From positions 32,001-96,000 of IMG/VR virus record IMGVR_UViG_3300020048_000018: a stretch of DNA of 64,000 nt. One strand, given 5' to 3'. Shown piece by piece: positions 1 through 64,000 of this stretch. The translations under genes were made by a program, and so were the position numbers. Below the pieces are notes generated by a model. It did no database searches. It was not told the DNA's origin and was given only the letters and a program-made list of their open reading frames with translations. The stretch's first letter is position 1, and each line of letters begins with the position of its first letter. This stretch comes from a virus.

Positions 1-47
1 AATAGAAAATGAATTAAAAGGAACTAAATAATTATTAGGAGCTACAT

Positions 48-287
48 ATGTCAAACAATATTATAGAACATTTTGAGGATACTACAGGAATTGAGTATTC
101 GCTATTTAAGTCTGAAGTTTTTGAGATGCTTACGGAACTGTTTCAGACAGGGATGAAGGATGAAGAGTATTATGAAGAATGTTCTCAGATGGTTCAAGAC
201 TTTATTGGAAACCAAATTTCAGTTGATTATGACCAATTGAATGAACTTTCGTCCTTTATGGTAGTGCAATTCTTCTCAGAAGATTAA
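48..287 (+). CDS. Hypothetical acidic protein
   Basis: 79-aa ORF with SD (AGGAG) upstream. Confidence 0.7.
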   Translation: MSNNIIEHFEDTTGIEYSLFKSEVFEMLTELFQTGMKDEEYYEECSQMVQDFIGNQISVDYDQLNELSSFMVVQFFSED

Positions 288-307
288 TTTTCTTCTAAAT
301 TCCCTAA

Positions 308-348
308 AAAGTTTTGAACTTTTCTGAAATATCCTATATATTATATAG
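308..348 (+). promoter_or_regulatory. Repeated sigma70-like promoter, copy 1
   Basis: AAAGTT-TTG-AACTTT ... CCTATATATTATATAG; -35 TTGAAC, 17-nt spacer, -10 TATATT. Confidence 0.85.
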
Positions 349-355
349 GAAAGGG

Positions 356-505
356 TAGAAGTTTGGCACAGGTTGCCAGACGTTTTTTGGAGAAAAATAT
401 GTGGAGTAAAATCCACTACTAGGGTTCAAATCCCTGAACAAGTGGTCGGCACTTGGGTTAATTACCCCTAAAAAACTTGTTGGGTTCGAGTCCCAAAGCT
501 TCTAA
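356..505 (+). ncRNA. tRNA-Ser(GGA)-like RNA with ~60-nt insertion and two T-arms
   Basis: Acceptor-like helix TAGAAGTT(356-363)/AGCTTCTA(497-504); D-like arm TGGCA/TGCCA; anticodon arm GTTTT-TTGGAGA-AAAAT; variable arm GTGGA/TCCAC; T-arms AGGG-TTCAAAT-CCCT (421-435) and TTGGG-TTCGAGT-CCCAA (480-496); no CCA. Confidence 0.65.
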
Positions 506-533
506 AGAACTGATAAGATTGGAGGTTAGTAGT

Positions 534-1859
534 ATGGAAAAGAAAGCTATGGAAATTTGCAAAACACTCCAAAACTCAGGACATCAAGCACTGTTTGTAG
601 GTGGTTTTGTTCGGGATAAATTACTTGGAAAAAAAGCTCACGACATTGATATTTGTACAGATGCTCTCCCCACTCAAATAGAAAACCTTTTTTGGAAAAC
701 TGTTGGAGTAGGAAAAGAGTTTGGTACAATTGTAGTCCCTATGAAGGAGTTTTCTTTCGAGGTTACTACATTCAGAGCAGACTCAAAATCCTCAGATGGT
801 CGAAGACCTGACAGAGTAGACTTCTCAAAATCTTTTTCCGAGGATTCTTCTCGAAGGGACTTAACCATCAATGCAATTGGGTTTGACCCTATCAAGGATA
901 CCTTGTTTGACCTCCATGGTGGAGAGTCAGATATAAAAAACAAAGTTATCCGTTTTGTGGGTAATCCCTCAGACCGGCTTGCAGAAGATCGGCTCAGAGC
1001 TTTAAGAGCTATTCGTTTTTCTGCCCAACTTGGTTTTACCATTGAAGAAAACTCTTGGAAAGCCATTTGCGAAATCGGACACGATGATTCTGCCTTGAAA
1101 AATCTTTCATGGGAGAGGATTCGTGATGAGATGATGAAGATTCTCGTTTCAGACTTTCCTGCAAAAGGAATATTCCTTCTTAAGGAATCTGGACACCTTC
1201 ACCATATTCTCCCTGAGTTCGACAACATGTGGTGTTGTCACCAGAGCAAGAGATGGCACAGTGAGGGAACTGCCGCAATCCATACACTTTCTGTTTTGTC
1301 AAAATGTCTTACGAATACCTTTGTTGACAGAATGGCTTGTTTGCTCCATGACATTGGTAAACCCAACTGCTTAGAACTTAAAGATACAGAAGATGGATGG
1401 TGGAAAATCACAAACAAATGCCATGACATCGTGGGTCATTCCATTGCGGAAGTCATTTGTTCAAGATTGAAAATTCCTTCGGCTGAATCCGAAGCAATCT
1501 GTGATGCAGTAAGGTTTCACATGGATGCCCATCACTTGACCGAGATTAAAAAGGTTTGGAAGGTAAGACGATTCATCGGGAAAAAACATTTTTCCACGAT
1601 CATGAATCTCGCCCTCGCAGACGAGCTTGGTTCGATGTCAAAGGAACCCTATGAGTCTTTGACTGTTTTTGTGGATGCACAAAGGGCTTTGTTTCCTGTT
1701 ATGCTTCCGAAGCCTTTTATTACTGGGGATATGCTTATTGCTTCTGGCAAAAAGCCAAGCCCCGAGTTCAAGGCTATTTTGGAAGATGCCTTTAATAAAC
1801 AACTCAGTGGTTCTTCGGAAGAAGAATTAGTAAGAAGATTTTGTAAGAGGAGTAACTAA
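534..1859 (+). CDS. cca: CCA-adding tRNA nucleotidyltransferase with HD domain
   Basis: VGGFVRD, DIDICT (DxD), EVTTFR, RRDLTINA, EDRLR, ERIRDE, LLHDIGK. ATG 534 behind GGAGG preferred over the track's TTG 477. Confidence 0.92.
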   Translation: MEKKAMEICKTLQNSGHQALFVGGFVRDKLLGKKAHDIDICTDALPTQIENLFWKTVGVGKEFGTIVVPMKEFSFEVTTFRADSKSSDGRRPDRVDFSKSFSEDSSRRDLTINAIGFDPIKDTLFDLHGGESDIKNKVIRFVGNPSDRLAEDRLRALRAIRFSAQLGFTIEENSWKAICEIGHDDSALKNLSWERIRDEMMKILVSDFPAKGIFLLKESGHLHHILPEFDNMWCCHQSKRWHSEGTAAIHTLSVLSKCLTNTFVDRMACLLHDIGKPNCLELKDTEDGWWKITNKCHDIVGHSIAEVICSRLKIPSAESEAICDAVRFHMDAHHLTEIKKVWKVRRFIGKKHFSTIMNLALADELGSMSKEPYESLTVFVDAQRALFPVMLPKPFITGDMLIASGKKPSPEFKAILEDAFNKQLSGSSEEELVRRFCKRSN

Positions 1860-2032
1860 TGCACAAACACAATTTTATTGTTATGAATGAGTTTTCTACC
1901 GACAGTCAAGCCGAACAACTTTGTTCAATGGGTCTAAGACCTAATACATGGACTTCGTTTTCAAAGAAGTATATTACCGATTTCAAGTGTACTATCTGTA
2001 ATAAGATGATACGCAAAATAGTAAAGAGTTAA
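1859..2032 (+). CDS. Small hypothetical protein (57 aa, not in ORF track)
   Basis: ATG overlaps cca stop (TAATG); open to TAA 2030-2032. Confidence 0.55.
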   Translation: MHKHNFIVMNEFSTDSQAEQLCSMGLRPNTWTSFSKKYITDFKCTICNKMIRKIVKS

Positions 2033-2238
2033 GAAGGGGGAACCATATGAATATCTCAGTGAAAATTACCCCCATAAAGGGTAGAAGTATCGAGAAGGTT
2101 TGTGGAGATGTTAAAGAACTTTCTGAGTTCCTAAAGTCGGAAATTGTTTTCGAGTTTAATGGTGTTCCCATAACCACTGAAAATAAATCCATCAACGAAA
2201 TGGTTTTAAGTTATTCAACTGCCAGATAAGAGGAACTT

Positions 2239-2508
2239 ATGTATTGTTCTAACTGTAAAGAACTAACACATTTAAATCATGAGCCTATGAGATACACGAG
2301 TATCCAAGCTCATGAAAGAAATATGAATTATCAATCAGACTTTCAAGGTCTGAGAGAAGTGGTTATTGAAAAGTTTAAACAGGAATGTCTCAGAAAAGAT
2401 GTAATCTGGTCTAAGTTATTTGAGGAAAAATCTGGTGAGATAGTTGCCAGTTTTTTTAAGGAAGGAACCCAATGGTCATTCAAAACCTATATTCTGGGGG
2501 AATATTAA
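2239..2508 (+). CDS. Hypothetical protein with N-terminal CxxC
   Basis: SD GAGGA, MYCSNC. Confidence 0.6.
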   Translation: MYCSNCKELTHLNHEPMRYTSIQAHERNMNYQSDFQGLREVVIEKFKQECLRKDVIWSKLFEEKSGEIVASFFKEGTQWSFKTYILGEY

Positions 2509-2727
2509 ATGGTAGGAAAAATACGATCTTGGGTTGAAGCCCCGAAATGGGCAAATGTTTCTAATTTCATAAAGAACCTTGCTTGGGAACTTGGACTGGA
2601 ATGTACCGTCGAAGTTGACAAGGGTTGGATACGGGAAACAGTAAGATATGTTGTTGAAGGTGAAGAAGCCAAATTACGAACATTCAAGGATAAACTTTTA
2701 TCCACAGCCCGAGCGTACAACAATTAA
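2509..2727 (+). CDS. Hypothetical protein
   Basis: 72-aa ORF abutting previous stop. Confidence 0.65.
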   Translation: MVGKIRSWVEAPKWANVSNFIKNLAWELGLECTVEVDKGWIRETVRYVVEGEEAKLRTFKDKLLSTARAYNN

Positions 2728-3158
2728 TCTAACTAGGAAATATATGAAGTTTATAAATCTTATCAATGAAGAAATAAGTTTAGCTCTTAAGTCAGGAAGT
2801 GCAAACATTACCGGACTATTCAGGGCTAGAGAAATTTATATAAATTCCAAATCCGAATTGGAAGAAGTGAAACATTTTGAGCTTGACACCAAAAAAATTT
2901 CCTCTACAATATTTAAAAGCTCTGCGGGAGTATTAGGATGGGACGGAACAATTCTTCCAATAATATCTTCTGCACTAAAAACAGAAATTGAGTCTCAAGT
3001 TCAAAAATATCTTGAAACATTCAACAGGTAATACCTAAAAAGTAAATGTGTAATGTAAGCAATTGTGTACATTAAGTATCAGTATTTAAGATAATATACT
3101 CAATTGTTTACATTATAAAAATCTATTCAACTTTAAGTTTTAAGTTAATATATTATCT

Positions 3159-3902
3159 ATGAATACTATTAAAACCATTAAAGTAAAATCCTTGAAACAG
3201 TTGTCGAGGATTAAGTCAATTGACAACCCAACTATTTTAGACCTAACTCAGCTAAAGGAAAGCAAGCTTAGCAAGGAGTGTTTTCCCAGATCAAAAGTAG
3301 GTCTAGTAAAAATTATATTCCAAAACAGTTTGGAATATATTGATACACGTCTTTGTGAAAATGCAATAAATCTTGAGACGGTAGAAAATCTCCCAATGCT
3401 CAAGTTTATCGGTGACGAGGCTTTTCTTAATTGTAGTAAATTGGTAAGTTTCCCTTTTTCTCCTTCAATAAATTATATTGGAGTTTCAGCTTTTCAATTC
3501 TGCACCTCCTTAAAGGGGATATCTCTTTGGAATGTACCTTTAGTTTCTAAGAGCTGTTTTGATTATTGTAATTCCGTAGAAAAGATTGTTATGTATGGAG
3601 TAAAGGTTATAGACCATCATGCGTTTGCTTGCAATCTAAAGTTAAAAGAAATATATCTTCCTGAAACTGTAGAAAAGATTTCAAACTTAGCTTTTCAAGC
3701 AGGAATAAATACTGAACGATTAACCTCTATGGCTTCTGTTCCCCCTCAGATTTGTCAAGAGTCATTTACTTGTTGCAGTTTCAAGAAGATTCTTGTTAAA
3801 AAAGAATCTTTAGAATTATACAAGACAGCAAAAAATTGGGAAAAGTATTCCTCCATTATGGTAGGTTTTGATGATACAAGTATTGAGGAAGTAATAAAAT
3901 GA
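3159..3902 (+). CDS. BspA/TpLRR-type leucine-rich repeat protein
   Basis: Repeats such as LKFIGDEAFLNCSKL, INYIGVSAFQFCTSL, IYLPETVEKISNLAF; C-terminal LELYKTAKNWEKY. Confidence 0.85.
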   Translation: MNTIKTIKVKSLKQLSRIKSIDNPTILDLTQLKESKLSKECFPRSKVGLVKIIFQNSLEYIDTRLCENAINLETVENLPMLKFIGDEAFLNCSKLVSFPFSPSINYIGVSAFQFCTSLKGISLWNVPLVSKSCFDYCNSVEKIVMYGVKVIDHHAFACNLKLKEIYLPETVEKISNLAFQAGINTERLTSMASVPPQICQESFTCCSFKKILVKKESLELYKTAKNWEKYSSIMVGFDDTSIEEVIK

Positions 3903-4063
3903 TACGGGATTCAATTATATATCGAGTAGCAATATGTGAGTGTAATAATATGATTGTGTATATTCCAGCAACACAAGCCTTGCCAAATTTTTGCCCCAAA
4001 TGTGGCAGGGGAAACGAAGCCCCAGTTACACAGCCTACAGTAACTCCAAATAAGGATAGTTAA
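3899..4063 (+). CDS. Small Zn-ribbon protein (54 aa, not in ORF track)
   Basis: ATGA overlap with LRR stop; CEC...FCPKCG. Confidence 0.6.
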   Translation: MIRDSIIYRVAICECNNMIVYIPATQALPNFCPKCGRGNEAPVTQPTVTPNKDS

Positions 4064-4064
4064 T

Positions 4065-4802
4065 ATGGAAGTTAGAAGATGCTCAACACCCTTAAGTGTA
4101 AGTGAACCAAAACCAATATTAATAGTAGATGGGAATAATGTTCTTCATGCTTGTTTTTTCAAAACCGAGTTTTTTTCAGAAGACCTTAGAGCACAAGAGA
4201 CCCTTCGGTTGTTTAAGGAAAGAGTAATTGGTTTTGTAAGAAAGCTTCATCCAAGTAAAACGTATGTTGCATGGGATTCAGATAATGCAACAGCATGGAG
4301 GAAATCAATTTTTCCAAACTACAAAGGTACAAGACCCGAGAAACATGTAGCATTAAGAGAAGCTCTAAGCGAAGCAACCAATATTAATTTTAACAATGTT
4401 AAAGTTGACATGGCTGAGGGTGATGATACCATTTATGCACTCTGTAAAATATTTGAGGGTAAAGATATTACAATTGTTTCCAGTGACAAGGACTTCCTTC
4501 AAATCCCACAAGAACAAAAAAAGGTAAGGATTTTTAATTTATTAAAAAATGACTACAGGGAAATTCCTGAATATGATGTAGCATTGATGAAGTCCCTTTC
4601 TGGGGATACTTCGGATAATTTAACTGCGTTGGTAGGTATCGGGGAAAAGAAAGCTCTAAAGCTTATGGAATCCAATTTAACAACTCTTACCCCAGAGCAA
4701 CACGAAATAGTAGAAAAACATTTACAGGTAATTAAGTTTAGCAAAAATCCAAATGTGGAACAGTTTAAGAAAAGTGTTGCAGAAGTTATTTCAAAGTACT
4801 AA
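4065..4802 (+). CDS. 5'-3' exonuclease / RNase H (T4 Rnh, PolI N-terminal family)
   Basis: IVDGNN, VAWDS, WRKSIFPNYKGTR, EGDD, SSDKDF, GDTSDN..VGIGEKKA. Confidence 0.92.
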   Translation: MEVRRCSTPLSVSEPKPILIVDGNNVLHACFFKTEFFSEDLRAQETLRLFKERVIGFVRKLHPSKTYVAWDSDNATAWRKSIFPNYKGTRPEKHVALREALSEATNINFNNVKVDMAEGDDTIYALCKIFEGKDITIVSSDKDFLQIPQEQKKVRIFNLLKNDYREIPEYDVALMKSLSGDTSDNLTALVGIGEKKALKLMESNLTTLTPEQHEIVEKHLQVIKFSKNPNVEQFKKSVAEVISKY

Positions 4803-4813
4803 AGGAGTATAAG

Positions 4814-5695
4814 ATGAAAGGATTAAATAAAATTGTTAAGGGTATTACACAGACTTTTCTGTCAAGATTTGTTTCAAAAAAAGAATTGGAAAACAAAAAA
4901 TTGGTAGAAGTTTCTGCTGGTGATTACTTTAAGATTCTAAAGGATAAAAAGCAGAAGATAACAGATGGATCACTTACTACAATCTATGATAACTGTCTTG
5001 TTCTCCTAGATAAATATGACCGAACAGGTCAAATAGATGCTATGAAAAAACTTATGTTCCATCTTGAGACAATTGAAAAAGAACGTGAGGTTTTAAATGC
5101 AGGATTAGACACTTTTGTGTATCTAAATGATGTGAAACAGTATGTTGAAAAAGTTCAAGAAAGAGTTGTTAAAATAATCGAACTGGAAAAGTATGAACGT
5201 GAAATTCCAGATGACGTAATAGCAACTTATGAAAAGGTTAAACACCTTTTCTCAAAGTTCTTTGTAGTGTTCACTGATTTCACAAAAGAACATACTAAAA
5301 AAATTGAGAAAGAACGTGATCCAATATTGTTTGGTATGTTCCAAGATAAAGCCTCAGGCTCAAACTGTGAAAGACTTTATTTTATAGGTGATTGGGAAGA
5401 TGAGTTTTGTGACCTTACACTAGATCGTCTTATATCCGAAATGAAACCCCAACATGAAAAAGAACAAATCGAGTTTAATATTCGAGAACCAAAATCTTTA
5501 GAAGAACTGAGACAAAAGTTGGTGGACCTTGAAAATGAAAATAAGACTTCAAGAATAAATAATAACAATAATAGTTATTATATTATGAACACAAATTCAA
5601 CCTCTGGAACATTATCAACACCTATAGTATCTGTAATTCAAACAGAACCGGAAAAGAAAAAATCTACTTCTAAGAAATCAGAAGTAAAGAAATAA
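4814..5695 (+). CDS. Hypothetical protein
   Basis: 293-aa ORF with SD AAGGAG. Confidence 0.75.
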   Translation: MKGLNKIVKGITQTFLSRFVSKKELENKKLVEVSAGDYFKILKDKKQKITDGSLTTIYDNCLVLLDKYDRTGQIDAMKKLMFHLETIEKEREVLNAGLDTFVYLNDVKQYVEKVQERVVKIIELEKYEREIPDDVIATYEKVKHLFSKFFVVFTDFTKEHTKKIEKERDPILFGMFQDKASGSNCERLYFIGDWEDEFCDLTLDRLISEMKPQHEKEQIEFNIREPKSLEELRQKLVDLENENKTSRINNNNNSYYIMNTNSTSGTLSTPIVSVIQTEPEKKKSTSKKSEVKK

Positions 5696-5699
5696 TTCT

Positions 5700-6080
5700 A
5701 TGGCTAATATGGATGATATTGATTTAACAAGAGGTAGAATCTTTAGCCAAAATATGTCTCAAGTCAGACCTACTCAGGGAACCCTGTTAGACCAAGTAAG
5801 ATTTGATCTTGATGAAATTCTTGGTAAAGGAAAACTTTTAGATGATTTTAATGAGTTATTTTGGTCTTGGGATAAAAAAGAGGATTCCTTTCTAATAAGT
5901 CAGTTCTTTAATTTCCATGTTAAAGATCCTTATGACTTTTATACAGGGAATTGTTTTAGATGTGGGAAGTCCTTAGTAATATGGGACACTGAAACTGATT
6001 TATGCAATGAGTGCAAAGAAAGAAGAAACCTAGGGGATGTAAGGTTTTATAAATCCGAAACAAAAAATATGAAACTTTAA
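5700..6080 (+). CDS. Hypothetical protein with Zn-finger
   Basis: CFRCG...CNEC. Confidence 0.6.
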   Translation: MANMDDIDLTRGRIFSQNMSQVRPTQGTLLDQVRFDLDEILGKGKLLDDFNELFWSWDKKEDSFLISQFFNFHVKDPYDFYTGNCFRCGKSLVIWDTETDLCNECKERRNLGDVRFYKSETKNMKL

Positions 6081-6089
6081 GGAAGATAA

Positions 6090-6476
6090 TTGAAAACCTC
6101 CTATTTTTCCATGCTAGATTTAATTGACTACCCCATAGCTATATGTGGAAAAGTCCCCGACTTCTATTTAGATCGGGGATTACCCACATGTAAAAAGCTT
6201 GCACCTAAAATAGGTTTTTTCAAGGATTGGAAAAATGGAATCATTGATAATAATGGGTATATTGTAGAATATAAAAAACAAGTTCTAGACCTTCTAAATC
6301 CAAAAGAAGTGTTTAAGGAACTCTGTGAGATATATCCTAACGTAGATGATTCCAAAATAATGTTAATATGTTATGAGTCCACTCGTGGTGGAAAAGATAA
6401 AGTATTTTGTCATAGAAACTTAGTAGCCTCTTGGTTAAGGGATAATGGTTTCCCCTGTGAAGAGTTTAAGCCTTAG
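6090..6476 (+). CDS. DUF488-like protein
   Basis: TSYFS, LAPKIGFF, YKKQVL..L, LICYE, FCHRNLVASWL. Confidence 0.75.
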   Translation: MKTSYFSMLDLIDYPIAICGKVPDFYLDRGLPTCKKLAPKIGFFKDWKNGIIDNNGYIVEYKKQVLDLLNPKEVFKELCEIYPNVDDSKIMLICYESTRGGKDKVFCHRNLVASWLRDNGFPCEEFKP

Positions 6477-6506
6477 TTGTAATATCTAGTTAGTAACTAA
6501 CTAATA

Positions 6507-7280
6507 ATGGATAGTATTATTAGTTTTTGTGAACCTCATTTAACTCGTTATAAAAATTTTTTAAACTCAAGACCTTTAAGAGACTTAAAAAAAGAATCTG
6601 GTTTTAATATACACCATATTATACCTACTAGCTTAGGTGGTGGAAACCTACCTGATAACTTAATTAAACTAACCATAAGAGAGCACTATATTGCTCATAT
6701 GATACTTTGGAAAGGTTGTGGTGGAAAAATGTCCTATGCGTTTAAGCGTATGATTAACTCAGCTTCTATAAGATTTGGTTTAACCTCTAGGCAAGTCTAC
6801 CACCTTAGGAAGAGTCTTTTTGTTTCAAAAGAAACAAGGGAAAAGATTTCTAAGACTATGACAGGTCGTAAATACTCCTTAGAACTAAGAGAGAAACTTT
6901 CACTTTCCCATATAGGTAAAAAACTATCTGAGGAAACTAAAGAGAAACAAAGAACTTATCATAGGAATAATCCAAATGTCTTCTCTGAAAGTACTAGAGA
7001 TAAAATTTCAAAGGGTCTTACAGGAAGGAAACTTACGGATGAGTCAAGACAAAAAATGAGTAATGCACAGAAGGGACACCCAAACTTAGCTCTTTCTAAG
7101 CCAGTTTTATGTATAACAACAGGGGAAGTCTATCAAAGTGCCTCCGTTGTGAAGAGAGATACCGGAGTTAGTGTAAGTAATTGCTGTATAGGTAAAACAA
7201 AAACGGCTGGAGGTCAAGAATGGAAATATATTTCTAAGATAGAATATTCAAGTTTTGTCTCAAATAAATTACCTTCTTAA
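6507..7280 (+). mobile_element. Free-standing HNH homing endonuclease with NUMOD3-type repeats
   Basis: HHIIPTSLGGGNLPDNLIKLTIREHYIAH; repeated SxETREKIS...GRK; C-terminal KPVLC...GEVYQSA. Confidence 0.85.
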
Positions 7281-7392
7281 TAGGTTACTATAGAGGGAGA
7301 GAATATATTGATGATGTTGCTTCTTTTTGTAATGAGTTTCATCCAACAATGAATCCTTACAATCTCTTAAATGTTAAACTAAAGGATTAACT

Positions 7393-7653
7393 ATGAATGA
7401 TATAGATGACGATGGAACAATAAGATTTAAGTTTGATTGGGAATGGTGCGATCACTGTAGAGTTATGATGGTTATTTGTCCTAAATGCGGAAATAATTGT
7501 TGTAATGCAGGATATGGTCCGAATACGGGAAATCCAGAAACAGATGAAAAATGTGATGTGTGTAGTCTTGCTTATCAGTATCAAGACCTCGCATATAAAA
7601 CTCATAATGTTCCTATCCATATTGAAGGAGAAACTCAAAATGACCCTCACTAA
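7393..7653 (+). CDS. Cys-rich Zn-binding hypothetical protein
   Basis: CDHC, CPKC..CC, CDVC. Confidence 0.6.
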   Translation: MNDIDDDGTIRFKFDWEWCDHCRVMMVICPKCGNNCCNAGYGPNTGNPETDEKCDVCSLAYQYQDLAYKTHNVPIHIEGETQNDPH

Positions 7654-8348
7654 ACAAGAACGAGAGGAAATTTATTTCAGTATTTCTTGTCGTCTGGGTA
7701 TTATTGAAACGGGAACTAATATGAGAGCTGTCGATGCAATAAATTGTGGCAAAAAACATTTGGTGAAAATACTCACCTCAGATCAATATCCTCTCGTATT
7801 GAGTTTAGAGAATCTGATGATGAGAATGCTTCAGGAAAAGGACTCAGAATGAGCGTTATTATTTTTATTGGCTTTGTAGTGTTTACACTATTTGTAAGTG
7901 GCAGTATGAATCTTTTAGACTTTCTGAAAACTTATAATTTGGAAGGTAATTATTTCACAGAAGAGGAGTTTGAAAATGTATATTCAAGTAATGTTGACTA
8001 AAGAGGAATCCCAAATGGTAGCATGGGTAGAAAAAGACAAACGACTTAAAGAGGGTGTTAAACTTACCCTTAAAGATGTCGAAGGTAAGTGGACAGTTGA
8101 AAAACTTTACACCCGAGAGCTAGAAACTCCTTATGTTAGAAATGCGATAAAGGAACTTCTATGAAATGCGACAGATTGATGTGTGGTAAGGAAGCAATAA
8201 CCTTTCATGGAATATTTGCTACCACTCATGGATATTGTGAAGAGCATAGATGCTGTGCTAAGTGTGGACTTAAAATAAATTCAGAAAAAGAATCCGTTAG
8301 TCCCTCCTGTAAATGTGAAAAGCCAACAGAAAGAAAGGATTACTTAAA

Positions 8349-9005
8349 TTGGAAAAAGACCCAAATCTAAAAAGAATGGCTATAGGTGATATCCACGGAA
8401 AAAAGAACTGGAAAGATTACTTGAAAGAAGACTTTACTGAGTTTTATTTTGTTGGAGACTATTTTGATAACTATGAGGAAACTCCTGCGGTAAGTCAGAT
8501 TAGAAACTTTTTAGCAATTGTTAAAGAAGCAAGACGAGACCCAAGAATAAGACTATGTTGTGGCAACCATGATTACCAGTATCTACGAGGACTTGACAGA
8601 TCAGAAAAATATTCTGGATTTCAGAATTATGCTTATATGGATATTCAAATAGCGTTAGAGTCATCAATGGATATTATTAAGCCGGTATATGTAACTGAAG
8701 ATAATATTATTATTTCCCATGCAGGTGTTACAAAAACATTTTTGAGAGACTGTAGTTTGGAAAACCCTGAAGACATTAATAACAGATTCATAGAATACCG
8801 AATGAGTTTGGCTTTTAACGGATTCAACCCCTATGGAGATGACCCCAGAAATGGACCTCTTTGGGTAAGACCTGATTCACTAATAAAAGATAAACTTGAA
8901 GGTTACAAACAAATTGTAGGTCATACCAAAATGGAAAAAATAACTACAATTGAGGGAATAACTTTTATTGATCTTGATACCTGTCAAGAAGTTTATTGGT
9001 TTTAA
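8349..9005 (+). CDS. Calcineurin-like metallophosphoesterase
   Basis: IGDIHG, VGDYFD, GNHD, SHAG, VGHT. Confidence 0.9.
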   Translation: MEKDPNLKRMAIGDIHGKKNWKDYLKEDFTEFYFVGDYFDNYEETPAVSQIRNFLAIVKEARRDPRIRLCCGNHDYQYLRGLDRSEKYSGFQNYAYMDIQIALESSMDIIKPVYVTEDNIIISHAGVTKTFLRDCSLENPEDINNRFIEYRMSLAFNGFNPYGDDPRNGPLWVRPDSLIKDKLEGYKQIVGHTKMEKITTIEGITFIDLDTCQEVYWF

Positions 9006-9327
9006 ACTCTTCTAATAATCTTAGACTAAATTATCAGGAGATAATTGAAATGACTATAGAAGCAAAATATGAAGTACTTATGAATGCTATGCATTTAATT
9101 AACGGTAGAATATATTCAATTAAAAATGAATATGATAAAGGCGTGAAAGGCTACTCTAATACAGATAAACAAACTTGTTTGTATTTGGATGAACTTTCCA
9201 ATATGATTTGTGATACCACAAATAGAATTGCTGAAAGCAAAGACTGCCCTTTCGATACTCAGATAGACTTGTTAGCTGAACAAGAATATATCGAAGAAAT
9301 TGTATCAAAGGTCTAAAAGGATAACTA

Positions 9328-10326
9328 ATGAAGTTTATTGAACCTTCTGTAGAAGAGATAACCTTTACGGAATATGGAAAGAAAATAGAATATGCAGGAC
9401 GTATATGCTATAAGTCTCAGGATAAAATTGAGGACTCTTCTCATATTTCATTTATTAACAGTATTGCTAAGAGGGGACATCTCTCGGTTATAGAACATGA
9501 GAAGTTTTCTCTCTTAGTAAAAATAAGGGTTTATACTGATATTAAGTTTATTTTTGAATCAAAAGAGTTTACTAATATGTTTTTTGATATATCTTTTCCA
9601 AGAAATGATAGAGATCATATTGTTATAACAGGAAATATACGGGCATGGAAAGAACTCCTTTCACAGGTTTTTGAAAATGAGCTATGTGTACAATTAACCT
9701 TTACAAAATACTTTGGGGCTATTTCTAATTTCTTGCATACGAGATATGGGGATTTATTTAATATAGTTTCTTTGGAACATGGATATAAATTAGAGGATTT
9801 TGCTTGTGAAGCAAAAGACTATTGGCTAATAGAAAACTTGAGTAAAGAAAATGTAATTAAACATATTTACAAAACGTTTCATATTACTACAGACAGGGCA
9901 GTTACTCATCAATTTGTGAGACATAGAAGAAACTCCTTTTCTCAAGAAAGTCAGAGGTATTGCAACTATACTATAGGTAAGTTTGATTCTTCAATTCGAT
10001 TTATCATACCCAGTGGATTTGAAGATGCAGTACAGTTATTAAAAGAAAATAATGCTTACAACTTATATACAACTAATTATCCAGACATTGAAGCAATAAA
10101 AGTTTTCTTTGATGCCTGTAAATATTCAGAAGATGCGTACTTTAAGTTAATAGATAAAAAGATTAAACCCGAGGTTGCCCGTTCTGTGCTTCCAAATTGT
10201 ACCGCAACTGAAATTATTTCTACGGCTAATATTGAACAGTGGAACAGATTTTTAGGTCTTAGATGCGATAGTCATGCACAGGCAGACATCAGAAAAATTG
10301 CAGAGATGATCAAAAGTTTAATTTAA
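9328..10326 (+). CDS. thyX: FAD-dependent thymidylate synthase
   Basis: IEYAGRICYKS, GHLSVIEH, RHRRNSFSQESQRY, EVARSVLP, HAQADIR. Confidence 0.93.
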   Translation: MKFIEPSVEEITFTEYGKKIEYAGRICYKSQDKIEDSSHISFINSIAKRGHLSVIEHEKFSLLVKIRVYTDIKFIFESKEFTNMFFDISFPRNDRDHIVITGNIRAWKELLSQVFENELCVQLTFTKYFGAISNFLHTRYGDLFNIVSLEHGYKLEDFACEAKDYWLIENLSKENVIKHIYKTFHITTDRAVTHQFVRHRRNSFSQESQRYCNYTIGKFDSSIRFIIPSGFEDAVQLLKENNAYNLYTTNYPDIEAIKVFFDACKYSEDAYFKLIDKKIKPEVARSVLPNCTATEIISTANIEQWNRFLGLRCDSHAQADIRKIAEMIKSLI

Positions 10327-10334
10327 TATTTATA

Positions 10335-10380
10335 AAAGTTTTGAACTTTTTGAAAATATTCTATATATTATATGTGTAAG
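10335..10380 (+). promoter_or_regulatory. Repeated promoter, copy 2
   Basis: TTGAAC-N17-TATATT with both palindromes. Confidence 0.85.
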
Positions 10381-10690
10381 GAGATAAAGAAATGAAATTA
10401 AAAGAACTTCAACTAGGGGATACTAATCTATACCTTCGTGGATTTGATCGTGACCAGAACGGAAACTCTATAATTCAACTTGCTTTTGATGGTGAACGGG
10501 GTTTCAGCATTCAGATCAATAACCCGGGGTTTTTCAAGTTCACATACCCCTGCCGTGGTTATGCTCTCAAGGAACTGTCTGAAGAACAGATTGCAGGTAT
10601 TTCAAGCGAGGTTATTTCTCATATAAAAAAATATGATAACTCCCGATCAGGTAAACTTATCGAGTATTAAAACTCGACCGATTTTCCAAT

Positions 10691-10717
10691 AAAAACTTGC
10701 AGAAATGCAAGTTTTTT
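10691..10717 (+). terminator. Rho-independent terminator
   Basis: AAAAACTTGCA-GAAA-TGCAAGTTTTTT. Confidence 0.8.
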
Positions 10718-10730
10718 CATTTTAAATGAT

Positions 10731-10776
10731 AAAGTTTTGAACTTTTCTAAAACTTCCTATATATTATATATGTAAG
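10731..10776 (+). promoter_or_regulatory. Repeated promoter, copy 3
   Basis: Same motif, 13 nt after terminator. Confidence 0.85.
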
Positions 10777-11796
10777 GAAAAGGTGGGTGTAATTATGGAC
10801 AAATACGAAGGAAAAGACAATTCAGGTAAGCCAAAAACAGAATACCTTGAAACTTTGAAGCTTATGTCAGAAGAAACCCTCATAAGGGAAACCAAGGACA
10901 AGATTTGGCTTTCTGCCTATGCGAACAATAACCCTCGGTCTGATTATCATTGGCATGTAGATGCCTGTTATGATGAACTTAAAACAAGAACCGGCAAGAC
11001 GGATCTTTATTCAATGTGCTACAAGAATGTAGTTAACGGAGTTTAAAAGGAGACTTAATATGGTACTATTAGCAATTCTTAAAAAGGTTGATGGAAAGTG
11101 GGATTTTAAGGTTTCTGAAAAAAACATGGTAGTTCCAGCGGGGGAAAAGCCTTGGGTCTCCCTTGGAGCTTTGACAGCTTCCTTTTTGGCTCCTTTAGGA
11201 ACAAACCCTAAGTACATGAAACATCGTTTGATTAATGCCATTGAAGAGGCTTTGGTTAAAGAGGCAGAACGCATCGAAGGTTTGGTTGAAGAACTCGAAG
11301 CTTTCGTGAAAAACCCTTCTTTTGTGGAAGACCCAAAAGACTACATGCCTGATACCAACAGCACCCTTCTACACTAAAAAACGATTATTGGAGGAATAGA
11401 ATGAATCTTGTTAAAATTTGTTGTAATTATAATGGGGTAACGGGCAAGTTAGACCTAACCGTGTATCAGTTACCCGAGTATACGGAAACAAAAAATAGTT
11501 ACACTTGGAAAGGAAAACGTATTGCAAAAGATCAGATTGGGGTTATAGACAGGATTTGTTATAATTCCTCACTGGAATCTCAATTCTATTATGTTTTTTC
11601 GCTTTCCTGTGAAACTGATATTTCCATGAATAAGTCCCTGATAAAGGAGTTTATGTTAAAGAAACTTCTTGGTATGATAAGTGACCAGAAAAAACTTATC
11701 CTAACAGCAGAAACTCTTCTGAGTAATCCTGTTTGGAAGGAAACTGAACGTCCCTATGATTATTAGCTAAATACTTTAAGTTAAAAGGAAAATAAC

Positions 11797-12279
11797 ATGG
11801 AAATGAAATATGACGGATACTACAAAAAAGAGATTCCCTATAAGATGACTCTTGAAGAACTTTTTGAGAGATCAACAATAAAAGAGGATTATTTCTATAT
11901 GTGTCATGAGGATATTTTAGCCTATATTCGGGAAAGGGGTGAAAACTTCACCTGTATGGCACATGCAACCGTCCCCGAAAATATGATGCACCTCCCTTTT
12001 GGTATGGGATGTATCTCCTCGGGGGAAAAAGAACTGGTGCCATGTCGCATAGTTTTATCTGATGACGAACTCTACAATCCTCTGCATGAAGGTAATGATA
12101 CCTTCCACAAAAACCATTGGCATCACCCTTACAAAATAAAATTCACCCCGATTGAATTTAAGGGTTGTATTGAGAGAATGTATGTATCAGATTTCTGTGG
12201 TCATATTCAAAAGGGCTACATTATTCTCACAGAACTTGATATTCCTGATTCTGCACGATTTCCAGAAGAATCCGCATAA
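11797..12279 (+). CDS. Hypothetical protein
   Basis: 160-aa ORF with SD. Confidence 0.7.
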   Translation: MEMKYDGYYKKEIPYKMTLEELFERSTIKEDYFYMCHEDILAYIRERGENFTCMAHATVPENMMHLPFGMGCISSGEKELVPCRIVLSDDELYNPLHEGNDTFHKNHWHHPYKIKFTPIEFKGCIERMYVSDFCGHIQKGYIILTELDIPDSARFPEESA

Positions 12280-12318
12280 AGTTTTGAACTTTTTCAGAAT
12301 CTCCTATATATTATATAG
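12278..12318 (+). promoter_or_regulatory. Repeated promoter, copy 4
   Basis: Same motif, overlapping upstream stop codon. Confidence 0.85.
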
Positions 12319-12338
12319 GTAAGATAAAGGAGTCCTAA

Positions 12339-12755
12339 ATGACAGTTTTACAGGGAATCGCTCAAAATGTGGAAGATATTTCACTGGTGGTTTCCAAAAA
12401 TATTTCCTCAGCAAGATTAGCCGTAGTTGAGTATATCGAATCGGATATTCTCCCCAGTGGTTCAGGTTTTGATAATGGAACCAAGATTGATTGGGAAAGG
12501 AGTACTTCCGAAAAAGTTGTCCTTACCTTTGGATTTCATCACATGGACGAGATGGGAGGATACACGGGATGGACTCAGCATACTGCTATCATAACTCCAT
12601 CATTGTGTTTCGATTATCATCTCAAGATCACCTGTGGAAAGCTTCCAAAAAATAAAAAGTACATCCTTGAAGAGTTTCATGACACTCTACGAGAAGTTCT
12701 TTCCTCTGAACTTGATGGAACCAAAATTGGGGACATTTTCAGGAGTTACCAATAA
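12339..12755 (+). CDS. Hypothetical phage protein
   Basis: SD AAGGAG directly after promoter; LPSGSGFDNG segment. Confidence 0.75.
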   Translation: MTVLQGIAQNVEDISLVVSKNISSARLAVVEYIESDILPSGSGFDNGTKIDWERSTSEKVVLTFGFHHMDEMGGYTGWTQHTAIITPSLCFDYHLKITCGKLPKNKKYILEEFHDTLREVLSSELDGTKIGDIFRSYQ

Positions 12756-13366
12756 TGTCGGATAACTACAGGATTGTTGGAGAATTGGTTATCAATCAAC
12801 GTGATGACGTTGTGGCTAAATTTATTCTCAATCCTTTGGGAGAAAAAGCCAGAAGGGATGAAAGTTTCAATGACCTTTCAACATTGATAGGAAGTTTTTC
12901 TGTTGATACCCTCTATGATATTATTCATAACTTTGTAAGGGTTTGTGAAAAAACTTCCGAGTACGACAAAACAGGTCAGTCCTATTACAGGGCAAAAAAC
13001 TGGTTGAAAGAATATGACCAGTCCCATGAACTCAGTTGCTATTCAACGGATGACAATGAGGATGAAGACGAAACTGATTACACCGGACTCCCCATCCTAA
13101 CCAGTAGCTTTTTGGATAACTTCATGGAAGCCCCAGAAGCCTTGATACTGGTAGAAGATGGACACACCTATGTTTGTAACAACGGAAGCATTTTCATCGT
13201 TGAAAAAACAAAGAATCAGTCCCTTCAATACAAGTTCAAGGTAAAGACCTCCATCAATTGTTCAAATGATACTGAAGTGTGGGACATCCACGGGAAAGCA
13301 TATCATGATGATTGTGGATACAACTTTGTAAGAGAAATCATACAGAGGGAAGAGGATCTTGGATGA
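12755..13366 (+). CDS. Hypothetical protein
   Basis: TAATG coupling to previous ORF. Confidence 0.7.
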   Translation: MSDNYRIVGELVINQRDDVVAKFILNPLGEKARRDESFNDLSTLIGSFSVDTLYDIIHNFVRVCEKTSEYDKTGQSYYRAKNWLKEYDQSHELSCYSTDDNEDEDETDYTGLPILTSSFLDNFMEAPEALILVEDGHTYVCNNGSIFIVEKTKNQSLQYKFKVKTSINCSNDTEVWDIHGKAYHDDCGYNFVREIIQREEDLG

Positions 13367-14433
13367 AAAAGAATTATTGTACAAAGTGTTTGCCAAAGAA
13401 AGTTGAAATGGTTAAAACCCAAACTTCAAAAAAGTATGACTTCATGGCAGACTGGGTTCAGTATGTTTACACCTGTCCTAAATGTGGACACAGCTTTGAG
13501 AGAAATAAATAGGAAGGTTTGAAAATGAAATGTCCTAAATGTGATGAAAATACTACCCTTGGAATTTCGGAATGCCCTCATTGTGGTTGGTCTTTTGATT
13601 TAGATAATACTTGGAACGAGGATGACTTTGTTAGAGAAGACATCGATTCTCTTAATGAGAAATTGGGATGATTTTCTTACAAGCTTTCAGTGGTCTTATT
13701 GGAATACTTTTAGGGTGTTTCCTTGTTACATTTATGCTCCTTCTCATAAAGAATCGAGTTATTTTACTTATTATTAATGGAACAGTAATCCTTGCAATTA
13801 TACTGTGGTGTACCTATTATCTTAATAAATATGGGGTGTTCTAATGAAAGATAAAAAAAGATCTATTATGAATTGGTACAACAGGTACAGGGGTATTAAG
13901 TCTGGACAAAAATTATTTTACGTGTATTCCTTGGACAGACTATCTTTAGCTAGTTCCCTCTCTCAGTTAAAGTTGAAAACAAGGGGACATGAAAACAACT
14001 CGGTAGAGGTAAAGTCTATTTTTAATAAACTTGTGTTTATTATCTGGAATAAAGTAGTTATGGTTCTTCCTTCCGAAGCATCCAATACTTGTGTTCTTAA
14101 TAGTTAGGGAGTAAGGAAAAATGAAAGCAACAATGGAAAATTATGCAGGAAGAAAAGTAATCCACTTAGTAGCGGAAACTCCTGAGGAACAATTGGAGCT
14201 TAATTCCTTTGAGGTACTAACCAATAATGGGTTTGAGGTTTTTGACCGAAATGGGGTTTTGTATACAGGATTAAATGCAATTCGTCTTAACGGTGTTAGT
14301 ATTTCTGATTCAAGTCATTGCTCATCCCTTTGCATTGAATCTGTTACTGACAGTGAATCAAAACAGGCTATTTATACAAAGAGCCTAGAAATAAAACTGA
14401 AATCCAAGAAGTGGTATCAGTTCTGGAGAAAAA

Positions 14434-15024
14434 ATGAAATCTTTTGACACTATCCTTTCGGCTATCCTTGCTTCGGCAGGATTTCTTTTTTCCTTGATTC
14501 TTTTCGAGTTTGGGATAATTGCTTCTGTGATAATTGGAGGTTTGTTTTTTGTAGCAGGTTATTTCCTGTTCGAGGCAAAAACCAAAATTGAAGAGGACAA
14601 AGAGTTTGCAATGGAAGAAGCCTTGAAAATGGGGAACTCAAAGCTCTCAGAAATCAAGTCCTTGGGCAAAGCAATTAAACAGCAAAATCTTAAAGAAAAG
14701 ATCACAAAGATTTGTGAAATTACGGAAAAGATTCTTGCGGAGGTGAAACGAGACCCCTCAGACTTGAAACGAGCAAAACAGTTTCTTAACTATTATCTTG
14801 ATTCTACAATAAAGATAGTTAGCACCTATGTTAAGTTGGCAACCACTGAGGTTAACGACAAAAGCATAAAGGACTACATGGTTAAGATTGAAACCATGCT
14901 TGATACTTTGGCACAAGCTTTTGATAAGCAACTTGCAATGCTTCTTTCAAATGACGTTATGGATTTGGATGTAGAGCTTTCCCTTCTTGAGTCTATGATT
15001 AAATCAGAAAACTTGGGAAATTAG
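14434..15024 (+). CDS. XpaC-like (5-bromo-4-chloroindolyl phosphate hydrolysis family) membrane protein
   Basis: N-terminal TM hairpin; FLNYYLDSTIKIVSTY, LDVELSLL; sits directly upstream of telA. Confidence 0.82.
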   Translation: MKSFDTILSAILASAGFLFSLILFEFGIIASVIIGGLFFVAGYFLFEAKTKIEEDKEFAMEEALKMGNSKLSEIKSLGKAIKQQNLKEKITKICEITEKILAEVKRDPSDLKRAKQFLNYYLDSTIKIVSTYVKLATTEVNDKSIKDYMVKIETMLDTLAQAFDKQLAMLLSNDVMDLDVELSLLESMIKSENLGN

Positions 15025-15063
15025 CTTAAAATATTTTTAGAGAAAAATAACTAAGGAGTTATC

Positions 15064-16104
15064 ATGAACGAATTGAGTTTGGCAAATCCAACTACGGTAG
15101 ATTTGGTTAAAGCCAAAAGTGTTGCTGACGGAATATCAAGCACCGATTCTCAGGCACTAATAATGTATGGTGTTAGCGCACAAACAAAGATTTCGGGATT
15201 TGCAGACACCATGCTTACCCAGATTCGTAACAAAGATTCTGGTACGGTAGGGGAATCCCTTACTGACTTGATGTTCAAAATCAAGGATGTAAAGGTTGAT
15301 ACTCTTACTTCTGGAAAGCAGGGATTTATAGCTGGTCTTATGAACAGCGTAACTCGCTTCATGGCTCGATATGAAAAAATTGAAAGCCAGATGGAAAAGA
15401 TTATTGACGAACTGTCAAAATCAAAGATGAACATGAGTCGGGACATTGTTATGCTCGACCAGCTATATGCAAAGAATTTGGAATACCTCGGAGACCTTGA
15501 CCTTTTCATTGTGGGTGGACAGATGAAGATTGATGAGCTAAAAGCCACAGTACTCATCGAACTTGAGGAATTGGTAAAAACATCAACAGACCCTTCCGAC
15601 ACTCAGAAGCTGAATGACTTCAATCAGTTCCTGAACCGCTTCGAGAAAAAGATTTACGACCTCAAGTTGTCTCGGATGATTTCCATCCAGTCGGCACCCC
15701 AGATTCGTCTTATCCAGAACAATGACATTGCTCTGGTAGATAAGATTCAGAGTTCAATCATGACTACTATCCCACTGTGGAAGAGTCAGATTGTTATCGC
15801 AATCTCCCTGCTTCGCCAGAAAAATGCTCTGGGTGTACAGAAAGCCGTTACCGATGCCACCAATGACCTTCTCACCAAAAACTCTGACATGCTCAAGCAA
15901 GGAACAATTGCAGTAGCAACGGAAATGGAACGAGGGATTGTTGAAATCGAAACCTTGAAAAAAGTCAATGATGACCTTATTGCTACCATTGATGAAACCA
16001 TCCGTATCCAGACCGAAGGAAAGGCAAAGCGTCTTGCCGCAGAAACAGAATTGGTTAAGCTTGAAGCTGACCTTAAAACAAAACTTTTGAGTGTTAAAGC
16101 TTAA
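15064..16104 (+). CDS. telA: Toxic anion resistance protein TelA/KlaA family
   Basis: MYGVSAQ, LEKKIYDL-like RFEKKIYDLKLSR, QSAPQIRLIQNND, TTIPLWKSQI, ERGIVEIETLK. Confidence 0.9.
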   Translation: MNELSLANPTTVDLVKAKSVADGISSTDSQALIMYGVSAQTKISGFADTMLTQIRNKDSGTVGESLTDLMFKIKDVKVDTLTSGKQGFIAGLMNSVTRFMARYEKIESQMEKIIDELSKSKMNMSRDIVMLDQLYAKNLEYLGDLDLFIVGGQMKIDELKATVLIELEELVKTSTDPSDTQKLNDFNQFLNRFEKKIYDLKLSRMISIQSAPQIRLIQNNDIALVDKIQSSIMTTIPLWKSQIVIAISLLRQKNALGVQKAVTDATNDLLTKNSDMLKQGTIAVATEMERGIVEIETLKKVNDDLIATIDETIRIQTEGKAKRLAAETELVKLEADLKTKLLSVKA

Positions 16105-16123
16105 AGTTTAAGGGAGTACTTTT

Positions 16124-16249
16124 ATGAAATACTTAGGAAAAGGAATTGTAATTTTTGCTTTTCTGTACATGATTCTAATAACTGTACTGTTTACAGACGA
16201 AATAAGAAATCGTGTGGGTACTCTTTTAAGTACTCTCTTTATCGCATAA
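16124..16249 (+). CDS. Small single-TM peptide (41 aa, not in ORF track)
   Basis: SD GGGAG; MKYLGKGIVIFAFLYMILITVLF... Confidence 0.5.
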   Translation: MKYLGKGIVIFAFLYMILITVLFTDEIRNRVGTLLSTLFIA

Positions 16250-16265
16250 TTTTGGAGGTATTAGT

Positions 16266-17924
16266 ATGAAACGTATTTTTATTGGAATTGCAATCGTAGT
16301 TGTTGCACTTGGACTGGGAATTGGTTACAAGATGACCTTGGGGGGAACTTCAACTTCCACATCGGCAAAAAAAGATGCAGGCGGTTACACCTTCGCAAAA
16401 GCTGAACCCCTTACCGTTACAGGGGTTGGTGGCTACCAGCTTTCCTCCGTAGACCTTGGTGATGGACAGGTTCCCCTCATTCAGATTCCTCTGGACACAT
16501 GGGGTGGATACGCTTCTCTGTTTGCGGCAAACGGAGGTTCAAAGCCCAACAAGGATTCACTCTTTTACAAGAAGGGTAAATTTGCAGTAGAACTTATTAA
16601 TGAGGAAAGTGCTTCTGCACAGCTCTCAGGATATTCCTCTGGTCGCTATCCTATTATTTGGGCACCCATGGACAGCCTTCCCCTTTTGTTTGATGCATTT
16701 CGTTCCGACAAGCGCATTGCTCCAAAAGTGCTTGGACTCTTTGATTGGTCTTCTGGTGGGGATGGTATTATCGTTCGTAACTCAATCAAGAATCCTGCGG
16801 ATCTCAAAGGTAAGATTGTACTCACATCGAGCAATACTCCTTACAGCTTCCTTCTTCTCTGGTACTTGTCGCAGGTAGGTCTTGCTGGGACGGACGTAAA
16901 GGTTGTATGGGTGGACGATGGTGACAAAGCCTTGAAGATGTTCAAGGAAGATGAAAATATTTCAGCTTGGGTTTCATGGACACCTTACATTAATGATGTG
17001 GTGAACTCTACCTCAGAAAGTCATATTCCAAATACCCGTCTCCTTATTTCTTCCAAGGATGCAAATCAGCTTATCGCTGATACGTTCATCGTTCGGAATG
17101 ACCTTTTTCAGGACAAGCCTGATATGATGGTTGCTTTTGTTGAAGCAGTAGTTGAAGGTACTCAGATGATTGATACTACCACCTACAATGCCATGGCAAC
17201 TTTTTATAAACTGAAAAGTGCTGGGGAAGCAAAAGCAATGCTTGATGATGTTCATCTTGCAAACTTTACAGAAATGAAAATGTTCTTCGAGGATACAAAC
17301 CCTATTGGTGCTTACAAAGTATTTCTTCTCTCACAGGAATACTACAAGCAGATGGGTGTTATTGCTCCTGCAAACTCTTATGACCCTGAGCGTGTTCTTA
17401 CAAATACAATCATGGCTAAGATTGATGCAACTGGTGCTTACAAGAACCAGAAGAATATGATGATTGACTCTTTCAACAAAAAAGCCGCATTTGATATTTC
17501 TGACCTTGAAAATCAGCGTGTTGTTTTGACGAATGATGTTAAATTGTTCTTTGAAGCCCAGAAGCTTGAGTTTGACCTTAACTCGGGCACCCCAGAAATG
17601 ATTGAAAATAAAAGAATGCTGAACACCGTTTCTGAGCAGACAAAGTTCCTTGCTACCACCGTAGTAAAACTTATCGGACATCTCGATACTGCAAAAGTTG
17701 AGGAGTTCAAGTCAGCAGGAAATCAGAAGTTTATTGAAGCTTCCGCTCAGGCTAAATTGGTATCCAAGAAACGTGCAGAGTATGTCAAAAAACTTCTTGT
17801 AGAAACATATGGTGTTGACCCTGAACGTATCATTACTGAAGGTCGTGGATGGAGTGATCCAATTGAAGGTGGTGAGCCAGAAGCAAACCGCCGAGTAGTA
17901 GTCCAGTTTATTTCATTGGAGTAG
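16266..17924 (+). CDS. NMT1/SsuA-type substrate-binding domain fused to C-terminal OmpA-like domain
   Basis: Signal anchor; LDTWGGY, DWSSGGDGII, DLKGK; C-terminal KKRAEYVKKLL...ERIITEGRG...NRRV. Confidence 0.8.
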   Translation: MKRIFIGIAIVVVALGLGIGYKMTLGGTSTSTSAKKDAGGYTFAKAEPLTVTGVGGYQLSSVDLGDGQVPLIQIPLDTWGGYASLFAANGGSKPNKDSLFYKKGKFAVELINEESASAQLSGYSSGRYPIIWAPMDSLPLLFDAFRSDKRIAPKVLGLFDWSSGGDGIIVRNSIKNPADLKGKIVLTSSNTPYSFLLLWYLSQVGLAGTDVKVVWVDDGDKALKMFKEDENISAWVSWTPYINDVVNSTSESHIPNTRLLISSKDANQLIADTFIVRNDLFQDKPDMMVAFVEAVVEGTQMIDTTTYNAMATFYKLKSAGEAKAMLDDVHLANFTEMKMFFEDTNPIGAYKVFLLSQEYYKQMGVIAPANSYDPERVLTNTIMAKIDATGAYKNQKNMMIDSFNKKAAFDISDLENQRVVLTNDVKLFFEAQKLEFDLNSGTPEMIENKRMLNTVSEQTKFLATTVVKLIGHLDTAKVEEFKSAGNQKFIEASAQAKLVSKKRAEYVKKLLVETYGVDPERIITEGRGWSDPIEGGEPEANRRVVVQFISLE

Positions 17925-17927
17925 CAC

Positions 17928-18731
17928 TTGAAAAAAATATTTTTCATTCTTCTTGCAATGCTTTTGGTTGTTGGTTGTGAAAAAGCCCCGTCAGGGGTTT
18001 CCACAGGGACTTCTATTAAGGCAGTAAAAGTAAAGAAAGCCGGTTATGAGCTTCAGTTTTCTGACTCATTTAATGTAGGTATGAACCGAGTAGATGACTT
18101 CGGGATTTCGGTATCCCTCATTGTGGATGTTTCTGGTTCAATGAATGAATCTCCCAGAAGTGGAGGAAACAAAAAGTCTATCCAAGCTACTGATGCTTTG
18201 TTGACGATCATTGAATATATTGAGTCCATTTCAGAAAAACAGAAAGACCTGAAAATAAATGTTTCAGTTCTTAAGTTTGGAAGCTATGTAAACGAGGTGT
18301 ATCCTCTTACTACAATGACAAAAGAAGAGTTCCTTAAACTTAAGGGTTTGTGTACGTATAAGATGTTCGCCCCTTCAGATGGTACTGCAATTGGTAAAGC
18401 CTTGGAAAAAGGTAGTGAGGTTCTTGCTCAGTCAGGAACCATACTAAACAGTATGATACTTATTTCTGATGGTGAAAACTCCGTAGGGATTTCTCCTGAA
18501 CCCGTACTTCAAGGAATCTATGCAGATAATAACAATAAGAGTACCCCTGATTTTGTGGTTAATACTTCAACTCAGCTTATTAGCTTTATAGGTTTCGATG
18601 TAGGGTCAAATGTGTTCGACGGTATCAAACAATATGGTGCAAGAGTAAGTTCCGCAGGGAATCAGATAGAGCTTGAAGAAAGCCTCAAGGCATTGCTCGA
18701 AGCCGATATAACAAAACTCGAAAGCAACTAG
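17928..18731 (+). CDS. vWA-domain lipoprotein
   Basis: Lipobox LLVVGC; MIDAS DVSGS, GTAIG, ISDGEN. Confidence 0.85.
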   Translation: MKKIFFILLAMLLVVGCEKAPSGVSTGTSIKAVKVKKAGYELQFSDSFNVGMNRVDDFGISVSLIVDVSGSMNESPRSGGNKKSIQATDALLTIIEYIESISEKQKDLKINVSVLKFGSYVNEVYPLTTMTKEEFLKLKGLCTYKMFAPSDGTAIGKALEKGSEVLAQSGTILNSMILISDGENSVGISPEPVLQGIYADNNNKSTPDFVVNTSTQLISFIGFDVGSNVFDGIKQYGARVSSAGNQIELEESLKALLEADITKLESN

Positions 18732-18821
18732 CTTTCTTGTGAGTCCCTATTCCAGATTTGGCTGGCATCAATCTTTCGAGGGATTGGTGGGGTATAAACT
18801 TTAAGATTAAAGGAAAATAAT

Positions 18822-19442
18822 ATGGGAAGAAACTCTTACTATGGACATCAAAGAAGTGGAATGAAAAGGAAGTACTGGATTATAATTGCTGTTTCATTAA
18901 TAACTATTTGTACTCTTTCCTTTCTTGGGTTTCATACAACAGAGGGGAAATTGGCGGTTGTTTCAAAAAATTGGAATAGAACAATTGTAATTCAAAAATA
19001 TGATTGGGTTCATTATTCTCGTGAAAGTTCATTTGTACCGGATGGTGCAATTAATGTCCGTAAATGGACTGAAAGGGAAGTATCCCATTATACCGACTCA
19101 AATGGAAAAAGAAAATCAAGAACACACTATAATAATCATGTGTCTTATGATGTTCAGGAATGGTGCTTTTCTAGGGAAGTTTCTTCATCAGGTACACAAG
19201 ATACAGACCCATTTTGGGGAGCCTATATTTTGGCTAAAAATCCTCCCGAAAGAGAGGGGATAAAAGAACAGAAATACACAATCAACTTTCAACTGCAAGA
19301 AAGTATAAAAACAAAGGTTTATAAAACCAAGTCTTTCGAGGAGTATTCTTCTTTAAGCCTTGATAGGAATTATGTTTGCTCTATCAATGGATTTGGTTTT
19401 ATTACCAAAGTAAAAGATTTGTCTTTTGAGTGGAAGTACTAA
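18822..19442 (+). CDS. Membrane-anchored hypothetical protein
   Basis: N-terminal TM segment, SD AAGGA. Confidence 0.7.
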   Translation: MGRNSYYGHQRSGMKRKYWIIIAVSLITICTLSFLGFHTTEGKLAVVSKNWNRTIVIQKYDWVHYSRESSFVPDGAINVRKWTEREVSHYTDSNGKRKSRTHYNNHVSYDVQEWCFSREVSSSGTQDTDPFWGAYILAKNPPEREGIKEQKYTINFQLQESIKTKVYKTKSFEEYSSLSLDRNYVCSINGFGFITKVKDLSFEWKY

Positions 19443-19703
19443 ATGAAACATATTTTAGTTATCTGTATATTTTGTCTTCTGTTTGTTTCCTGTGAAAAAC
19501 GTACCCCTGATGAGTTAGTAGGCACCTATGTGTATACCTATGGAAAACCTGCTGAGGTGCATATGTATAAGGGATCTTGGGAATCTAAGGAATACATCTT
19601 TTATAAGGATGGTACAAAGGTTTCTATAACCTACCAAAAAGGCTTGAGAGGTTGGTATGTTCATGAGCTTGATATTGTGAACAATTATTATATAGAAAGG
19701 TAG
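19443..19703 (+). CDS. Small lipoprotein
   Basis: MKHILVICIFCLLFVSC lipobox. Confidence 0.65.
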   Translation: MKHILVICIFCLLFVSCEKRTPDELVGTYVYTYGKPAEVHMYKGSWESKEYIFYKDGTKVSITYQKGLRGWYVHELDIVNNYYIER

Positions 19704-19705
19704 AG

Positions 19706-19746
19706 AAAGTTTTGAACTTTTCCTTAAACTCCTATATATTATATAG
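19706..19746 (+). promoter_or_regulatory. Repeated promoter, copy 5
   Basis: Same motif. Confidence 0.85.
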
Positions 19747-21422
19747 GAGGAAACAAGGAAATTATGCTGTTTTATCGGGTTGAAACCATAAACAATGAAG
19801 GTCCGTATATCAACACCTGTGAACTTAAGCTGATGGATTGGCTTGAGATGGAGGGTGTGACGGATAATTATGGAAGTTTATATGAAAAATATATGAGAGA
19901 TCACCCGTCTCCTTTGGGAGATGATAGAGAACTCTATAATAGTTTCTATAAAGATCATACTATGATCAATGACTATATTTATGGATTCAAGTCCTTGGAA
20001 CAACTAAACGCATGGTTTAATCTAAAGGAAGAAAAAGAATATCTTAAACATTACAATTTTTTTATCTCAACTTATAAGATTAAGACTTTACAGGATTCCT
20101 TCTTTTCCTCTACCTTCCAAATGGTAGCAAAAAAAGAGAGTTTGAATTTAGTTATGAGAGAAAAAATCTGGTTTTATAAAACTTGGTGATTTTCAAGAAA
20201 TTTTTGGAGGGATAGAGATATGGAAACTTTTATTTTAGAGGTAATTGAAGCAATAAAATGCCAGATAGTTGTTGCACTGGTAATACTGTGGAAAATTTTT
20301 TATGCTATTGTAGTTTACATATTATTATCTCTTTGTCTTGGAGGTCTTGCATCTCTGGTTACTTGGGATATAACTTACTTAAAATCGGTTCTATTCATCT
20401 GGATATCTCCAAAAGAATATCCCTTTCATATACAATTGATTGTGGTACGAGTTATTTTTTGGATAGGTTCTATCTGTGTGGCACTCGAAGATGAAACCTT
20501 AGTTTAAGACTAGAACATTATGTAAGGGGATACTTATGGAAAATATAGACGATCTGCTAATAGAAAAAGAAACCATTGAAACTCGGTTGGGTTCTCTTTA
20601 CAAGATAGATATCGAGTTAAACAAACTTTACCTGCCTGATGAATATGACGTAAGAGAAAGCCTATACCTATTAGACTTGGAAAAATCTAAGCTTGAATCC
20701 CGTCTAAACGTGGTCAACAGCGGTATTTTTAGGTTTCAAAATCTTTGTTCGCACACGCCTCTTTACTTTGGCTCTGATGGAATCAGTGTTCTTTCCATCT
20801 GTAAAATATGCTCAAAACATTCCGTGGAGAAACGAATATGAGATCCCTTTTATACATAGGACAACAACCAAAGAATACGGGGGAAAATTGCCCTCTTTAC
20901 AAATGTATTTTTTGTGGGGACGAAACAAGTCAGAATAAAGGCTCTTGCATCTGCAAAGAATCTGTAGAGTTTTTAACTATGCCTGAAAGTGAAGCAACTG
21001 CCTTTAAGGAATTACATCAAAAGTTTTTTGTTGCAAAATTTGGAAAAAAGAATATTCAAGTTTTTTCTGATAAGGATGCCTACATGCTCTTTGTAGCTGT
21101 CAATGTAGAAAGACTTAAACTCGAAAGGGAGAGACAGGAAAACCAAGCCCGAGTAGATAGAATACGGTATGAAGAATATCGTATAGCTTCAGAACTTAGA
21201 CATAAAGAATATATAGAGTCTGAAAGGTTGAGGAGTATTAAGAGTAAAGAAGTTCTGGTAGCTTCCAGTATCAAAGAACTTCTTTCCTATCTTGTACACT
21301 TTATAGATAAATGTCAGTCCACCGGAAACTATGGAGAAGTTCCTACGGAAGAAAACTTCAAGGAATATGCAAACATGGAGGAAGTAATCGCATATGTTAC
21401 CTCAGAATATTTGGAGTAGTTT

Positions 21423-21746
21423 ATGAAAAAGATAATTGGAAAGTCTATTTGTCCTTTTTGCCACGGATGTAAAATAACCCCCTTCGTAGGGGGTCTTTCA
21501 CAGAACTGTAGTTCCTGTGATGATAAGGGTATGATAGACAATAAATGGCTGTATGATCATGATTTGGAGGATTGGATAACCGATAAGTCAAACATAATAA
21601 TTATGCCTAAGGTTGTAGGAAAAGAAGACATTAAAGAAATACGGAACCTTGCCCTCTCTATTATTGAATCCTCGGATAAGTACAAGGTGGTTTCCATACT
21701 TGCAAAGAGTATTATAACTCTCTGTGAAAAAGAACTTACATGCTAA
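21423..21746 (+). CDS. Hypothetical protein with DnaJ-like CxxCxG motifs
   Basis: CPFCHG...CSSCDDKG. Confidence 0.55.
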   Translation: MKKIIGKSICPFCHGCKITPFVGGLSQNCSSCDDKGMIDNKWLYDHDLEDWITDKSNIIIMPKVVGKEDIKEIRNLALSIIESSDKYKVVSILAKSIITLCEKELTC

Positions 21747-23223
21747 TTTCTTTTTGGAAGAACTTTTGTAAAGTGTTTTGGAGAAGGCTAGGTCGTTGTG
21801 ATGGATGCGGTTCAAACTGTAAAAACTTTGGAGCTACCAGAAGAAGAATGAATACCGCATATACAAATGAAGAATCAAACTTTGCATTTGTTTGTGAAGA
21901 TTGTTATAAAGAAATTTATGACCATTATGAAGAAATGTGGAAAGATTACTATGGAGGATTATTATAAATGAAAACTATTCATGTAGAAGACTCTACTTTT
22001 GAAATAGAGGACTGCAAATATAATGTGGGACTTCAATTAGCTTTTGCTTATGCAACAGACAAAACAAACAAGCAAGAGTTTGCTCTTTCGAGAACACAAG
22101 TACAAGAACTCCTTAAGGAAATAAACTGGTACAATGATATTCTTCAAAAGGCTAAGATATTTCCAATATTTAAGTCTCAAAAATTGAGAGATTCCAAATT
22201 GATTGATACCATACACTCCCATCCTCAGGCAGTTGAAAGGTATAGGAAAGGGGATATACTTATGGCTACCCAAGACGTTGCAGAAAATCCTTCCTATGGT
22301 TTTGGAGAAATGGACGATTATGGTTTCTTTGAGTTTCCTCTTTATTTTTTGGAGGCATTGGCATGATAAGTGACAGAATTGAACAGCTTCAAAAAGAACT
22401 AAGAGAAGAAGAAAGAAAGATGTCTCAGTGCAAACATACTTTCACCCCACCTGTCTATGACGCTGAAATACGGAAAGTAGGTTATGGAAACAGGTTTGTA
22501 CAATTAGGCTCTGACTCCTACACTGACTTCGATGGATTTGAGGATAAGGAATTTCCAAGGTGGTCGAGGAAATGTAGCAAGTGTGGTTTTAAGGAATATA
22601 CTTCAAAGAAAATTGCTATCGTATCTTCCTATGAACCAGACTTTAGAAAATGAAAAAGGTCTCTCTTTCAAATTTGGTTTTTATAAAAACGTCCTCTAGC
22701 CGTTTCGACAATGAAATGTCTCATGCTATTGTTGATCAGGTGAAAAAGAAATCTGGACTTATTGTAGCAATGTTGGAAGACGGTAGCACAATCCCCTTCG
22801 GAGAACTTACTGAAAAGAAATGTTCACAAATGACTTGTAGTAATTGTGAGTACCATAATAAGGAATAGATATGAGAATACTTGGTGACGCATCTAAAGAT
22901 ATAGAGAAGAAAAAAATTTGTAAAAACTGTGGTACAATAATTGGATATCTTCCTATAGATGTAAAAGAACACATTGCGAAAGATTATGGCGGTGGAAGTG
23001 ATTTGATACGATATATCAAATGCCCTAAATGCTCAGTAACTATAGAACTATAAAAAGGAAATTAAATAATGGAAAATAAATTGTATAATACAAGCCTTGA
23101 TATTCAGAACGATTTTGAAACAGAGACTAATCGAGATTGTTTCCCAAGTAGTTGCTTTTCGGATATATATGTGGCTTGGCTTGAGAATAAAATAATAAAG
23201 CTTACCCATGAACAGGGACTTAA

Positions 23224-23607
23224 ATGAAATGTGATATATTATATTTTTCTGATAGACTAGGATTTGAGGATGATGTTTATTTATTTAAGAAAATACTTGA
23301 ACATGCTGAGTTCACTCCTACCTCTTTGATTCATACCTATGACGTAATATATCAGGACGATGTTTCTGGTAAAGACTTAATATTTTTAGACTATGGTGGA
23401 TTATCAAAGGGTCAGGAATATTTTAAGATGGTAAGGCATTATCATAAACTAATAATCGAAAACCAAGAGAAGCAATTTATCATTGCTCTCACCATGCCAA
23501 AATGGTTTTACGAAAGCGAAGAAATCTTTTCTGAACCTAATGTATTATGTTTTGATAGATTTGATAATAGCTCGTATGAAAAACTTTTCAAACCCTACAA
23601 GGAGTAA
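23224..23607 (+). CDS. Possible divergent stand-alone receiver-like domain
   Basis: ~125 aa alpha/beta pattern, acidic residue after first strand, DLIFLDY. Confidence 0.35.
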   Translation: MKCDILYFSDRLGFEDDVYLFKKILEHAEFTPTSLIHTYDVIYQDDVSGKDLIFLDYGGLSKGQEYFKMVRHYHKLIIENQEKQFIIALTMPKWFYESEEIFSEPNVLCFDRFDNSSYEKLFKPYKE

Positions 23608-24050
23608 TTATGAAATGTGTATGTGGTTACTTTCATTTAGAAGACTGGGAGATTAAAGATCAACCCGAACTTGAATCTACCAATGGAAAAGAAAAATTTG
23701 AGAGTTTCTCACTTGTTGGTACGGGTGAAGTATACCATCCACGAGGATCTTTTTCGGGAGCCGTGGAAAAAACTTTCCACATCTGTCCTGTATGTGGTAC
23801 AGTACAATGTAAGAAGTGGTGTTGATATGTTTTATATATTTAGTGGAATGATCTACTTGGTAATTTCAACTCTTGATGGAATACATGATTATGATATTTG
23901 GACATATCTATGGATGACAACAGGTATACTTTTCATAATCTTAGGGGTTGTTAAAAATGAAAAGGAACTTAAAGTTTTGAGAAGAAAAGATTTTTTCAGA
24001 ACTGAATTAGAAAAGTCTCAAGCTAAAGTTGAAAATAGGAGATAGGAAGT

Positions 24051-24503
24051 ATGAAAACAATTGCAGAATTGAACAAGGAACGTTTGACTATTCGTACAAC
24101 GAATCCTGTAAGGGCAAAAGCTCTTATGATGTTGATTGATGGTGCAACTAAAAAAGCAAAATCAGAAAACCGTGAAGTTACAGAACAAGATATTCTGGAA
24201 ACCGCAAAGATGTTTGCATCTCAGGCAACAAAGGATATTAATGAAATCAAAGAAAAGCGTATCAAGTTTAATATTACTACGCCGGTTGATTTCTCTTCGT
24301 ATGAAGAAGATATAAAGTTCTATAAGGAGTTTCTTCCCGCAGAAGTAGAGCCTTTGTCTGTTGAAGAAATGAAAGCTGTATTAGCTTCGACAGGTATCGA
24401 ACTTGTAAAAAGTAATCGGGGAAGGATTTCTGGTGCAGTAAAAAACATTCCCCGAGTAAATATGAAGGAAATGGCAAACTTGCTGAATGAGATTTTAACC
24501 TAA
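24051..24503 (+). CDS. GatB/YqeY domain protein
   Basis: RAKALMMLI...K, EDIKFYKEFLP..LSVEEM, RGRISGAVK; ~150 aa. Confidence 0.7.
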   Translation: MKTIAELNKERLTIRTTNPVRAKALMMLIDGATKKAKSENREVTEQDILETAKMFASQATKDINEIKEKRIKFNITTPVDFSSYEEDIKFYKEFLPAEVEPLSVEEMKAVLASTGIELVKSNRGRISGAVKNIPRVNMKEMANLLNEILT

Positions 24504-24839
24504 TGTCTGAATTAATAAATTCCCCAATAGGTGAATATGATTTTCAGAAACAATGGGATTTGGCATATCCTAACTTCAAGAAGCTTTTTGATCTTGACTC
24601 AAGATCACTTGTTGAAAAAGTCAAGGATATTTGTGTGAGCCTACCAAAAGACTTTATTACAGGTAAATGGAAGGTGAAAAAAGTTATTCAGGATGATATA
24701 CCTTGGGAAATAACCCTTGAATTTTATGATTCCATTTGGATTACTCCTTTTGGTATTAAACTTAAAGAAGAATATGGTTACACAAAGGATTTGTATACTT
24801 ATTCCCAACTAGCTGATTTAAGTCTTTAATTACCTCCCT

Positions 24840-24864
24840 AATACCCCTTTTTAGGGGTATTTTT
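24840..24864 (+). terminator. Rho-independent terminator
   Basis: AATACCCCT-TTTT-AGGGGTATT followed by T run. Confidence 0.8.
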
Positions 24865-24874
24865 ATTTTTAAAT

Positions 24875-24918
24875 AAAGTTTTGAACTTTTCTTGAAAATC
24901 CTATATATTATATATGTA
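24875..24918 (+). promoter_or_regulatory. Repeated promoter, copy 6
   Basis: Same motif, just after terminator. Confidence 0.85.
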
Positions 24919-25312
24919 GAGACAAAGAGTAGGTGAAAAAGGAAGGAACGTATGAAGCCAGTAGATAAACTTAAGATTATGACCTATTGTAATGATATGG
25001 TTAGTTCTCTTAAAAAAACTTCAACCACTCTTAATCCTGATAATCCTCCCTATGTTAATTTACTTAAGAATTCCGAGCTATATGGTCAGGGTAAAGCTTA
25101 CGCAGATATCCTTGTCAAACTAGCAGATGGAACCTTCAACTGAAGTAAGCACTATAGGAGAAATAATGCATTATCATTAGCTATGTGAACCTGTTTGCAA
25201 GTGAATAATCTTGATGCTACAAAAATCTTCAACTAAGAAAGGAATGCCATTATGACGTATACCTAGTACGGAGTTCCCTCCAAACTAATAAATGAAATAA
25301 TTTAATTCGGTC

Positions 25313-25343
25313 AAGACCCTCCTATTGGAGGGTCTTTTTTTTT
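25313..25343 (+). terminator. Rho-independent terminator
   Basis: AAGACCCTCC-TATT-GGAGGGTCTT plus T run. Confidence 0.88.
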
Positions 25344-25357
25344 CAATTATTTTCAAG

Positions 25358-25403
25358 AAAGTTTTGAACTTTTTCTGAATATCCTATATATTATATATGT
25401 AAG
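25358..25403 (+). promoter_or_regulatory. Repeated promoter, copy 7
   Basis: Same motif, just after terminator. Confidence 0.85.
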
Positions 25404-25417
25404 GAAAAAGGGAGTTA

Positions 25418-25603
25418 ATGATGGACAATATTCAGGAGTACTACAACTATAATGCGCTGATCTCTGCATTCTTTCTTCTTATCTGGGTTCTTTTGATATC
25501 AATAGCGGGAATTGTTGTTGATAAGCTGGATAAAAAGTATTCTTGGAACCTTGAACAGAAACTTGATTTGTTTGTCTCAAAGTTGATAAAACATGGAAAC
25601 TAA
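25418..25603 (+). CDS. Small single-TM protein
   Basis: ALISAFFLLIWVLLISIAGIVV; first gene after promoter. Confidence 0.65.
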   Translation: MMDNIQEYYNYNALISAFFLLIWVLLISIAGIVVDKLDKKYSWNLEQKLDLFVSKLIKHGN

Positions 25604-26446
25604 GAGGGTAGTAGTTAAAGCCAAGAAGGTTTTCTCCACCAGAATCCAATGTACAGTCAATGGCAAAAGAGTATCTGTTACAGTTTGGGACAATGTGTAT
25701 AATAATACCATTGCCGAGGAACTTGTTAAAAAGTCCTTTGGACCCGGTGCAAAGGACTTGGTTATCTCAAACATCGAATTAGAAAATCATTTTTAGAAAA
25801 AAGTTGTCAACTTTTATTAAGAAAATCTTAAGCATAAACAATCAACTACGGAGTAATTTAATGGATCATCTTGTGTCAGACCGAATTTTAATAAATGAAG
25901 AACAACTTGCAGAAGCAATCGTGTTCTTTGACAAACACTCAAAGATACATAATGTTCAGGTACTTAAAGCTAACTGGGCAGATACCTCAAAATGCTGTGT
26001 AAAGTTTGTTGCTGACTCAAAGAGGTCTATGCTAAAGTTTATTGAAAGCATAAAACATACGAGTTTTATTGAAAGTATTCCCGATTGGAAATCCATCGGG
26101 TTTTTTGTTATGTCTTTGAGTGAAATCGAAGGCGAACCTTTTTTCGAGGTTAATTAAATGAAAAGTGAAAGAGTTGAAAAGCTTATAAAGCAAGTCGATG
26201 AGGGATTTTCACTTACCCATTTGGAAGGACAGTCTCTTGCATTCTATATCAGAACCCTTGAAAAAGAAAAAGCAGATATGAAAACAGATTTCTGGAATGT
26301 AGTTGGAAACTATTGGTACACCTTACGGGGTTGGTTAGGTAAATGTGAACTACTCGAAGTAGAATATAAACAACATGAAAAGTGTTGTAAGGATATTATG
26401 TCAAAGTACAACTTCTTTTGAAACTATCTTTTAAGGGGGACGAAAA

Positions 26447-27223
26447 ATGAATGAGATTTCAAACATCAACCTGTACAATACCCGAATGGCAAAGTCAATG
26501 CTTGACAAACTATTCTTCCTTGACATGGCAGTCGGAGTGGAAAAAATGCTAGACTTCGGTTGTGCAGATGGAACTCTCCTCCAATATGTAAAGATGTTCT
26601 GCCCCGACATGAAACTCTTTGGATATGATATGTCTGAGGAGATGGTAAAAATTGCAACTGAAAAAAACAGTGATGCAAAGTTTTACTCCAACTTCGAGTT
26701 CTCCCGTGACACTATTTTCCAAGAGGGAAAAGAGAACTCTCTTCTTAATTTGAGTTCAATTATCCATGAGGTATACTCGTATTCCAGTGCAACAGAAATT
26801 GATACTTTCTGGGAAAGGGTTTTTTATTCTGGATTCAAATACATTGCTGTCCGTGACATGATGACAAATGAAACCGCAAATCGAACTACCCCTATGCGAG
26901 ACGAAATGCGAGTGAGAACAAAGAGATCAGTGGAAAAACAGTTGGAAGATTTTGAGAAAATCTTTGGCACCATTGCCAATAATAAAAACTTCCTTCACTT
27001 CCTTTTGAAATACAAATATGTGGAAAACTGGGGTAGGGAACTTTATGAAAACTATCTCCCAATTTCTACAACTCGATTTTTTAAGATGATGCCTGATACA
27101 TATGAGGTAGTATTCTATAGCTCTTACACGCTTCCCTATCTGGCATATACAGTAAAGGAAGATTTTGGAATTGAGCTTGCTGATAATACCCATGTTAAAA
27201 TTCTACTTCGGAGAAAACAGTAG
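26447..27223 (+). CDS. Class I SAM-dependent methyltransferase
   Basis: LDFGCADG motif I, FGYDMS, LSSIIHE. Confidence 0.82.
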   Translation: MNEISNINLYNTRMAKSMLDKLFFLDMAVGVEKMLDFGCADGTLLQYVKMFCPDMKLFGYDMSEEMVKIATEKNSDAKFYSNFEFSRDTIFQEGKENSLLNLSSIIHEVYSYSSATEIDTFWERVFYSGFKYIAVRDMMTNETANRTTPMRDEMRVRTKRSVEKQLEDFEKIFGTIANNKNFLHFLLKYKYVENWGRELYENYLPISTTRFFKMMPDTYEVVFYSSYTLPYLAYTVKEDFGIELADNTHVKILLRRKQ

Positions 27224-28193
27224 ACTTACTGCTTTTCAACTAAGATAGTATAATAAAATACTTACTCGGAGGTTGTGTGAAATTATATCTTGACCCTGAA
27301 TACCACTCAGTTTCATTAGCAAATAAGTGGTCAATGAAACTTATTCCTTTTTATGAACTTTTAATTATGGAGTTTCTTAAAGAAGTACAAGATTATAGTT
27401 CCAGTATAATAACTAAGAACTCTAAGATAAAACAACTTGAAGAATCAAATGCAAGTTTACGTAATGTAATAAATGAATATGAAAAACTTTGTGTTCTATT
27501 AAAAGGGAATCAGAATGAAACTATTGAAATTACGATTAACTAAAGAGTTTAAAACAAACTTTATTATTCTAAATATATTTTGTATAGCATTACTTACATT
27601 CACAATAATCACAGGAATAAACTCCCTGTCGGTTGTTGATAAGATTTCTTGTGGTCTTTTCTCCCTATTTCCTTTGTACGGAAATATAACTCTCTTTTCT
27701 CGGTATAAGCATAGAAGAATTGATAGAAACAAAGATTTGATTAAAGCTAGAAAATCTGAGGGTAAAATTAAGTTTGATTCGGTGAAACCTGATTCAATAA
27801 AAATAATTGATTCTGGTTTTTTACTTAATTGCACTTATAATAAAATAGAATCCCAAACTCTCTTTAGGTTTATCGATATGATGAATAATGAGGTTTGTAA
27901 TATTGATGGAAAAAAGTTTATTGAGGTTTACAGAAAATGATTGATGAAAAAGAAGTTTACCCTTGGATAAGGGTAGAGGATTCTCTCCCTCTTAAAGATG
28001 AAGTAGTTGATATTTGGTTTGATAACAAAAGATGTACAAATTATAAATATACCAGAGACTATGCAGGACGGACAGGGAATGATTTTTTTGAGCCTACTAT
28101 ATCTGGGTACTCGTGTGTTAGACTTGCAACCCACTGGATGAGGCTCCCTAAACCTCCAATAAAAAAAGAGTGGGAAGCAAAGGAGTCGAAGCT

Positions 28194-28391
28194 ATGGGAT
28201 TAAATCCAGATAAAGATCATGTAAATAAAATACTTGAAGCTCTGAAAAAGAATGGTGGATACTGTCCCTGTGTGTTCACAAAGTCACCAGACACCATTTG
28301 CAAATGTAAGGAATACAGGGAAACAAAAGTTTGCCACTGTGGTTTATTCATGGATAGATCAGAATGTGAAAACCCTAAAACCGGAGAGTGA
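28194..28391 (+). CDS. Ferredoxin-thioredoxin reductase catalytic (beta) subunit-like protein
   Basis: LNPD...GYCPC...ICKC...CHCGLF motif spacing. Confidence 0.8.
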   Translation: MGLNPDKDHVNKILEALKKNGGYCPCVFTKSPDTICKCKEYRETKVCHCGLFMDRSECENPKTGE

Positions 28392-28785
28392 ACTTATGAC
28401 TTGTACATTTGAGTACTTTGATGGATCACCTGACAAGAAAGGGATTGGAATTTGTGATATTGAGCATGTTGAACTTCTTAATTCCTTATGGATTTATCTT
28501 CCTCCACCAAACAAACAAGGTGTAAGGACTTTAGTTTCAAGGTCTCATGGGTCACTTAGTGTTAAATCTATAGTTTTGTCCTTTAATGGTGAAAACGTTT
28601 GGAAGCAACTTAGTAATGGAAAAATAGTATCTAAAGGGATATTTCTAAAAAATGGAAACCCTGTTGATATTCGTGTAGAGAATCTTGAAATAAACAATAA
28701 GTTTGACTAGGAATCATGCAATAAAATCCTGAGATTTACAATCGAAAGATTTTAAGAATAAGTCTGCTGTTCCTCTATTTATAGC

Positions 28786-28854
28786 TACGGGAACATTCTT
28801 GAGGGCGGCAGTCTGCAAAACTGTTATTCGTGGGTTCAAATCCCACTTCCGTCT
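28786..28854 (+). pseudogene. Degenerate tRNA-Cys(GCA)-like sequence
   Basis: Intact anticodon arm GCAGT-CTGCAAA-ACTGT, T-arm GTGGG-TTCAAAT-CCCAC, 3' strand TTCCGTC-T; 5' strand TACGGGA with 1:72 mismatch; no D-stem. Confidence 0.65.
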
Positions 28855-28870
28855 TTAGAAAAATCGGTAA

Positions 28871-28916
28871 AAAGTTTTGAACTTTTTGAAAATATCCTAT
28901 ATATTATATATGTAAG
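28871..28916 (+). promoter_or_regulatory. Repeated promoter, copy 8
   Basis: Same motif; TCGGTAAAAAG upstream shared with copies 12 and 13. Confidence 0.85.
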
Positions 28917-30311
28917 GAAAAAAAGGGGTACAAAATGGAAGATAAAGCCTATTTACTTGAACAGGAAGTTTGTATTATCGTGAATGGTATCGAAAGAAAA
29001 TACTTGGTAGCCAACTTTCATGTAGACAGTAGCTTGGTGAAGCTATTAGAAAACTCAATCCTAAACCTGCAAGGTGTGAAGAGAGTTAAGTAAACCAATC
29101 TTTTTAGGAGAAAATAAAAATGAGTAATTGGACAAAAGATATGCCTAAAGAAGAAGGTTGCTTTTGGTTTTTTGGTGAACCTTTTTGGGGTGTAATGAAT
29201 CGCCCCCCAAAAGAATACTTCAAACCAAAAATGTATGTGGTACAAGTGATGTCTTTACCAAATGACTTCATGTATGTTACCGATGGTGCATTCATGAACT
29301 CCAAATGCCATGGTCTTTGGAACACTGAAAAAATTATCCTCCCAGAAAACCCCTCACTCGATCTCCCAGAATCTAATGGCTAAAAGGAAAAATAATATGG
29401 AAAAGATTTACAATCTCTCAGAAACCTTCACAAATAGCAAGGGTTTAGAATTCAAGCTAACTCGAATCTACTCAGGAGTCGAAGACTATAAAAAGATAAT
29501 AATTTTCAAGCATACTTCACTTTCTGTTTTGGTAGAAACACCCGACACTCGTTTTGACTCACCCTTATCTACCTTCTGCGAGAATGTTGTAGTTGAAGAT
29601 TTGGTAGAGGAGACAACCTTAAAAAGAATTTCCTTCGACAAGACTGCATATTTCAAAAGGATTAAAACAGCCTGTCCGATATACAAAAAAGGGTTGTTCA
29701 GAAAAATTACAAATTATAAAGTTACTGAGTGGGAATATTACTGGAAAACCGCAAAGGTTAGTTACCTGACAAATAGCTATATCATACAGGAACCTAAAGA
29801 ATACAATCAAACAATCGTGGTAGGATAATTACATGACATTACAGGATTTAGAGGAATTAGCTAATAAAAGCGAAGCCTATCTTGAGACAGAAGACTATAT
29901 CGATAATATCAACTCCGACCGGTCACATTACACGAGTTTTGAAAAGGGTAAAATCCCTTTTTGTATCTGTGCAAAAGAAATTGTAAGGGGATATACTGGT
30001 GGAAGCTATCACTCTGATAGTTATTGCCATCCCTTTACTGACAGTGATGCAGAAACTAAAGTTCAATATGATATTGATAATGCCCTAAACCTTGTCCTTG
30101 AGAAGATTTGTTCTACTATTACTTTACTGCAATACAACAGAGTCTACAGGGATTTGATTCAAGAAACTGAGTATACAGAAACTGAGTATTATGGAAATGA
30201 TTCGGTACACTGTATTAAATATTTTGTTTTCGAGGAATTATTCAAAAGACTTTTAACCGAAGGTTTAGTAGAGTATGATTCCTATACAAAGTTTATCGAG
30301 GAGTTCATGTA

Positions 30312-30689
30312 ATGAAAGTTTTGTGTATTGTTGGTTTACCTGCTTCTGGAAAAACTACTCTCATAGAAACCCTGAGGACTCCTGATGATTACGTTATTGA
30401 TGATTTTTCTACTTACAAGAAAATGGAAGAAGCCCTAACCTCAGGTCGTGAAAGATTAATTCTTTCTGACCCCTATATGTGCGACCCAGATATATTTCTC
30501 AAGATTGTAGAGTTTCTTAAAAGCTTTAAGTTTGTACATCTTGAGTTTATATTTTTTGAGAATGATGGTGAACAGTGTTTAATTAATGCTAAGAATAGAC
30601 CCGAGAAACAAGTGTCTGGATTCATTAAATATTTAACAAAAGTATATAACCCCCCTCGGGTAGATAAAAAAGTATACAAGGAAGTGTAA
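30312..30689 (+). CDS. Small P-loop kinase (polynucleotide kinase / AAA_33-like)
   Basis: IVGLPASGKTT Walker A, IDD, CLINAKNR lid. Confidence 0.7.
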   Translation: MKVLCIVGLPASGKTTLIETLRTPDDYVIDDFSTYKKMEEALTSGRERLILSDPYMCDPDIFLKIVEFLKSFKFVHLEFIFFENDGEQCLINAKNRPEKQVSGFIKYLTKVYNPPRVDKKVYKEV

Positions 30690-31391
30690 TGAGTTTTTTT
30701 AATTTGACCAAAGTAAAGATGGAACGAAGATTTACATATCTTGACAGTGAGATAACAGATGAAAATCCTGAAATATATCTCAGGACAAAAGAACTCTTGA
30801 AACTTATTTTACCTAAGCTTCATTTTTCCGTGTTCCCTTTTATCGGACTCACTAACGAGGGTCAGGTTATTGCTGAATGGCATAACTCAATGGGGCATTG
30901 CTACAGCTACCTTATGCCAGTCTCGGAGAATGTAATTAATTATAAAATTGTTGACATCGGAAAGAGTATTGTATATCAAACCTTCACTTTGGAAACTATA
31001 GACCAGTTAAAACTTTAAGGAAAAAGAAAATTGAACACCCTCAATGAACTCGATATAGTGAAAAACTTTTTAGATAAGATGCCACAAAGTTATAGAAAAT
31101 ATAATATGAACCGAGTAGTAGTTCATGATATTCTTATGAACAGAACACGAACCGCAGGTAGCACAAGCTGTGACGAAAAATGCTACGAGCTTGGTATTAA
31201 TCCTCATGCATATACCTTAGGAGATACTTAAAATGGATATCAGAAATTGCTGGTTTAGGCATTGTCATGTTTGTGGGGATTCTCAGTGCTCTTTCTTTAT
31301 AAAAAAATATACTCCCTGTGTAACGGGAATTATCACATTAACCTTTGAGGAAATAGATTCCTATCTCGCTTTGACAGGTGGATGGGTTTAA

Positions 31392-31604
31392 ATGATAACC
31401 AAGAAAAAAAGAAAACCTCGGGGAATTAAATTGAATGGGAGACGGTCACAGAATCTATGTCCCCATTGTTTTTCTTTCCAATGTGACCCTTGCACTATGT
31501 CCAAAAAGTTTTCAGAAAAAATAAGAAAACGATTGGAAGCAGGACTATGTGGTGCGTGTGGACATAACCCCTGCACCTGCAAATCAAGTTTAGATATTAA
31601 ATAG
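31392..31604 (+). CDS. Basic Cys-rich small protein
   Basis: KKKRKPR; CPHC..CDPC; CGACGHNPCTC. Confidence 0.6.
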   Translation: MITKKKRKPRGIKLNGRRSQNLCPHCFSFQCDPCTMSKKFSEKIRKRLEAGLCGACGHNPCTCKSSLDIK

Positions 31605-31613
31605 GAAGTTTTT

Positions 31614-32042
31614 ATGGAAATAATTTACTTAGTTTTTCTTTTGTCATTCCTTGTTTTAATTGTATGTGGAATCATGATAGCAGTAGGTTCCTCAGAACTT
31701 AAAGATAATTATTCAAGACACTGTAATTCTATTTTAAAAAGTGAGTACACTTACAGATATGGGGATTTCTCCGACTTCTTATTTCTTATAAGTTATTTTA
31801 GAAAGGAATTAACTGTACAGTCTGTTAGTTCCGAACCATACCTTGCATCAAAAACTTTTGAATTGAGTAAGAATATGTTTTACAAACACTATGTTCGTTA
31901 TGATACCATTATCTTTAATAATATTCACTTTATGTTTATTAATGCTAATGAGTTTGGAGAATATACTTCGTGGTTTTCAAAGTTTTCTAAACTTGAAAAC
32001 ACTAAAGAACGAGCAATTTTATTAGGAGATTCTTGGAGATGA
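31614..32042 (+). CDS. Membrane-anchored hypothetical protein (paralog A)
   Basis: N-terminal TM; shares motifs with next ORF. Confidence 0.65.
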   Translation: MEIIYLVFLLSFLVLIVCGIMIAVGSSELKDNYSRHCNSILKSEYTYRYGDFSDFLFLISYFRKELTVQSVSSEPYLASKTFELSKNMFYKHYVRYDTIIFNNIHFMFINANEFGEYTSWFSKFSKLENTKERAILLGDSWR

Positions 32043-32506
32043 CATTAATAACCCCTGAAAGTATAATTTTTACCGTAATAGCTGTACTGGCATTTAGTGG
32101 ATGGATGTGGATTATTTTTTCACTCAAGAATATTAGAAACTCGCCCAGTCCTTTTGAGGTATTTAAGAAAAACCATTTTAATGAGATTTTTTCTAAAAAA
32201 GGTACATATAGGGAAGGAACCTTTTCAGAGTTTGAGGAGTTTTACAATACCCATAAATATATTTTTAAAACTCAACCTACTTATGATGATGACGGTAATT
32301 CAATATGTTTATCCTCAGATCGTTATAATGATTTCCCTCAGGTTTATATAGGGAAACATATAATAATATTTGATTATGTAAAGTTTTATTTTATTGAAAT
32401 AGAAGAATTAAGAAAGTATTACTCTTGGTGGAATAACATAGAAGCTGAAACCAAAGAAAAAGAAAGACTTAGTAATCTACCCGTTCGGCTTACGGATTCT
32501 TGGTAG
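32033..32506 (+). CDS. Membrane-anchored hypothetical protein (paralog B)
   Basis: N-terminal TM; shares motifs with previous ORF. Confidence 0.65.
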   Translation: MEMTLITPESIIFTVIAVLAFSGWMWIIFSLKNIRNSPSPFEVFKKNHFNEIFSKKGTYREGTFSEFEEFYNTHKYIFKTQPTYDDDGNSICLSSDRYNDFPQVYIGKHIIIFDYVKFYFIEIEELRKYYSWWNNIEAETKEKERLSNLPVRLTDSW

Positions 32507-32516
32507 AAACTTTAAG

Positions 32517-32549
32517 ATAAAAGATGCCATTGGGGATAGAATGAAATAG
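32517..32549 (+). pseudogene. Dead duplicate of the thg1 5' end
   Basis: ATA AAA GAT GCC ATT GGG GAT AGA ATG AAA TAG vs thg1 ATG AAA GAT GCA CTT GGG GAT AGA ATG AAA TCA. Confidence 0.85.
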
Positions 32550-32561
32550 AAAGACCAAAAG

Positions 32562-32594
32562 GTTAGGGTATGAAAGCTTAGTTAGGGTATGAAA
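32562..32594 (+). repeat. Tandem 14-bp direct repeat
   Basis: GTTAGGGTATGAAA at 32562-32575 and 32581-32594. Confidence 0.85.
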
Positions 32595-32622
32595 CCTTTC
32601 AAGGACTGTATACTAATTAGGT

Positions 32623-33513
32623 ATGAAGAAATATTATTTGTACCAAATCACAAACCTAATTAATGGAAAAATTTATATCGGAGTTCATCAGACAGAGAAT
32701 TTGGAAGATGGTTACATGGGATCGGGTTCTTACTTAAAAAGGTCTATTAAAAAAAATGGAAAGGATAATTTTAAAAAAATAATCTTAAAGTTTTTTGATA
32801 ATGAAAAAGAAATGTACCTTTCAGAAGCAGAGATTGTAACCCCAGAGTTTATAGAGAAAGAAACTAATTATAATCTTAAAGAAGGGGGTTCTGGTGGAAC
32901 TCTCCCTTGTGAAGAACTTAGGTTACTGTATAGAAAACAACGAGCTAGGGAACGTGAACAAGGCATAGGTATTTTTAGTGAAGAATCTAAGGCTAAAATT
33001 AAACTCTATAGAGATTCAGAAAAAGGTAAAGATAATATTTTAAGATCAGGTTTATTGGGTTGCAATGAGGCTAATAGTAAAAAGAGACTAACAACCCTAT
33101 TTGAAAAAAATTACTTTGGTGCAGGGAGTTCTCCAAACAATGGTTCTATTTGTATTACAAATGGTACAATAAACAAAATGATTAAAAAAGATTGTCAAAT
33201 CCCAGAATCATTTAAACAAGGAATGACCCGAGTTTCTAAAAATGCTAAGGTTCATTACGGATCGGAAACAAATAATTTTGGTAAAACTTGGTATACTAAT
33301 GGAATAGAAAATTTGTTTTTAAAACCTGATGAATCAGTTCCAGATTTGTTTCACAAAGGAAGAACACAGAAGTCTAAGACTTATTATGGTAAAGAAAATT
33401 GTAATTTTGGTAAGTCTTGGTATACAAATGGAACAGACAACTTGCTTTTAAAACAGGAAGAACCTGTACCCAATGGATTTTATAAGGGAAGAACACTAAT
33501 CAAAAAGGAATAA
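32623..33513 (+). mobile_element. Free-standing GIY-YIG (Seg-like) homing endonuclease
   Basis: YLYQITNLINGKIYIGVH, YMGSG, YNLKEGG; three C-terminal ~41-aa repeats (WYTNG...KGRT). Confidence 0.9.
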
Positions 33514-33515
33514 AA

Positions 33516-34328
33516 ATGAAAGATGCACTTGGGGATAGAATGAAATCAAACTATGAGTCTTGTACTCGAACTTTTCTTCCTAGAAGGAATTATACCCTTA
33601 TTAGGGTCGATGGTCGAGCCTTTCATACACTGACCAGAACAATGGAAAAACCTTTTGACCAAGGATTTATTTGCGCCATGAACGCCACGGCAGAATATCT
33701 TTGTCAGAATATTATGGGTGCTCAGTTTGCATTTACTCAGTCTGATGAAATCTCAGTTCTTGTTACAGACTTTGCAAGAATAGGAACTGAGGCTTGGTAT
33801 GGAAACAACTTGCAGAAAATGTGTAGTGTAAGTGCAGGACTGGCTACTGAGGCTTTTAACAAATCCCGTATTCTAAATTTTATAAAATCTTTCAACTGGA
33901 ATAACTCCCTTTATAACGAATATAGTAAGTCGGAAGAACTTTTAAACTCTCTTGAACATTATATTTCTTGGGGAGTATTTGATTCAAGAGTTTTTCAGAT
34001 TCCACAGCGAACCGAAGTTATCAATTATTTCAGATGGAGACAACAGGACACCGTAAGGAATAGTATTTCATCTGTTGCACACAGCCTTTATTCTCAGAAA
34101 GAACTTCAAGGTAAAAACAGTAGTCAACTTCAGGAGCTTATTTTTCAGAAGGGTACTAACTGGAATGAACTTGATGCAGGATTGAAACGTGGAAGGGTTA
34201 CAGTTAAAACTAGTGATGGAAGGGGATTCCTTACTCACGGTGCTCCAGACTTTATAAAAGAAGATGGGATTTCATTCATGTCGGAGAAAGTTTTAGTGAA
34301 TGAAATTACCTTCGATGACAAGATTTGA
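33516..34328 (+). CDS. thg1: tRNA(His) guanylyltransferase / Thg1-like 3'-5' polymerase
   Basis: LGDRMKSNYE, IRVDGRAFH, QSDEIS, FDSRVF, WRQQDTVRNS. Confidence 0.93.
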   Translation: MKDALGDRMKSNYESCTRTFLPRRNYTLIRVDGRAFHTLTRTMEKPFDQGFICAMNATAEYLCQNIMGAQFAFTQSDEISVLVTDFARIGTEAWYGNNLQKMCSVSAGLATEAFNKSRILNFIKSFNWNNSLYNEYSKSEELLNSLEHYISWGVFDSRVFQIPQRTEVINYFRWRQQDTVRNSISSVAHSLYSQKELQGKNSSQLQELIFQKGTNWNELDAGLKRGRVTVKTSDGRGFLTHGAPDFIKEDGISFMSEKVLVNEITFDDKI

Positions 34329-34361
34329 GACTTTCATAAGTTTAGAACTAAATATAATACT

Positions 34362-35552
34362 ATGGAGTTCAAAATGGAGATAGACAAAAAAACAATTCTT
34401 TTAGTTGAAGATGAAGAATTGATAGCAATAGATAGAAAGCTTAATTTAGAAAAATATAATTTTAAGGTTGTTCATGCCAGCAACGGAGAACAAGCCTTAG
34501 AATTATTTAACACTGAAGAGAACATTTCTTTAGTTCTCATGGACATTGACCTTGGATGCTGTCCCGATGGTATAATGATAGCAAAAAATATCTTAAGTAT
34601 TAAGTATCTCCCCATAATATTTCTTTCAAATAAGAATGAGTCAGAATTAATATTAGAGATTGAATCTATAAACTCTTTTGGATACCTTAGTAAAACTTGT
34701 GACACCAAGGTGTTAGTTTCAGTTATGAATACTGCACTTAAACATTTTGAGTATTTTACGAAAGTTGAAGAAGGTGAGTCTAAATTAAAAGTAATGATAG
34801 CAAACATTGCGGATGTAATAGCAATTGTAACTCCTGAGGGAAGGGTACTCTATAAAAGTGAAAATATTAAAGAATCTTTCGGATATGAACCTATGGATTT
34901 TGGTGTTCACCTCACAGATACAAAAAATGCATGGGATTTGATTCATCCCAGTGATATAAGTATTATTCAAGTTCTTAGGAACAGACTTGTACAAAAAGAT
35001 AATATTTCATTAAAAGCAGATTTACGACTTTTATGTAAAAATGGTTCATATAAAAACATAAAACTTACTGCAACAAGCTTGCTAAACAATCCAAGCATAA
35101 AAGGGATATTATTAAGCTTTCATGATGTAACCGAAAAATCAAAAATTGAAAATGATATAACAGAAGCTAAATTATTATTTCATTCGGTAATTGATAGTAT
35201 ACCTCAAAACCTGTATGTTAAGGACCGTGAAGGAAGATTTATTCATGCTAATATTAATTACTGTAAACTTCAAGAGAAAACATTAAAAGAAATAATTGGT
35301 ATGACTGATTTTGATATGCACTCTAAAGAATTAGCGGAAAAATATTTAATGGATGATCAGCTTGTTATTGAGTCAGGGGTTATCCTTGAACTAGAAGAGT
35401 CTCATGAGGTTAATGGTACTCTCGAAACTGTACATGTAATAAAATCTCCCCTGCATGATCATAGAATGAGAACAGTAGGAACTATAGGTATTTTTTGGAA
35501 ATTGGATGGTATTCCTAAAAAAATTAAAAGGAAACCCAGAAAAAAACTTTAA
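34362..35552 (+). CDS. Receiver-PAS-PAS signalling protein without output domain
   Basis: ILLVEDE, LMDIDLG..DG, FLS, GYLSK; two PAS/PAC units (YKSEN..FGY..; YVKDREGRFIHAN..VIKSP); start may be ATG 34374 (SD GGAG). Confidence 0.88.
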   Translation: MEFKMEIDKKTILLVEDEELIAIDRKLNLEKYNFKVVHASNGEQALELFNTEENISLVLMDIDLGCCPDGIMIAKNILSIKYLPIIFLSNKNESELILEIESINSFGYLSKTCDTKVLVSVMNTALKHFEYFTKVEEGESKLKVMIANIADVIAIVTPEGRVLYKSENIKESFGYEPMDFGVHLTDTKNAWDLIHPSDISIIQVLRNRLVQKDNISLKADLRLLCKNGSYKNIKLTATSLLNNPSIKGILLSFHDVTEKSKIENDITEAKLLFHSVIDSIPQNLYVKDREGRFIHANINYCKLQEKTLKEIIGMTDFDMHSKELAEKYLMDDQLVIESGVILELEESHEVNGTLETVHVIKSPLHDHRMRTVGTIGIFWKLDGIPKKIKRKPRKKL

Positions 35553-35556
35553 GATT

Positions 35557-35600
35557 AAAGTTTTGAACTTTTCCTGAAATTCCTATATATTATATATGTA
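35557..35600 (+). promoter_or_regulatory. Repeated promoter, copy 9
   Basis: Same motif, in front of pncB. Confidence 0.85.
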
Positions 35601-35624
35601 TGTTAAAACCAAGGAGTTTCTCAA

Positions 35625-36791
35625 ATGCAACACATAATTAAGTCTCTTATCGATAATGACCTTTATAAATTTAGCATGGCACAGGCAGTTCTTCATCAAT
35701 ATCCGGGTGCTTTGGTTGAATATTCCTTCAAGTGCCGAAACAAAGAACAGTTTTCAAAAAAGATGTTCAAGGAAATCCTAAAGGAGATTGACCATCTTTG
35801 TGCCTTGAAACTTACTCCAGAGGAACTTTCCTACCTTGGAACAATTAGATTCCTTAAAAAGGATTTTATTGATTTTCTCTCCCTATTGAAATTAAACCGT
35901 GACCACATTGTAATAACCCTTTCGGATGAAGGTCAACTCAGTATAAAGATTAAGGGTAGCTGGCTCCTCACCATCTTTTTCGAAATACCCGTCCTGTCAA
36001 TTGTCAATGAGGTCTATTTCAAAAATCTTGGAGTAAAACCAGACTATAAAGTGGCTATGGAACGTCTGTATGAAAAAATAGCCATAGCAAAAGTATCCAA
36101 GTTCAAGTTTTCTGAATTTGGAGGTAGGCGTCGATACAGCAGGGATTGGCAAGAACAGGTAATAGCAGAATTGGTTAAGCAGAAAGATGAAATTAATTTC
36201 ACTGGAACTTCCAATGTTTACTTTGCCATGAAGTTTGGTATTAAACCAATTGGTACAGTTGCTCATGAGTTTATTATGGCTCATCAACAACTCGGTCCAA
36301 GGCTCATTGATTCTCAAAGTGCCGCCCTTCAATCTTGGGTATCTGAATATCGTGGAGACAATGGTACCTTTCTTACGGACGTAATTTCCACTGACTCGTT
36401 CCTGAAAGACTTTGACCTGTATTTTGCAAAACTCTATGATGGACTTCGACATGATTCAGGAGACCCTATTGTATGGGCTAACAAATGTATCGCCCATTAT
36501 GAAAGCCTTAAAATAAACCCCATGACTAAGACCTTGATCTTCAGTGATGGTTTGGATTTCACCAAGGCTTCATATATCAATGAGGTATTAAAAGGACGAA
36601 TCAATGTAGCCATGGGAGTAGGAACGAACTTAACGAATGATTTTCCTGATATCAAAGCTCTTAATATTGTTCTCAAAATGACTGAGTGCAATGGGCGACC
36701 GGTGGCAAAGATTAGTGACACCCCGGGTAAGGGAATGTGCGAAAATCAAGACTTCATTGATTATCTTAAAAGCGTGTATGAATTAAAGTGA
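35625..36791 (+). CDS. pncB: Nicotinate phosphoribosyltransferase
   Basis: DNDLYKFSM, EFGGRRR, GTSNV, GTVAHE, RHDSGDP, IFSDGL, GVGTNLTND, KISDTPGK. Confidence 0.95.
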   Translation: MQHIIKSLIDNDLYKFSMAQAVLHQYPGALVEYSFKCRNKEQFSKKMFKEILKEIDHLCALKLTPEELSYLGTIRFLKKDFIDFLSLLKLNRDHIVITLSDEGQLSIKIKGSWLLTIFFEIPVLSIVNEVYFKNLGVKPDYKVAMERLYEKIAIAKVSKFKFSEFGGRRRYSRDWQEQVIAELVKQKDEINFTGTSNVYFAMKFGIKPIGTVAHEFIMAHQQLGPRLIDSQSAALQSWVSEYRGDNGTFLTDVISTDSFLKDFDLYFAKLYDGLRHDSGDPIVWANKCIAHYESLKINPMTKTLIFSDGLDFTKASYINEVLKGRINVAMGVGTNLTNDFPDIKALNIVLKMTECNGRPVAKISDTPGKGMCENQDFIDYLKSVYELK

Positions 36792-37141
36792 AAGGATGTT
36801 AATATGTCTCTTAAAGAAGAAATAAGCTATACTGTTAAAGGTATTAGTATTGTATTTTTAATTTTTTTCTCCGTGGTAGGTTTTTTAACCTTTTGTTTTA
36901 AGCCCTACCTTATAGATAAATCCATCTATTTTTATGTAGAAAGTAAAACCTCCCTTACCTCAACATCAACAAGGGAGGATTCGGTATCCTTAAGTTCTGT
37001 ACCTTATACAAAATACCTTATGAAGGTAAGAGGGTATATTAATGAAAGAACAATTTGGTCTCCCGTACTCTTTGAGAAAGAGGTTTCAAAAGAGGAATTC
37101 GATAAATACGAAATTAATGACCACTATAGCCGGTAAAATAA

Positions 37142-37402
37142 ATGAAAAGATCAAGACAATATAGACGAAACAAAAGGTCAAATCTTATTAAAAGAGCTTG
37201 TAAGATTTTTAAAAACTCAAACTACTCTAGCTCCTCAGATGAAGAAGTTTTAGCTAAAGCAACAAAGGAATTTGATACTTTAACCAGAGGTCACTGTGAA
37301 TGTTGCTGTAATGTAAGAAAATCAGAAATGAATAAGCATCGAAGATTTGCTAAACTTTCCCGTCAGGAACAAAAAGCAATAATTGTAGACAAAGAAGATT
37401 AA
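37142..37402 (+). CDS. Basic Cys-containing small protein
   Basis: MKRSRQYRRNKR...HCECCCNVRK...LSRQE. Confidence 0.6.
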   Translation: MKRSRQYRRNKRSNLIKRACKIFKNSNYSSSSDEEVLAKATKEFDTLTRGHCECCCNVRKSEMNKHRRFAKLSRQEQKAIIVDKED

Positions 37403-37413
37403 AGGAAAATATT

Positions 37414-37962
37414 ATGCTATCAAAAGATATTTACCCGCCAATTTCCTCCTGTAGTAAAATACACGAACATGAAGAACTATTCGTTCCAGAATACACAAAG
37501 TCCCCCTTGTTCAAAGCAATGGAAGAAACTGGAGATTTTTTAGTGAGAAAAGCACCTTCAAGTAAAGATATATACAAGATGTCCATGCCGGAAAAATTAC
37601 AAGCCTACTTAGATAGAGGGGACTTAGCTACCGTGAAACGTCTTCAGGGTATAATAGAGGGTCTACATTCCCATGACATAGAAGAAGAAATACTCAAACC
37701 TACGGAACCCCTAAAAGTAGAATCCTGTACTATTCCTGAAAACTTAAAAAATGCCTATGATACCATGGAAAGTAATGAAAAGTTTAAGGAATCCATCAAA
37801 AGCCTTGTTGATGAACTAGTTTCGGATGAAATGAGATCTCATTCTTACGCAGATAAATCCCATGAACTCGTTTTCCAAATTTACCGGCTCTTCATTGGCT
37901 ATGATTCAGCATTAAGGGAACTTTCGGGATTAAAGGTTCTAATTCAAAAAGAATTAACCTAA
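37414..37962 (+). CDS. Hypothetical protein
   Basis: 182-aa ORF with SD AAGGA. Confidence 0.7.
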   Translation: MLSKDIYPPISSCSKIHEHEELFVPEYTKSPLFKAMEETGDFLVRKAPSSKDIYKMSMPEKLQAYLDRGDLATVKRLQGIIEGLHSHDIEEEILKPTEPLKVESCTIPENLKNAYDTMESNEKFKESIKSLVDELVSDEMRSHSYADKSHELVFQIYRLFIGYDSALRELSGLKVLIQKELT

Positions 37963-38007
37963 AAGTTTTGAACTTTTCTTTAATACCCTATATATTATAT
38001 ATGTAAG
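37962..38007 (+). promoter_or_regulatory. Repeated promoter, copy 10
   Basis: Same motif. Confidence 0.85.
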
Positions 38008-38022
38008 TTTGAGGAGAATAAA

Positions 38023-38166
38023 ATGAGTTCATTTGAGTGGCATTTTGAGCATGGGATATTAGGTAAGGTTTTGATACTCTCAGGAAGAGCTATTGTCTTT
38101 CTTACCTTTGCCTTTGCAGGATGGAAAATCCTTGAAGTTATTTACATCGTATCACAAAGACATTAA
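38023..38166 (+). CDS. Small hydrophobic peptide (47 aa, not in ORF track)
   Basis: SD GAGGAG right after promoter; AIVFLTFAFAGWKILEVIYIV. Confidence 0.6.
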   Translation: MSSFEWHFEHGILGKVLILSGRAIVFLTFAFAGWKILEVIYIVSQRH

Positions 38167-39544
38167 GAGGTTTTTATGTATCGAAACATGCATGATTCGG
38201 ATGATGATATCCGACACGATCAACTTAAAGATTTAAGATCCTTTAAGAGTATTTCCGATTTGGAAAAAGAGGATATTCCTGAAGAAGATGACGACAAAAC
38301 TACTGAGTGCGAAAGTGAATTGCACCATCACATTACAACCAACGAGAAGACTAAAAGTTTTTTCGTAAATGATATGGATTACAACAGGAGAACATTGGAT
38401 GTCAGGACAAACTAGCGAAGCAATCAGTTACGCAACTTCCGCAATAGCTATCTCAGCTATCAACCCAGCCTCAGACAATGAAGAGCTATTTCGTGAAGAC
38501 CTAAACTTCGCAGTAGTTGGATTTATACAGAATCTTTTTGATTCTGTTTCCTCAAAGTATGGGAAGCTGAAACTTTCCGACATTGTAGATGAACTGGATA
38601 AGTTTGCGAAGGTCTGTGAATGAAACTCAAAAACACTCTCCTGCAAGAGGTTCTTGTAGACATCCTCTTAAAATCTGCAAATGCTTCAGTAAAGGATATC
38701 CTTGTTACCAGTGACCCTTCTGCTCAGTATTATGAATCTGAAAAGTTTTATGACCTGACAGACTCCATTCTCGATATTATTCGAGGTGTTGTAGAGGGTG
38801 TTTGTAAAGCAGATAATTCTTTTGATTACAATCAAACTATTTTGGCAATTAAAGAACAACTCTAACTACTACTCTTGCTCTACTTTAAGAAGGAGATTCT
38901 ATGTGTACACCAAGACTCTACACCTTTGTAAATGAAACCCATCTTTTCAATTTCTTTATGGATAACTTGAAATATGTTTCTCTTTCTAAGGATTTTGAGT
39001 GTTTTGGATTAAGGTCAAGTGACTGCAAAAAACTGTACATACAAGTAGTTTCAAATTGGAAAGAAGAGCGAGAGTGTTTTAATGAAATGAAAGTCTTCAT
39101 GTGAAAAGGAACTTAAATGTCTGTTGTAATATTTACAGGAAATACAAATACTCCTCTCAATGAAATGAATCCTTTATGGTTAGAAAGCATCACAAGAAAG
39201 AATGGAAAAATAGTTTCAGGTCGTGTTATTAATGGTCACTGGGACTTAAAGGTAACTGATACTGAATGGCAAGCAGGTGGCTTTAGCTCAAATAGTAAGT
39301 ACTGTACCGTCACCTCATCAAAGATACCTGAAGAAATAATTGAAGTTTCGGTTACTTGGGAATGGGGAGACTATGATAATTATAATGAAGTAATCTATAC
39401 GGCTATGAAAATTGCGGGTAATCCAGAAAAACTTATAGCGAACGAAATCTTGGCAGTTCAACAACAAAAAGATTATAAGAAACTTAAAAAACTTGAAAAG
39501 ATTGTAGAAAAAGAATACTGTAATATTCCGTTTTAAAAAATTTT

Positions 39545-39554
39545 TGTTAATATA
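39545..39554 (+). promoter_or_regulatory. Putative extended -10 promoter (TG-N-TAATAT)
   Basis: TGTTAATAT also seen at ~44307, ~45967, ~47482, ~56895, always intergenic before a start. Confidence 0.45.
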
Positions 39555-40143
39555 GTTTCATGACCCAAATGAAACTAACTCGTGAGAGTGACAAGTGTTA
39601 TGCTGTAATATTAAATGACGAAAAGATTGGAACCGCAGAAAAGTTAAATGGCTTTTTTGTAAATTTTTTATTCTTCAACCTAATTAATATCATATCAGTA
39701 TCCTCCTTCGATGACAATTTAGAAAAAGAATTGCCTGAAATGTTTTGTAGGCTCTCTGAAACAATTGAGGGCTTTTCCAGACAAGTTTTTAATGTAGAAA
39801 AAGTTTTTGATACTTTCTTTATCACTTACAACAATGATATAGAATTGTGTTCTATGAATTATATCAAGAAGTCTTTTCAATTTAATTTCAATCTACCTCA
39901 AAGTATTAAAGAAGCTTCTTACAAATTTGTGGAAGATAAACTTCTATATAAAATAATAACAGAGGAACTTGTCTGTTCTGTTTTTTCAGAGCTAATGAAC
40001 ATCTTATATAGTTGGATGCTAACCGAGAAATCTAAGTAGGTAACACTACTGAAAATATAAGTTTCTTATTTTACTATTCTAAAAATAAGTGGTGGGAAGT
40101 AGGGGTCTTTTAAAAACCCTAATTCAATTATAGGAGGTCTTGT

Positions 40144-41346
40144 ATGGCAAGATCAATGGCTGTGGTAAACACAATAGCAAATGTGGAGAGTATTCCAGAA
40201 AAAGACAGAATCGTTCTTTATGGATTTTCGGAAAATGATTGGAAAATTATCGATGGAAAGGATACCTATAAAGTAGGTGACTTGGTAGTGAGAATTGAGG
40301 TTGATTCGCTTTTACCGGTTAGGGAAGAATTTGAGTTCCTAAGAAGTAAATGCTATACATCTAAGTTTGATCGGTTCAGAATTAAAGCTTTAAAACTGGG
40401 TGGCGTAGTATCGCAGGGACTACTTCTTAACTTGAGTATACTTCCGAAAGGAAAATATAAATCAGGGGACGATGTTACTGAGTTACTGGATATCCTTAAG
40501 ATGGAGGATGCAGAAGATGCTTCTCCAAAAGCCAATGGAACATCAAAACTCCAAACGCCTTTCATTAAGTTTTTAATGGATCACAAGTTGACTAGGAAAT
40601 TAGGAAAACTTTTAATTAAGTTTAAGCTGAGAAATCATATCAGTGGCAATTTCCCTTCGAGTACTATTTCAAAAACCGATGAAACCATTCTACAGAATTA
40701 CAAGGGTCTTTTAACCAAACATGCTAAGGATGGTTCGTATATCACCCTGAAGTGTGAGGGACAGAGTAGCACCTTTCTGTACAAAATGAAAAAGAAAAAG
40801 CCTTTTGCTTTTTTTGCATGTTCAAGAAACATTGCGTATCCAAAAGATAACGATAATAATTTCTGGAAAATGGCTAAGAAGTATAAGCTGGACGAAAAAC
40901 TTAGAAAGTATTTTAAGGATACGGGAAAAGTATTAGCAATCCAGTGTGAGGTAATCGGACCGGGTGTGCAGGAAAATATCTATAAACTTAAAGAACTTGA
41001 GATAAGGATGTTTACTGCGAAAGATATCACAAACGATATTCTTTTAACTTATTCCGAACTTATTGACTTACGAGATAACTATGATATTCCGATGGTTCCT
41101 GTTTTAACTACAGGAATTCTTGAAGATATTCTTCCTGATCTCGAAACTGCTTTAAGACTTTCATTTATCAAAAAGAATGATTTAAGTCATCTTGACGAAA
41201 GATTCAGAGAATCCCTTAAAAAGGAAACTTGGATACCTGAGGATGTACTTAATGAAGGAATGGTTATCAGGGGGCTTAACAATGAATTCTCATTCAAGGT
41301 AAGAAATCCGCAATATGTCTTTGGTGGAATTACAGCTAAATACTAA
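40144..41346 (+). CDS. RNA ligase, DRB0094/Rnl5-like family
   Basis: N-terminal IANVESIPEKDRI...YKVGDLVVRIEVDSLLP; KTDET; motif I KCEGQS; QCEVIGPGVQ; EGMV; SFKV. Confidence 0.88.
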   Translation: MARSMAVVNTIANVESIPEKDRIVLYGFSENDWKIIDGKDTYKVGDLVVRIEVDSLLPVREEFEFLRSKCYTSKFDRFRIKALKLGGVVSQGLLLNLSILPKGKYKSGDDVTELLDILKMEDAEDASPKANGTSKLQTPFIKFLMDHKLTRKLGKLLIKFKLRNHISGNFPSSTISKTDETILQNYKGLLTKHAKDGSYITLKCEGQSSTFLYKMKKKKPFAFFACSRNIAYPKDNDNNFWKMAKKYKLDEKLRKYFKDTGKVLAIQCEVIGPGVQENIYKLKELEIRMFTAKDITNDILLTYSELIDLRDNYDIPMVPVLTTGILEDILPDLETALRLSFIKKNDLSHLDERFRESLKKETWIPEDVLNEGMVIRGLNNEFSFKVRNPQYVFGGITAKY

Positions 41347-41376
41347 AAAGAAAGTTCAGCGAAAGCTGAACTTTTT
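41347..41376. terminator. Bidirectional terminator between convergent units
   Basis: AAAGTTCAGC-GAAA-GCTGAACTTT flanked by A and T runs. Confidence 0.85.
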
Positions 41377-41380
41377 AGTT

Positions 41381-42415
41381 TTAAATTCTTCTTAATTTTT
41401 TTAGTTTCTTATATTGTTTCTCTTCCAACTTAATTAAGCTCTTATTATCAAACACATAGTTTGAGTTAACAATAAAACCTATTATTACAACTACCCGAAA
41501 CAGATAGGAATAAATCACATTATGAACTCCAATAAACTCGGTTACTGGAATTTTTAGACTTTCACTAAAACCATTAAAGTAGGTTAAAAGTTTAAATATC
41601 ACCATATCAAAGTTTGGAGTACCATTACTAAAATACTCGCTAGGAAGTATCTTTCCCCAGCGCAGGTCAGCATAATTTGAGTAAAAAATCTTTTGAGTAG
41701 AGTTGTATAAACTTAAGGTAAAAACAACTATAAGTACAGCATAGGTAAAATAAAAACGTTTGGTAAGTTTTGCTTTTCTGATAAACCTCATCATAGCAAT
41801 AACCATTATTATTCTATATAAATATAAAACAATATTTGGGGTAAATGACTTAAAAGACAAACAGTCTGTTTGAAGGAGGGGTTCAATAGAACCAACCAGA
41901 ATATTTTTATAGGATCTGGGTTCTATAATAGGAACACTTCTGTATTCAATTATTGAGTATAAATAAACAATTACTCCTATAACCATTAAAATAAGTATCG
42001 TCCTCAGTAATTGGGTATATTTCTTAAGTTCTACAATAGAGGGCGTCAATAAAATCGAGAGCGCAAAATAATAGCCTACAAGTACTAAGCATATAGCATT
42101 AATAATTGAAAAGAATTGATAGGAATAATATGTTACCGAAACCCATATTCTTAAAAAACTAATAATACAAATTAATAGACTTGTAACAAAAATATACAAT
42201 TCAGAAGTTGACCCGTTAGACTTTAAGTACAATCTTAAAGACTTAATAGAATAATATACAAGGATAGCTATTGTGACTACCGAAATAATTAAATCTATAA
42301 TTACCAACCAATCGAATACTCCGGTAGAAACGAGATTTCCCTGTATGTGAAATATCCCAAAGACTTCTAAAAACTTAAAGTAAAATATATTTAATAGGTT
42401 TAACATAAATAGCAT
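41381..42415 (-). CDS. Polytopic (~7 TM) membrane protein
   Basis: About seven hydrophobic segments, long loop after TM4, basic C-tail. Confidence 0.75.
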   Translation of the reverse strand: MLFMLNLLNIFYFKFLEVFGIFHIQGNLVSTGVFDWLVIIDLIISVVTIAILVYYSIKSLRLYLKSNGSTSELYIFVTSLLICIISFLRIWVSVTYYSYQFFSIINAICLVLVGYYFALSILLTPSIVELKKYTQLLRTILILMVIGVIVYLYSIIEYRSVPIIEPRSYKNILVGSIEPLLQTDCLSFKSFTPNIVLYLYRIIMVIAMMRFIRKAKLTKRFYFTYAVLIVVFTLSLYNSTQKIFYSNYADLRWGKILPSEYFSNGTPNFDMVIFKLLTYFNGFSESLKIPVTEFIGVHNVIYSYLFRVVVIIGFIVNSNYVFDNKSLIKLEEKQYKKLKKLRRI

Positions 42416-43191
42416 CCTTCCAACACGTTTACCTTTGTTATTACCTTTCTATAGATATGACCAAAGAAGTAAATCCTAAAAGAAATTATAACCAAGGAAA
42501 TTAGTAATAATACTCCCTTATAAGACGAGGTAAAGTCTACTACATTTAATAAAAATACAGTTAGACAGTAGATTAAGAATAAAAAGTATTCATGAAATAC
42601 CGCAGTATTATTTTTAGTATATGAAATAGTCCTACTTAGATAAATAAACAATGCAGTAAATGACATACAAAAAAAGCACAAGAATAAGGTTAAAAACGAA
42701 TTTAATTGAGGAAGTGATTTTATTTGTCCCATTCCAAAAATGAGATTAAAAACAGAGTTTTCTAAATAGGTGTTATATATGATATCTCCATTAACACTTA
42801 CTGGTAGAAAGACTAGATAAATCATTAAGGAAATTTCTAAAAATACAATTATATGTTTTTGAAACAGAGTAGTAGTAAAAGTTATATTTCTTATAAGATA
42901 CAAACAATGAAAAAACAAAGCAATAAGATTAAAAACATTAAAAGCAATTTGATTATATCCTACAACCCTAAAACTAAAAATATTTGGAAACAAATAATGA
43001 TTAAAACTTAATAGATAAAAAGCATTTGAAATTATCATACTTGTAAGTGAAATGAGAAGATAATAGGTATTATACTTTGGTACTCCCTTAAAATAAGCTA
43101 CCTTTATAAGTTTTAGTGCTGACCTAATCAGTAAAAGTTCTATAAAAATAAAGCAACTAAAAAATATAGCATTTGTAATATAAGTAATCAT
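42400..43191 (-). CDS. Polytopic (~7 TM) membrane protein
   Basis: Seven hydrophobic segments, long loop after TM4; overlaps next gene by 16 nt. Confidence 0.75.
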   Translation of the reverse strand: MITYITNAIFFSCFIFIELLLIRSALKLIKVAYFKGVPKYNTYYLLISLTSMIISNAFYLLSFNHYLFPNIFSFRVVGYNQIAFNVFNLIALFFHCLYLIRNITFTTTLFQKHIIVFLEISLMIYLVFLPVSVNGDIIYNTYLENSVFNLIFGMGQIKSLPQLNSFLTLFLCFFCMSFTALFIYLSRTISYTKNNTAVFHEYFLFLIYCLTVFLLNVVDFTSSYKGVLLLISLVIISFRIYFFGHIYRKVITKVNVLEGCYLC

Positions 43192-44097
43192 TTATAACCC
43201 CACAATTTGACCCAAATCAGTGGATTTAATATCAGGAATATTTATAGTCATTATTTGAATAAGTTTCTTATTACAATCAGTATTCCTTTCTACTATTTGA
43301 GATTTATTTTCCTCTGACTGTCTCTTAGCATCATCTATACATGCAAGAATTTGCTTAAAGAGTTCATCTTTATTATCCTCAAAAGTTACTCTTGCAATTA
43401 TTAGGTCAACAGGATTTCTATAGTTGTCCATGCTTGCTTCAAAAGCTTTCACACATCTTCTTGCAATGTTGGTACCATATGCTTGAAACTCTTCTTCGTT
43501 TTTTTCAACCAAGTGGTTTCTGCTATATGCCTCATCTAGTTCTTTCATAATTATAGTTTCAAAATCTAAATCAATAAGTTTGCCAAAAAACCAAGAAGAA
43601 TCATCATACCTTATATCAAAGGAAGCATTGTCCTTATTCTTTCTCTCTAATTGTGTTTTATAGGCTTGAGTAAAAGTAAATGATATTGGGTTCAACATTC
43701 TTTTTGTGTTTGCTAACTGAGATTTTAATAATTGATTTTTTATCTCATTTGTCTCAGTGTAATAGTTAATAACCTCATCAATGGATTGGGTCATACAATT
43801 AATTATATTGTTTTTAGTAACCCCTACCATTGAAGATACAAAAGTCTTAGAGGGTTCCTCGGAGACTCCCTTAACGGCTTTTACCTCATCTTCTTTAGGT
43901 TTACGTTTTGTTGAAAACTTAAATAGTCCGTTCCCAAGTTCAATATTACTATCCTCAGAATTGCTAAATATTTTAGATATTAAGGATACACCAACTTTAA
44001 CTATATGCAACACTCCGAAAATACACAGTGCCATTAAAACTATAAGTATTAAGATATTTTGAGGGGTTGTAATGGATTTTATAAACTCTTCTGACAT
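43192..44097 (-). CDS. Bitopic membrane protein with large soluble helical domain
   Basis: Single N-terminal TM (ILILIVLMALCIFGVLHIV), SD AAGGA, stop abuts next ATG. Confidence 0.8.
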   Translation of the reverse strand: MSEEFIKSITTPQNILILIVLMALCIFGVLHIVKVGVSLISKIFSNSEDSNIELGNGLFKFSTKRKPKEDEVKAVKGVSEEPSKTFVSSMVGVTKNNIINCMTQSIDEVINYYTETNEIKNQLLKSQLANTKRMLNPISFTFTQAYKTQLERKNKDNASFDIRYDDSSWFFGKLIDLDFETIIMKELDEAYSRNHLVEKNEEEFQAYGTNIARRCVKAFEASMDNYRNPVDLIIARVTFEDNKDELFKQILACIDDAKRQSEENKSQIVERNTDCNKKLIQIMTINIPDIKSTDLGQIVGL

Positions 44098-44212
44098 AAT
44101 TGAAAGTTCCTTAGCAGATTTTAGGATATTTAATTAGTTGTCTATTTTTTTTAGCTTTCAATCCCCTTAAATACTGAGAAAGGAGTGCCTTAATACCTAA
44201 AAAATAATTGTG

Positions 44213-44253
44213 AAAGTTTTGAACTTTTCTTGAATTCTCTATATATTATATAG
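44213..44253 (+). promoter_or_regulatory. Repeated promoter, copy 11
   Basis: Same motif, divergent from minus-strand operon. Confidence 0.85.
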
Positions 44254-44384
44254 GTAAACAAGGAGGGAAAAGGCAGAAAAGTGAGTAATCCTTAGTACAA
44301 TTGAAAAATACTTGTTAATATAACGTTATTGGCGTTCCATTATATACTTTGGGATGAAAGTTTAATCAGCCTTAGGGAGAGTTT

Positions 44385-44705
44385 ATGAAATCAGAGTATT
44401 TGGGAATGAGAATAACCTCGGCAGTAAGAACTGCCGATGCCCTCCTGAGAAAGGAATCAAAAAACCTTAGAATATTTGCACGAATAAATGAGTCAGAAAT
44501 TATGCCCATTTTTGATATTGATGAATTGGAAGATAGCCTTGTGTCTTCTTCTATTCGCATTTTCGAGAATACCAAGGTAGAAAAATCCGTGTTCTGGCTG
44601 GACAGAATATCCGAAACTTCTGCACAGATTCGGAGCGTAAACTTTAGTAATAATATCGAACTTGGATCTAAAATAGAGTTTGATATAAAACAAGTGGAGG
44701 CTTAA
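44385..44705 (+). CDS. Hypothetical protein
   Basis: SD GGGAG. Confidence 0.65.
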   Translation: MKSEYLGMRITSAVRTADALLRKESKNLRIFARINESEIMPIFDIDELEDSLVSSSIRIFENTKVEKSVFWLDRISETSAQIRSVNFSNNIELGSKIEFDIKQVEA

Positions 44706-45128
44706 ATGAATGCTATCAGTGAAAAAACCCCTAGTAGAACTAAGAATGTATTTTCTCTGGTAGCAAACTACCTTAGTAATACCCATGAATTCTCAAAGAT
44801 TTACAAGAAACCTTTTGGATTTATTTGTGTTACTAAGGATAATAAAACTTGGTTCATTGCGGTTAAAACCAAAATTAATAATTATCCAAACTTTACCTAT
44901 AAGAATGAGTTTAATTATTCCAAGGTTCTTGTTTCCAAAGACCTTGTTATAGATGAGTTTCTTCATATTTTTTCCTCCAACTCTCAGTCTTTTGAGGCTT
45001 ATAGAACAAAGGGGAAAAAAATAAAATATCTTTCTAGATATGGAAAGGAAAATAGAAAGTATCTTTCCATAAATCTTAAAGATATAAAGAAAGTTTCTGA
45101 TTATGTCAGGTATATCGAGGAGTACTAA
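44706..45128 (+). CDS. Hypothetical basic protein, possibly degenerate nuclease fold
   Basis: FICVTKDNKTWFIAVKT loosely resembles PD-(D/E)xK strands but lacks acidic residues. Confidence 0.35.
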   Translation: MNAISEKTPSRTKNVFSLVANYLSNTHEFSKIYKKPFGFICVTKDNKTWFIAVKTKINNYPNFTYKNEFNYSKVLVSKDLVIDEFLHIFSSNSQSFEAYRTKGKKIKYLSRYGKENRKYLSINLKDIKKVSDYVRYIEEY

Positions 45129-45387
45129 ATGGATAAAAACTCTAAGCTCATAAATAAATATGAGAGTATCCTTACACAGCTATCAGAAGCTTTCGATGAT
45201 CCTTTCACATGGAATGTGAAAGCGGCAAAGATATTGGAAGAAGCTTTTAAGAAAAAAGATGAGGAACTAACCTTTTTTAAGGACAAAGTTGTATATTACA
45301 AACAACTTTTCAAGGATCTTAATAAGACCAACTAATTTTTAAAAGTGGTTATAATAGCCTCTTATTACTTACTATGGAGTATAACAA

Positions 45388-45567
45388 ATGAGCGATTTTA
45401 ATGATGATGATTATTTTGATGGAGTGGACCTTGATGAAGAAGATGACCTTCTTGGAGATTATTCTGATGATGATGAAGATGACTTCGATGAAGATGAATC
45501 CCTGTGGGATGACGATGACTTCGAGGATGATTTTGATGAGGAAGACGGATTCTCGTTCGTAGAATAA
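45388..45567 (+). CDS. Hyper-acidic 59-aa peptide (not in ORF track)
   Basis: SD GGAG; MSDFNDDDYFDGVDLDEEDDLLGDYSDDDEDDFDEDESLWDDDDFEDDFDEEDGFSFVE; 34 D/E, no K/R/H. Confidence 0.8.
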   Translation: MSDFNDDDYFDGVDLDEEDDLLGDYSDDDEDDFDEDESLWDDDDFEDDFDEEDGFSFVE

Positions 45568-46401
45568 TGATTAAAAACATTGACTCTGTAGGTCTGGTAG
45601 ATTTTGTAATGGAATCTGCCACCTGCAACTTACCTAGGATTTGTTCTCAAGCTACAATAACTGATATGCAACTCAATCCAAAATCCCATAAAAACTTAAA
45701 GTTTGAGGGATACACAATCAAAGTATCTGTGGAGTTTATTAAGAATGGCTAAAAAAATTATGAAGGTTACAATATCCTTTTGTGGAGAATGTTGCTATTG
45801 TGAAGCAGGGGAAAAAATGGACAATGGTAAGACTCAAGTATTTTGTGAGTTTGGAAATAAACACCAAATAATTCTGGAATCAAAAGACCTTCAACCAATC
45901 TGGGATAGAATTGTCCTTGGAGACAAATGCCCTTTGGATAATGTGTGAAACACACTAAAAGTTTTTGTTAATATTAATAGTATCAAAACATTAGGAGAAT
46001 AGTATGAGACGGACAATTACAATAGTTTCAGATTTGGTTCCAACAGCAAATGATTTTACTTATTTTAGATCAAATGGTTTCTCTATGGAAAAGTATGGTG
46101 AGGAAGGTAAGGAAGGTGTTGAAGTAGTTGGAATTCCTGAGGACTTCGACCAGTTTGAGTTCATGGAGAAAGATAAGTTTTCAAAAAATATCCTTAGCAA
46201 TTTCATTTCAGACATTTTCTCAAAATATGTAAATTACGATTATGCTTGATAGAGAAGATGGAGTGTATTTCAGAAACACCCTGAAATAAAGACGTAAAGG
46301 AAAAATATGATTGAGATTGGTACCAACCTTCAGCAAATAATTCTTGGAGCACTGGCAATAGTTGCTATTGCTATAGTACTTATAAACCTCATCAAGCGTA
46401 T

Positions 46402-46809
46402 ATGAAGAGTTCTTATGATGTTTGGATGTCTACATACAAAGGTGAAATTTACCGAAAGTGTGTAGAAGTAACCAATGAAATGAAAAAGGTCTTTCCAGAA
46501 CTCATCATTGTGAAAGGTCTTGCTCAGATCATGGAAAATGAAGAATGGTATCCACATCAGTGGTTAATTGATCCTGTTACCAAAGAAATAATAGACCCAA
46601 CAGAACGTCAATGGAAGGGAATCCTTGAGTATAAGGAACTTCCTAAGACTATGACAAAGCTAGAAAAATGTCCTAACTGTGGGCATTGGATTCTAAATGA
46701 AGACTTTGAGGGTCTCTGTTCTGAAAAATGTGAGAAAGAATACCTTGAATATCTGAATGCATGTGTTGTCACAAACTATGACGACGATGATTGCCCAGAG
46801 GATTATTAG
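46402..46809 (+). CDS. Hypothetical protein, possible transglutaminase-like core plus Zn ribbon
   Basis: KC...YPHQW...IIDPT; CPNC...CSEKC. Confidence 0.4.
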   Translation: MKSSYDVWMSTYKGEIYRKCVEVTNEMKKVFPELIIVKGLAQIMENEEWYPHQWLIDPVTKEIIDPTERQWKGILEYKELPKTMTKLEKCPNCGHWILNEDFEGLCSEKCEKEYLEYLNACVVTNYDDDDCPEDY

Positions 46810-47312
46810 ACTAAATCCAACGGAAGAGATATGTGACTTGATGATTCCAAAAAAAAAATTAAAAACCATTGGAGGTTTTATATATGAAGATAACCTTGCC
46901 TTTTGAAGGTTCCAAAGAAGAAATTGAATTAATTTCTAAAAAATATAATGTAGAGTTCGAGAGCCTTAGTAACGTTAAGCTATCAATCGTTTCTTCTCCT
47001 CTCTATATTGTAGAAGGTACTAGCAAAGAACTGTTAGTTTTTATTAACAAGTTTATGGAATCAATAGGTTGCTCAGGCAGTATTGATAGTTTTCTCAAAG
47101 TCTCAAATGACAAAATCTTTGTCTATTGGGAACGACTCGGTGAAACTTTTAAGTTGGAATATTATTTAAGTGCTGTGGAAGCAGAGCTTAATCAGAAAGC
47201 TATCGATGCTAAAACTACCGATAAAGCTAAGACTGAGGATGATATTGAAAATATTAAAAATAGAGTTGACACCAGACAGAAACTTAAAATGGATATTTCT
47301 AAGATTCTGTAG

Positions 47313-47341
47313 TTGACCCTTTTCTAATTTTCCTGTACATT
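47313..47341 (+). promoter_or_regulatory. sigma70-like promoter for tRNA-Cys
   Basis: TTGACC-N17-TACATT, ~33 nt upstream of tRNA. Confidence 0.6.
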
Positions 47342-47374
47342 AATAAGTGTAGGATGAAAGTCCTACCGTACATA

Positions 47375-47446
47375 GTCCCGTTCGCCAAATGGTTAAGGCG
47401 GTGTTCTGCAAAAGCACTATCGTGAGTTCAATTCTCACACGGGACT
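47375..47446 (+). tRNA. trnC: tRNA-Cys(GCA), CCA not encoded
   Basis: GTCCCGT/ACGGGAC acceptor, GCC/GGC D-stem with TGGTTAA loop, GTGTT-CTGCAAA-AGCAC, GTGAG-TTCAATT-CTCAC, U73. Confidence 0.95.
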
Positions 47447-47452
47447 CTTTAG

Positions 47453-47482
47453 AACCTTGAAACTTTTGTTTCAGGGTTTTTT
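47453..47482 (+). terminator. Rho-independent terminator after tRNA
   Basis: AACCTTGAAAC-TTTT-GTTTCAGGGTT plus T run. Confidence 0.8.
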
Positions 47483-47496
47483 GTTAATATAGTTTA

Positions 47497-47991
47497 ATGA
47501 ACTATAAACCCTTTGATAAAAAAGAATATGAAAGAAATGATGAACGAGCTAAAAAAGCAGGACAGATTTTTCTGAGACAAAAAGGCTGTATGCCTGTACG
47601 TGAAACACAAGAGTTCTATAAACTTAAAGATTTTTCAGTTATCTATAAAGGAGAAGATATCCCCGTAGAAGTTGAAATTAAAAATATGTGGAAGTCTTCT
47701 TTCAAATGGCTAGGATATTCAACCGTCAGTATTCCTACTCGAAAAAACCAAAGTAAATCTACCCTCTACCTACTCTTTAATGATAGAATGGATACCCTTC
47801 TGTATTGTCCTACAAGTGAGGTCTTATCCTCTACAATCATAAAAAAGAATACAAGCAAGGGTACTGTTTTAGAACCCTTCTTCGATAGCCCTCTATCAAA
47901 ATGGAGAATGGAAGCCCTGATAAATGGGGTTTGGAGCGAAGTAACCAATTTTGGAGGAGTAAGCCTTCAGGAGATATTAATAGGAAAATGA
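47497..47991 (+). CDS. PD-(D/E)xK restriction-endonuclease-like protein
   Basis: DFSVIY...VEVEIKNMW, VSIPTRK. Confidence 0.65.
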   Translation: MNYKPFDKKEYERNDERAKKAGQIFLRQKGCMPVRETQEFYKLKDFSVIYKGEDIPVEVEIKNMWKSSFKWLGYSTVSIPTRKNQSKSTLYLLFNDRMDTLLYCPTSEVLSSTIIKKNTSKGTVLEPFFDSPLSKWRMEALINGVWSEVTNFGGVSLQEILIGK

Positions 47992-48006
47992 AGGTGAATT
48001 CGGTAA

Positions 48007-48057
48007 AAAGTTTTGAACTTTTTGAAAATATTCTATATATTATATATATATATATAG
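48007..48057 (+). promoter_or_regulatory. Repeated promoter, copy 12, with (TA)8 expansion
   Basis: Same motif; TA run at 48041-48056. Confidence 0.85.
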
Positions 48058-48077
48058 AAGGTTCATAAGGAGTTCAT

Positions 48078-48191
48078 ATGATTCAATTTTCAGTTTTTCA
48101 AGTTATCGTTATTGTTGCCGTGTGGTCAGTTATAAGCGATTTGATTGCATTTTTTGTTATCAAACGGTTCTTCAATGTGACCCGAAAATAA
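48078..48191 (+). CDS. 37-aa single-TM peptide (not in ORF track)
   Basis: SD AAGGAG; MIQFSVFQVIVIVAVWSVISDLIAFFVIKRFFNVTRK. Confidence 0.7.
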   Translation: MIQFSVFQVIVIVAVWSVISDLIAFFVIKRFFNVTRK

Positions 48192-48208
48192 CTTTTATTT
48201 CGTTGGTT

Positions 48209-48240
48209 AAACCCTGAAAACAAGCTTTTCAGGGTTTTTT
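48209..48240 (+). terminator. Rho-independent terminator
   Basis: AAACCCTGAAAA-CAAGC-TTTTCAGGGTTT plus T run. Confidence 0.85.
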
Positions 48241-48267
48241 ATTTTAAAATCGTTCAGAATTCGGTAA

Positions 48268-48313
48268 AAAGATTTGAACTTTTTCTTAAACTCCTATATA
48301 TTATATAAGTAAG
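48268..48313 (+). promoter_or_regulatory. Repeated promoter, copy 13
   Basis: Same motif, one substitution in the left palindrome arm (AAAGAT). Confidence 0.85.
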
Positions 48314-48333
48314 GTAACAAAGGAGTATATGGT

Positions 48334-49287
48334 ATGAAAGAGATGTTTGACAGTAAGGGCGTTCCAATGATTGAAAACTATCTTGAAGCGAGAGAGATTG
48401 CTTTGAGATTCCTAAATATTAAGTATACTCTCAAAGAATATGTTAGATTACATGATTTCGGAGTATTTGATGGACTTGGGATGCCTCCTGACCCTGTTGA
48501 GTTTTATCAAATTAAATGGTTCACCTTTATCGGGAAAATCCCTATTATAAAAGACTTTATGGAAGCAAGAAAACTTGCCATACCTCTCCTTAATGAAATT
48601 CTCACTCGACCAGAATATGAAAGATTATTTGAACTCGGTGTTTTTTATGGCACCGGGCTTCCTCAAAGTCCTGTAGATACTTATCATATGTCTTGGGATA
48701 AGTTTATCGGAAACCCCCCTCGAATACCCATGATTCAAGATTACCTTGAAGCAAGAGCAATTGCTTTGGTATATCTTAAAGATAAACCAACTCATACGGA
48801 ATATAGTCGTTTACATGCCCTTAAAGTATTTAAGGGAATGGGAATGCCCTCTAATCCAGCAGACTATTATCATTTGGAAGATTGGTATGCTTTTATTGGA
48901 ATAGTAAAAACTCCGATAATTAAGAGTTATCTTAAGGCAAGGAAAGTTGCTTTAAAAGCCCTTAAAGGAGATATCTCTAAATCCGAATACAGAAGATTAT
49001 ATGTTCTGGGTGTACTGGAAGATTTGGGGCTTCCAAGAGACCCTGTTAATTATTATAATCTGGATACTTGGGGGGATTTTACCGGCGTTAAAAAAGTCCC
49101 TATAATAAAAGACCCCTCGGAAGCAAGGACGGTGGCTTTAGCTCTTATGGGAGACAACATTAATCCTAAGGAATATAAGAGATTAAATGACATTGGCTCA
49201 CTGAAAGAAGTAGGTCTACCATATAATTTAGTCCAACAATACAATATGTCTTTTTATATTTTCATGGGAACCCAGAAAGCTATTTGA
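48334..49287 (+). CDS. Five-repeat protein resembling phage integrase repeat units (PF14882-like)
   Basis: 5 x ~60 aa: P(M/I)I..YLEAR.IAL...EY.RL...G(L/M)P..P..YY...W..F.G. Confidence 0.7.
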   Translation: MKEMFDSKGVPMIENYLEAREIALRFLNIKYTLKEYVRLHDFGVFDGLGMPPDPVEFYQIKWFTFIGKIPIIKDFMEARKLAIPLLNEILTRPEYERLFELGVFYGTGLPQSPVDTYHMSWDKFIGNPPRIPMIQDYLEARAIALVYLKDKPTHTEYSRLHALKVFKGMGMPSNPADYYHLEDWYAFIGIVKTPIIKSYLKARKVALKALKGDISKSEYRRLYVLGVLEDLGLPRDPVNYYNLDTWGDFTGVKKVPIIKDPSEARTVALALMGDNINPKEYKRLNDIGSLKEVGLPYNLVQQYNMSFYIFMGTQKAI

Positions 49288-49317
49288 TAAAAACTTCACA
49301 AGGAAAAGGGAATAATA

Positions 49318-49692
49318 ATGAGAGAAGAACTTCAGAAAATTGAAAATGTACGTGAAACCTTTTCTGCAACTTTTGTACGTTATGGTCTAATCCAAAACTT
49401 CTATTGTCCTCAAGAGTCTATTGTCCTGAAAAACATTAAGAACACTAAAACTGATGAAGTGGTTGTTGCAGAAGAATACACCTTTAGACTTTCAAAGGGT
49501 TTTGCCCAACTAAGCGGAGTTCTTAAGGAAAATGACACAATTCAATTTGATGCCAGAGTTTCCGAGTGCGAAGTTATTTCTGGAAGGGAAGATTGTGGAT
49601 ATGTTCCAAAGATTCAAAATGAATACAGTCTCGTTAAGTCCAGTAAAAAGGATTACCGATTCTCCCATCCCAACAAAATAAGTAAACTGTGA
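49318..49692 (+). CDS. Hypothetical phage protein, likely OB-fold
   Basis: RETFSATFVRYG...SKGF...DTIQFDARV. Confidence 0.6.
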   Translation: MREELQKIENVRETFSATFVRYGLIQNFYCPQESIVLKNIKNTKTDEVVVAEEYTFRLSKGFAQLSGVLKENDTIQFDARVSECEVISGREDCGYVPKIQNEYSLVKSSKKDYRFSHPNKISKL

Positions 49693-49788
49693 AATATTTT
49701 TAAGAATAAAGAACTAAAACTTCTTCTACTAATTACTTAAAGTTATTATCTTAGAATCATTTCTAGATAAACAAAAAAGGAAACAAAT

Positions 49789-50778
49789 ATGGACGATAAT
49801 GAAGACCTGAACGTTAATGATGAAATGGACAATACCTCTGAACCTATGGGTAATGATGGAATTGATAATACAGACGACATTTCTCTTTCAGAAGAAATGA
49901 AACTTGAATTGGGGAAAATGCTTACCTCCAATTACTTTATAAAAGAAGGTGATAGTGAATATCACTATGACTCAGAACCTGACTACCGTGACAATCTTGA
50001 TCAGAAAGACATAAAAAAAATATTATCAGATGAAGACCCAAGGATGGCTTTTTACTCACTCTTTGATGAAGCTGACATGTATGCTATGGATGGTGCTCGT
50101 GATTTTGCAAAAGAGTGTATAGAAAGAGAATGGGAAGATACTTTTGATGAAGATACCCAAGGAACTTTCGAAGAACTTGAACAAGAAGTATTAGATTGGA
50201 TTTCTGAAAATGTTTTTGGTAGTTATGACACTTCTTCCTTACTGGACACGGAGGTTCGTTGTGACCTTATCATAGATACAGGGGATGCAAACCTTGATTA
50301 CTCACTCGGATATGAAAGTTTGGATACTGACGAAAATGGCGATCCTGTTCTTCCAGATGAATCACCTTTTATCTGGTTGGCAGAAACACAGGGATATACT
50401 CGTGAACAAATTACAAAAGCAATTACGGGAGATTTTGAGGGAAGCAAATTCCTAAAATCCGTATATGTAGAAGTAATAAACTGTACTACCAGTATGAACG
50501 CCCTTGGTTTCTTTGGAACATGTTCACTTAAAACTCTTATTGAGATGAAAGAAAACAAGGAAGATAAAAAGAGTATTCCAATAAAAGTTGGAACTCCCTG
50601 TGGTCTTTATGACGCATGGAATGGTGCTGGTGGAACACTTGAAATAGAACTTGAAAAAGACTTGGTTGTCCCTGCTGAGTTTATCGGAAGTTTTAGTATT
50701 GATGGTTCAAGAGGTTACTCCATTGATGAAATCTATGGAATGACTGGAAAGTTCTGGGACACTACATTCAGTGTATAA
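49789..50778 (+). CDS. Acidic hypothetical protein
   Basis: 329 aa, D/E-rich, SD AAGGA. Confidence 0.75.
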   Translation: MDDNEDLNVNDEMDNTSEPMGNDGIDNTDDISLSEEMKLELGKMLTSNYFIKEGDSEYHYDSEPDYRDNLDQKDIKKILSDEDPRMAFYSLFDEADMYAMDGARDFAKECIEREWEDTFDEDTQGTFEELEQEVLDWISENVFGSYDTSSLLDTEVRCDLIIDTGDANLDYSLGYESLDTDENGDPVLPDESPFIWLAETQGYTREQITKAITGDFEGSKFLKSVYVEVINCTTSMNALGFFGTCSLKTLIEMKENKEDKKSIPIKVGTPCGLYDAWNGAGGTLEIELEKDLVVPAEFIGSFSIDGSRGYSIDEIYGMTGKFWDTTFSV

Positions 50779-50796
50779 TTTAACGCATTAATTTGA

Positions 50797-50830
50797 GAGC
50801 CTGTTACATTAATTTGTGACAGGCTTTTTT
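50797..50830 (+). terminator. Rho-independent terminator
   Basis: GAGCCTGTTACA-TTAATT-TGTGACAGGCTT plus T run. Confidence 0.8.
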
Positions 50831-50835
50831 TATAT

Positions 50836-50881
50836 AAAGTTTTGAACTTTTCTTGAATATCCTATATATTATATATGTAAG
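50836..50881 (+). promoter_or_regulatory. Repeated promoter, copy 14
   Basis: Same motif, just after terminator. Confidence 0.85.
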
Positions 50882-51606
50882 GTATATAGGGGGCAAAAAT
50901 GAAAGTTACACTGATTAACATCAATAATGCACTAAAAAAGGAATTCCCTAGACATAAACTGACAATGTACAAAAGTTTCGGATGGGGCTATTTTTACTTT
51001 CTCTCTGATGCCGAACTTAAATCCCCTGATTATGTAGATGATATAGAAAATTTATACTGTTATTCTATTATACAGATTCCCTCGATTGATTTCGTACTTG
51101 ATCATGTCAGGCACTATTTGCCTAAAGAAGAAAAAGAAGGGAGCAAAAATGAAGACTAAAGCAACGAAAGAACAGATCGCCAAAGTACTGGAAGGGGTTA
51201 AGAAGGAAAGAAATATTCTCCCTGAGTATTCCATGTTTGGTGACAATAACTGGGAGGGAATGGATAAAAGGATTCGCCTCCTTGAACGAGGTCTTGAAGG
51301 TATTTACCCTACGGTAGACATCGACAATGATGACACATACTACTGTGCTGAGTGGATGAATGATATCAACTCCTCAGAATTCGGAGATGATTATTCTTAA
51401 TATGAAGGAGAAATATGGAATGTGAGAATGTGAATCACCTATCAATTGGTGAATCAATGGTGTTTGTGGCAGAAGCCAAAAAGGACACTATACATGTTAT
51501 AACCTTTGTTGTAACAAGAGTTATAACAGGTTGGCTTTACACTTGTTCAACTTTGGGTACAGTAACTTTTGTACCTGAAAGAATCATATAATAAGAGGAG
51601 ATACAC

Positions 51607-52407
51607 ATGAAACTAGGTCTTTTTGTAATTGACCCACAGAATGATTTCTGTGATGCAAATGGTGCTTTGTTCGTCCCTGGTGCTGATCAGGATATGAAAA
51701 AGCTTTCCGGTCTGGTAAACCGTCTCGGGAGCAAGATCAAGAATATTTTTGTGACAATGGATTCACATCATGTTTTTGACATTGCTCACCCCACTTTCTG
51801 GGTAGGCAGGGATCTCAGTAATCCTCCGGTCTACACCATCATCTCGGAAGCAGATGTTTCCACAGGAATTTGGAGAGCATCAAACCCTTCCATGCAAAAG
51901 TGGGCTGAGGAATATGTGAAGGGTCTTTCTGTCAAAGGCAGATTTCCCCTCTGTATCTGGCCCGAACATTGCCTGATTGGAAGTTGGGGTAACAACATTT
52001 ATCCTGACCTCTACAATTCCCTTACCGCACTCGAAAAGAAGGGTGCTTTTGTGCAGTACCAGACAAAAGGCTCGAACTACAAAACGGAACACTATTCTGT
52101 TTTCGAAGCTGAATATCCTGACCCTTCGGATATGTCAACTCAGTTCAACAGCCTGTTCGCAAACGCAATCAACTCAAGCGACAAAGTTTTGATTGCAGGT
52201 GAGGCCCGAACCCATTGTGTTATCAACTCCCTTCGGAGTCTGATTGATTACATGGGAGAAGATTTCATCAAGAAGATGATCTTCATCGAAGATGCCAGTT
52301 CCAATGTAACTGTAATTCCCGCCCTGATTACTGCCGCAGACGATTACTTCGCTGAACTGGTACGTAAGGGCATGGAAGTCACCACGACCGATAAGTTTTT
52401 GGCATAA
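51607..52407 (+). CDS. pncA: Nicotinamidase / isochorismatase-family cysteine hydrolase
   Basis: VIDPQNDF, TMDSH, HPTFW, WPEHC, TKG, AGEARTHCV. Confidence 0.88.
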   Translation: MKLGLFVIDPQNDFCDANGALFVPGADQDMKKLSGLVNRLGSKIKNIFVTMDSHHVFDIAHPTFWVGRDLSNPPVYTIISEADVSTGIWRASNPSMQKWAEEYVKGLSVKGRFPLCIWPEHCLIGSWGNNIYPDLYNSLTALEKKGAFVQYQTKGSNYKTEHYSVFEAEYPDPSDMSTQFNSLFANAINSSDKVLIAGEARTHCVINSLRSLIDYMGEDFIKKMIFIEDASSNVTVIPALITAADDYFAELVRKGMEVTTTDKFLA

Positions 52408-52418
52408 GGAGAATTTCT

Positions 52419-53144
52419 ATGGATACAGAAAATGAAGTAATGAATATTCCCAACACCCCGTTCTCGTACAGTGCAGTAGCACCTGAGAATCTTGGAGAGC
52501 CTGAGTACACCCTTGTTTCGTTTATTCGTGACAAGAGTGGTTCGGTCAGTCCCTTCGATGATGAAATCTCGAAAGCCCTGAACATCTCTCTCGATGCTTG
52601 CAGGAAATCCCCTCGGTCGGAAAACCTCCTCGTTCGGGCAGGAGCCTTCAACGAAAGTTTGACGGAAATTCATGGATTCACGGAACTTTCCAAACTTCCT
52701 GACTATCGGGGATGTAACTGCAACGGAGGTACCTCCCTCTTTGATGCCGTGTATTCTGCACTCGGAGCGACAGTCGCCTATGCAAACAAACTCCGAAGCA
52801 TGGACTATAGCGTAAATGCTATCATCTTTATTACTACTGATGGTCAGGACAATTCCTCAACCTTTCGTGCTCAGGAAATCAAGACCCTTATTGATGACCT
52901 TATCCAGAAGGAAGAAATTGGTTCAATCACCACAGTTCTTATCGGAGTGAATGATCAGGGTAGTCTCAGTACCTACCTCACTGACTTCAAGAACGAAGCA
53001 GGATTGACCCAGTATGTTTCGCTCGGTGATGCCACCGCAGGAAAATTGGCCCGCCTTGGTGGATTTATCAGTAAATCCATTTCGAGTTCTTCGCAGAGCC
53101 TTGCAAGCGGAACAGTTGTTTCGGTTGCTGATCTTACTTTCTAA
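52419..53144 (+). CDS. vWA-domain protein, TerY-like
   Basis: IRDKSGSV (DxSxS), GAFNE, GGTSLFDA, ITTDGQDN. Confidence 0.85.
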   Translation: MDTENEVMNIPNTPFSYSAVAPENLGEPEYTLVSFIRDKSGSVSPFDDEISKALNISLDACRKSPRSENLLVRAGAFNESLTEIHGFTELSKLPDYRGCNCNGGTSLFDAVYSALGATVAYANKLRSMDYSVNAIIFITTDGQDNSSTFRAQEIKTLIDDLIQKEEIGSITTVLIGVNDQGSLSTYLTDFKNEAGLTQYVSLGDATAGKLARLGGFISKSISSSSQSLASGTVVSVADLTF

Positions 53145-53517
53145 GGAATTAAAATGAAAACAGTTACAGTCATTTCATGGAACGCATCGGGTTACGACTG
53201 GTCTTCAGAAGAGATTGTAGCTGTTTACATTAACGAGAAAAAAGCACTTGAAAGATGCAAGCTTCTAAATGAAGCAATAGACTTATATATTGAAGGGGAA
53301 CAAAAAGCCCATAATGAAAAAGCTATTTTCACGAAAGATATTGGTAAAAATAAACTTCTGTATGTAGAGCACTTTAAAAAAGAAACTGACAACTTTAATC
53401 TTAAGATTAATACTCTGAGAAAAGAGATTGACGAGATATCGGAAATAGACAACTTTTTTGAATACATCGAGGGATGTTTCAATACTGAGACTAAACCCTT
53501 TTTTGATTAAGGAAAAA

Positions 53518-53862
53518 ATGAAAAAATTATCTGTAGATTTTGACTGTACCTTATTCTCTCTTAGTGAAAACTGGCCCGAAGTGGGAAAACAAAAATTAAT
53601 TCACAAGTTTGTTGCTTCTTACGTTCGGCGTAAAAAGAAACAAGGTTGGGTTATTATCTTGAATACAATGAGAGAATATAGTAAAGGTCTTGATATTGCG
53701 GTAGAAGCTTGCAAGGCACATAACATTCCCATTGATTATGTAAATGAAAATTACCCTCCTGACATAGAACGTTGGGGAGAGAGTAGGAAAATAGGTGCCA
53801 CCAGAAGTATCGATGATACCCAGATTGGTATTATTGGATGGGCATTGAGAACATTTTCATAA
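53518..53862 (+). CDS. Short HAD-superfamily phosphatase
   Basis: LSVDFDCTL, ILNTMR, IDD; start ATG 53518 behind AAGGA. Confidence 0.75.
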   Translation: MKKLSVDFDCTLFSLSENWPEVGKQKLIHKFVASYVRRKKKQGWVIILNTMREYSKGLDIAVEACKAHNIPIDYVNENYPPDIERWGESRKIGATRSIDDTQIGIIGWALRTFS

Positions 53863-53877
53863 CAAGGGAAAACAAAG

Positions 53878-54720
53878 ATGATAAAGAATGTAGACAACTT
53901 TTTCTATATAGGAAAATCTCATACAGTCTGTGATGATTTCTCTCTCTCAAAATCTTGGGATTCCTCAGGAGAAACTATTACCCTTTCCATAGTTTCTGAT
54001 GGATGTTCAAACTCCAAGAACAGTGATATCGGTTCAAGGATGTTATGTTCTGACATCATGAGAGTTTGCTCAAAAGTACAAGAGAATTTTGAGAATTGTA
54101 AAAATACAATACTTTCAGGACTTAAGTTTATTTTTTATGACCTTATGGACAGATATGGGAACATTTATGGAGCAAGCTTTTTAGATTGCACACTCTTGAT
54201 TGCTCTCTCAAATAAAGATATTACAGAAGTGTTTGTATTCGGAGATGGTTCCCTTCTTGTGGATTACAGAGACCACAATTCTTATAGGGGTGGTATTGAG
54301 TTTTACAATTTTGAGTTTGAAAATAATGCTCCTCCCTATCAATCCTATAGGATGAATGAAGAAAGGGAAAGAAGATATTTGAAACTCGCTCCCACAATGA
54401 CAGTAGAAGTTTTTTCAGACATTAAGGAAAACTGTTCTGTAAGAGTACATGAACAAAATCTTCTGAGCGTAAAAACTTTTAAGTTTTTGCATGAGGATAT
54501 TTATAGGTTGATTCTATGCACAGATGGAGTTTCTTCTTTTAGTAATAAGGTAACAGGAGAAATTAAAAGCTTCAGTGATATAGGGAAAGAGCTTATAGCA
54601 ATTAAAAATGATACTGGGGTTTTTTTACAGAGAAGGGCAAAGCGTATCTTGGAAGACATGGGGAAAGAAAACTTTTTCAACCAAGATGATTTTTCTGCCT
54701 GTGCAATTTTGTATATATAA
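53878..54720 (+). CDS. PP2C-family protein phosphatase (TerY-P type)
   Basis: GKSHTVCDD, IVSDGCSN..SDIGS, LCTDGV, NQDDFS. Confidence 0.88.
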   Translation: MIKNVDNFFYIGKSHTVCDDFSLSKSWDSSGETITLSIVSDGCSNSKNSDIGSRMLCSDIMRVCSKVQENFENCKNTILSGLKFIFYDLMDRYGNIYGASFLDCTLLIALSNKDITEVFVFGDGSLLVDYRDHNSYRGGIEFYNFEFENNAPPYQSYRMNEERERRYLKLAPTMTVEVFSDIKENCSVRVHEQNLLSVKTFKFLHEDIYRLILCTDGVSSFSNKVTGEIKSFSDIGKELIAIKNDTGVFLQRRAKRILEDMGKENFFNQDDFSACAILYI

Positions 54721-54731
54721 GGAGAGCTGTT

Positions 54732-56438
54732 GTGAAAAAAGTTTTATGCAATGGAAAACAAGTAACTCTCCGTGATTCGGATTTTCTATCCTCTGGTGGA
54801 GAAGGGGAAATCTATAAGAAAGATGGACTCATATACAAAGTCTATATAAATAGAATTGATCAGAACAAAGAAAAGAAACTAAAGTTTCTTTCTATCCTAA
54901 GCAAAGACAATATCATTTCTCCTAAGGATATCCTGTACTCAGCCTCAAACGAGCCTGTTGGATATACAATGAATCTCGTGGACAACTCAAGTTCACTTGC
55001 ACTTTTATTCACCAACTCGTTTAAGAAAAGAAACAGTATTACTTCAACCCATCTTGAAAAAATATTTCTTAAGATGTCGGAGACCATAAAATATATCCAT
55101 GAAAAAGATATTATAATTGTGGATGGGAACGAATTAAATTACTTGATTTCAAACTCTGATTTCAGTACACCTTATTTTATAGACGTTGACAGCTACGAAA
55201 CTAAGGACTTTCCCGCTACGGTTATCATGCCCTCTATAAGAGATTTTTGTACTAAAGGGTTTTCAGAAAATACAGATTGGTATTCCTTTGCCATCTTGAT
55301 GTTTCAACTGTACGTTGGTATACATCCTTACAAAGGATATCATCCTAAGTACAATATCGTAAACTACAATGGGGTAGAAAAGAAAGTTGATAATTTAGAG
55401 GAACGATGCAAGAACAAAGTTTCTATATATAATTCAAGTGTTAAGTATCCTCCTTTTGTGGACTTGAATAATATTCCTTCAAACTTAAATGATTGGTTTA
55501 TTTCGATATTCGAGAAAGGTGAAAGAACTCCCCCACCAAATATTGTATCTGCTACATTGGCTATTGCTCCGAGGATGGTAATTAATTATAGCCAAGGTGT
55601 TGATCAGACTTTGCTCAATACTTACTCTGGAAATATTTCAAGGGTATTTTTTATCCGTGGTCAAATGTTGGTTATTACGGAGAATAACTATTACTACAAT
55701 AATCAGCAGTACAATAAAAAGTACCATAAGGAAGTACCTCTCATCGTTGAGGAAAAAGGTAACATTGCAATATATCATGTATCCAAAGGTCTTGACTGGC
55801 TTTTAGTACACAACAGAGACATGGACGAACAAAAGTTTGAGTTGCCTACTCTCCAGAAAGTTATGTATTCTAACAACCGGTTATTTGCTTTGACTGATGA
55901 TCAATTGCTTGAGCTTGAAATTAATCCTTATACACACAAACTTTCTACCAAGGAAAGCAGGAGTGTATTAGCAAATGCTTCCAAGTTCTTTATGAACTGT
56001 ATGTACTGTGACTCTTTTGGAAATGCGCTGTTCTATATTCCAGAAGTGAAAGAAGGGAATAATGTTCTTCATGTTATCAAGGTAACTCAGTTGAACTCTC
56101 ATAAAATAATTGATGCGTATTATGAGAACTCAACTCTTATTACTATCAGCAAGTTTAAGTCTGATTATTATAAAACTCTCACAAAGTTTGATGAACATTT
56201 TATTAAGAATGAATTTGTTCAAGAAACTTGTAATCTACAGGAAGTAAACGCAACTGTAATATCAAATGGTATGAGCTTGGTTATTGAAGAAGACACATTA
56301 GAAATAAGTGCAAAGTATAGTGTCAACAGAAAAAAGGTGAATGTCAATCTTGACATGCAATTATCCCATAAGGGAAATGAAGTTCTTGGATTCAGAAACA
56401 ATGAACTTTATTCTCTAAGTTTAAAGAAAGGAAACTAA
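54732..56438 (+). CDS. Ser/Thr protein kinase with C-terminal beta-rich domain
   Basis: SSGGEGEIY, IYKVY, IVDGNELNYL, FIDVDSY, TDWYSFAI, GIHPYKG. Confidence 0.88.
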   Translation: MKKVLCNGKQVTLRDSDFLSSGGEGEIYKKDGLIYKVYINRIDQNKEKKLKFLSILSKDNIISPKDILYSASNEPVGYTMNLVDNSSSLALLFTNSFKKRNSITSTHLEKIFLKMSETIKYIHEKDIIIVDGNELNYLISNSDFSTPYFIDVDSYETKDFPATVIMPSIRDFCTKGFSENTDWYSFAILMFQLYVGIHPYKGYHPKYNIVNYNGVEKKVDNLEERCKNKVSIYNSSVKYPPFVDLNNIPSNLNDWFISIFEKGERTPPPNIVSATLAIAPRMVINYSQGVDQTLLNTYSGNISRVFFIRGQMLVITENNYYYNNQQYNKKYHKEVPLIVEEKGNIAIYHVSKGLDWLLVHNRDMDEQKFELPTLQKVMYSNNRLFALTDDQLLELEINPYTHKLSTKESRSVLANASKFFMNCMYCDSFGNALFYIPEVKEGNNVLHVIKVTQLNSHKIIDAYYENSTLITISKFKSDYYKTLTKFDEHFIKNEFVQETCNLQEVNATVISNGMSLVIEEDTLEISAKYSVNRKKVNVNLDMQLSHKGNEVLGFRNNELYSLSLKKGN

Positions 56439-56439
56439 C

Positions 56440-56889
56440 ATGAAGCAATCAGAAAAGGCACAACAACTTAAAGACCTCATCACAAAAGAAACAGATAAAT
56501 ACTTGTCACATTGGACACCTGAGGAAATTAAGGAAAGATTATTAACAACACTTAATTCTGAGGTTTCATCCGTTATGACCAATGCGTTAGGCTTTGATAG
56601 CGATAGATGGTCTGGAAGACTTACTCTCAGAAGTTCATCACCTCTCTATGTGAAGGCTATGAAAATAGTGAATGACATAGCAGATAAATATGAATTCAAA
56701 GAACCTGAGTTCACTGACAAAGAAAAGGCACGATTCCAATCTGCTTACGATAGGGCTTATAAAAACACTTTGATAGACCTTGCAGAAGAACGTGCAAGAG
56801 GAGATGCCCAGAAGTTTTTTGATTCTATTTCAAGTACGATTGATTACTCTGAAGTTAAGAAATCTTCTCAGGACAACACCGATATTTGA
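56440..56889 (+). CDS. Hypothetical helical protein
   Basis: 149-aa ORF with SD. Confidence 0.7.
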   Translation: MKQSEKAQQLKDLITKETDKYLSHWTPEEIKERLLTTLNSEVSSVMTNALGFDSDRWSGRLTLRSSSPLYVKAMKIVNDIADKYEFKEPEFTDKEKARFQSAYDRAYKNTLIDLAEERARGDAQKFFDSISSTIDYSEVKKSSQDNTDI

Positions 56890-57398
56890 TAAGTTGTTAA
56901 TATAACATTAAGGAAGATTAAAAAATGGGAAATAAAATGCCTATAGCATGGCACAAAGAGGGCTTGTTTAATTGGGGTAAATCCATTGAACGAGAAGAAA
57001 AAGAATTGAAGGTAAGAATTGAATCTCTTAATGTTATGAAAGATAAATATGGCTTCTACAAAAAACAAATTGAAGAAGCAGAAGTTCAAGGAAAAGATAG
57101 TTTTGATAATGATAAGTTTTTAGTTTCTCGACCTAAAAAATAATCTAACCCAAAAACTAACAACCTCTCAACACGTAAGGATTATTAAATGATTTATGGA
57201 ATTATCCTCCTCTGCCTTGCATTCTATTTTATTGGTGCAGGGCATTCTCAATACCATGAAAGCAAAATTGCTGAAAATGGTGGAACAACATTATACAAGG
57301 GAATTATTTATCGGTATGTGAAAGTACCTGAATCTCATAAACCCGAAACCGTAATTGAATCTCCTGACAAATCAGCAGAGAAATAAACGTAGGAAAAA

Positions 57399-58670
57399 AT
57401 GAAAACATACACAAATCTAACTCATGAAAACAATGCTCTGGTGAAATTTATTAACTCCAATTCAGACTGGCTTAAAATCCTGTCTGATGAAAGGGGTGTT
57501 TATGCTTTAAAAATTAAACAGTCAACTTGGAAAGGGGAAGAAAATCTTTGGATGTTTTCCTACAACCAAATTAAATCAAACTTCCGTTACCAAGAATGTT
57601 GTGTAGCCCGAGGTATCATTCTTGAAATTATCGATAACAAGGTAACTCAGATTGTTCGCCATGCATTTGATAAGTTTTTTAATTCTCAGGAAGGTTTGTC
57701 TGCAAAGATAGATTTCACTTCTCCCGATACTGTATCCTCAATGAAAATGGATGGCTCAATCATAGCCCTATATAATTATCAGGGTAGATGGAATTGGTCT
57801 ACCAATGGTATGTTCCATGCAGAAGATGCAACACTTTCTGATGTCCCTGCTTTTGCATTGGACGGAGCAGAAGACTCACAGACTTTCAACGACCTTATCC
57901 AGTATTGTGTAAAAAAACAAGGAATTGAGGAATCTTGGTTTCTTGATTGCTTTACCTATGTATTTGAACTTACCTCACCAAGAAATAGGATTGTAACTCC
58001 TTACCAAGATACAAAACTTACTCTTATCGGTATAAGAAATAATCTTACGGATGACGAAGTGGATGTGTTTACTTCTCCTCTTGCAACTTTAATACCTACC
58101 CCTGAAATTTTTAAGTTTGCTTCTCTTGAAGAAGCTCTTGAAAGTGCAGACAAACTTCCTGACCTACTTGAGGGATATGTTACACGAGGTAAGATGTTGG
58201 AAAATGGATCTTATGAAAGAAGTAAATCTAAATCTGCATCCTATATTAAAACTCACCATATCCGTGGAGAGAACAACTTCTCTAACAAGCAGTTGTTTGA
58301 AGTTGCTCAGGCTAATGAGACTGGGGAAGTAGAAGCATATTTCCCTGAGATTAAAGAAAAGATTGCGAAAGTATTGTCTTCTTTCAATACCCTGAAAGAA
58401 AGAGTTCTTGACGAAGTTAATATTGGTATGGTAAAATGGACTAGTCTCTGTAATGAAGACCCGCTTTACAAGTACTCTGATGTAAACGTAAAAAAGAAAT
58501 ACGAAACTTGGGTAAATAGTCCAGAGGTAGATGCAGGATACCGCTCGTTTATGTTCCTTATACATAAGGGTAATCCGGTTGCAATGTTAGACAATTATTT
58601 TAAGACAGTCAATTGGAAAGATTACAAGAATCTCCTTTTGAAAATTAACAAAGAGAATATGGAGGATTAA
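57399..58670 (+). CDS. RNA ligase, T4 Rnl1 family
   Basis: ARGIILE, AFDKFFN, motif I KMDGS, FELTSPRNRIV, EGYV, KSKSASY. Confidence 0.9.
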   Translation: MKTYTNLTHENNALVKFINSNSDWLKILSDERGVYALKIKQSTWKGEENLWMFSYNQIKSNFRYQECCVARGIILEIIDNKVTQIVRHAFDKFFNSQEGLSAKIDFTSPDTVSSMKMDGSIIALYNYQGRWNWSTNGMFHAEDATLSDVPAFALDGAEDSQTFNDLIQYCVKKQGIEESWFLDCFTYVFELTSPRNRIVTPYQDTKLTLIGIRNNLTDDEVDVFTSPLATLIPTPEIFKFASLEEALESADKLPDLLEGYVTRGKMLENGSYERSKSKSASYIKTHHIRGENNFSNKQLFEVAQANETGEVEAYFPEIKEKIAKVLSSFNTLKERVLDEVNIGMVKWTSLCNEDPLYKYSDVNVKKKYETWVNSPEVDAGYRSFMFLIHKGNPVAMLDNYFKTVNWKDYKNLLLKINKENMED

Positions 58671-58673
58671 TTT

Positions 58674-60572
58674 ATGGCAAATGAAGAAAGAATTGCAGAG
58701 CTTGTAAAAGATATTAAATTTTATCAAGACGATTATTACAATGGGGGACAAACAATCTCGGACTCCGATTTTGATGACCTCTGGAATGAACTCACAAAAC
58801 TTGACCCTAAAAACCCCATCTTGGGTGCGATAGGGTCAGACATGGAAGATGATGTTGAGGAAAGCTTCGATGGATTTGCAAAAGCAAAGCATATAATCCC
58901 AATGGGTTCTCAGCAAAAAGCCGCAAGTCCCGAGGAGTTTCTTACTTGGGGTAAAAAACATATCTATCCTGAGTACCTTGTCCAATTCAAATGTGATGGT
59001 GCTAGTTTAGAACTACAATATGAAAAAGGAATTCTACTTCGGGGTATTACCCGTGGAGACGGAAATTTTGGTGACGATATCACAGACAATGTTCGTAAGA
59101 TGAAAAATGTTGTTCTTAAACTTCCTGTACCTTTTACTGGGGGTATTCGTGGAGAAGTAATTATGGAGCATACTGTTCATAAAAACTTTTTTTCTGATAA
59201 AGCAAATTGTAGAAACGCCGCTGTAGGTCTTATGAAAAAGAAAGACGGAACAGGTTCAGAACATCTTAAAGTTATAACCTACGATGCAACTCCTACAGAC
59301 GGTAATTCCTACTTTATTACAGAGGAAGACAAAATCGAATGGCTCAAAGAAATGGGTTTCGAGATTGTAACTACAGTTATAGTGGAATCACTGGAAGAAG
59401 TAATTGATTATCGAGCACAAGTAATGTCTACTCGTCCTTCACTTGATTATGATATTGATGGTCTTGTTGTTAAGAACAACAGTATTGATCAGGCTGACCT
59501 TGCTAAACATCGTCCAGACAAACAGATTGCTTTTAAGTTCTCACTCGATGAAGCAGTAGCACCAATCCTCTCGGTTCGTTGGAGTGAGACCGGTGCTTCC
59601 TATACCCCAGTTGCACAGATTGAACCTACACAACTTTGTGGTACAACCGTTAGACAAGCAAACCTTTGTAATCCTAACATGATTACAAAAATGGATCTTA
59701 GAATTGGTTCACTCATTGTTATCACAAAACGTGGTGAGATTATTCCTAAGATTGAATCCCTTGTGGAAAATCCTGAAGGTTCAACACCAATTGAAATTCC
59801 TACGGAATGTTCTACCTGTGGTTCTAAACTTGTAAATGAAGGTACCCGATTGTATTGCCCGAACAGCACTTGCAGTAAAAAAGGTATTCATCAGATTATG
59901 AAATGGATAAAGACTCTTAAAATAAAAGAGTTTGGTACTGCTCTGGTAGATAGTCTCTACAGAGAAAAACTTATTACTTCCATTTATAGCTTGTATGTTT
60001 TGAAAACTTCTGACCTTGCAAACCTTGATCGTATGGGTGAAAAAAGTGCTTTGAAAGTATTGAAGAACCGAGATGCAATTAAATCAATTTCACTTCCTAA
60101 GTTTATTGCCGGATTTGACATTGAGGATATCGGACAGACTCTTGTAGAAAAACTTGAAGCAAGTGGATTTGATACTCTTGAAAAAATCTTAAAGATTAGA
60201 GTTTCTGAGATTTCTGACTTAAAGGGATTCAATACGATTACTGCTGAAAAGATTGTTAAGGGTCTTTCTGAAAATGCAGACCAGATGAGAAAACTTTCAA
60301 AAGATTTCATCACGATTGAACAGAAGTCCTTGCCAACAGATGGAGGAAAACTTAAGGGAATGTCCTTTGTATTCACCGGAGCACTTAATAATATTAAGAG
60401 AGCTGAAGCTGAAGATTTGGTTAAATCTTTGGGGGGTACAATTACGAGTGTTAATAAAAATTTATCGTTCCTTGTGACAAATGAATCCAGTAGTTCCGCA
60501 AAGTATCTAAAAGCATCTGAACTAGGTATTCCTGTCATTGATGAAGAAACTTTCTTAAATATGACAAGATAA
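58674..60572 (+). CDS. ligA: NAD-dependent DNA ligase with BRCT domain
   Basis: KCDGAS, TRGDG..GDDIT, IRGEV, DIDGLV, AFKF, KRGEIIP, CSTC..C..C Zn finger, HhH, FVFTG BRCT. Confidence 0.96.
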   Translation: MANEERIAELVKDIKFYQDDYYNGGQTISDSDFDDLWNELTKLDPKNPILGAIGSDMEDDVEESFDGFAKAKHIIPMGSQQKAASPEEFLTWGKKHIYPEYLVQFKCDGASLELQYEKGILLRGITRGDGNFGDDITDNVRKMKNVVLKLPVPFTGGIRGEVIMEHTVHKNFFSDKANCRNAAVGLMKKKDGTGSEHLKVITYDATPTDGNSYFITEEDKIEWLKEMGFEIVTTVIVESLEEVIDYRAQVMSTRPSLDYDIDGLVVKNNSIDQADLAKHRPDKQIAFKFSLDEAVAPILSVRWSETGASYTPVAQIEPTQLCGTTVRQANLCNPNMITKMDLRIGSLIVITKRGEIIPKIESLVENPEGSTPIEIPTECSTCGSKLVNEGTRLYCPNSTCSKKGIHQIMKWIKTLKIKEFGTALVDSLYREKLITSIYSLYVLKTSDLANLDRMGEKSALKVLKNRDAIKSISLPKFIAGFDIEDIGQTLVEKLEASGFDTLEKILKIRVSEISDLKGFNTITAEKIVKGLSENADQMRKLSKDFITIEQKSLPTDGGKLKGMSFVFTGALNNIKRAEAEDLVKSLGGTITSVNKNLSFLVTNESSSSAKYLKASELGIPVIDEETFLNMTR

Positions 60573-60843
60573 TTATTTGCATTAATTCCAACTAACTTCC
60601 TATCATGCCAATGAAAATCTTGGACATCTTGGAAGTTTGTTTGGTTTTAAAGGAAACAGAGCTTACCCCAGAACAAAAACACAAACTTATCAGTGTGAAC
60701 TTCCGAACTACTAAGGTTTTAGAGGATGAAAAATGCGAAAATTGTATAAAACATCGATATGTCTTAAAATGTACTAAAATAATGTGTATATTACTTAGAT
60801 CTTATGTTTTTGGAAATTGCATTTGTAATCAATATTCTAAAAA

Positions 60844-60889
60844 ATAGTTTTGAACTTTTTCAAAATATCCTATATATTATATATGTAAG
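60844..60889 (+). promoter_or_regulatory. Repeated promoter, copy 15
   Basis: Same motif (left arm ATAGTT). Confidence 0.85.
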
Positions 60890-60908
60890 GATGAAAAAGG
60901 GGTCAAAT

Positions 60909-62060
60909 ATGAAATATGAAGTAGTTAAAGTGGCTTTTCCTGAGTTTATGGACTATCTCGAACGAATGAACAAAAAAATCAAAAAGTTTGGAAAAGCCAT
61001 CACAATTGAAAATACTGAGGAAGCTACCAAGTATGATGACCGAAAGAACCCCTACCAAGTAGTTCTTGTTACCCTGAGTAACCCTGAAATAGTCAGTAAT
61101 GGGAAGAATGTTACCTCTGTAGGAATGATTTCCATAAAAGACGGAATAAAAACCGTCTACAACACCAATGAAAAGTTTGTCTTGAATACAATGGAATTGA
61201 GATGCGATCATTGCAATAAGAATCGAAAAAGAAATAAATACTACGTCTTTGAAGAAAACGGTAAAGCCCTTATGATAGGCTCAGGATGTTCCGAGGAATA
61301 TTTTGGTATAAATGTTGAGGGTTACATCCAAAGTTACTTCGACTATTTTGGAACTCCCGATGATGAAGACTCCAAAGGTGAGGATTTTTCCAATATTTCT
61401 AACTATGGCGACAATATCAATGTTGTAATTCAGGCGGTTTACCTCGCCACCAATAAATGGACTAAGTATTTAAGCAGGGATAAAGCTGAAATAATGGGGA
61501 CTACCTCTACCGCAACCTCAGTAGCCGGTATCTTAGGAAATAAATTCGAGTATATCTATAATAGGGACTATTCCCTTCGCCCCGAACTCGAAGGTCTGGA
61601 TTGCGAGGAGGTTAAAAAAACTTTAATCTCTAAGTATTCCAATATGGTTCCTACAGGGGATTTTGAGTACAATATCAAATCCATGCTTTTCTATGAAGAT
61701 GATACCCTCCGAGACGTTTTCAAGTCTGTAGGAATAGTTGCTTTCGCAATTTTCAAAGCCATGCAACGTGAACCTGAGGAAGGTCCGAAACAAGAAAGCA
61801 AATACCTTGGTGCAGTAGGTGACAAAGTTCAATGCAAAGTAACCCTCAAGGATGTTCGCTCCTTCGATACCATGTATGGTACAAGCTACCTAATGACTTT
61901 CGATGATGAAGCAGGGAATGTCATAAAAACTTTTACCACTGGTGCAATCGTCGATGTAGAAGTTGGAACCGTCCTTACTATCAAAGGTACTATCAAGGTA
62001 CTCGAAGAATACAAAGGGGTAAAAAATACCCAACTTACCCGAGTGAAAATTGTAAACTAA
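60909..62060 (+). CDS. Phage protein with Zn-binding segment and C-terminal OB-like domain
   Basis: CDHC...GSGC; SKYLGAVGDK...FDTMYG...KGVKNTQLTRVK; ATG 60909 preferred (track start lies upstream of promoter). Confidence 0.7.
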   Translation: MKYEVVKVAFPEFMDYLERMNKKIKKFGKAITIENTEEATKYDDRKNPYQVVLVTLSNPEIVSNGKNVTSVGMISIKDGIKTVYNTNEKFVLNTMELRCDHCNKNRKRNKYYVFEENGKALMIGSGCSEEYFGINVEGYIQSYFDYFGTPDDEDSKGEDFSNISNYGDNINVVIQAVYLATNKWTKYLSRDKAEIMGTTSTATSVAGILGNKFEYIYNRDYSLRPELEGLDCEEVKKTLISKYSNMVPTGDFEYNIKSMLFYEDDTLRDVFKSVGIVAFAIFKAMQREPEEGPKQESKYLGAVGDKVQCKVTLKDVRSFDTMYGTSYLMTFDDEAGNVIKTFTTGAIVDVEVGTVLTIKGTIKVLEEYKGVKNTQLTRVKIVN

Positions 62061-62084
62061 TTTAATAGCTACAGGAGATTTATT

Positions 62085-63116
62085 ATGAATGAAAACGATT
62101 CCCTTCCTAACTTGGAAGTTGACAAAGTTGCTTTAAATAAAGTAGAACATGAGGGACGTTCTGCTACCCACTATGGTACATGCCAAGCTTGTATGAGACA
62201 ACAGAAGGCACCGGGTGGGGTCTTGGCTAAACATGGTTATGTAGTGGCTAAGTATGGTTTTTTTGTTGGAACTTGTCCGGGTTCTGGACAACTACCTTTT
62301 GAGGTCTCCTGTGATTATATCATAAGTAGAATAATTCCTGCACTATATACCCAAATTGACTGGATTACAAAAGAACAAGAAAAACCTTTCCCCCAATTTC
62401 CCCGAGTGGCTTTTTGGGATACAGTTCATCGGTATACCACCGAAGCAACTGTAGTTAAAAGTGACCTTGGGAAAACTGTTTTAGTTGATGATAAGGGTGA
62501 ATTACTAAAGTACAAACATAATGTAGGCTATGCAGGATTGCTTGTAGCACATGGAGAGATGAAAAAGACTTTAGCCTATTCGCTACAGAATCTCCTTAAT
62601 AGTACGAAGGGTAACTTAAAAGAATGTGAACATATGGTTGATACTTGGAAAGAACAACCCCTTAAAAAGATTTTGAACTCCGAAGAACTTTATGCCAAAA
62701 AATTGGAAAAACCTCTATCATCTTCTGAAAAGGATTGTTTTTTAAGCCTCCTTCTTGTGAGAAAATCCTTTTCTTTCAACCTAAGGAAGCCTCTTACCTC
62801 CGCAGAAAAGTCTAGACAAAGGGTTTTAGAAAAATTAAGAAGTCTTGGTGCGGTTCTTCATTCAATTGATAATAACTCCTCAGAGTATTCTCTTAATCCT
62901 AGCTATGTCCCCACAAAAGAAATGCTTACACCTAATTTTGATACTAAGACACAAGAAAAAGTATGGGAAGCAGTTAAAACTGGGGTTTTTGTCCCCAACT
63001 ACAAAGTAGATGATTTTGATCCAAAGTTTGAGGTAGTTGAAAGATTCCTAAGACATAAGTTTTTTGTAGGAACCTACGAAAAACCAGAAATTAACCCAAA
63101 ATTGCTGAGTTTTTAA
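62085..63116 (+). CDS. Hypothetical phage protein with Zn-binding N-terminus
   Basis: GTCQAC...HGY...GTCPGS; SD AGGAG. Confidence 0.7.
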   Translation: MNENDSLPNLEVDKVALNKVEHEGRSATHYGTCQACMRQQKAPGGVLAKHGYVVAKYGFFVGTCPGSGQLPFEVSCDYIISRIIPALYTQIDWITKEQEKPFPQFPRVAFWDTVHRYTTEATVVKSDLGKTVLVDDKGELLKYKHNVGYAGLLVAHGEMKKTLAYSLQNLLNSTKGNLKECEHMVDTWKEQPLKKILNSEELYAKKLEKPLSSSEKDCFLSLLLVRKSFSFNLRKPLTSAEKSRQRVLEKLRSLGAVLHSIDNNSSEYSLNPSYVPTKEMLTPNFDTKTQEKVWEAVKTGVFVPNYKVDDFDPKFEVVERFLRHKFFVGTYEKPEINPKLLSF

Positions 63117-63551
63117 AATAAAACTTAAATTAAGTGAAAAAGTTTTGAACTTTTCCTAAATATCCTATATATTATATATGTAAGCCTATAGGAAGAACTT
63201 AGGAGGAATATATGTTACAAGAAAACGTGATTAAAGCCGGTCAGGAAATAGCAAATGACCTTATGGATGCTCATGTATCTAAAACTATGGGAAATCTGGG
63301 AGGTCATGTCATAAGAAGTGTGTCGGACTACAATAATAGTGATCTTATTCAGAAATATCTAGACGACGAAATTTGCAGTGTCGAAGCAATTTACCTAGCA
63401 ATGAAACGTGCGGAGGATGTAAGCAGATAGGTTTAGTGTATGATAGGGCGTAGCCATGCAACCAACAAAAGAAAATATTAAAATAAAACTTAAATTAGGT
63501 GAAAAGTTTTGAACTTTTCCTAAATATCCTATATATTATATATGTAAGCTA
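63115..63551 (+). repeat. ~75-bp near-identical direct repeats containing promoter copies 16 (63139-63184) and 17 (63502-63547)
   Basis: AAAATAAA(A)CTTAAATTA(A/G)GTGAAAA(A)GTTTTGAACTTTTCCTAAATATCCTATATATTATATATGTAAGC twice. Confidence 0.92.
63212..63430 (+). CDS. Hypothetical protein flanked by promoter repeats
   Basis: 72 aa, SD AGGAGG. Confidence 0.75.
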   Translation: MLQENVIKAGQEIANDLMDAHVSKTMGNLGGHVIRSVSDYNNSDLIQKYLDDEICSVEAIYLAMKRAEDVSR

Positions 63552-63564
63552 TAAAGGAGCCAAA

Positions 63565-64000
63565 AATGGCAAGTCAAATCTTAGAGAATGATTCAATGTT
63601 TTCAGCACACGGGATTCGCCCTTGGCATGGTCTTGGTACCGTAATTGATGATGCACCATCTTCTGAAGATGCAATTCGTATTGCAGGTCTTGACTGGAGC
63701 ATCGAACAAGTCCAGATTTATGCAGGAACCAAAGAAGTTGATGGCTACTTTGGAAACGTTCGCTCTGACACCAAAGAGTGTGTTGGAATCATCACCGATA
63801 AATACAAGATCGTCCAGAACTCCGAAGCTTTTTCTTTCGTGGATGATATCATGGCACAGAAAGACCTTCCCTGCAAGTACGAAACCGCAGGAAGTCTCTT
63901 TAACGGTCGCCGTGTTTGGATGTTGGTTGAAATGCCCACCCGAACACTTCTTGGAGATGAAGTAAAGAATTATCTTTGGGTATCCAATTCCCATGATGGT
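63565..64000 (+). CDS. DUF932/DUF945 phage/plasmid-like protein (runs off window)
   Basis: PWHGLG, AGLDW, VRSDT, YKIVQNSEAF, YETAGSLFNGRRVW, NSHDG; no stop before window end so absent from ORF track. Confidence 0.9.

Follow-up and report, generated by a model that had tools for sequence, protein, structure and literature searches.

A tRNA-like RNA with two T arms in the leader of a phage cca gene

Introduction

Why should a phage place an elaborately folded tRNA-like RNA between a promoter and the gene of an enzyme that completes tRNA 3' ends? This question is raised by a window of 64,000 nucleotides, i.e. the whole stretch of DNA that was analysed, which comprises bases 32001-96000 (one strand) of the 178-kb IMG/VR virus record IMGVR_UViG_3300020048_000018 and to which all positions given here refer. 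The record has a GC content of 34%, and as CheckV estimates it to be only 69% complete at 178 kb, the phage must be large or jumbo. A preliminary description of the sequence had pointed to a structured, non-canonical tRNA-like RNA with two T arms at positions 356-505, transcribed in front of the cca gene, and it had suggested that this RNA might be a decoy, a conformational switch or a processing precursor. The computational analysis presented here followed up that description by a check of the individual base pairs, by thermodynamic folding, by comparison with tRNA and RNA family models, and by searches for homologues and analogues.

The locus and its transcript

A promoter-like repeat that consists of TTGAAC, a 17-nt spacer and TATATT with conserved flanks occurs in 17 copies in the window. 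For 16 of these, the next ribosome-binding site is no more than a few bases downstream, and it is only at copy 1 that about 170 bases separate the promoter from the ribosome-binding site. Transcription from copy 1 is expected to start at approximately 348-350 and thus some 7 nt ahead of the element, just as had been described, and the acceptor 3' end of the element sits 17 nt ahead of the ribosome site of cca (Table 1). A domain search identified head, RNA-binding and HD domains in the cca product, which is a CCA-adding enzyme of class II. Besides this enzyme, the phage record encodes two RNA ligases, one Rnl1-like and one Rnl2-like, as well as a Thg1-like enzyme; RtcB was not found in the record. 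A scan of the + strand between promoter and cca for terminator-like sites yielded only a weak hairpin at 361-381 that is followed by U6. The sequence is present in identical form in an independent Logan assembly (L146), which adds no variation and demonstrates that the element is not an assembly artefact.

Table 1. Features of the cca leader and of the tRNA-like element. P, pairing probability; several helices are alternatives to each other, as discussed in the text.
Feature	Position	Strand	Basis
Promoter copy 1 (TTGAAC, 17 nt, TATATT)	314-342	+	motif scan
Terminal acceptor-type helix, 8 bp	356-363/497-504	+	outer pairs P 0.95-0.98
D-like hairpin D1, GGCA/CAGGT/TGCC	365-368/374-377	+	pair check, ensemble
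Possible local anticodon arm, 7-nt loop TTGGAGA at 387-393	382-386/394-398	+	pair check
Long-range helix H, 9 bp, U-run in 5' strand and A-run in 3' strand	382-390/468-476	+	ensemble, centroid
Variable arm V1, GTGGA/GTAAAA/TCCAC	401-405/412-416	+	P 0.97-0.99
T arm 1, 4 Watson-Crick pairs and U.G, loop TTCAAAT	420-424/432-436	+	P 0.96-0.97
Hairpin hp3, CAAGTG/GTCGG/CACTTG	439-444/450-455	+	P 0.67-1.00
Hairpin hp4, GGG/TTAAT/CCC (4-bp alternative 455-458/464-467)	456-458/464-466	+	P 0.93-0.95
T arm 2, TTGGG/TTCGAGT/CCCAA, continuous with 3' acceptor strand	480-484/492-496	+	pair check
Terminal-helix 3' strand and discriminator A (504 or 505)	497-505	+	sequence
Ribosome-binding site GGAGG	521-525	+	sequence
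cca, ATG at 534, stop at 1857-1859	534-1859	+	PF01743 (9.7e-36), PF12627, HD

Helices and competing folds

Every helix that had been listed in the preliminary description is present. When each proposed base pair was checked by script, 41 of 41 were found to be standard, and all eight helices are perfect. The two T arms are both canonical, lie 60 nt apart and are enclosed by one closing helix. The acceptor branch counts 12 bp and was accepted by a descriptor scan both as 7/5 and as 8/4, while a possible ninth terminal pair (364/496) competes with T arm 2; in a relaxed ARAGORN run, it was T arm 2 that was paired up with the outer acceptor helix. A CCA is not encoded after the 3' strand, in agreement with the earlier observation. 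The hairpin hp3 can be regarded either as a capped acceptor-like arm or as a second D-like arm, the loop of which contains GG. If D1 is extended to its full 8 bp (361-381), it is directly followed by GTTTTTT and takes on the appearance of a terminator, with -9.5 kcal/mol as compared to -16 kcal/mol for a real terminator of the same phage.

An anticodon arm displaying GGA had been proposed as well, and of this proposal one part stood and the other is disfavoured by the folding energies. The pairs and the loop do exist, and the loop TTGGAGA has U33, GGA at 389-391 and G37, but the stem is predicted to be outcompeted. The U run at 383-388 has two possible A-run partners, namely A393-397 in the local anticodon stem and A470-475 in the long-range helix H, and the fold with helix H reaches -46.9 kcal/mol versus -41.2 kcal/mol for the fold with the local anticodon stem. 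In the ensemble of the processed RNA, the pairing probability amounts to 0.94-0.99 for helix H and to 0.00 for the local anticodon stem, and helix H is also part of the centroid fold. Similarly, the strands 437-443/475-481, which had been suggested to give T arm 1 an acceptor stem of its own, are indeed complementary, but this helix has a pairing probability close to 0 and would make the RNA less stable than the favoured fold by about 11 kcal/mol. Nearest-neighbour energies, on which this choice between folds is based, often misjudge real tRNAs.

Helix H is predicted thermodynamically to enclose V1, T arm 1, hp3 and hp4. In the favoured model, the acceptor helix, D1, helix H, T arm 2 and a 3-nt variable region would constitute an outer tRNA shell, and the position of the anticodon arm would carry a five-way junction formed by H, V1, T arm 1, hp3 and hp4. 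In this predicted inner body, the arms succeed each other in the same circular order as in a permuted class II tRNA. The loops of D1 and hp3, each of 5 nt, contain GG, which in D1 could dock to T arm 2 and in hp3 to T arm 1; a display of the GGA anticodon loop is unlikely in such a structure.

Comparison with tRNA and RNA family models

The preliminary description had named tRNA finders and covariance models as a check of its tRNA-Ser(GGA)-like RNA, and in the native element these do not call a tRNA. ARAGORN and Rfam at gathering thresholds gave no call at 356-505 and recognized only a tRNA-Cys at 47375, and RF00005 had no match in 280-560 at E values up to 10. After in silico deletion of either 437-496, which leaves T arm 1, or 420-479, which leaves T arm 2, ARAGORN at default settings reported a 90-nt tRNA-Ser(GGA), taking V1 for the class II variable arm. 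Because a tRNA-Ser(GGA) is called upon removal of 60 nt, the element is a class II serine-type framework enlarged by 60 bases, in which a further canonical T arm is contained. Its parts look as if they were derived from a tRNA-Ser(GGA)-type gene. The tRNA-Ser-like parts that had been noticed beforehand are supported by these deletions, and the proposed acceptor branch of 8/4 or 8/5 type by the descriptor scan. Among the canonical tRNA traits, the 12-bp acceptor/T branch with a GTTCRANYC loop is present in the form of T arm 2 together with 357-363(364)/(496)497-503, whereas the two T arms and the length of 148-150 nt break the norm of one T arm and 72-93 nt.

Other RNA families that came into consideration do not account for the element. 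The tRNA-Sec model RF01852 aligned in a contrived manner with 15.1 bits (E 2.1; gathering threshold 47 bits), and the mascRNA model matched weakly over 436-502 with 18 bits versus a threshold of 42.5, with hp3 being aligned as D arm. The YrlA model RF02553 had no match to the element at E values up to 10, and a ro60/TROVE gene (PF05731) was not found in the 178-kb record, which is 69% complete; with neither a Ro60 gene nor an RF02553 match, identity as a Y RNA was discarded.

Composition and origin

The element is more than a product of chance. The T-arm word GGTTCRANTCC, if a stem of 4 bp or more is demanded, has three sites on both strands of the 178-kb record (window positions 423, 483 and 28833), while about 0.3 sites are expected by our own arithmetic from base composition. 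Over its full length, and also in the insert, the element has a GC content of 40-50%, in comparison to 22-25% in the flanking spacer. The folding z-score of -2.56 is modest, with 4 of 200 shuffled sequences folding as well. The pair check and the scan for the T-arm word both support the structured RNA with two T arms that had been described. That observation is confirmed, and the interpretation attached to it is supported in part; the roles as decoy, switch or precursor may each be considered as proposals.

With respect to the origin of the 60 extra bases, several simple scenarios were examined. In the second stem pair, both bases are exchanged between T arms 1 and 2 (A-U versus U-A), and both arms stay perfect. 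Outside the T arms, the 60-nt halves are about 33% identical in our own alignment, and for this reason a recent tandem duplication of the 60-nt block was rejected. A repeated mobile element was rejected as well, as the 43-nt core of the insert is found nowhere else in the genome. A simple fusion of two different tRNA genes is unlikely, since it would leave no perfect 8-bp outer helix.

Relatives of the locus

The closest cca proteins, as obtained in a search of 5.8 billion sequences, are 48-55% identical to that of the phage. The five closest cca contigs (L119-L123) have the same promoter type and the rIIB neighbourhood in common with it, and in all of these the promoter is followed directly by ribosome site and ATG, without a leader RNA. 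Since the leader RNA is absent from the closest cca relatives, it represents an addition that is specific to the source lineage. The preliminary description had envisaged conservation upstream of phage cca genes, and this expectation was not supported: the nearest relatives lack the RNA and a homologue was not found in the collections searched. This holds for a BLAST search of a phage database with window positions 1-2000 and for searches of IMG/VR viral contigs, JGI metagenome contigs and GTDB genomes with DNA patterns for two T loops, and a peptide-pattern search of IMG/VR gave no close cca relatives. A single-sequence covariance model of the element, termed R1, was run over about 1.7 Mb of retrieved loci, and its best matches (25-29 bits) are ordinary tRNA-Ser genes or tRNA pairs and not homologues. 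Two records with the same promoter motif (G001 and G002) contain neither the RNA of the element nor cca, and the Clostridioides phage pCD1602_4 possesses cca without a leader RNA. As no homologue was found, covariation is not available for the element and its structure rests on one sequence.

Two loci that appeared to be analogues were dismissed. In one of them (L054), ARAGORN finds a normal tRNA-Leu that uses the first T arm, and in the other (L203), the T-arm match belongs to a terminator.

Analogues and known systems

The architecture has a counterpart in three viral contigs (L129, L135 and L143), which contain a conserved RNA of about 137 nt with two tRNA bodies in one acceptor helix. Over model positions 6-65, each of the bodies exceeds the Rfam threshold for tRNA, and compensatory changes are found in both T arms and in the connecting helix. 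It follows from these changes that RNAs in which one acceptor helix spans two T arms exist and are selected in other phages. Like the element in its predicted fold, this RNA has one acceptor helix round two T arms, and a helix at the position of the anticodon arm bears the second tRNA-like body. The element is distinguished by an inner body with a long variable arm and two extra hairpins and by its location in a cca leader, and sequence kinship is not apparent from the 16-18 bits that R1 assigns to L129 and L135.

The placement, in turn, has a counterpart in another phage lineage. Leaders were surveyed in the 80 best IMG/VR cca loci by means of a strict descriptor ('T arm plus 12-bp branch') and with strand controls. 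ARAGORN finds tRNAs near cca in only one of these 80 loci. A tRNA-like RNA that is not called stands directly 5' of cca in three of the 80 (L226, L230 and L253), and such a case was not found in the strand controls. The three loci constitute one jumbo-phage lineage, and their cca proteins are 33-35% identical to that of the source phage. Their RNA folds as a cloverleaf of 135 nt (z-score -4.6) that has an acceptor branch of 6/6 and GG in its D loop and in which two long hairpins replace the anticodon and variable arms, and it ends 15 nt ahead of the cca ribosome site versus 17 nt for the element. A non-decoding tRNA mimic is present at the same spot before cca in two unrelated lineages, and the earlier notion of a tRNA-like RNA that is paired with cca gains support from the L226 lineage, where the mimic also abuts the gene.

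Several known RNAs share individual traits with the element. Class II tRNA-Ser, including the (8/4) tRNA-Ser and allo-tRNA group described from bacteria and phages (Mukai et al. 2016/17, PMC5389517), has the long variable arm, the 12-bp branch, the small D loop and the GGA triplet in common with it, the latter in what in the element is a possible 7-nt loop. In contrast to these, the element has two T arms and 148-150 nt, is not recognized in its native form, and has an anticodon stem that is predicted to be outcompeted by helix H, and it also differs by G37, A73 and a 4-nt linker between D and anticodon stems. For the YrlA Y RNAs, cleavage by RNase P and addition of a tail by the CCA-adding enzyme have been reported (Chen et al. 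2014, PMC4201824). They likewise are non-decoding and present, inside a closing helix, a T arm followed by permuted tRNA-like arms, but the element is set apart by a further T arm and by a genuine acceptor/T minihelix that its ends form. RNA C of phage T4 (species 1 RNA, rnaC), a stable RNA of about 140 nt, combines a T arm and an acceptor-type end with a non-decoding body as the element does; it has a single T arm, however, and lies in the T4 tRNA cluster and not before cca, and R1 scores it with 14.5 bits. The mascRNA of MALAT1 and the thrS operator of E. coli resemble the element in that a tRNA shape is embedded in a longer transcript, adjacent to sequence that it could regulate or set free. 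Two complete T arms in one acceptor helix were found neither in Rfam 15 nor in the literature searched, in which there was also nothing relevant on double, fused or two-T-arm tRNAs.

Possible roles of the element

We tentatively prefer to view the element as a non-decoding tRNA mimic with two elbows that is co-expressed with cca, CCA-tailed by the enzyme encoded there, and used as a decoy or sponge, and we regard this as quite possible rather than as settled. In favour of this reading are the two canonical T arms within one closing helix, the call of a tRNA-Ser(GGA) after a deletion and never in the native sequence, the high probability of helix H, the raised GC content, the position just behind a promoter of 17 copies, the compensated pair in the T arms, the ligases and the Thg1-like enzyme of the phage, and the analogues in the L129 and L226 groups. 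Synthesis of the mimic would begin at the strong phage promoter, with the mimic as the leading segment of the cca transcript. At its 5' side it would probably be cut by host RNase P, and RNase Z or RNase E together with trimming would probably generate the 3' end, so that its excision would leave behind a cca mRNA whose leader is short. The CCA tail would then probably be added to the mimic by the product of the cca gene directly downstream. In this form it could capture, as decoy or sponge, host factors that recognize the tRNA elbow, the acceptor end or the serine-type variable arm, and it would work alongside the tRNA-repair set of the phage. Several points speak against this reading: a single sequence stands behind it, to which there is no homologue and which the closest cca relatives do not possess; hp4, which would occupy the inner D position, lacks GG; the linkers are odd, with 4 nt between D1 and H and 2 nt after T arm 1; and the folding z-score is modest.

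As an alternative, the element could be a decoding tRNA-Ser(GGA), in which 399-479 would be an expanded variable region, or from which the 60-nt block would be cut out and the ends rejoined by the phage ligases. The local anticodon arm would then have to form, and T arm 2 with the outer helix would provide the acceptor/T minihelix. The ARAGORN call of tRNA-Ser(GGA) after either 60-nt deletion, the U33 and the purine at position 37 of the TTGGAGA loop, and the presence of Rnl1- and Rnl2-type ligases in the phage are all in favour of decoding, and so is the codon usage, with UCU and UCC accounting for 43% of the serine codons of the phage. It also agrees with decoding that 8/4-type tRNA-Ser genes are known in phages (PMC5389517) and that E. 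coli tRNAs tolerate variable-loop insertions of about 100 nt in translation (PMC5397188). The anticodon stem, however, has a pairing probability of about 0 in the ensemble, the D loop is only 5 nt long, 4 nt separate the D arm from the anticodon stem, and the discriminator is A and not G. G37 after A36 is atypical in tRNAs that read UCN codons. Furthermore, we know of no mechanism by which such an insert is excised in bacteria or phages, RtcB was not found, and the canonical tRNA-Cys shows that the phage is able to keep normal tRNAs. We therefore consider a decoding function to be quite unlikely. An unlikely but not unreasonable proposal is that the RNA acts in cis on cca, either as a tRNA-shaped processing signal that sets the 5' end of the mRNA or as an autoregulatory operator, to which the CCA-adding enzyme would bind so as to curb translation of its own mRNA at times of an ample supply of intact tRNA 3' ends; the hairpin 361-381 and U6 may add attenuation. 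The similar distance from acceptor 3' end to ribosome site in the unrelated L226 lineage (15 nt versus 17 nt) points in this direction, as does the terminator-like hairpin with U6 at 361-388, and in the full leader the acceptor helix (-50.6 kcal/mol) and a hairpin that sequesters the ribosome site (-52.5 kcal/mol) are nearly isoenergetic. Operators that mimic tRNA are an established principle, as exemplified by E. coli thrS. The pairing of the ribosome site with the 3' acceptor strand is at chance level, however, as 23.5% of shuffled sequences equal it, and masking of the site by this strand was rejected for this reason. Moreover, the terminator-like hairpin is weak in comparison with a real one of the same phage, a leader is dispensed with in the nearest cca relatives, and two complete T arms with six further helices exceed what a processing signal needs.

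The element might also be devoid of function, as a rearranged or broken tRNA-Ser gene that persists passively in the leader, for instance as the scar of a recombination between tRNA genes at the conserved T loop or of a small mobile insert. It is an orphan that is missing at the corresponding site of the relatives and has no homologue in the collections searched, tRNA finders reject it in its native form, and the phage contains another partial tRNA-like piece at 28780-28856, all of which would fit a broken gene. What one would not expect from such a gene is the lack of decay, as seen in eight perfect helices, canonical T loops and a high GC content in the insert. The low identity of the halves and the compensated pair by which the T arms differ argue against it too, as do the insert not being repeated in the genome and the perfect 8-bp outer helix, which a fusion of two genes would not have left. 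On balance, we think that a functionless remnant is rather unlikely.

The preferred reading as a CCA-tailed mimic can be taken one step further, in that the mimic and the CCA-adding enzyme might make up one counter-defence module, in which the tailed mimic would act as decoy and the enzyme would repair host tRNAs. We regard this extension as a long shot. Candidate targets would be toxins or nucleases of the host whose point of attack is the tRNA 3' end or which recognize the serine-type variable arm. The toxin MenT3 picks tRNA-Ser via its variable arm and is counteracted by extra CCA-adding enzyme (PMC11541572), and nucleotidyltransferases of the MenT/AbiE type, with their preference for tRNA-Ser, are candidates along with tRNA-tail nucleases. 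If such a module were real, the separate pairing of a mimic with cca in the L226 lineage would be convergent. Non-decoding tRNA mimics such as YrlA and T4 RNA C are already known, and their roles in phages are unexplained; what is new is the link of a two-T-arm mimic to cca, whose product finishes the 3' ends of tRNAs. If mimics of this kind are substrates, decoys or regulators of tRNA repair, they would offer a testable handle on host defences that target tRNAs.

Other tRNA sequences of the phage

The tRNA-Cys of the phage is fully canonical and scores 58 bits. Apart from this gene, the piece at 28780-28856 is Cys-like, and its T arm has a 13-nt core in common with T arm 1 of the element.

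Transcription start of cca

The transcript that leads into cca should begin shortly after promoter copy 1, and only about 35 nt past this expected start lies a terminator-like hairpin, which shares bases with both the 5' acceptor strand and the D-like hairpin D1 of the tRNA-Ser-like RNA with two T arms. The hairpin may act as an attenuator ahead of cca or be there only by chance. Immediately 3' of the promoter copy, positions 348-355 of the window read GGAAAGGG, similar to the purine run of the ribosome site that is found 3' of the other promoter copies. GGAAAGGG may be what is left of the ribosome site that cca had prior to insertion of the RNA.

tRNA-like elements and repair genes of the phage

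The partial tRNA-Cys(GCA)-like element lies a short distance upstream of another promoter copy. Its anticodon arm and T arm are intact, its acceptor and 5' half are poor, and its T arm has a 13-nt core in common with T arm 1 (420-436) of the two-T-arm RNA. Outside the window, the tRNA-Pro(TGG) call is mismatched at several points of its acceptor and anticodon stems and is probably not a normal tRNA. The Thg1-like gene and the Rnl2-type and T4 Rnl1-type RNA ligase genes make up, with cca, a full tRNA end- and nick-repair set in the phage.

Positions of tRNA-like elements, the terminator-like hairpin and tRNA repair genes
Feature	Location	Details
Terminator-like hairpin	window 361-388	8 bp, -9.5 kcal/mol, then GTTTTTT
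Partial tRNA-Cys(GCA)-like element	window 28780-28856	
tRNA-Pro(TGG)	G000 (whole phage record):C1:133578-133662	85 nt; ARAGORN call
Thg1-like gene	window 33537-34004	
Rnl2-type RNA ligase gene	window 40741-41301	
T4 Rnl1-type RNA ligase gene	window 57606-58196	
Non-decoding tRNA mimic	L226:1000-1134; L230:1000-1134; L253:1000-1134	135 nt
Two-body tRNA-like RNA	L129:3191-3326; L135:1773-1909; L143:4906-5043 (minus strand)	
tRNA-Ile(GAT), complete	L077:4995-5145 region	ARAGORN call

Comparable RNAs in other viral contigs

Many copies of the promoter motif of this phage occur in G001 (L151, 143 kb) and G002 (L152, 109 kb), large viral IMG/VR records from one common metagenome; neither cca nor the two-T-arm RNA was found in these records, which are 47% and 37% complete, respectively.

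In the jumbo-phage contigs L226, L230 and L253, the tRNA mimic has a 6/6 acceptor branch and GG in the D loop, and two long hairpins replace the anticodon and variable arms (z -4.6). The ribosome site of cca follows 15 nt past its 3' end, and this cca shares only 33-35% identity with that of the window.

An RNA of about 137 nt is conserved across viral contigs L129, L135 and L143. A single acceptor helix (GGGGAAA/TTTCTCC) encloses two tRNA bodies, which score 31.6 and 34 bits over positions 6-65 of the Rfam tRNA model; ARAGORN made no call on this RNA. Compensatory changes are found in both T arms and in the long helix that links the two bodies.

At locus L077, an outer frame with the shape of a tRNA has an acceptor (AACACGG/CCGTGTT), a D arm of its own and a TTCCC/GGGAA stem, and its apparent anticodon loop contains the tRNA-Ile(GAT).

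Follow-up and report, generated by a model that had tools for sequence, protein, structure and literature searches.

A conserved gene trio of uncultured large phages encodes two predicted receptor-shaped 7TM proteins and a predicted membrane-tethered helical bundle

The window analysed here, a stretch of 64,000 nucleotides from an uncultured aquatic jumbo phage, carries three translationally coupled minus-strand genes, g1, g2 and g3 (41381-44097), which by sequence comparison are a conserved module inherited together across distantly related large phages. We tentatively propose, with a probability of roughly 0.35, that their products form one inner-membrane complex, made from a second class of promoter and serving in lysis timing or exclusion by connecting the envelope with a bundle in the cytoplasm. 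The trio, which a clade of uncultured large phages has retained, is unusual in its predicted composition: a pair of receptor-shaped 7TM proteins that stand alone, and a tethered bundle in the cytoplasm that is encoded separately. In bacteria, 7TM receptor-like domains usually carry a fused output such as a kinase or cyclase, and phage membrane proteins with assigned roles, such as holins, antiholins, spanins and exclusion proteins, are small. If the three proteins do form a complex, this would be a new viral route connecting the bacterial envelope to the cytoplasm, with three families to name. A literature search on phage 7TM, GPCR-like or DUF6962 proteins found nothing relevant. Among sequencing runs, only three DNA runs of one aquatic study contained the stretch, and no RNA run containing it was listed. 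The features of the locus are as follows.

41349..41376, both strands: bidirectional intrinsic terminator, common to the trio (minus strand) and the RNA ligase gene (plus strand)
41381..42406, minus strand: g3, open reading frame of 341 aa from the likely start at 42406 (344 aa from 42415)
42400..43191, minus strand: g2, open reading frame of 263 aa
43192..44097, minus strand: g1, open reading frame of 301 aa
44108..44112, minus strand: Shine-Dalgarno sequence AAGGA, 10 nt before the g1 ATG
44131..44138, minus strand: ACTAATTA, second-class promoter motif, its last base 33 nt and its first base 41 nt before the g1 ATG
44219..44247, plus strand: copy of the main promoter, TTGAAC-17-TATATT, in a ~45-nt repeat, directed away from the trio and toward the gene at 44385

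The ATG of g2 abuts the TAA stop codon of g1, and g2 overlaps g3, in agreement with the tight coupling that the preliminary description had reported. For g3, a Shine-Dalgarno sequence (GGAAGGA) precedes the second ATG (42406) by 8 nt and directly adjoins the first one (42415). This spacing makes 42406 the likely start, giving 341 aa, the same length as in the protein collection's gene call. In the window, g1, g2 and g3 are the sole minus-strand open reading frames of at least 100 aa that are not contained within a gene of the plus strand; the remaining non-overlapped ones are 51 to 76 aa long. The preliminary description of an only minus-strand operon is therefore correct for the window, but not for the 178-kb genome, where other minus-strand blocks exist. 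Across the block the GC content falls to 0.28 and the GC skew is negative.

The trio is antisense to the genes of the main promoter and is insulated from them by a terminator. The hairpin at 41349-41376 scored as a terminator on both strands (RNA fold −15.2 kcal/mol, z −5.4), in agreement with its first description as bidirectional. It had also been suggested that a Shine-Dalgarno sequence and ACTAATTA replace the main promoter ahead of g1, and this was upheld; the main-promoter copy in the spacer faces the plus-strand gene at 44385. Full copies of the ~45-nt main-promoter repeat number about 24 in the genome. In this genome 20 genes have the heptamer ACTAATT 12-70 nt upstream, compared with a mean of 3.2 for permuted heptamers, and in nearly all relatives (27-56% GC) it lies 26-43 nt before g1. 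The genes preceded by ACTAATT(A) include those for Hsp20, tail-fibre/decoration-like proteins, BspA-repeat-like proteins and a candidate spanin, and it is from the kinds of genes behind the motif that we infer a late timing for this class. The capsid identity of a 561-aa product driven by ACTAATT was not confirmed by any search. The presence of ACTAATT ahead of the trio across relatives offers a way into the transcription programme of these phages, a group without a cultured member.

We then examined how the trio is kept among relatives. Every g1 homolog with readable downstream DNA was followed by a polytopic protein of ~250 aa and then by one of ~280-350 aa, in about seven lineages with 27-56% GC. 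The loci concerned are the window, L002/3/4, L005, L006/7, L016, L018, L021 and the P0018 contig, with no exception, so that the three genes occur together in every lineage that could be checked; L008 and L019/20 end at contig ends and were not readable for the trio. Stops and starts of the trio genes overlap or abut in all loci. The dN/dS values between close pairs (0.08-0.16) indicate that these are real genes under purifying selection. Identities were 57-68% among g1 homologs, beside more distant ones, and 17-41% among orthologs of g2 and g3. The flanks of the trio differ in every lineage and include genes for RNA ligase, CCA-adding enzyme, methyltransferase/SLT and exonuclease. No receiver or PAS family was recorded in these flanks (up to 8 kb) of relatives, and the earlier suggestion of a link to a REC-PAS-PAS gene found no support.

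Searches with g1, g2, g3 and their orthologs gave nothing above any cut-off in Pfam, PHROGs, NCBIfam or PADLOC, and with PDB sequence profiles no hit of the three proteins fell under E 0.1. In a Pfam scan of nine g2 and seven g3 orthologs at E up to 0.5, there was no match to HisKA_7TM or another 7TM sensor; a sub-threshold MFS_4 match (E 0.002) appeared in one of the seven g3 orthologs. No match was obtained by tblastn of g1, g2 and g3 against 50,697 phage records or by blastn of the trio region, and a word-indexed protein search with g2 and g3 returned only the query itself. No relatives emerged when IMG/VR and JGI metagenome contigs were scanned with profiles of g1 or with single homologs, and profile searches of the two phage genomes with the nearest RNA ligases found nothing. 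We also rejected a CPBP/Abi intramembrane protease, for which there was no Pfam or PADLOC match; the only invariant residues of g2 are Y40, K112 and F199, as against the EExxxR and FxxxH motifs. The recurrence of the same trio in distant relatives, together with the lack of any match to a transporter, glycosylation, Abi, defence or other known family, shows that the phage membrane module is real and, as had been surmised, undescribed. At the level of sequence, its products are three new protein families.

The product of g1 was predicted to consist of a short N-terminal tail, one TM helix (about residues 15-36), a basic tether of ~50 aa and an all-helical bundle of ~210 aa, consistent with the original view of the first gene as one TM plus a large soluble part. 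In the predicted model the bundle is elongated, with helices at 86-153, 166-192, 201-223 and 232-286 and pLDDT above 90; the tether, modelled with low confidence, carries a conserved hydrophobic-x-hydrophobic-G motif. Among 14 homologs, the flank behind the TM was the more positive one in 11, equal in 3 and never less positive, with 4-10 Lys/Arg in the next 40 residues. By the positive-inside rule, this charge bias predicts an N-out/C-in orientation, placing the C-terminal domain in the cytoplasm and not in the periplasm. No clear structural match to the model was found by Foldseek against PDB and BFVD (E at least 0.02), and the best VIA-align hit (Z 8.9), to unrelated helices, is no better than noise for bundles. 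When g1 was scanned against Pfam at E up to 1, the only match was a sub-threshold one to FlgN, with none to Phage_holin_T, and PHROGs gave nothing. The FlgN match (20.6 bits compared with a cut-off of 30.5, over one helix only) was dismissed as compositional. Comparison with the phage's own TelA and XpaC proteins ruled out kinship with either, and no paralogs of g1 or g2 were found in the same genome.

Both g2 and g3 were predicted to have seven TM helices (for g3, counted in its AF2 model) with a loop of 30-34 aa after TM4, and TM7 is followed by 19-26 residues that form a short basic tail with no further domain. The initial account of about seven TM, a long loop after TM4 and no cytoplasmic output domain thus stands for both proteins. 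In g3 there are, in addition, a variable N-terminal extension, a ~50-aa loop after TM6 and a basic C-terminal helix. An N-out/C-in topology was predicted for each from alternating basic loops. The predicted cytoplasmic loops are the best conserved and the periplasmic loops the least conserved parts of both proteins, with mean BLOSUM scores of 0.70 (g2) and 0.41 (g3) for 'in' loops against −0.17 (g2) and −1.41 (g3) for 'out' loops. The two top-scoring segments of g2 are its cytoplasmic loops 1 and 2, which hold its best conserved motifs, AY..G.PKYD.YY and RNITF..QK. Y40, K112 and F199 are invariant among the nine g2 orthologs, and G20 is the only invariant column among the seven of g3. Lysine is absent from TM7 of g2 (226-244) and of g3 (297-322), the position of the Schiff-base lysine of microbial rhodopsins. 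No paralogy between g2 and g3 was detected by hhalign.

The proposed 7TM receptor-like shape found support at the level of modelled folds. The Atlas model of g2 matched 7TM sensor and GPCR models with TM scores of 0.6-0.72. An Atlas feature search with g2 pointed to HisKA_7TM only at 0.88, through a cluster in which 10% of members carry HisKA_7TM, and superposition on a HisKA_7TM cluster gave a TM score of 0.61 by query. With prokaryotic 7TM sensors (HisKA_7TM PF16927, N-termini of 7TM-GGDEF/kinase proteins, DUF6962) the predicted proteins have in common seven helices and the N-out/C-in orientation (TM 0.55-0.66 by query for the g2 Atlas model). Unlike these sensors, g2 has no Pfam match even at E 1, neither g2 nor g3 is fused to a kinase, cyclase or other output, and the trio combines two distinct, adjacent 7TM proteins with a tethered helical protein that is encoded separately.

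For g3, an AF2 model of modest confidence (pLDDT 65.7, 4 sequences) was compared with known structures by VIA-align. The best 50 matches were all chains of the GPCR fold, namely 49 receptors and one designed soluble GPCR-like fold, with Z 13.5-15.3 over residues 34-329, rmsd of about 4 Å, 203-248 aligned residues and identity of 5-14%, although for helical bundles a Z near 13-15 may mirror a common arrangement. Foldseek of the same model against PDB gave E values of 0.03 or higher (0.03-0.1). The alignment to class A GPCRs, including the viral GPCR BILF1 (7jhj), extends over all seven helices, and both have a C-terminal amphipathic helix after TM7. In contrast to class A GPCRs, the seven aligned g3 orthologs have no conserved DRY or NPxxY-type motifs, and G proteins are, to our knowledge, not expected in a bacterial host. 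The resemblance of the modelled g3 to GPCRs is one of fold only.

On the basis of these predictions, we propose that g1, g2 and g3 would assemble into one complex. The bundle of g1, anchored N-out/C-in, would hang in the cytoplasm on its basic tether of ~50 residues, where g2 and g3 would hold it through their basic tails and conserved cytoplasmic loops. These two 7TM proteins, predicted to be N-out/C-in with helices arranged as in receptors, are unrelated to each other. Their fast-evolving periplasmic loops would face the envelope, and the complex could couple the state of the envelope to an action in the cytoplasm while the ACTAATT promoter class is active. Most likely it would govern when lysis occurs, or else respond to superinfection or exclude it. 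We know of no described lysis regulator that resembles 7TM proteins of 260-340 aa, which counts against this proposal. The only endolysin candidate of the window phage, a signal-anchored SLT, lies 52 kb from the trio behind the main promoter, and its ortholog is adjacent to the trio in L016 only; this too counts against the proposal.

Known lysis-control and exclusion systems of T4 resemble the proposed complex in part. As in T4 lysis inhibition (holin T, antiholins RI and RIII), g1 is predicted to be bitopic, with one TM and a large soluble domain, is made with other membrane partners of small genome cost, and plausibly acts at the envelope at the end of infection. In T4 holin T the N-terminus is cytoplasmic, while the C-terminal domain is globular and lies in the periplasm (PMC12162936; PMC11413866). 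The analogy to T drawn in the preliminary description is weakened by the predicted cytoplasmic location and elongated, all-helical form of the g1 C-terminal domain; in addition, g1 has no sequence match to T, and the T4 system has no 7TM partners. T or RI chains were not among the listed structural matches of g1. Given the predicted topology and helical domain of g1 and its lack of a Phage_holin_T match, we do not regard the trio as a T-type holin. The superinfection exclusion proteins Imm and Sp of T4 are small proteins of 1-2 TM helices encoded by early genes. They are likewise phage proteins of the inner membrane, acting on incoming DNA or lysozyme, a task that the fast-evolving outward loops of g2 and g3 would suit; they have no sequence similarity to the trio proteins.

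Several other readings were weighed against the proposed complex. The trio might be a self-contained transmembrane signalling unit, in which a heteromeric pair of 7TM receptors of GPCR fold with variable outward loops senses conditions at or beyond the envelope (superinfection or host state, for instance) and sets the timing of late events through a separate tethered bundle as transducer, docked on the conserved cytoplasmic loops. We consider this specific form unlikely.

An outside chance is given to a lysis effector set, with g2 and/or g3 as unusually large holin-like hole formers and g1 as an antiholin-like cytoplasmic regulator, where strict expression from the ACTAATT class would prevent a lethal membrane protein from being made before infection ends. 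The trio is shielded from the main promoters by its antisense orientation, its own class of promoter and the bidirectional terminator, and the candidate spanin gene is likewise behind ACTAATT. The ends of g2 and g3 are basic and charged as in holins, the SLT ortholog in L016 is convergent with the trio, and the surroundings of the SLT gene yielded no recognisable small holin of the canonical kind. However, described holins have 1-4 TM helices and are under ~220 aa, whereas g2 and g3 have 7 TM in 263 and 341-344 aa, and neither matched a holin family. The distance of the window phage's SLT gene, behind the main promoter, also argues against it, as do several small ORFs of 1-2 TM elsewhere in the genome, any of which could be the holin. 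The Cid/Lrg holin-like pairs (small LrgA/CidA with polytopic LrgB/CidB), proposed to control membrane permeabilisation and lysis, are similar in being polytopic membrane proteins of one operon. They differ in helix counts and sizes, the trio matches no such family in Pfam or NCBIfam, and a tethered helical-bundle subunit is present only in the trio.

It is also improbable that the trio is an anchor or scaffold of late morphogenesis, in which the g1 bundle docks onto a conserved component of the phage (of the head, the portal or packaging) and so keeps assembly attached to the inner membrane, with the 7TM pair as a platform. Consistent with this, the conservation of g1 is comparable to that of a core enzyme, while its 7TM partners drift (window and L002 share 57% identity in g1 and 67% in the neighbouring RNA ligase, compared with 31% in g2 and 27% in g3); the promoter class is common to Hsp20 and virion-like genes, and an HSP20 gene directly precedes the trio in one lineage. 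Against it, there is no fixed neighbourhood of head genes, the flanks changing in every lineage, and two 7TM proteins would be an elaborate anchor.

A transporter, channel or membrane enzyme, for example one for envelope or lipid modification, with an accessory subunit seems distinctly unlikely. In its favour are the polytopic nature of g2 and g3, the membrane-tethered partner and the sub-threshold MFS_4 match. However, no family was matched at any curated cut-off, none of the invariant residues of g2 or g3 is polar within a TM helix, and the fold matches are to receptors, not carriers. That the three are independent membrane proteins travelling together without a complex or joint function, as the lack of paralogy between g2 and g3 would allow, is very improbable, since about seven lineages (17-68% identity, 27-56% GC) retain the gene order along with similar gene sizes and overlapping stop and start codons, while all flanks change.

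The preliminary description singled out three tightly coupled minus-strand genes, closed by a bidirectional terminator and preceded by a Shine-Dalgarno (SD) sequence and a second motif in place of the main promoter. This observation was confirmed as a whole, with small corrections. The genes g1, encoding a single-TM protein with a helical domain, and g2 and g3, encoding two 7TM proteins, lie head to tail in that order.

Features of the trio and its upstream spacer
43192-44097, minus strand: g1, ORF of 301 aa
42400-43191, minus strand: g2, ORF of 263 aa
41381-42415, minus strand: g3, ORF of 344 aa from the first ATG
upstream of g1: AAGGA, SD sequence
upstream of g1: ACTAATTA, final base 33 nt before the ATG
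44219-44247, spacer above g1: main-promoter copy, facing away from the trio toward the plus-strand gene at 44385

All window ORFs of at least 100 aa outside the trio are on the plus strand, shadows of plus-strand genes excluded, and in the trio block GC drops to 0.28 and the GC skew reverses sign. The g2 ATG directly follows the g1 stop, and the g2 and g3 ORFs overlap. Since an SD sequence, GGAAGGA, lies 8 nt upstream of the second g3 ATG (42406), g3 probably starts there and not at 42415, with a product of 341 aa, as long as that of the stored gene call. The hairpin at the 3′ end of the trio (10-12 bp, A and T runs on both sides) scored as a terminator on both strands, with a fold of −15.2 kcal/mol (z −5.4), and also terminates the convergent RNA ligase gene. 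Another terminator-like hairpin, inside the g3 coding region (41638-41662, minus strand), is probably a chance match.

The source record is a 178-kb IMG/VR virus, 69% complete by CheckV, whose bases 32001-96000 form the window. The phage, which is of jumbo type and AT-rich (about 34% GC), comes from an aquatic metagenome and carries genes for a CCA-adding enzyme, RNA ligases, an NAD-dependent DNA ligase, a nicotinate/nicotinamide phosphoribosyltransferase-like protein and a TelA-like protein. No close cultured relative was found, its RNA ligase reaching at most about 30-35% identity to any of 50,697 phage records. In the window, ARAGORN found one tRNA gene only, for tRNA-Cys(GCA), at 47375-47447 on the plus strand.

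A word-indexed protein search with g1 retrieved seven homologs at 57-81% identity; the same search with g2 and g3 gave no match beyond the query itself. A full HMMER pass of the g1 profile over 1.84 billion cluster representatives found ten proteins in total, six of them distant (E 4e-15 to 9e-4). Wherever downstream DNA was readable, the next two genes after g1 encoded polytopic proteins of matching size, without exception; at loci L008 and L019/20 the contigs stop after the second gene or early in the third.

Lengths of g1/g2/g3 products (aa) at loci of relatives
L002/3/4: 300/249/278
L005: 319/260/343
L006/7: 300/249/277
L016: 295/266/338
L018: 315/260/350
L021: 279/256/348
P0018 contig: 268/232/309

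The second and third proteins of the relatives are 17-41% identical to g2 and g3 and have motifs in common with them, and stops and starts overlap or abut at every trio locus. The flanks vary by lineage (RNA ligase; CCA-adding enzyme; DNA methyltransferase and SLT; 5′-3′ exonuclease; HSP20), and the trio, found at 27% to 56% GC, is the sole constant among the compared loci. Close pairs gave dN/dS of 0.08-0.16 in unsaturated comparisons, which indicates that g1, g2 and g3 are real, constrained genes. Very probably, they form a real co-functional module. At locus L002 (4912-6117) the RNA ligase gene is arranged with the trio as at window 40144-41346, and the two ligases are 67% identical; these fairly close relatives differ by nearly 20 GC points (35% in the window phage, 53% in L002).

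Searches of the three proteins against Pfam, PHROGs, NCBIfam and PADLOC gave nothing above cut-off, singly or across all orthologs, and searches against PDB sequences and, by tblastn, phage records gave no match. No relationship between g2 and g3 was detectable, and no further copy of g1 or g2 was found in the genome. The module lies outside every family and system tested here. The earlier proposal of an undescribed membrane module was thus upheld, and we regard the trio as a membrane module of phages that is new, conserved and of real interest, with a mechanism that we infer.

Seven hydrophobic helices were counted in g2. Its odd-numbered loops and its tail are basic, which indicates an N-out/C-in topology. 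Its structure, taken from the model that the ESM Atlas provides (pLDDT 0.56), superposed on DUF6962, HisKA_7TM, 7TM-GGDEF and GPCR clusters with TM scores of 0.55-0.72. The g3 AF2 model (4 sequences, pLDDT 65.7) has seven TM helices, with a variable extension at the N-terminus and a basic helix following TM7; the long loop noted after TM4 is present, together with another after TM6. Foldseek gave only weak GPCR matches to this model. In an exhaustive VIA-align search, GPCR-fold chains filled all 50 top rows (203-248 residues aligned between residues 34 and 329 at an rmsd of about 4 Å), with Z of 13.5-15.3, just above the range in which the tool warns that a common helical arrangement is possible. 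We read g3 as a receptor-like 7TM fold, the likeness being one of helix arrangement and not of homology to GPCRs. Rhodopsins were ruled out, because TM7 lacks a lysine in both proteins.

The g1 model (AF2, 14-sequence alignment) had a pLDDT of 79, exceeding 90 in the domain. It consists of an N-terminal TM helix, a basic low-confidence tether spanning residues 45-89 and four long helices (86-153, 166-192, 201-223 and 232-286). Structure searches returned nothing but helical matches at noise level (BAR domains, chemoreceptor sensor bundles and designed bundles; best Z 8.9). Of 14 homologs, 11 carry more positive charge after the TM helix than before it, three are balanced and none shows the reverse, and the 40 residues past the helix hold 4-10 Lys/Arg; the bundle is therefore predicted to be cytoplasmic by the positive-inside rule. 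An analogy with T4 holin T had been drawn, but it fails in detail: holin T is oriented N-in and places a globular domain in the periplasm (PMC12162936, PMC11413866), whereas g1 is all-helical and predicted to have the opposite orientation.

To locate constraint, alignment BLOSUM scores were mapped onto the predicted topologies, using shallow alignments of 7-14 sequences. Mean scores were −0.17 for periplasmic and 0.70 for cytoplasmic segments of g2, and −1.41 and 0.41, respectively, for g3; the top two g2 segments were cytoplasmic loops 1 and 2 (1.75 and 1.39). In g1, conservation peaks at two turns between helices, RNHLxEKN and DNYRNPVD. A comparison of the window phage with L002 gave identities of 67% for the neighbouring RNA ligase, 57% for g1, 31% for g2 and 27% for g3. 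The cytoplasmic subunit and the predicted cytoplasmic faces thus appear well kept, and the outward faces drifting.

The main-promoter repeat (~45 nt, about 24 copies genome-wide) reads, on the transcribed strand, AAAGTTTTGAAC, a 17-nt spacer and a near-palindromic TATATATTATATA. Copies occur, for example, at window 319, 10346, 12289, 35568, 48018, 63150 and 44180-44270, and nearly always point toward plus-strand genes. GC-rich relatives keep the TATAATAT core of this repeat too, in their spacers upstream of g1. The motif ACTAATT was found 12-70 nt upstream of 20 genes, whereas the 140 permuted heptamers averaged 3.2; the next-highest count, 18 genes, most likely comes from the shifted word CTAATTA. 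These counts mark ACTAATT as a true upstream element. Among the genes it precedes are Hsp20 and the one following it, two genes for 616-642-aa proteins with matches to PHROG families of very large phage proteins, and those for a tail-fibre/decoration-like protein, a candidate spanin and a 6TM protein with a papain-type protease. From this gene set, the class is probably late or morphogenetic, its timing being inferred; a capsid gene was searched for, with no confirmed identity. ACTAATT lies 26-43 nt upstream of g1 in the window and at L002-L009, L016/17, L018 and L021 (27-56% GC), as the sole copy of the word at GC-rich loci, which suggests a phage-encoded recognition factor for ACTAATT(A) common to the whole clade. 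At L016 it precedes four consecutive minus-strand genes plus the trio.

The simplest reading is that g1, g2 and g3 form one inner-membrane complex with a conserved cytoplasmic interface, the g1 tether or bundle sitting on the loops and tails of both 7TM proteins; assembly through that face has a slightly better than even chance. The outward loops may be adapted to different hosts or under diversifying pressure. Antisense placement, the ACTAATT class and the two-way terminator would suit proteins not to be made alongside main-promoter genes. This insulated arrangement favours a device that would act on, or report from, the envelope when the ACTAATT class is on, for lysis timing, superinfection response or exclusion. 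We place the whole chain at about 0.35; lysis timing specifically is unlikely.

Among rivals, the trio could be a holin-like effector set, although one of several small 1-2-TM ORFs elsewhere in the genome could be the holin. It could also be a membrane anchor for assembly, in favour of which g1 matches a core enzyme in its conservation, and HSP20 directly precedes the trio in one lineage. A carrier or enzyme is argued against, since no invariant polar residue was found within a TM helix of g2 or g3 orthologs (invariant residues: Y40, K112 and F199 in g2; G20 in g3). Of these four rivals, only the last, that the genes merely travel together, is close to excluded.

With respect to the envelope device, a suggested link to the REC-PAS-PAS gene (34362-35552) was not borne out: no receiver or PAS family is recorded in the relatives' trio flanks, up to 8 kb. 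The earlier interpretation was supported in part: the new membrane module and the 7TM shape stand, the holin T analogy does not hold in detail, and this link gained no support. The only SLT-type wall hydrolase found in the genome, a lytic transglycosylase with an N-terminal signal anchor, is encoded at genome 128135-128857 (L022:1201-1923) behind a main-promoter copy. Its ortholog at L016:7480-8238 (36% identity) is convergent with the trio and overlaps its 3′ end; this adjacency is only a hint, because it was seen in a single lineage.

Outside the window, a second ACTAATT-driven minus-strand pair lies at genome 107774-109279 (window coordinates 75774-77279). The first product has 215 aa, about 6 TM helices and a weak DUF998 match; the second, of 283 aa, is a cysteine protease of the papain family with a TM helix at its C-terminus. 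Also outside it, directly downstream of the candidate spanin gene, genome 98436-100463 (minus strand) encodes a 675-aa protein made up mostly of BspA-type leucine-rich repeats.
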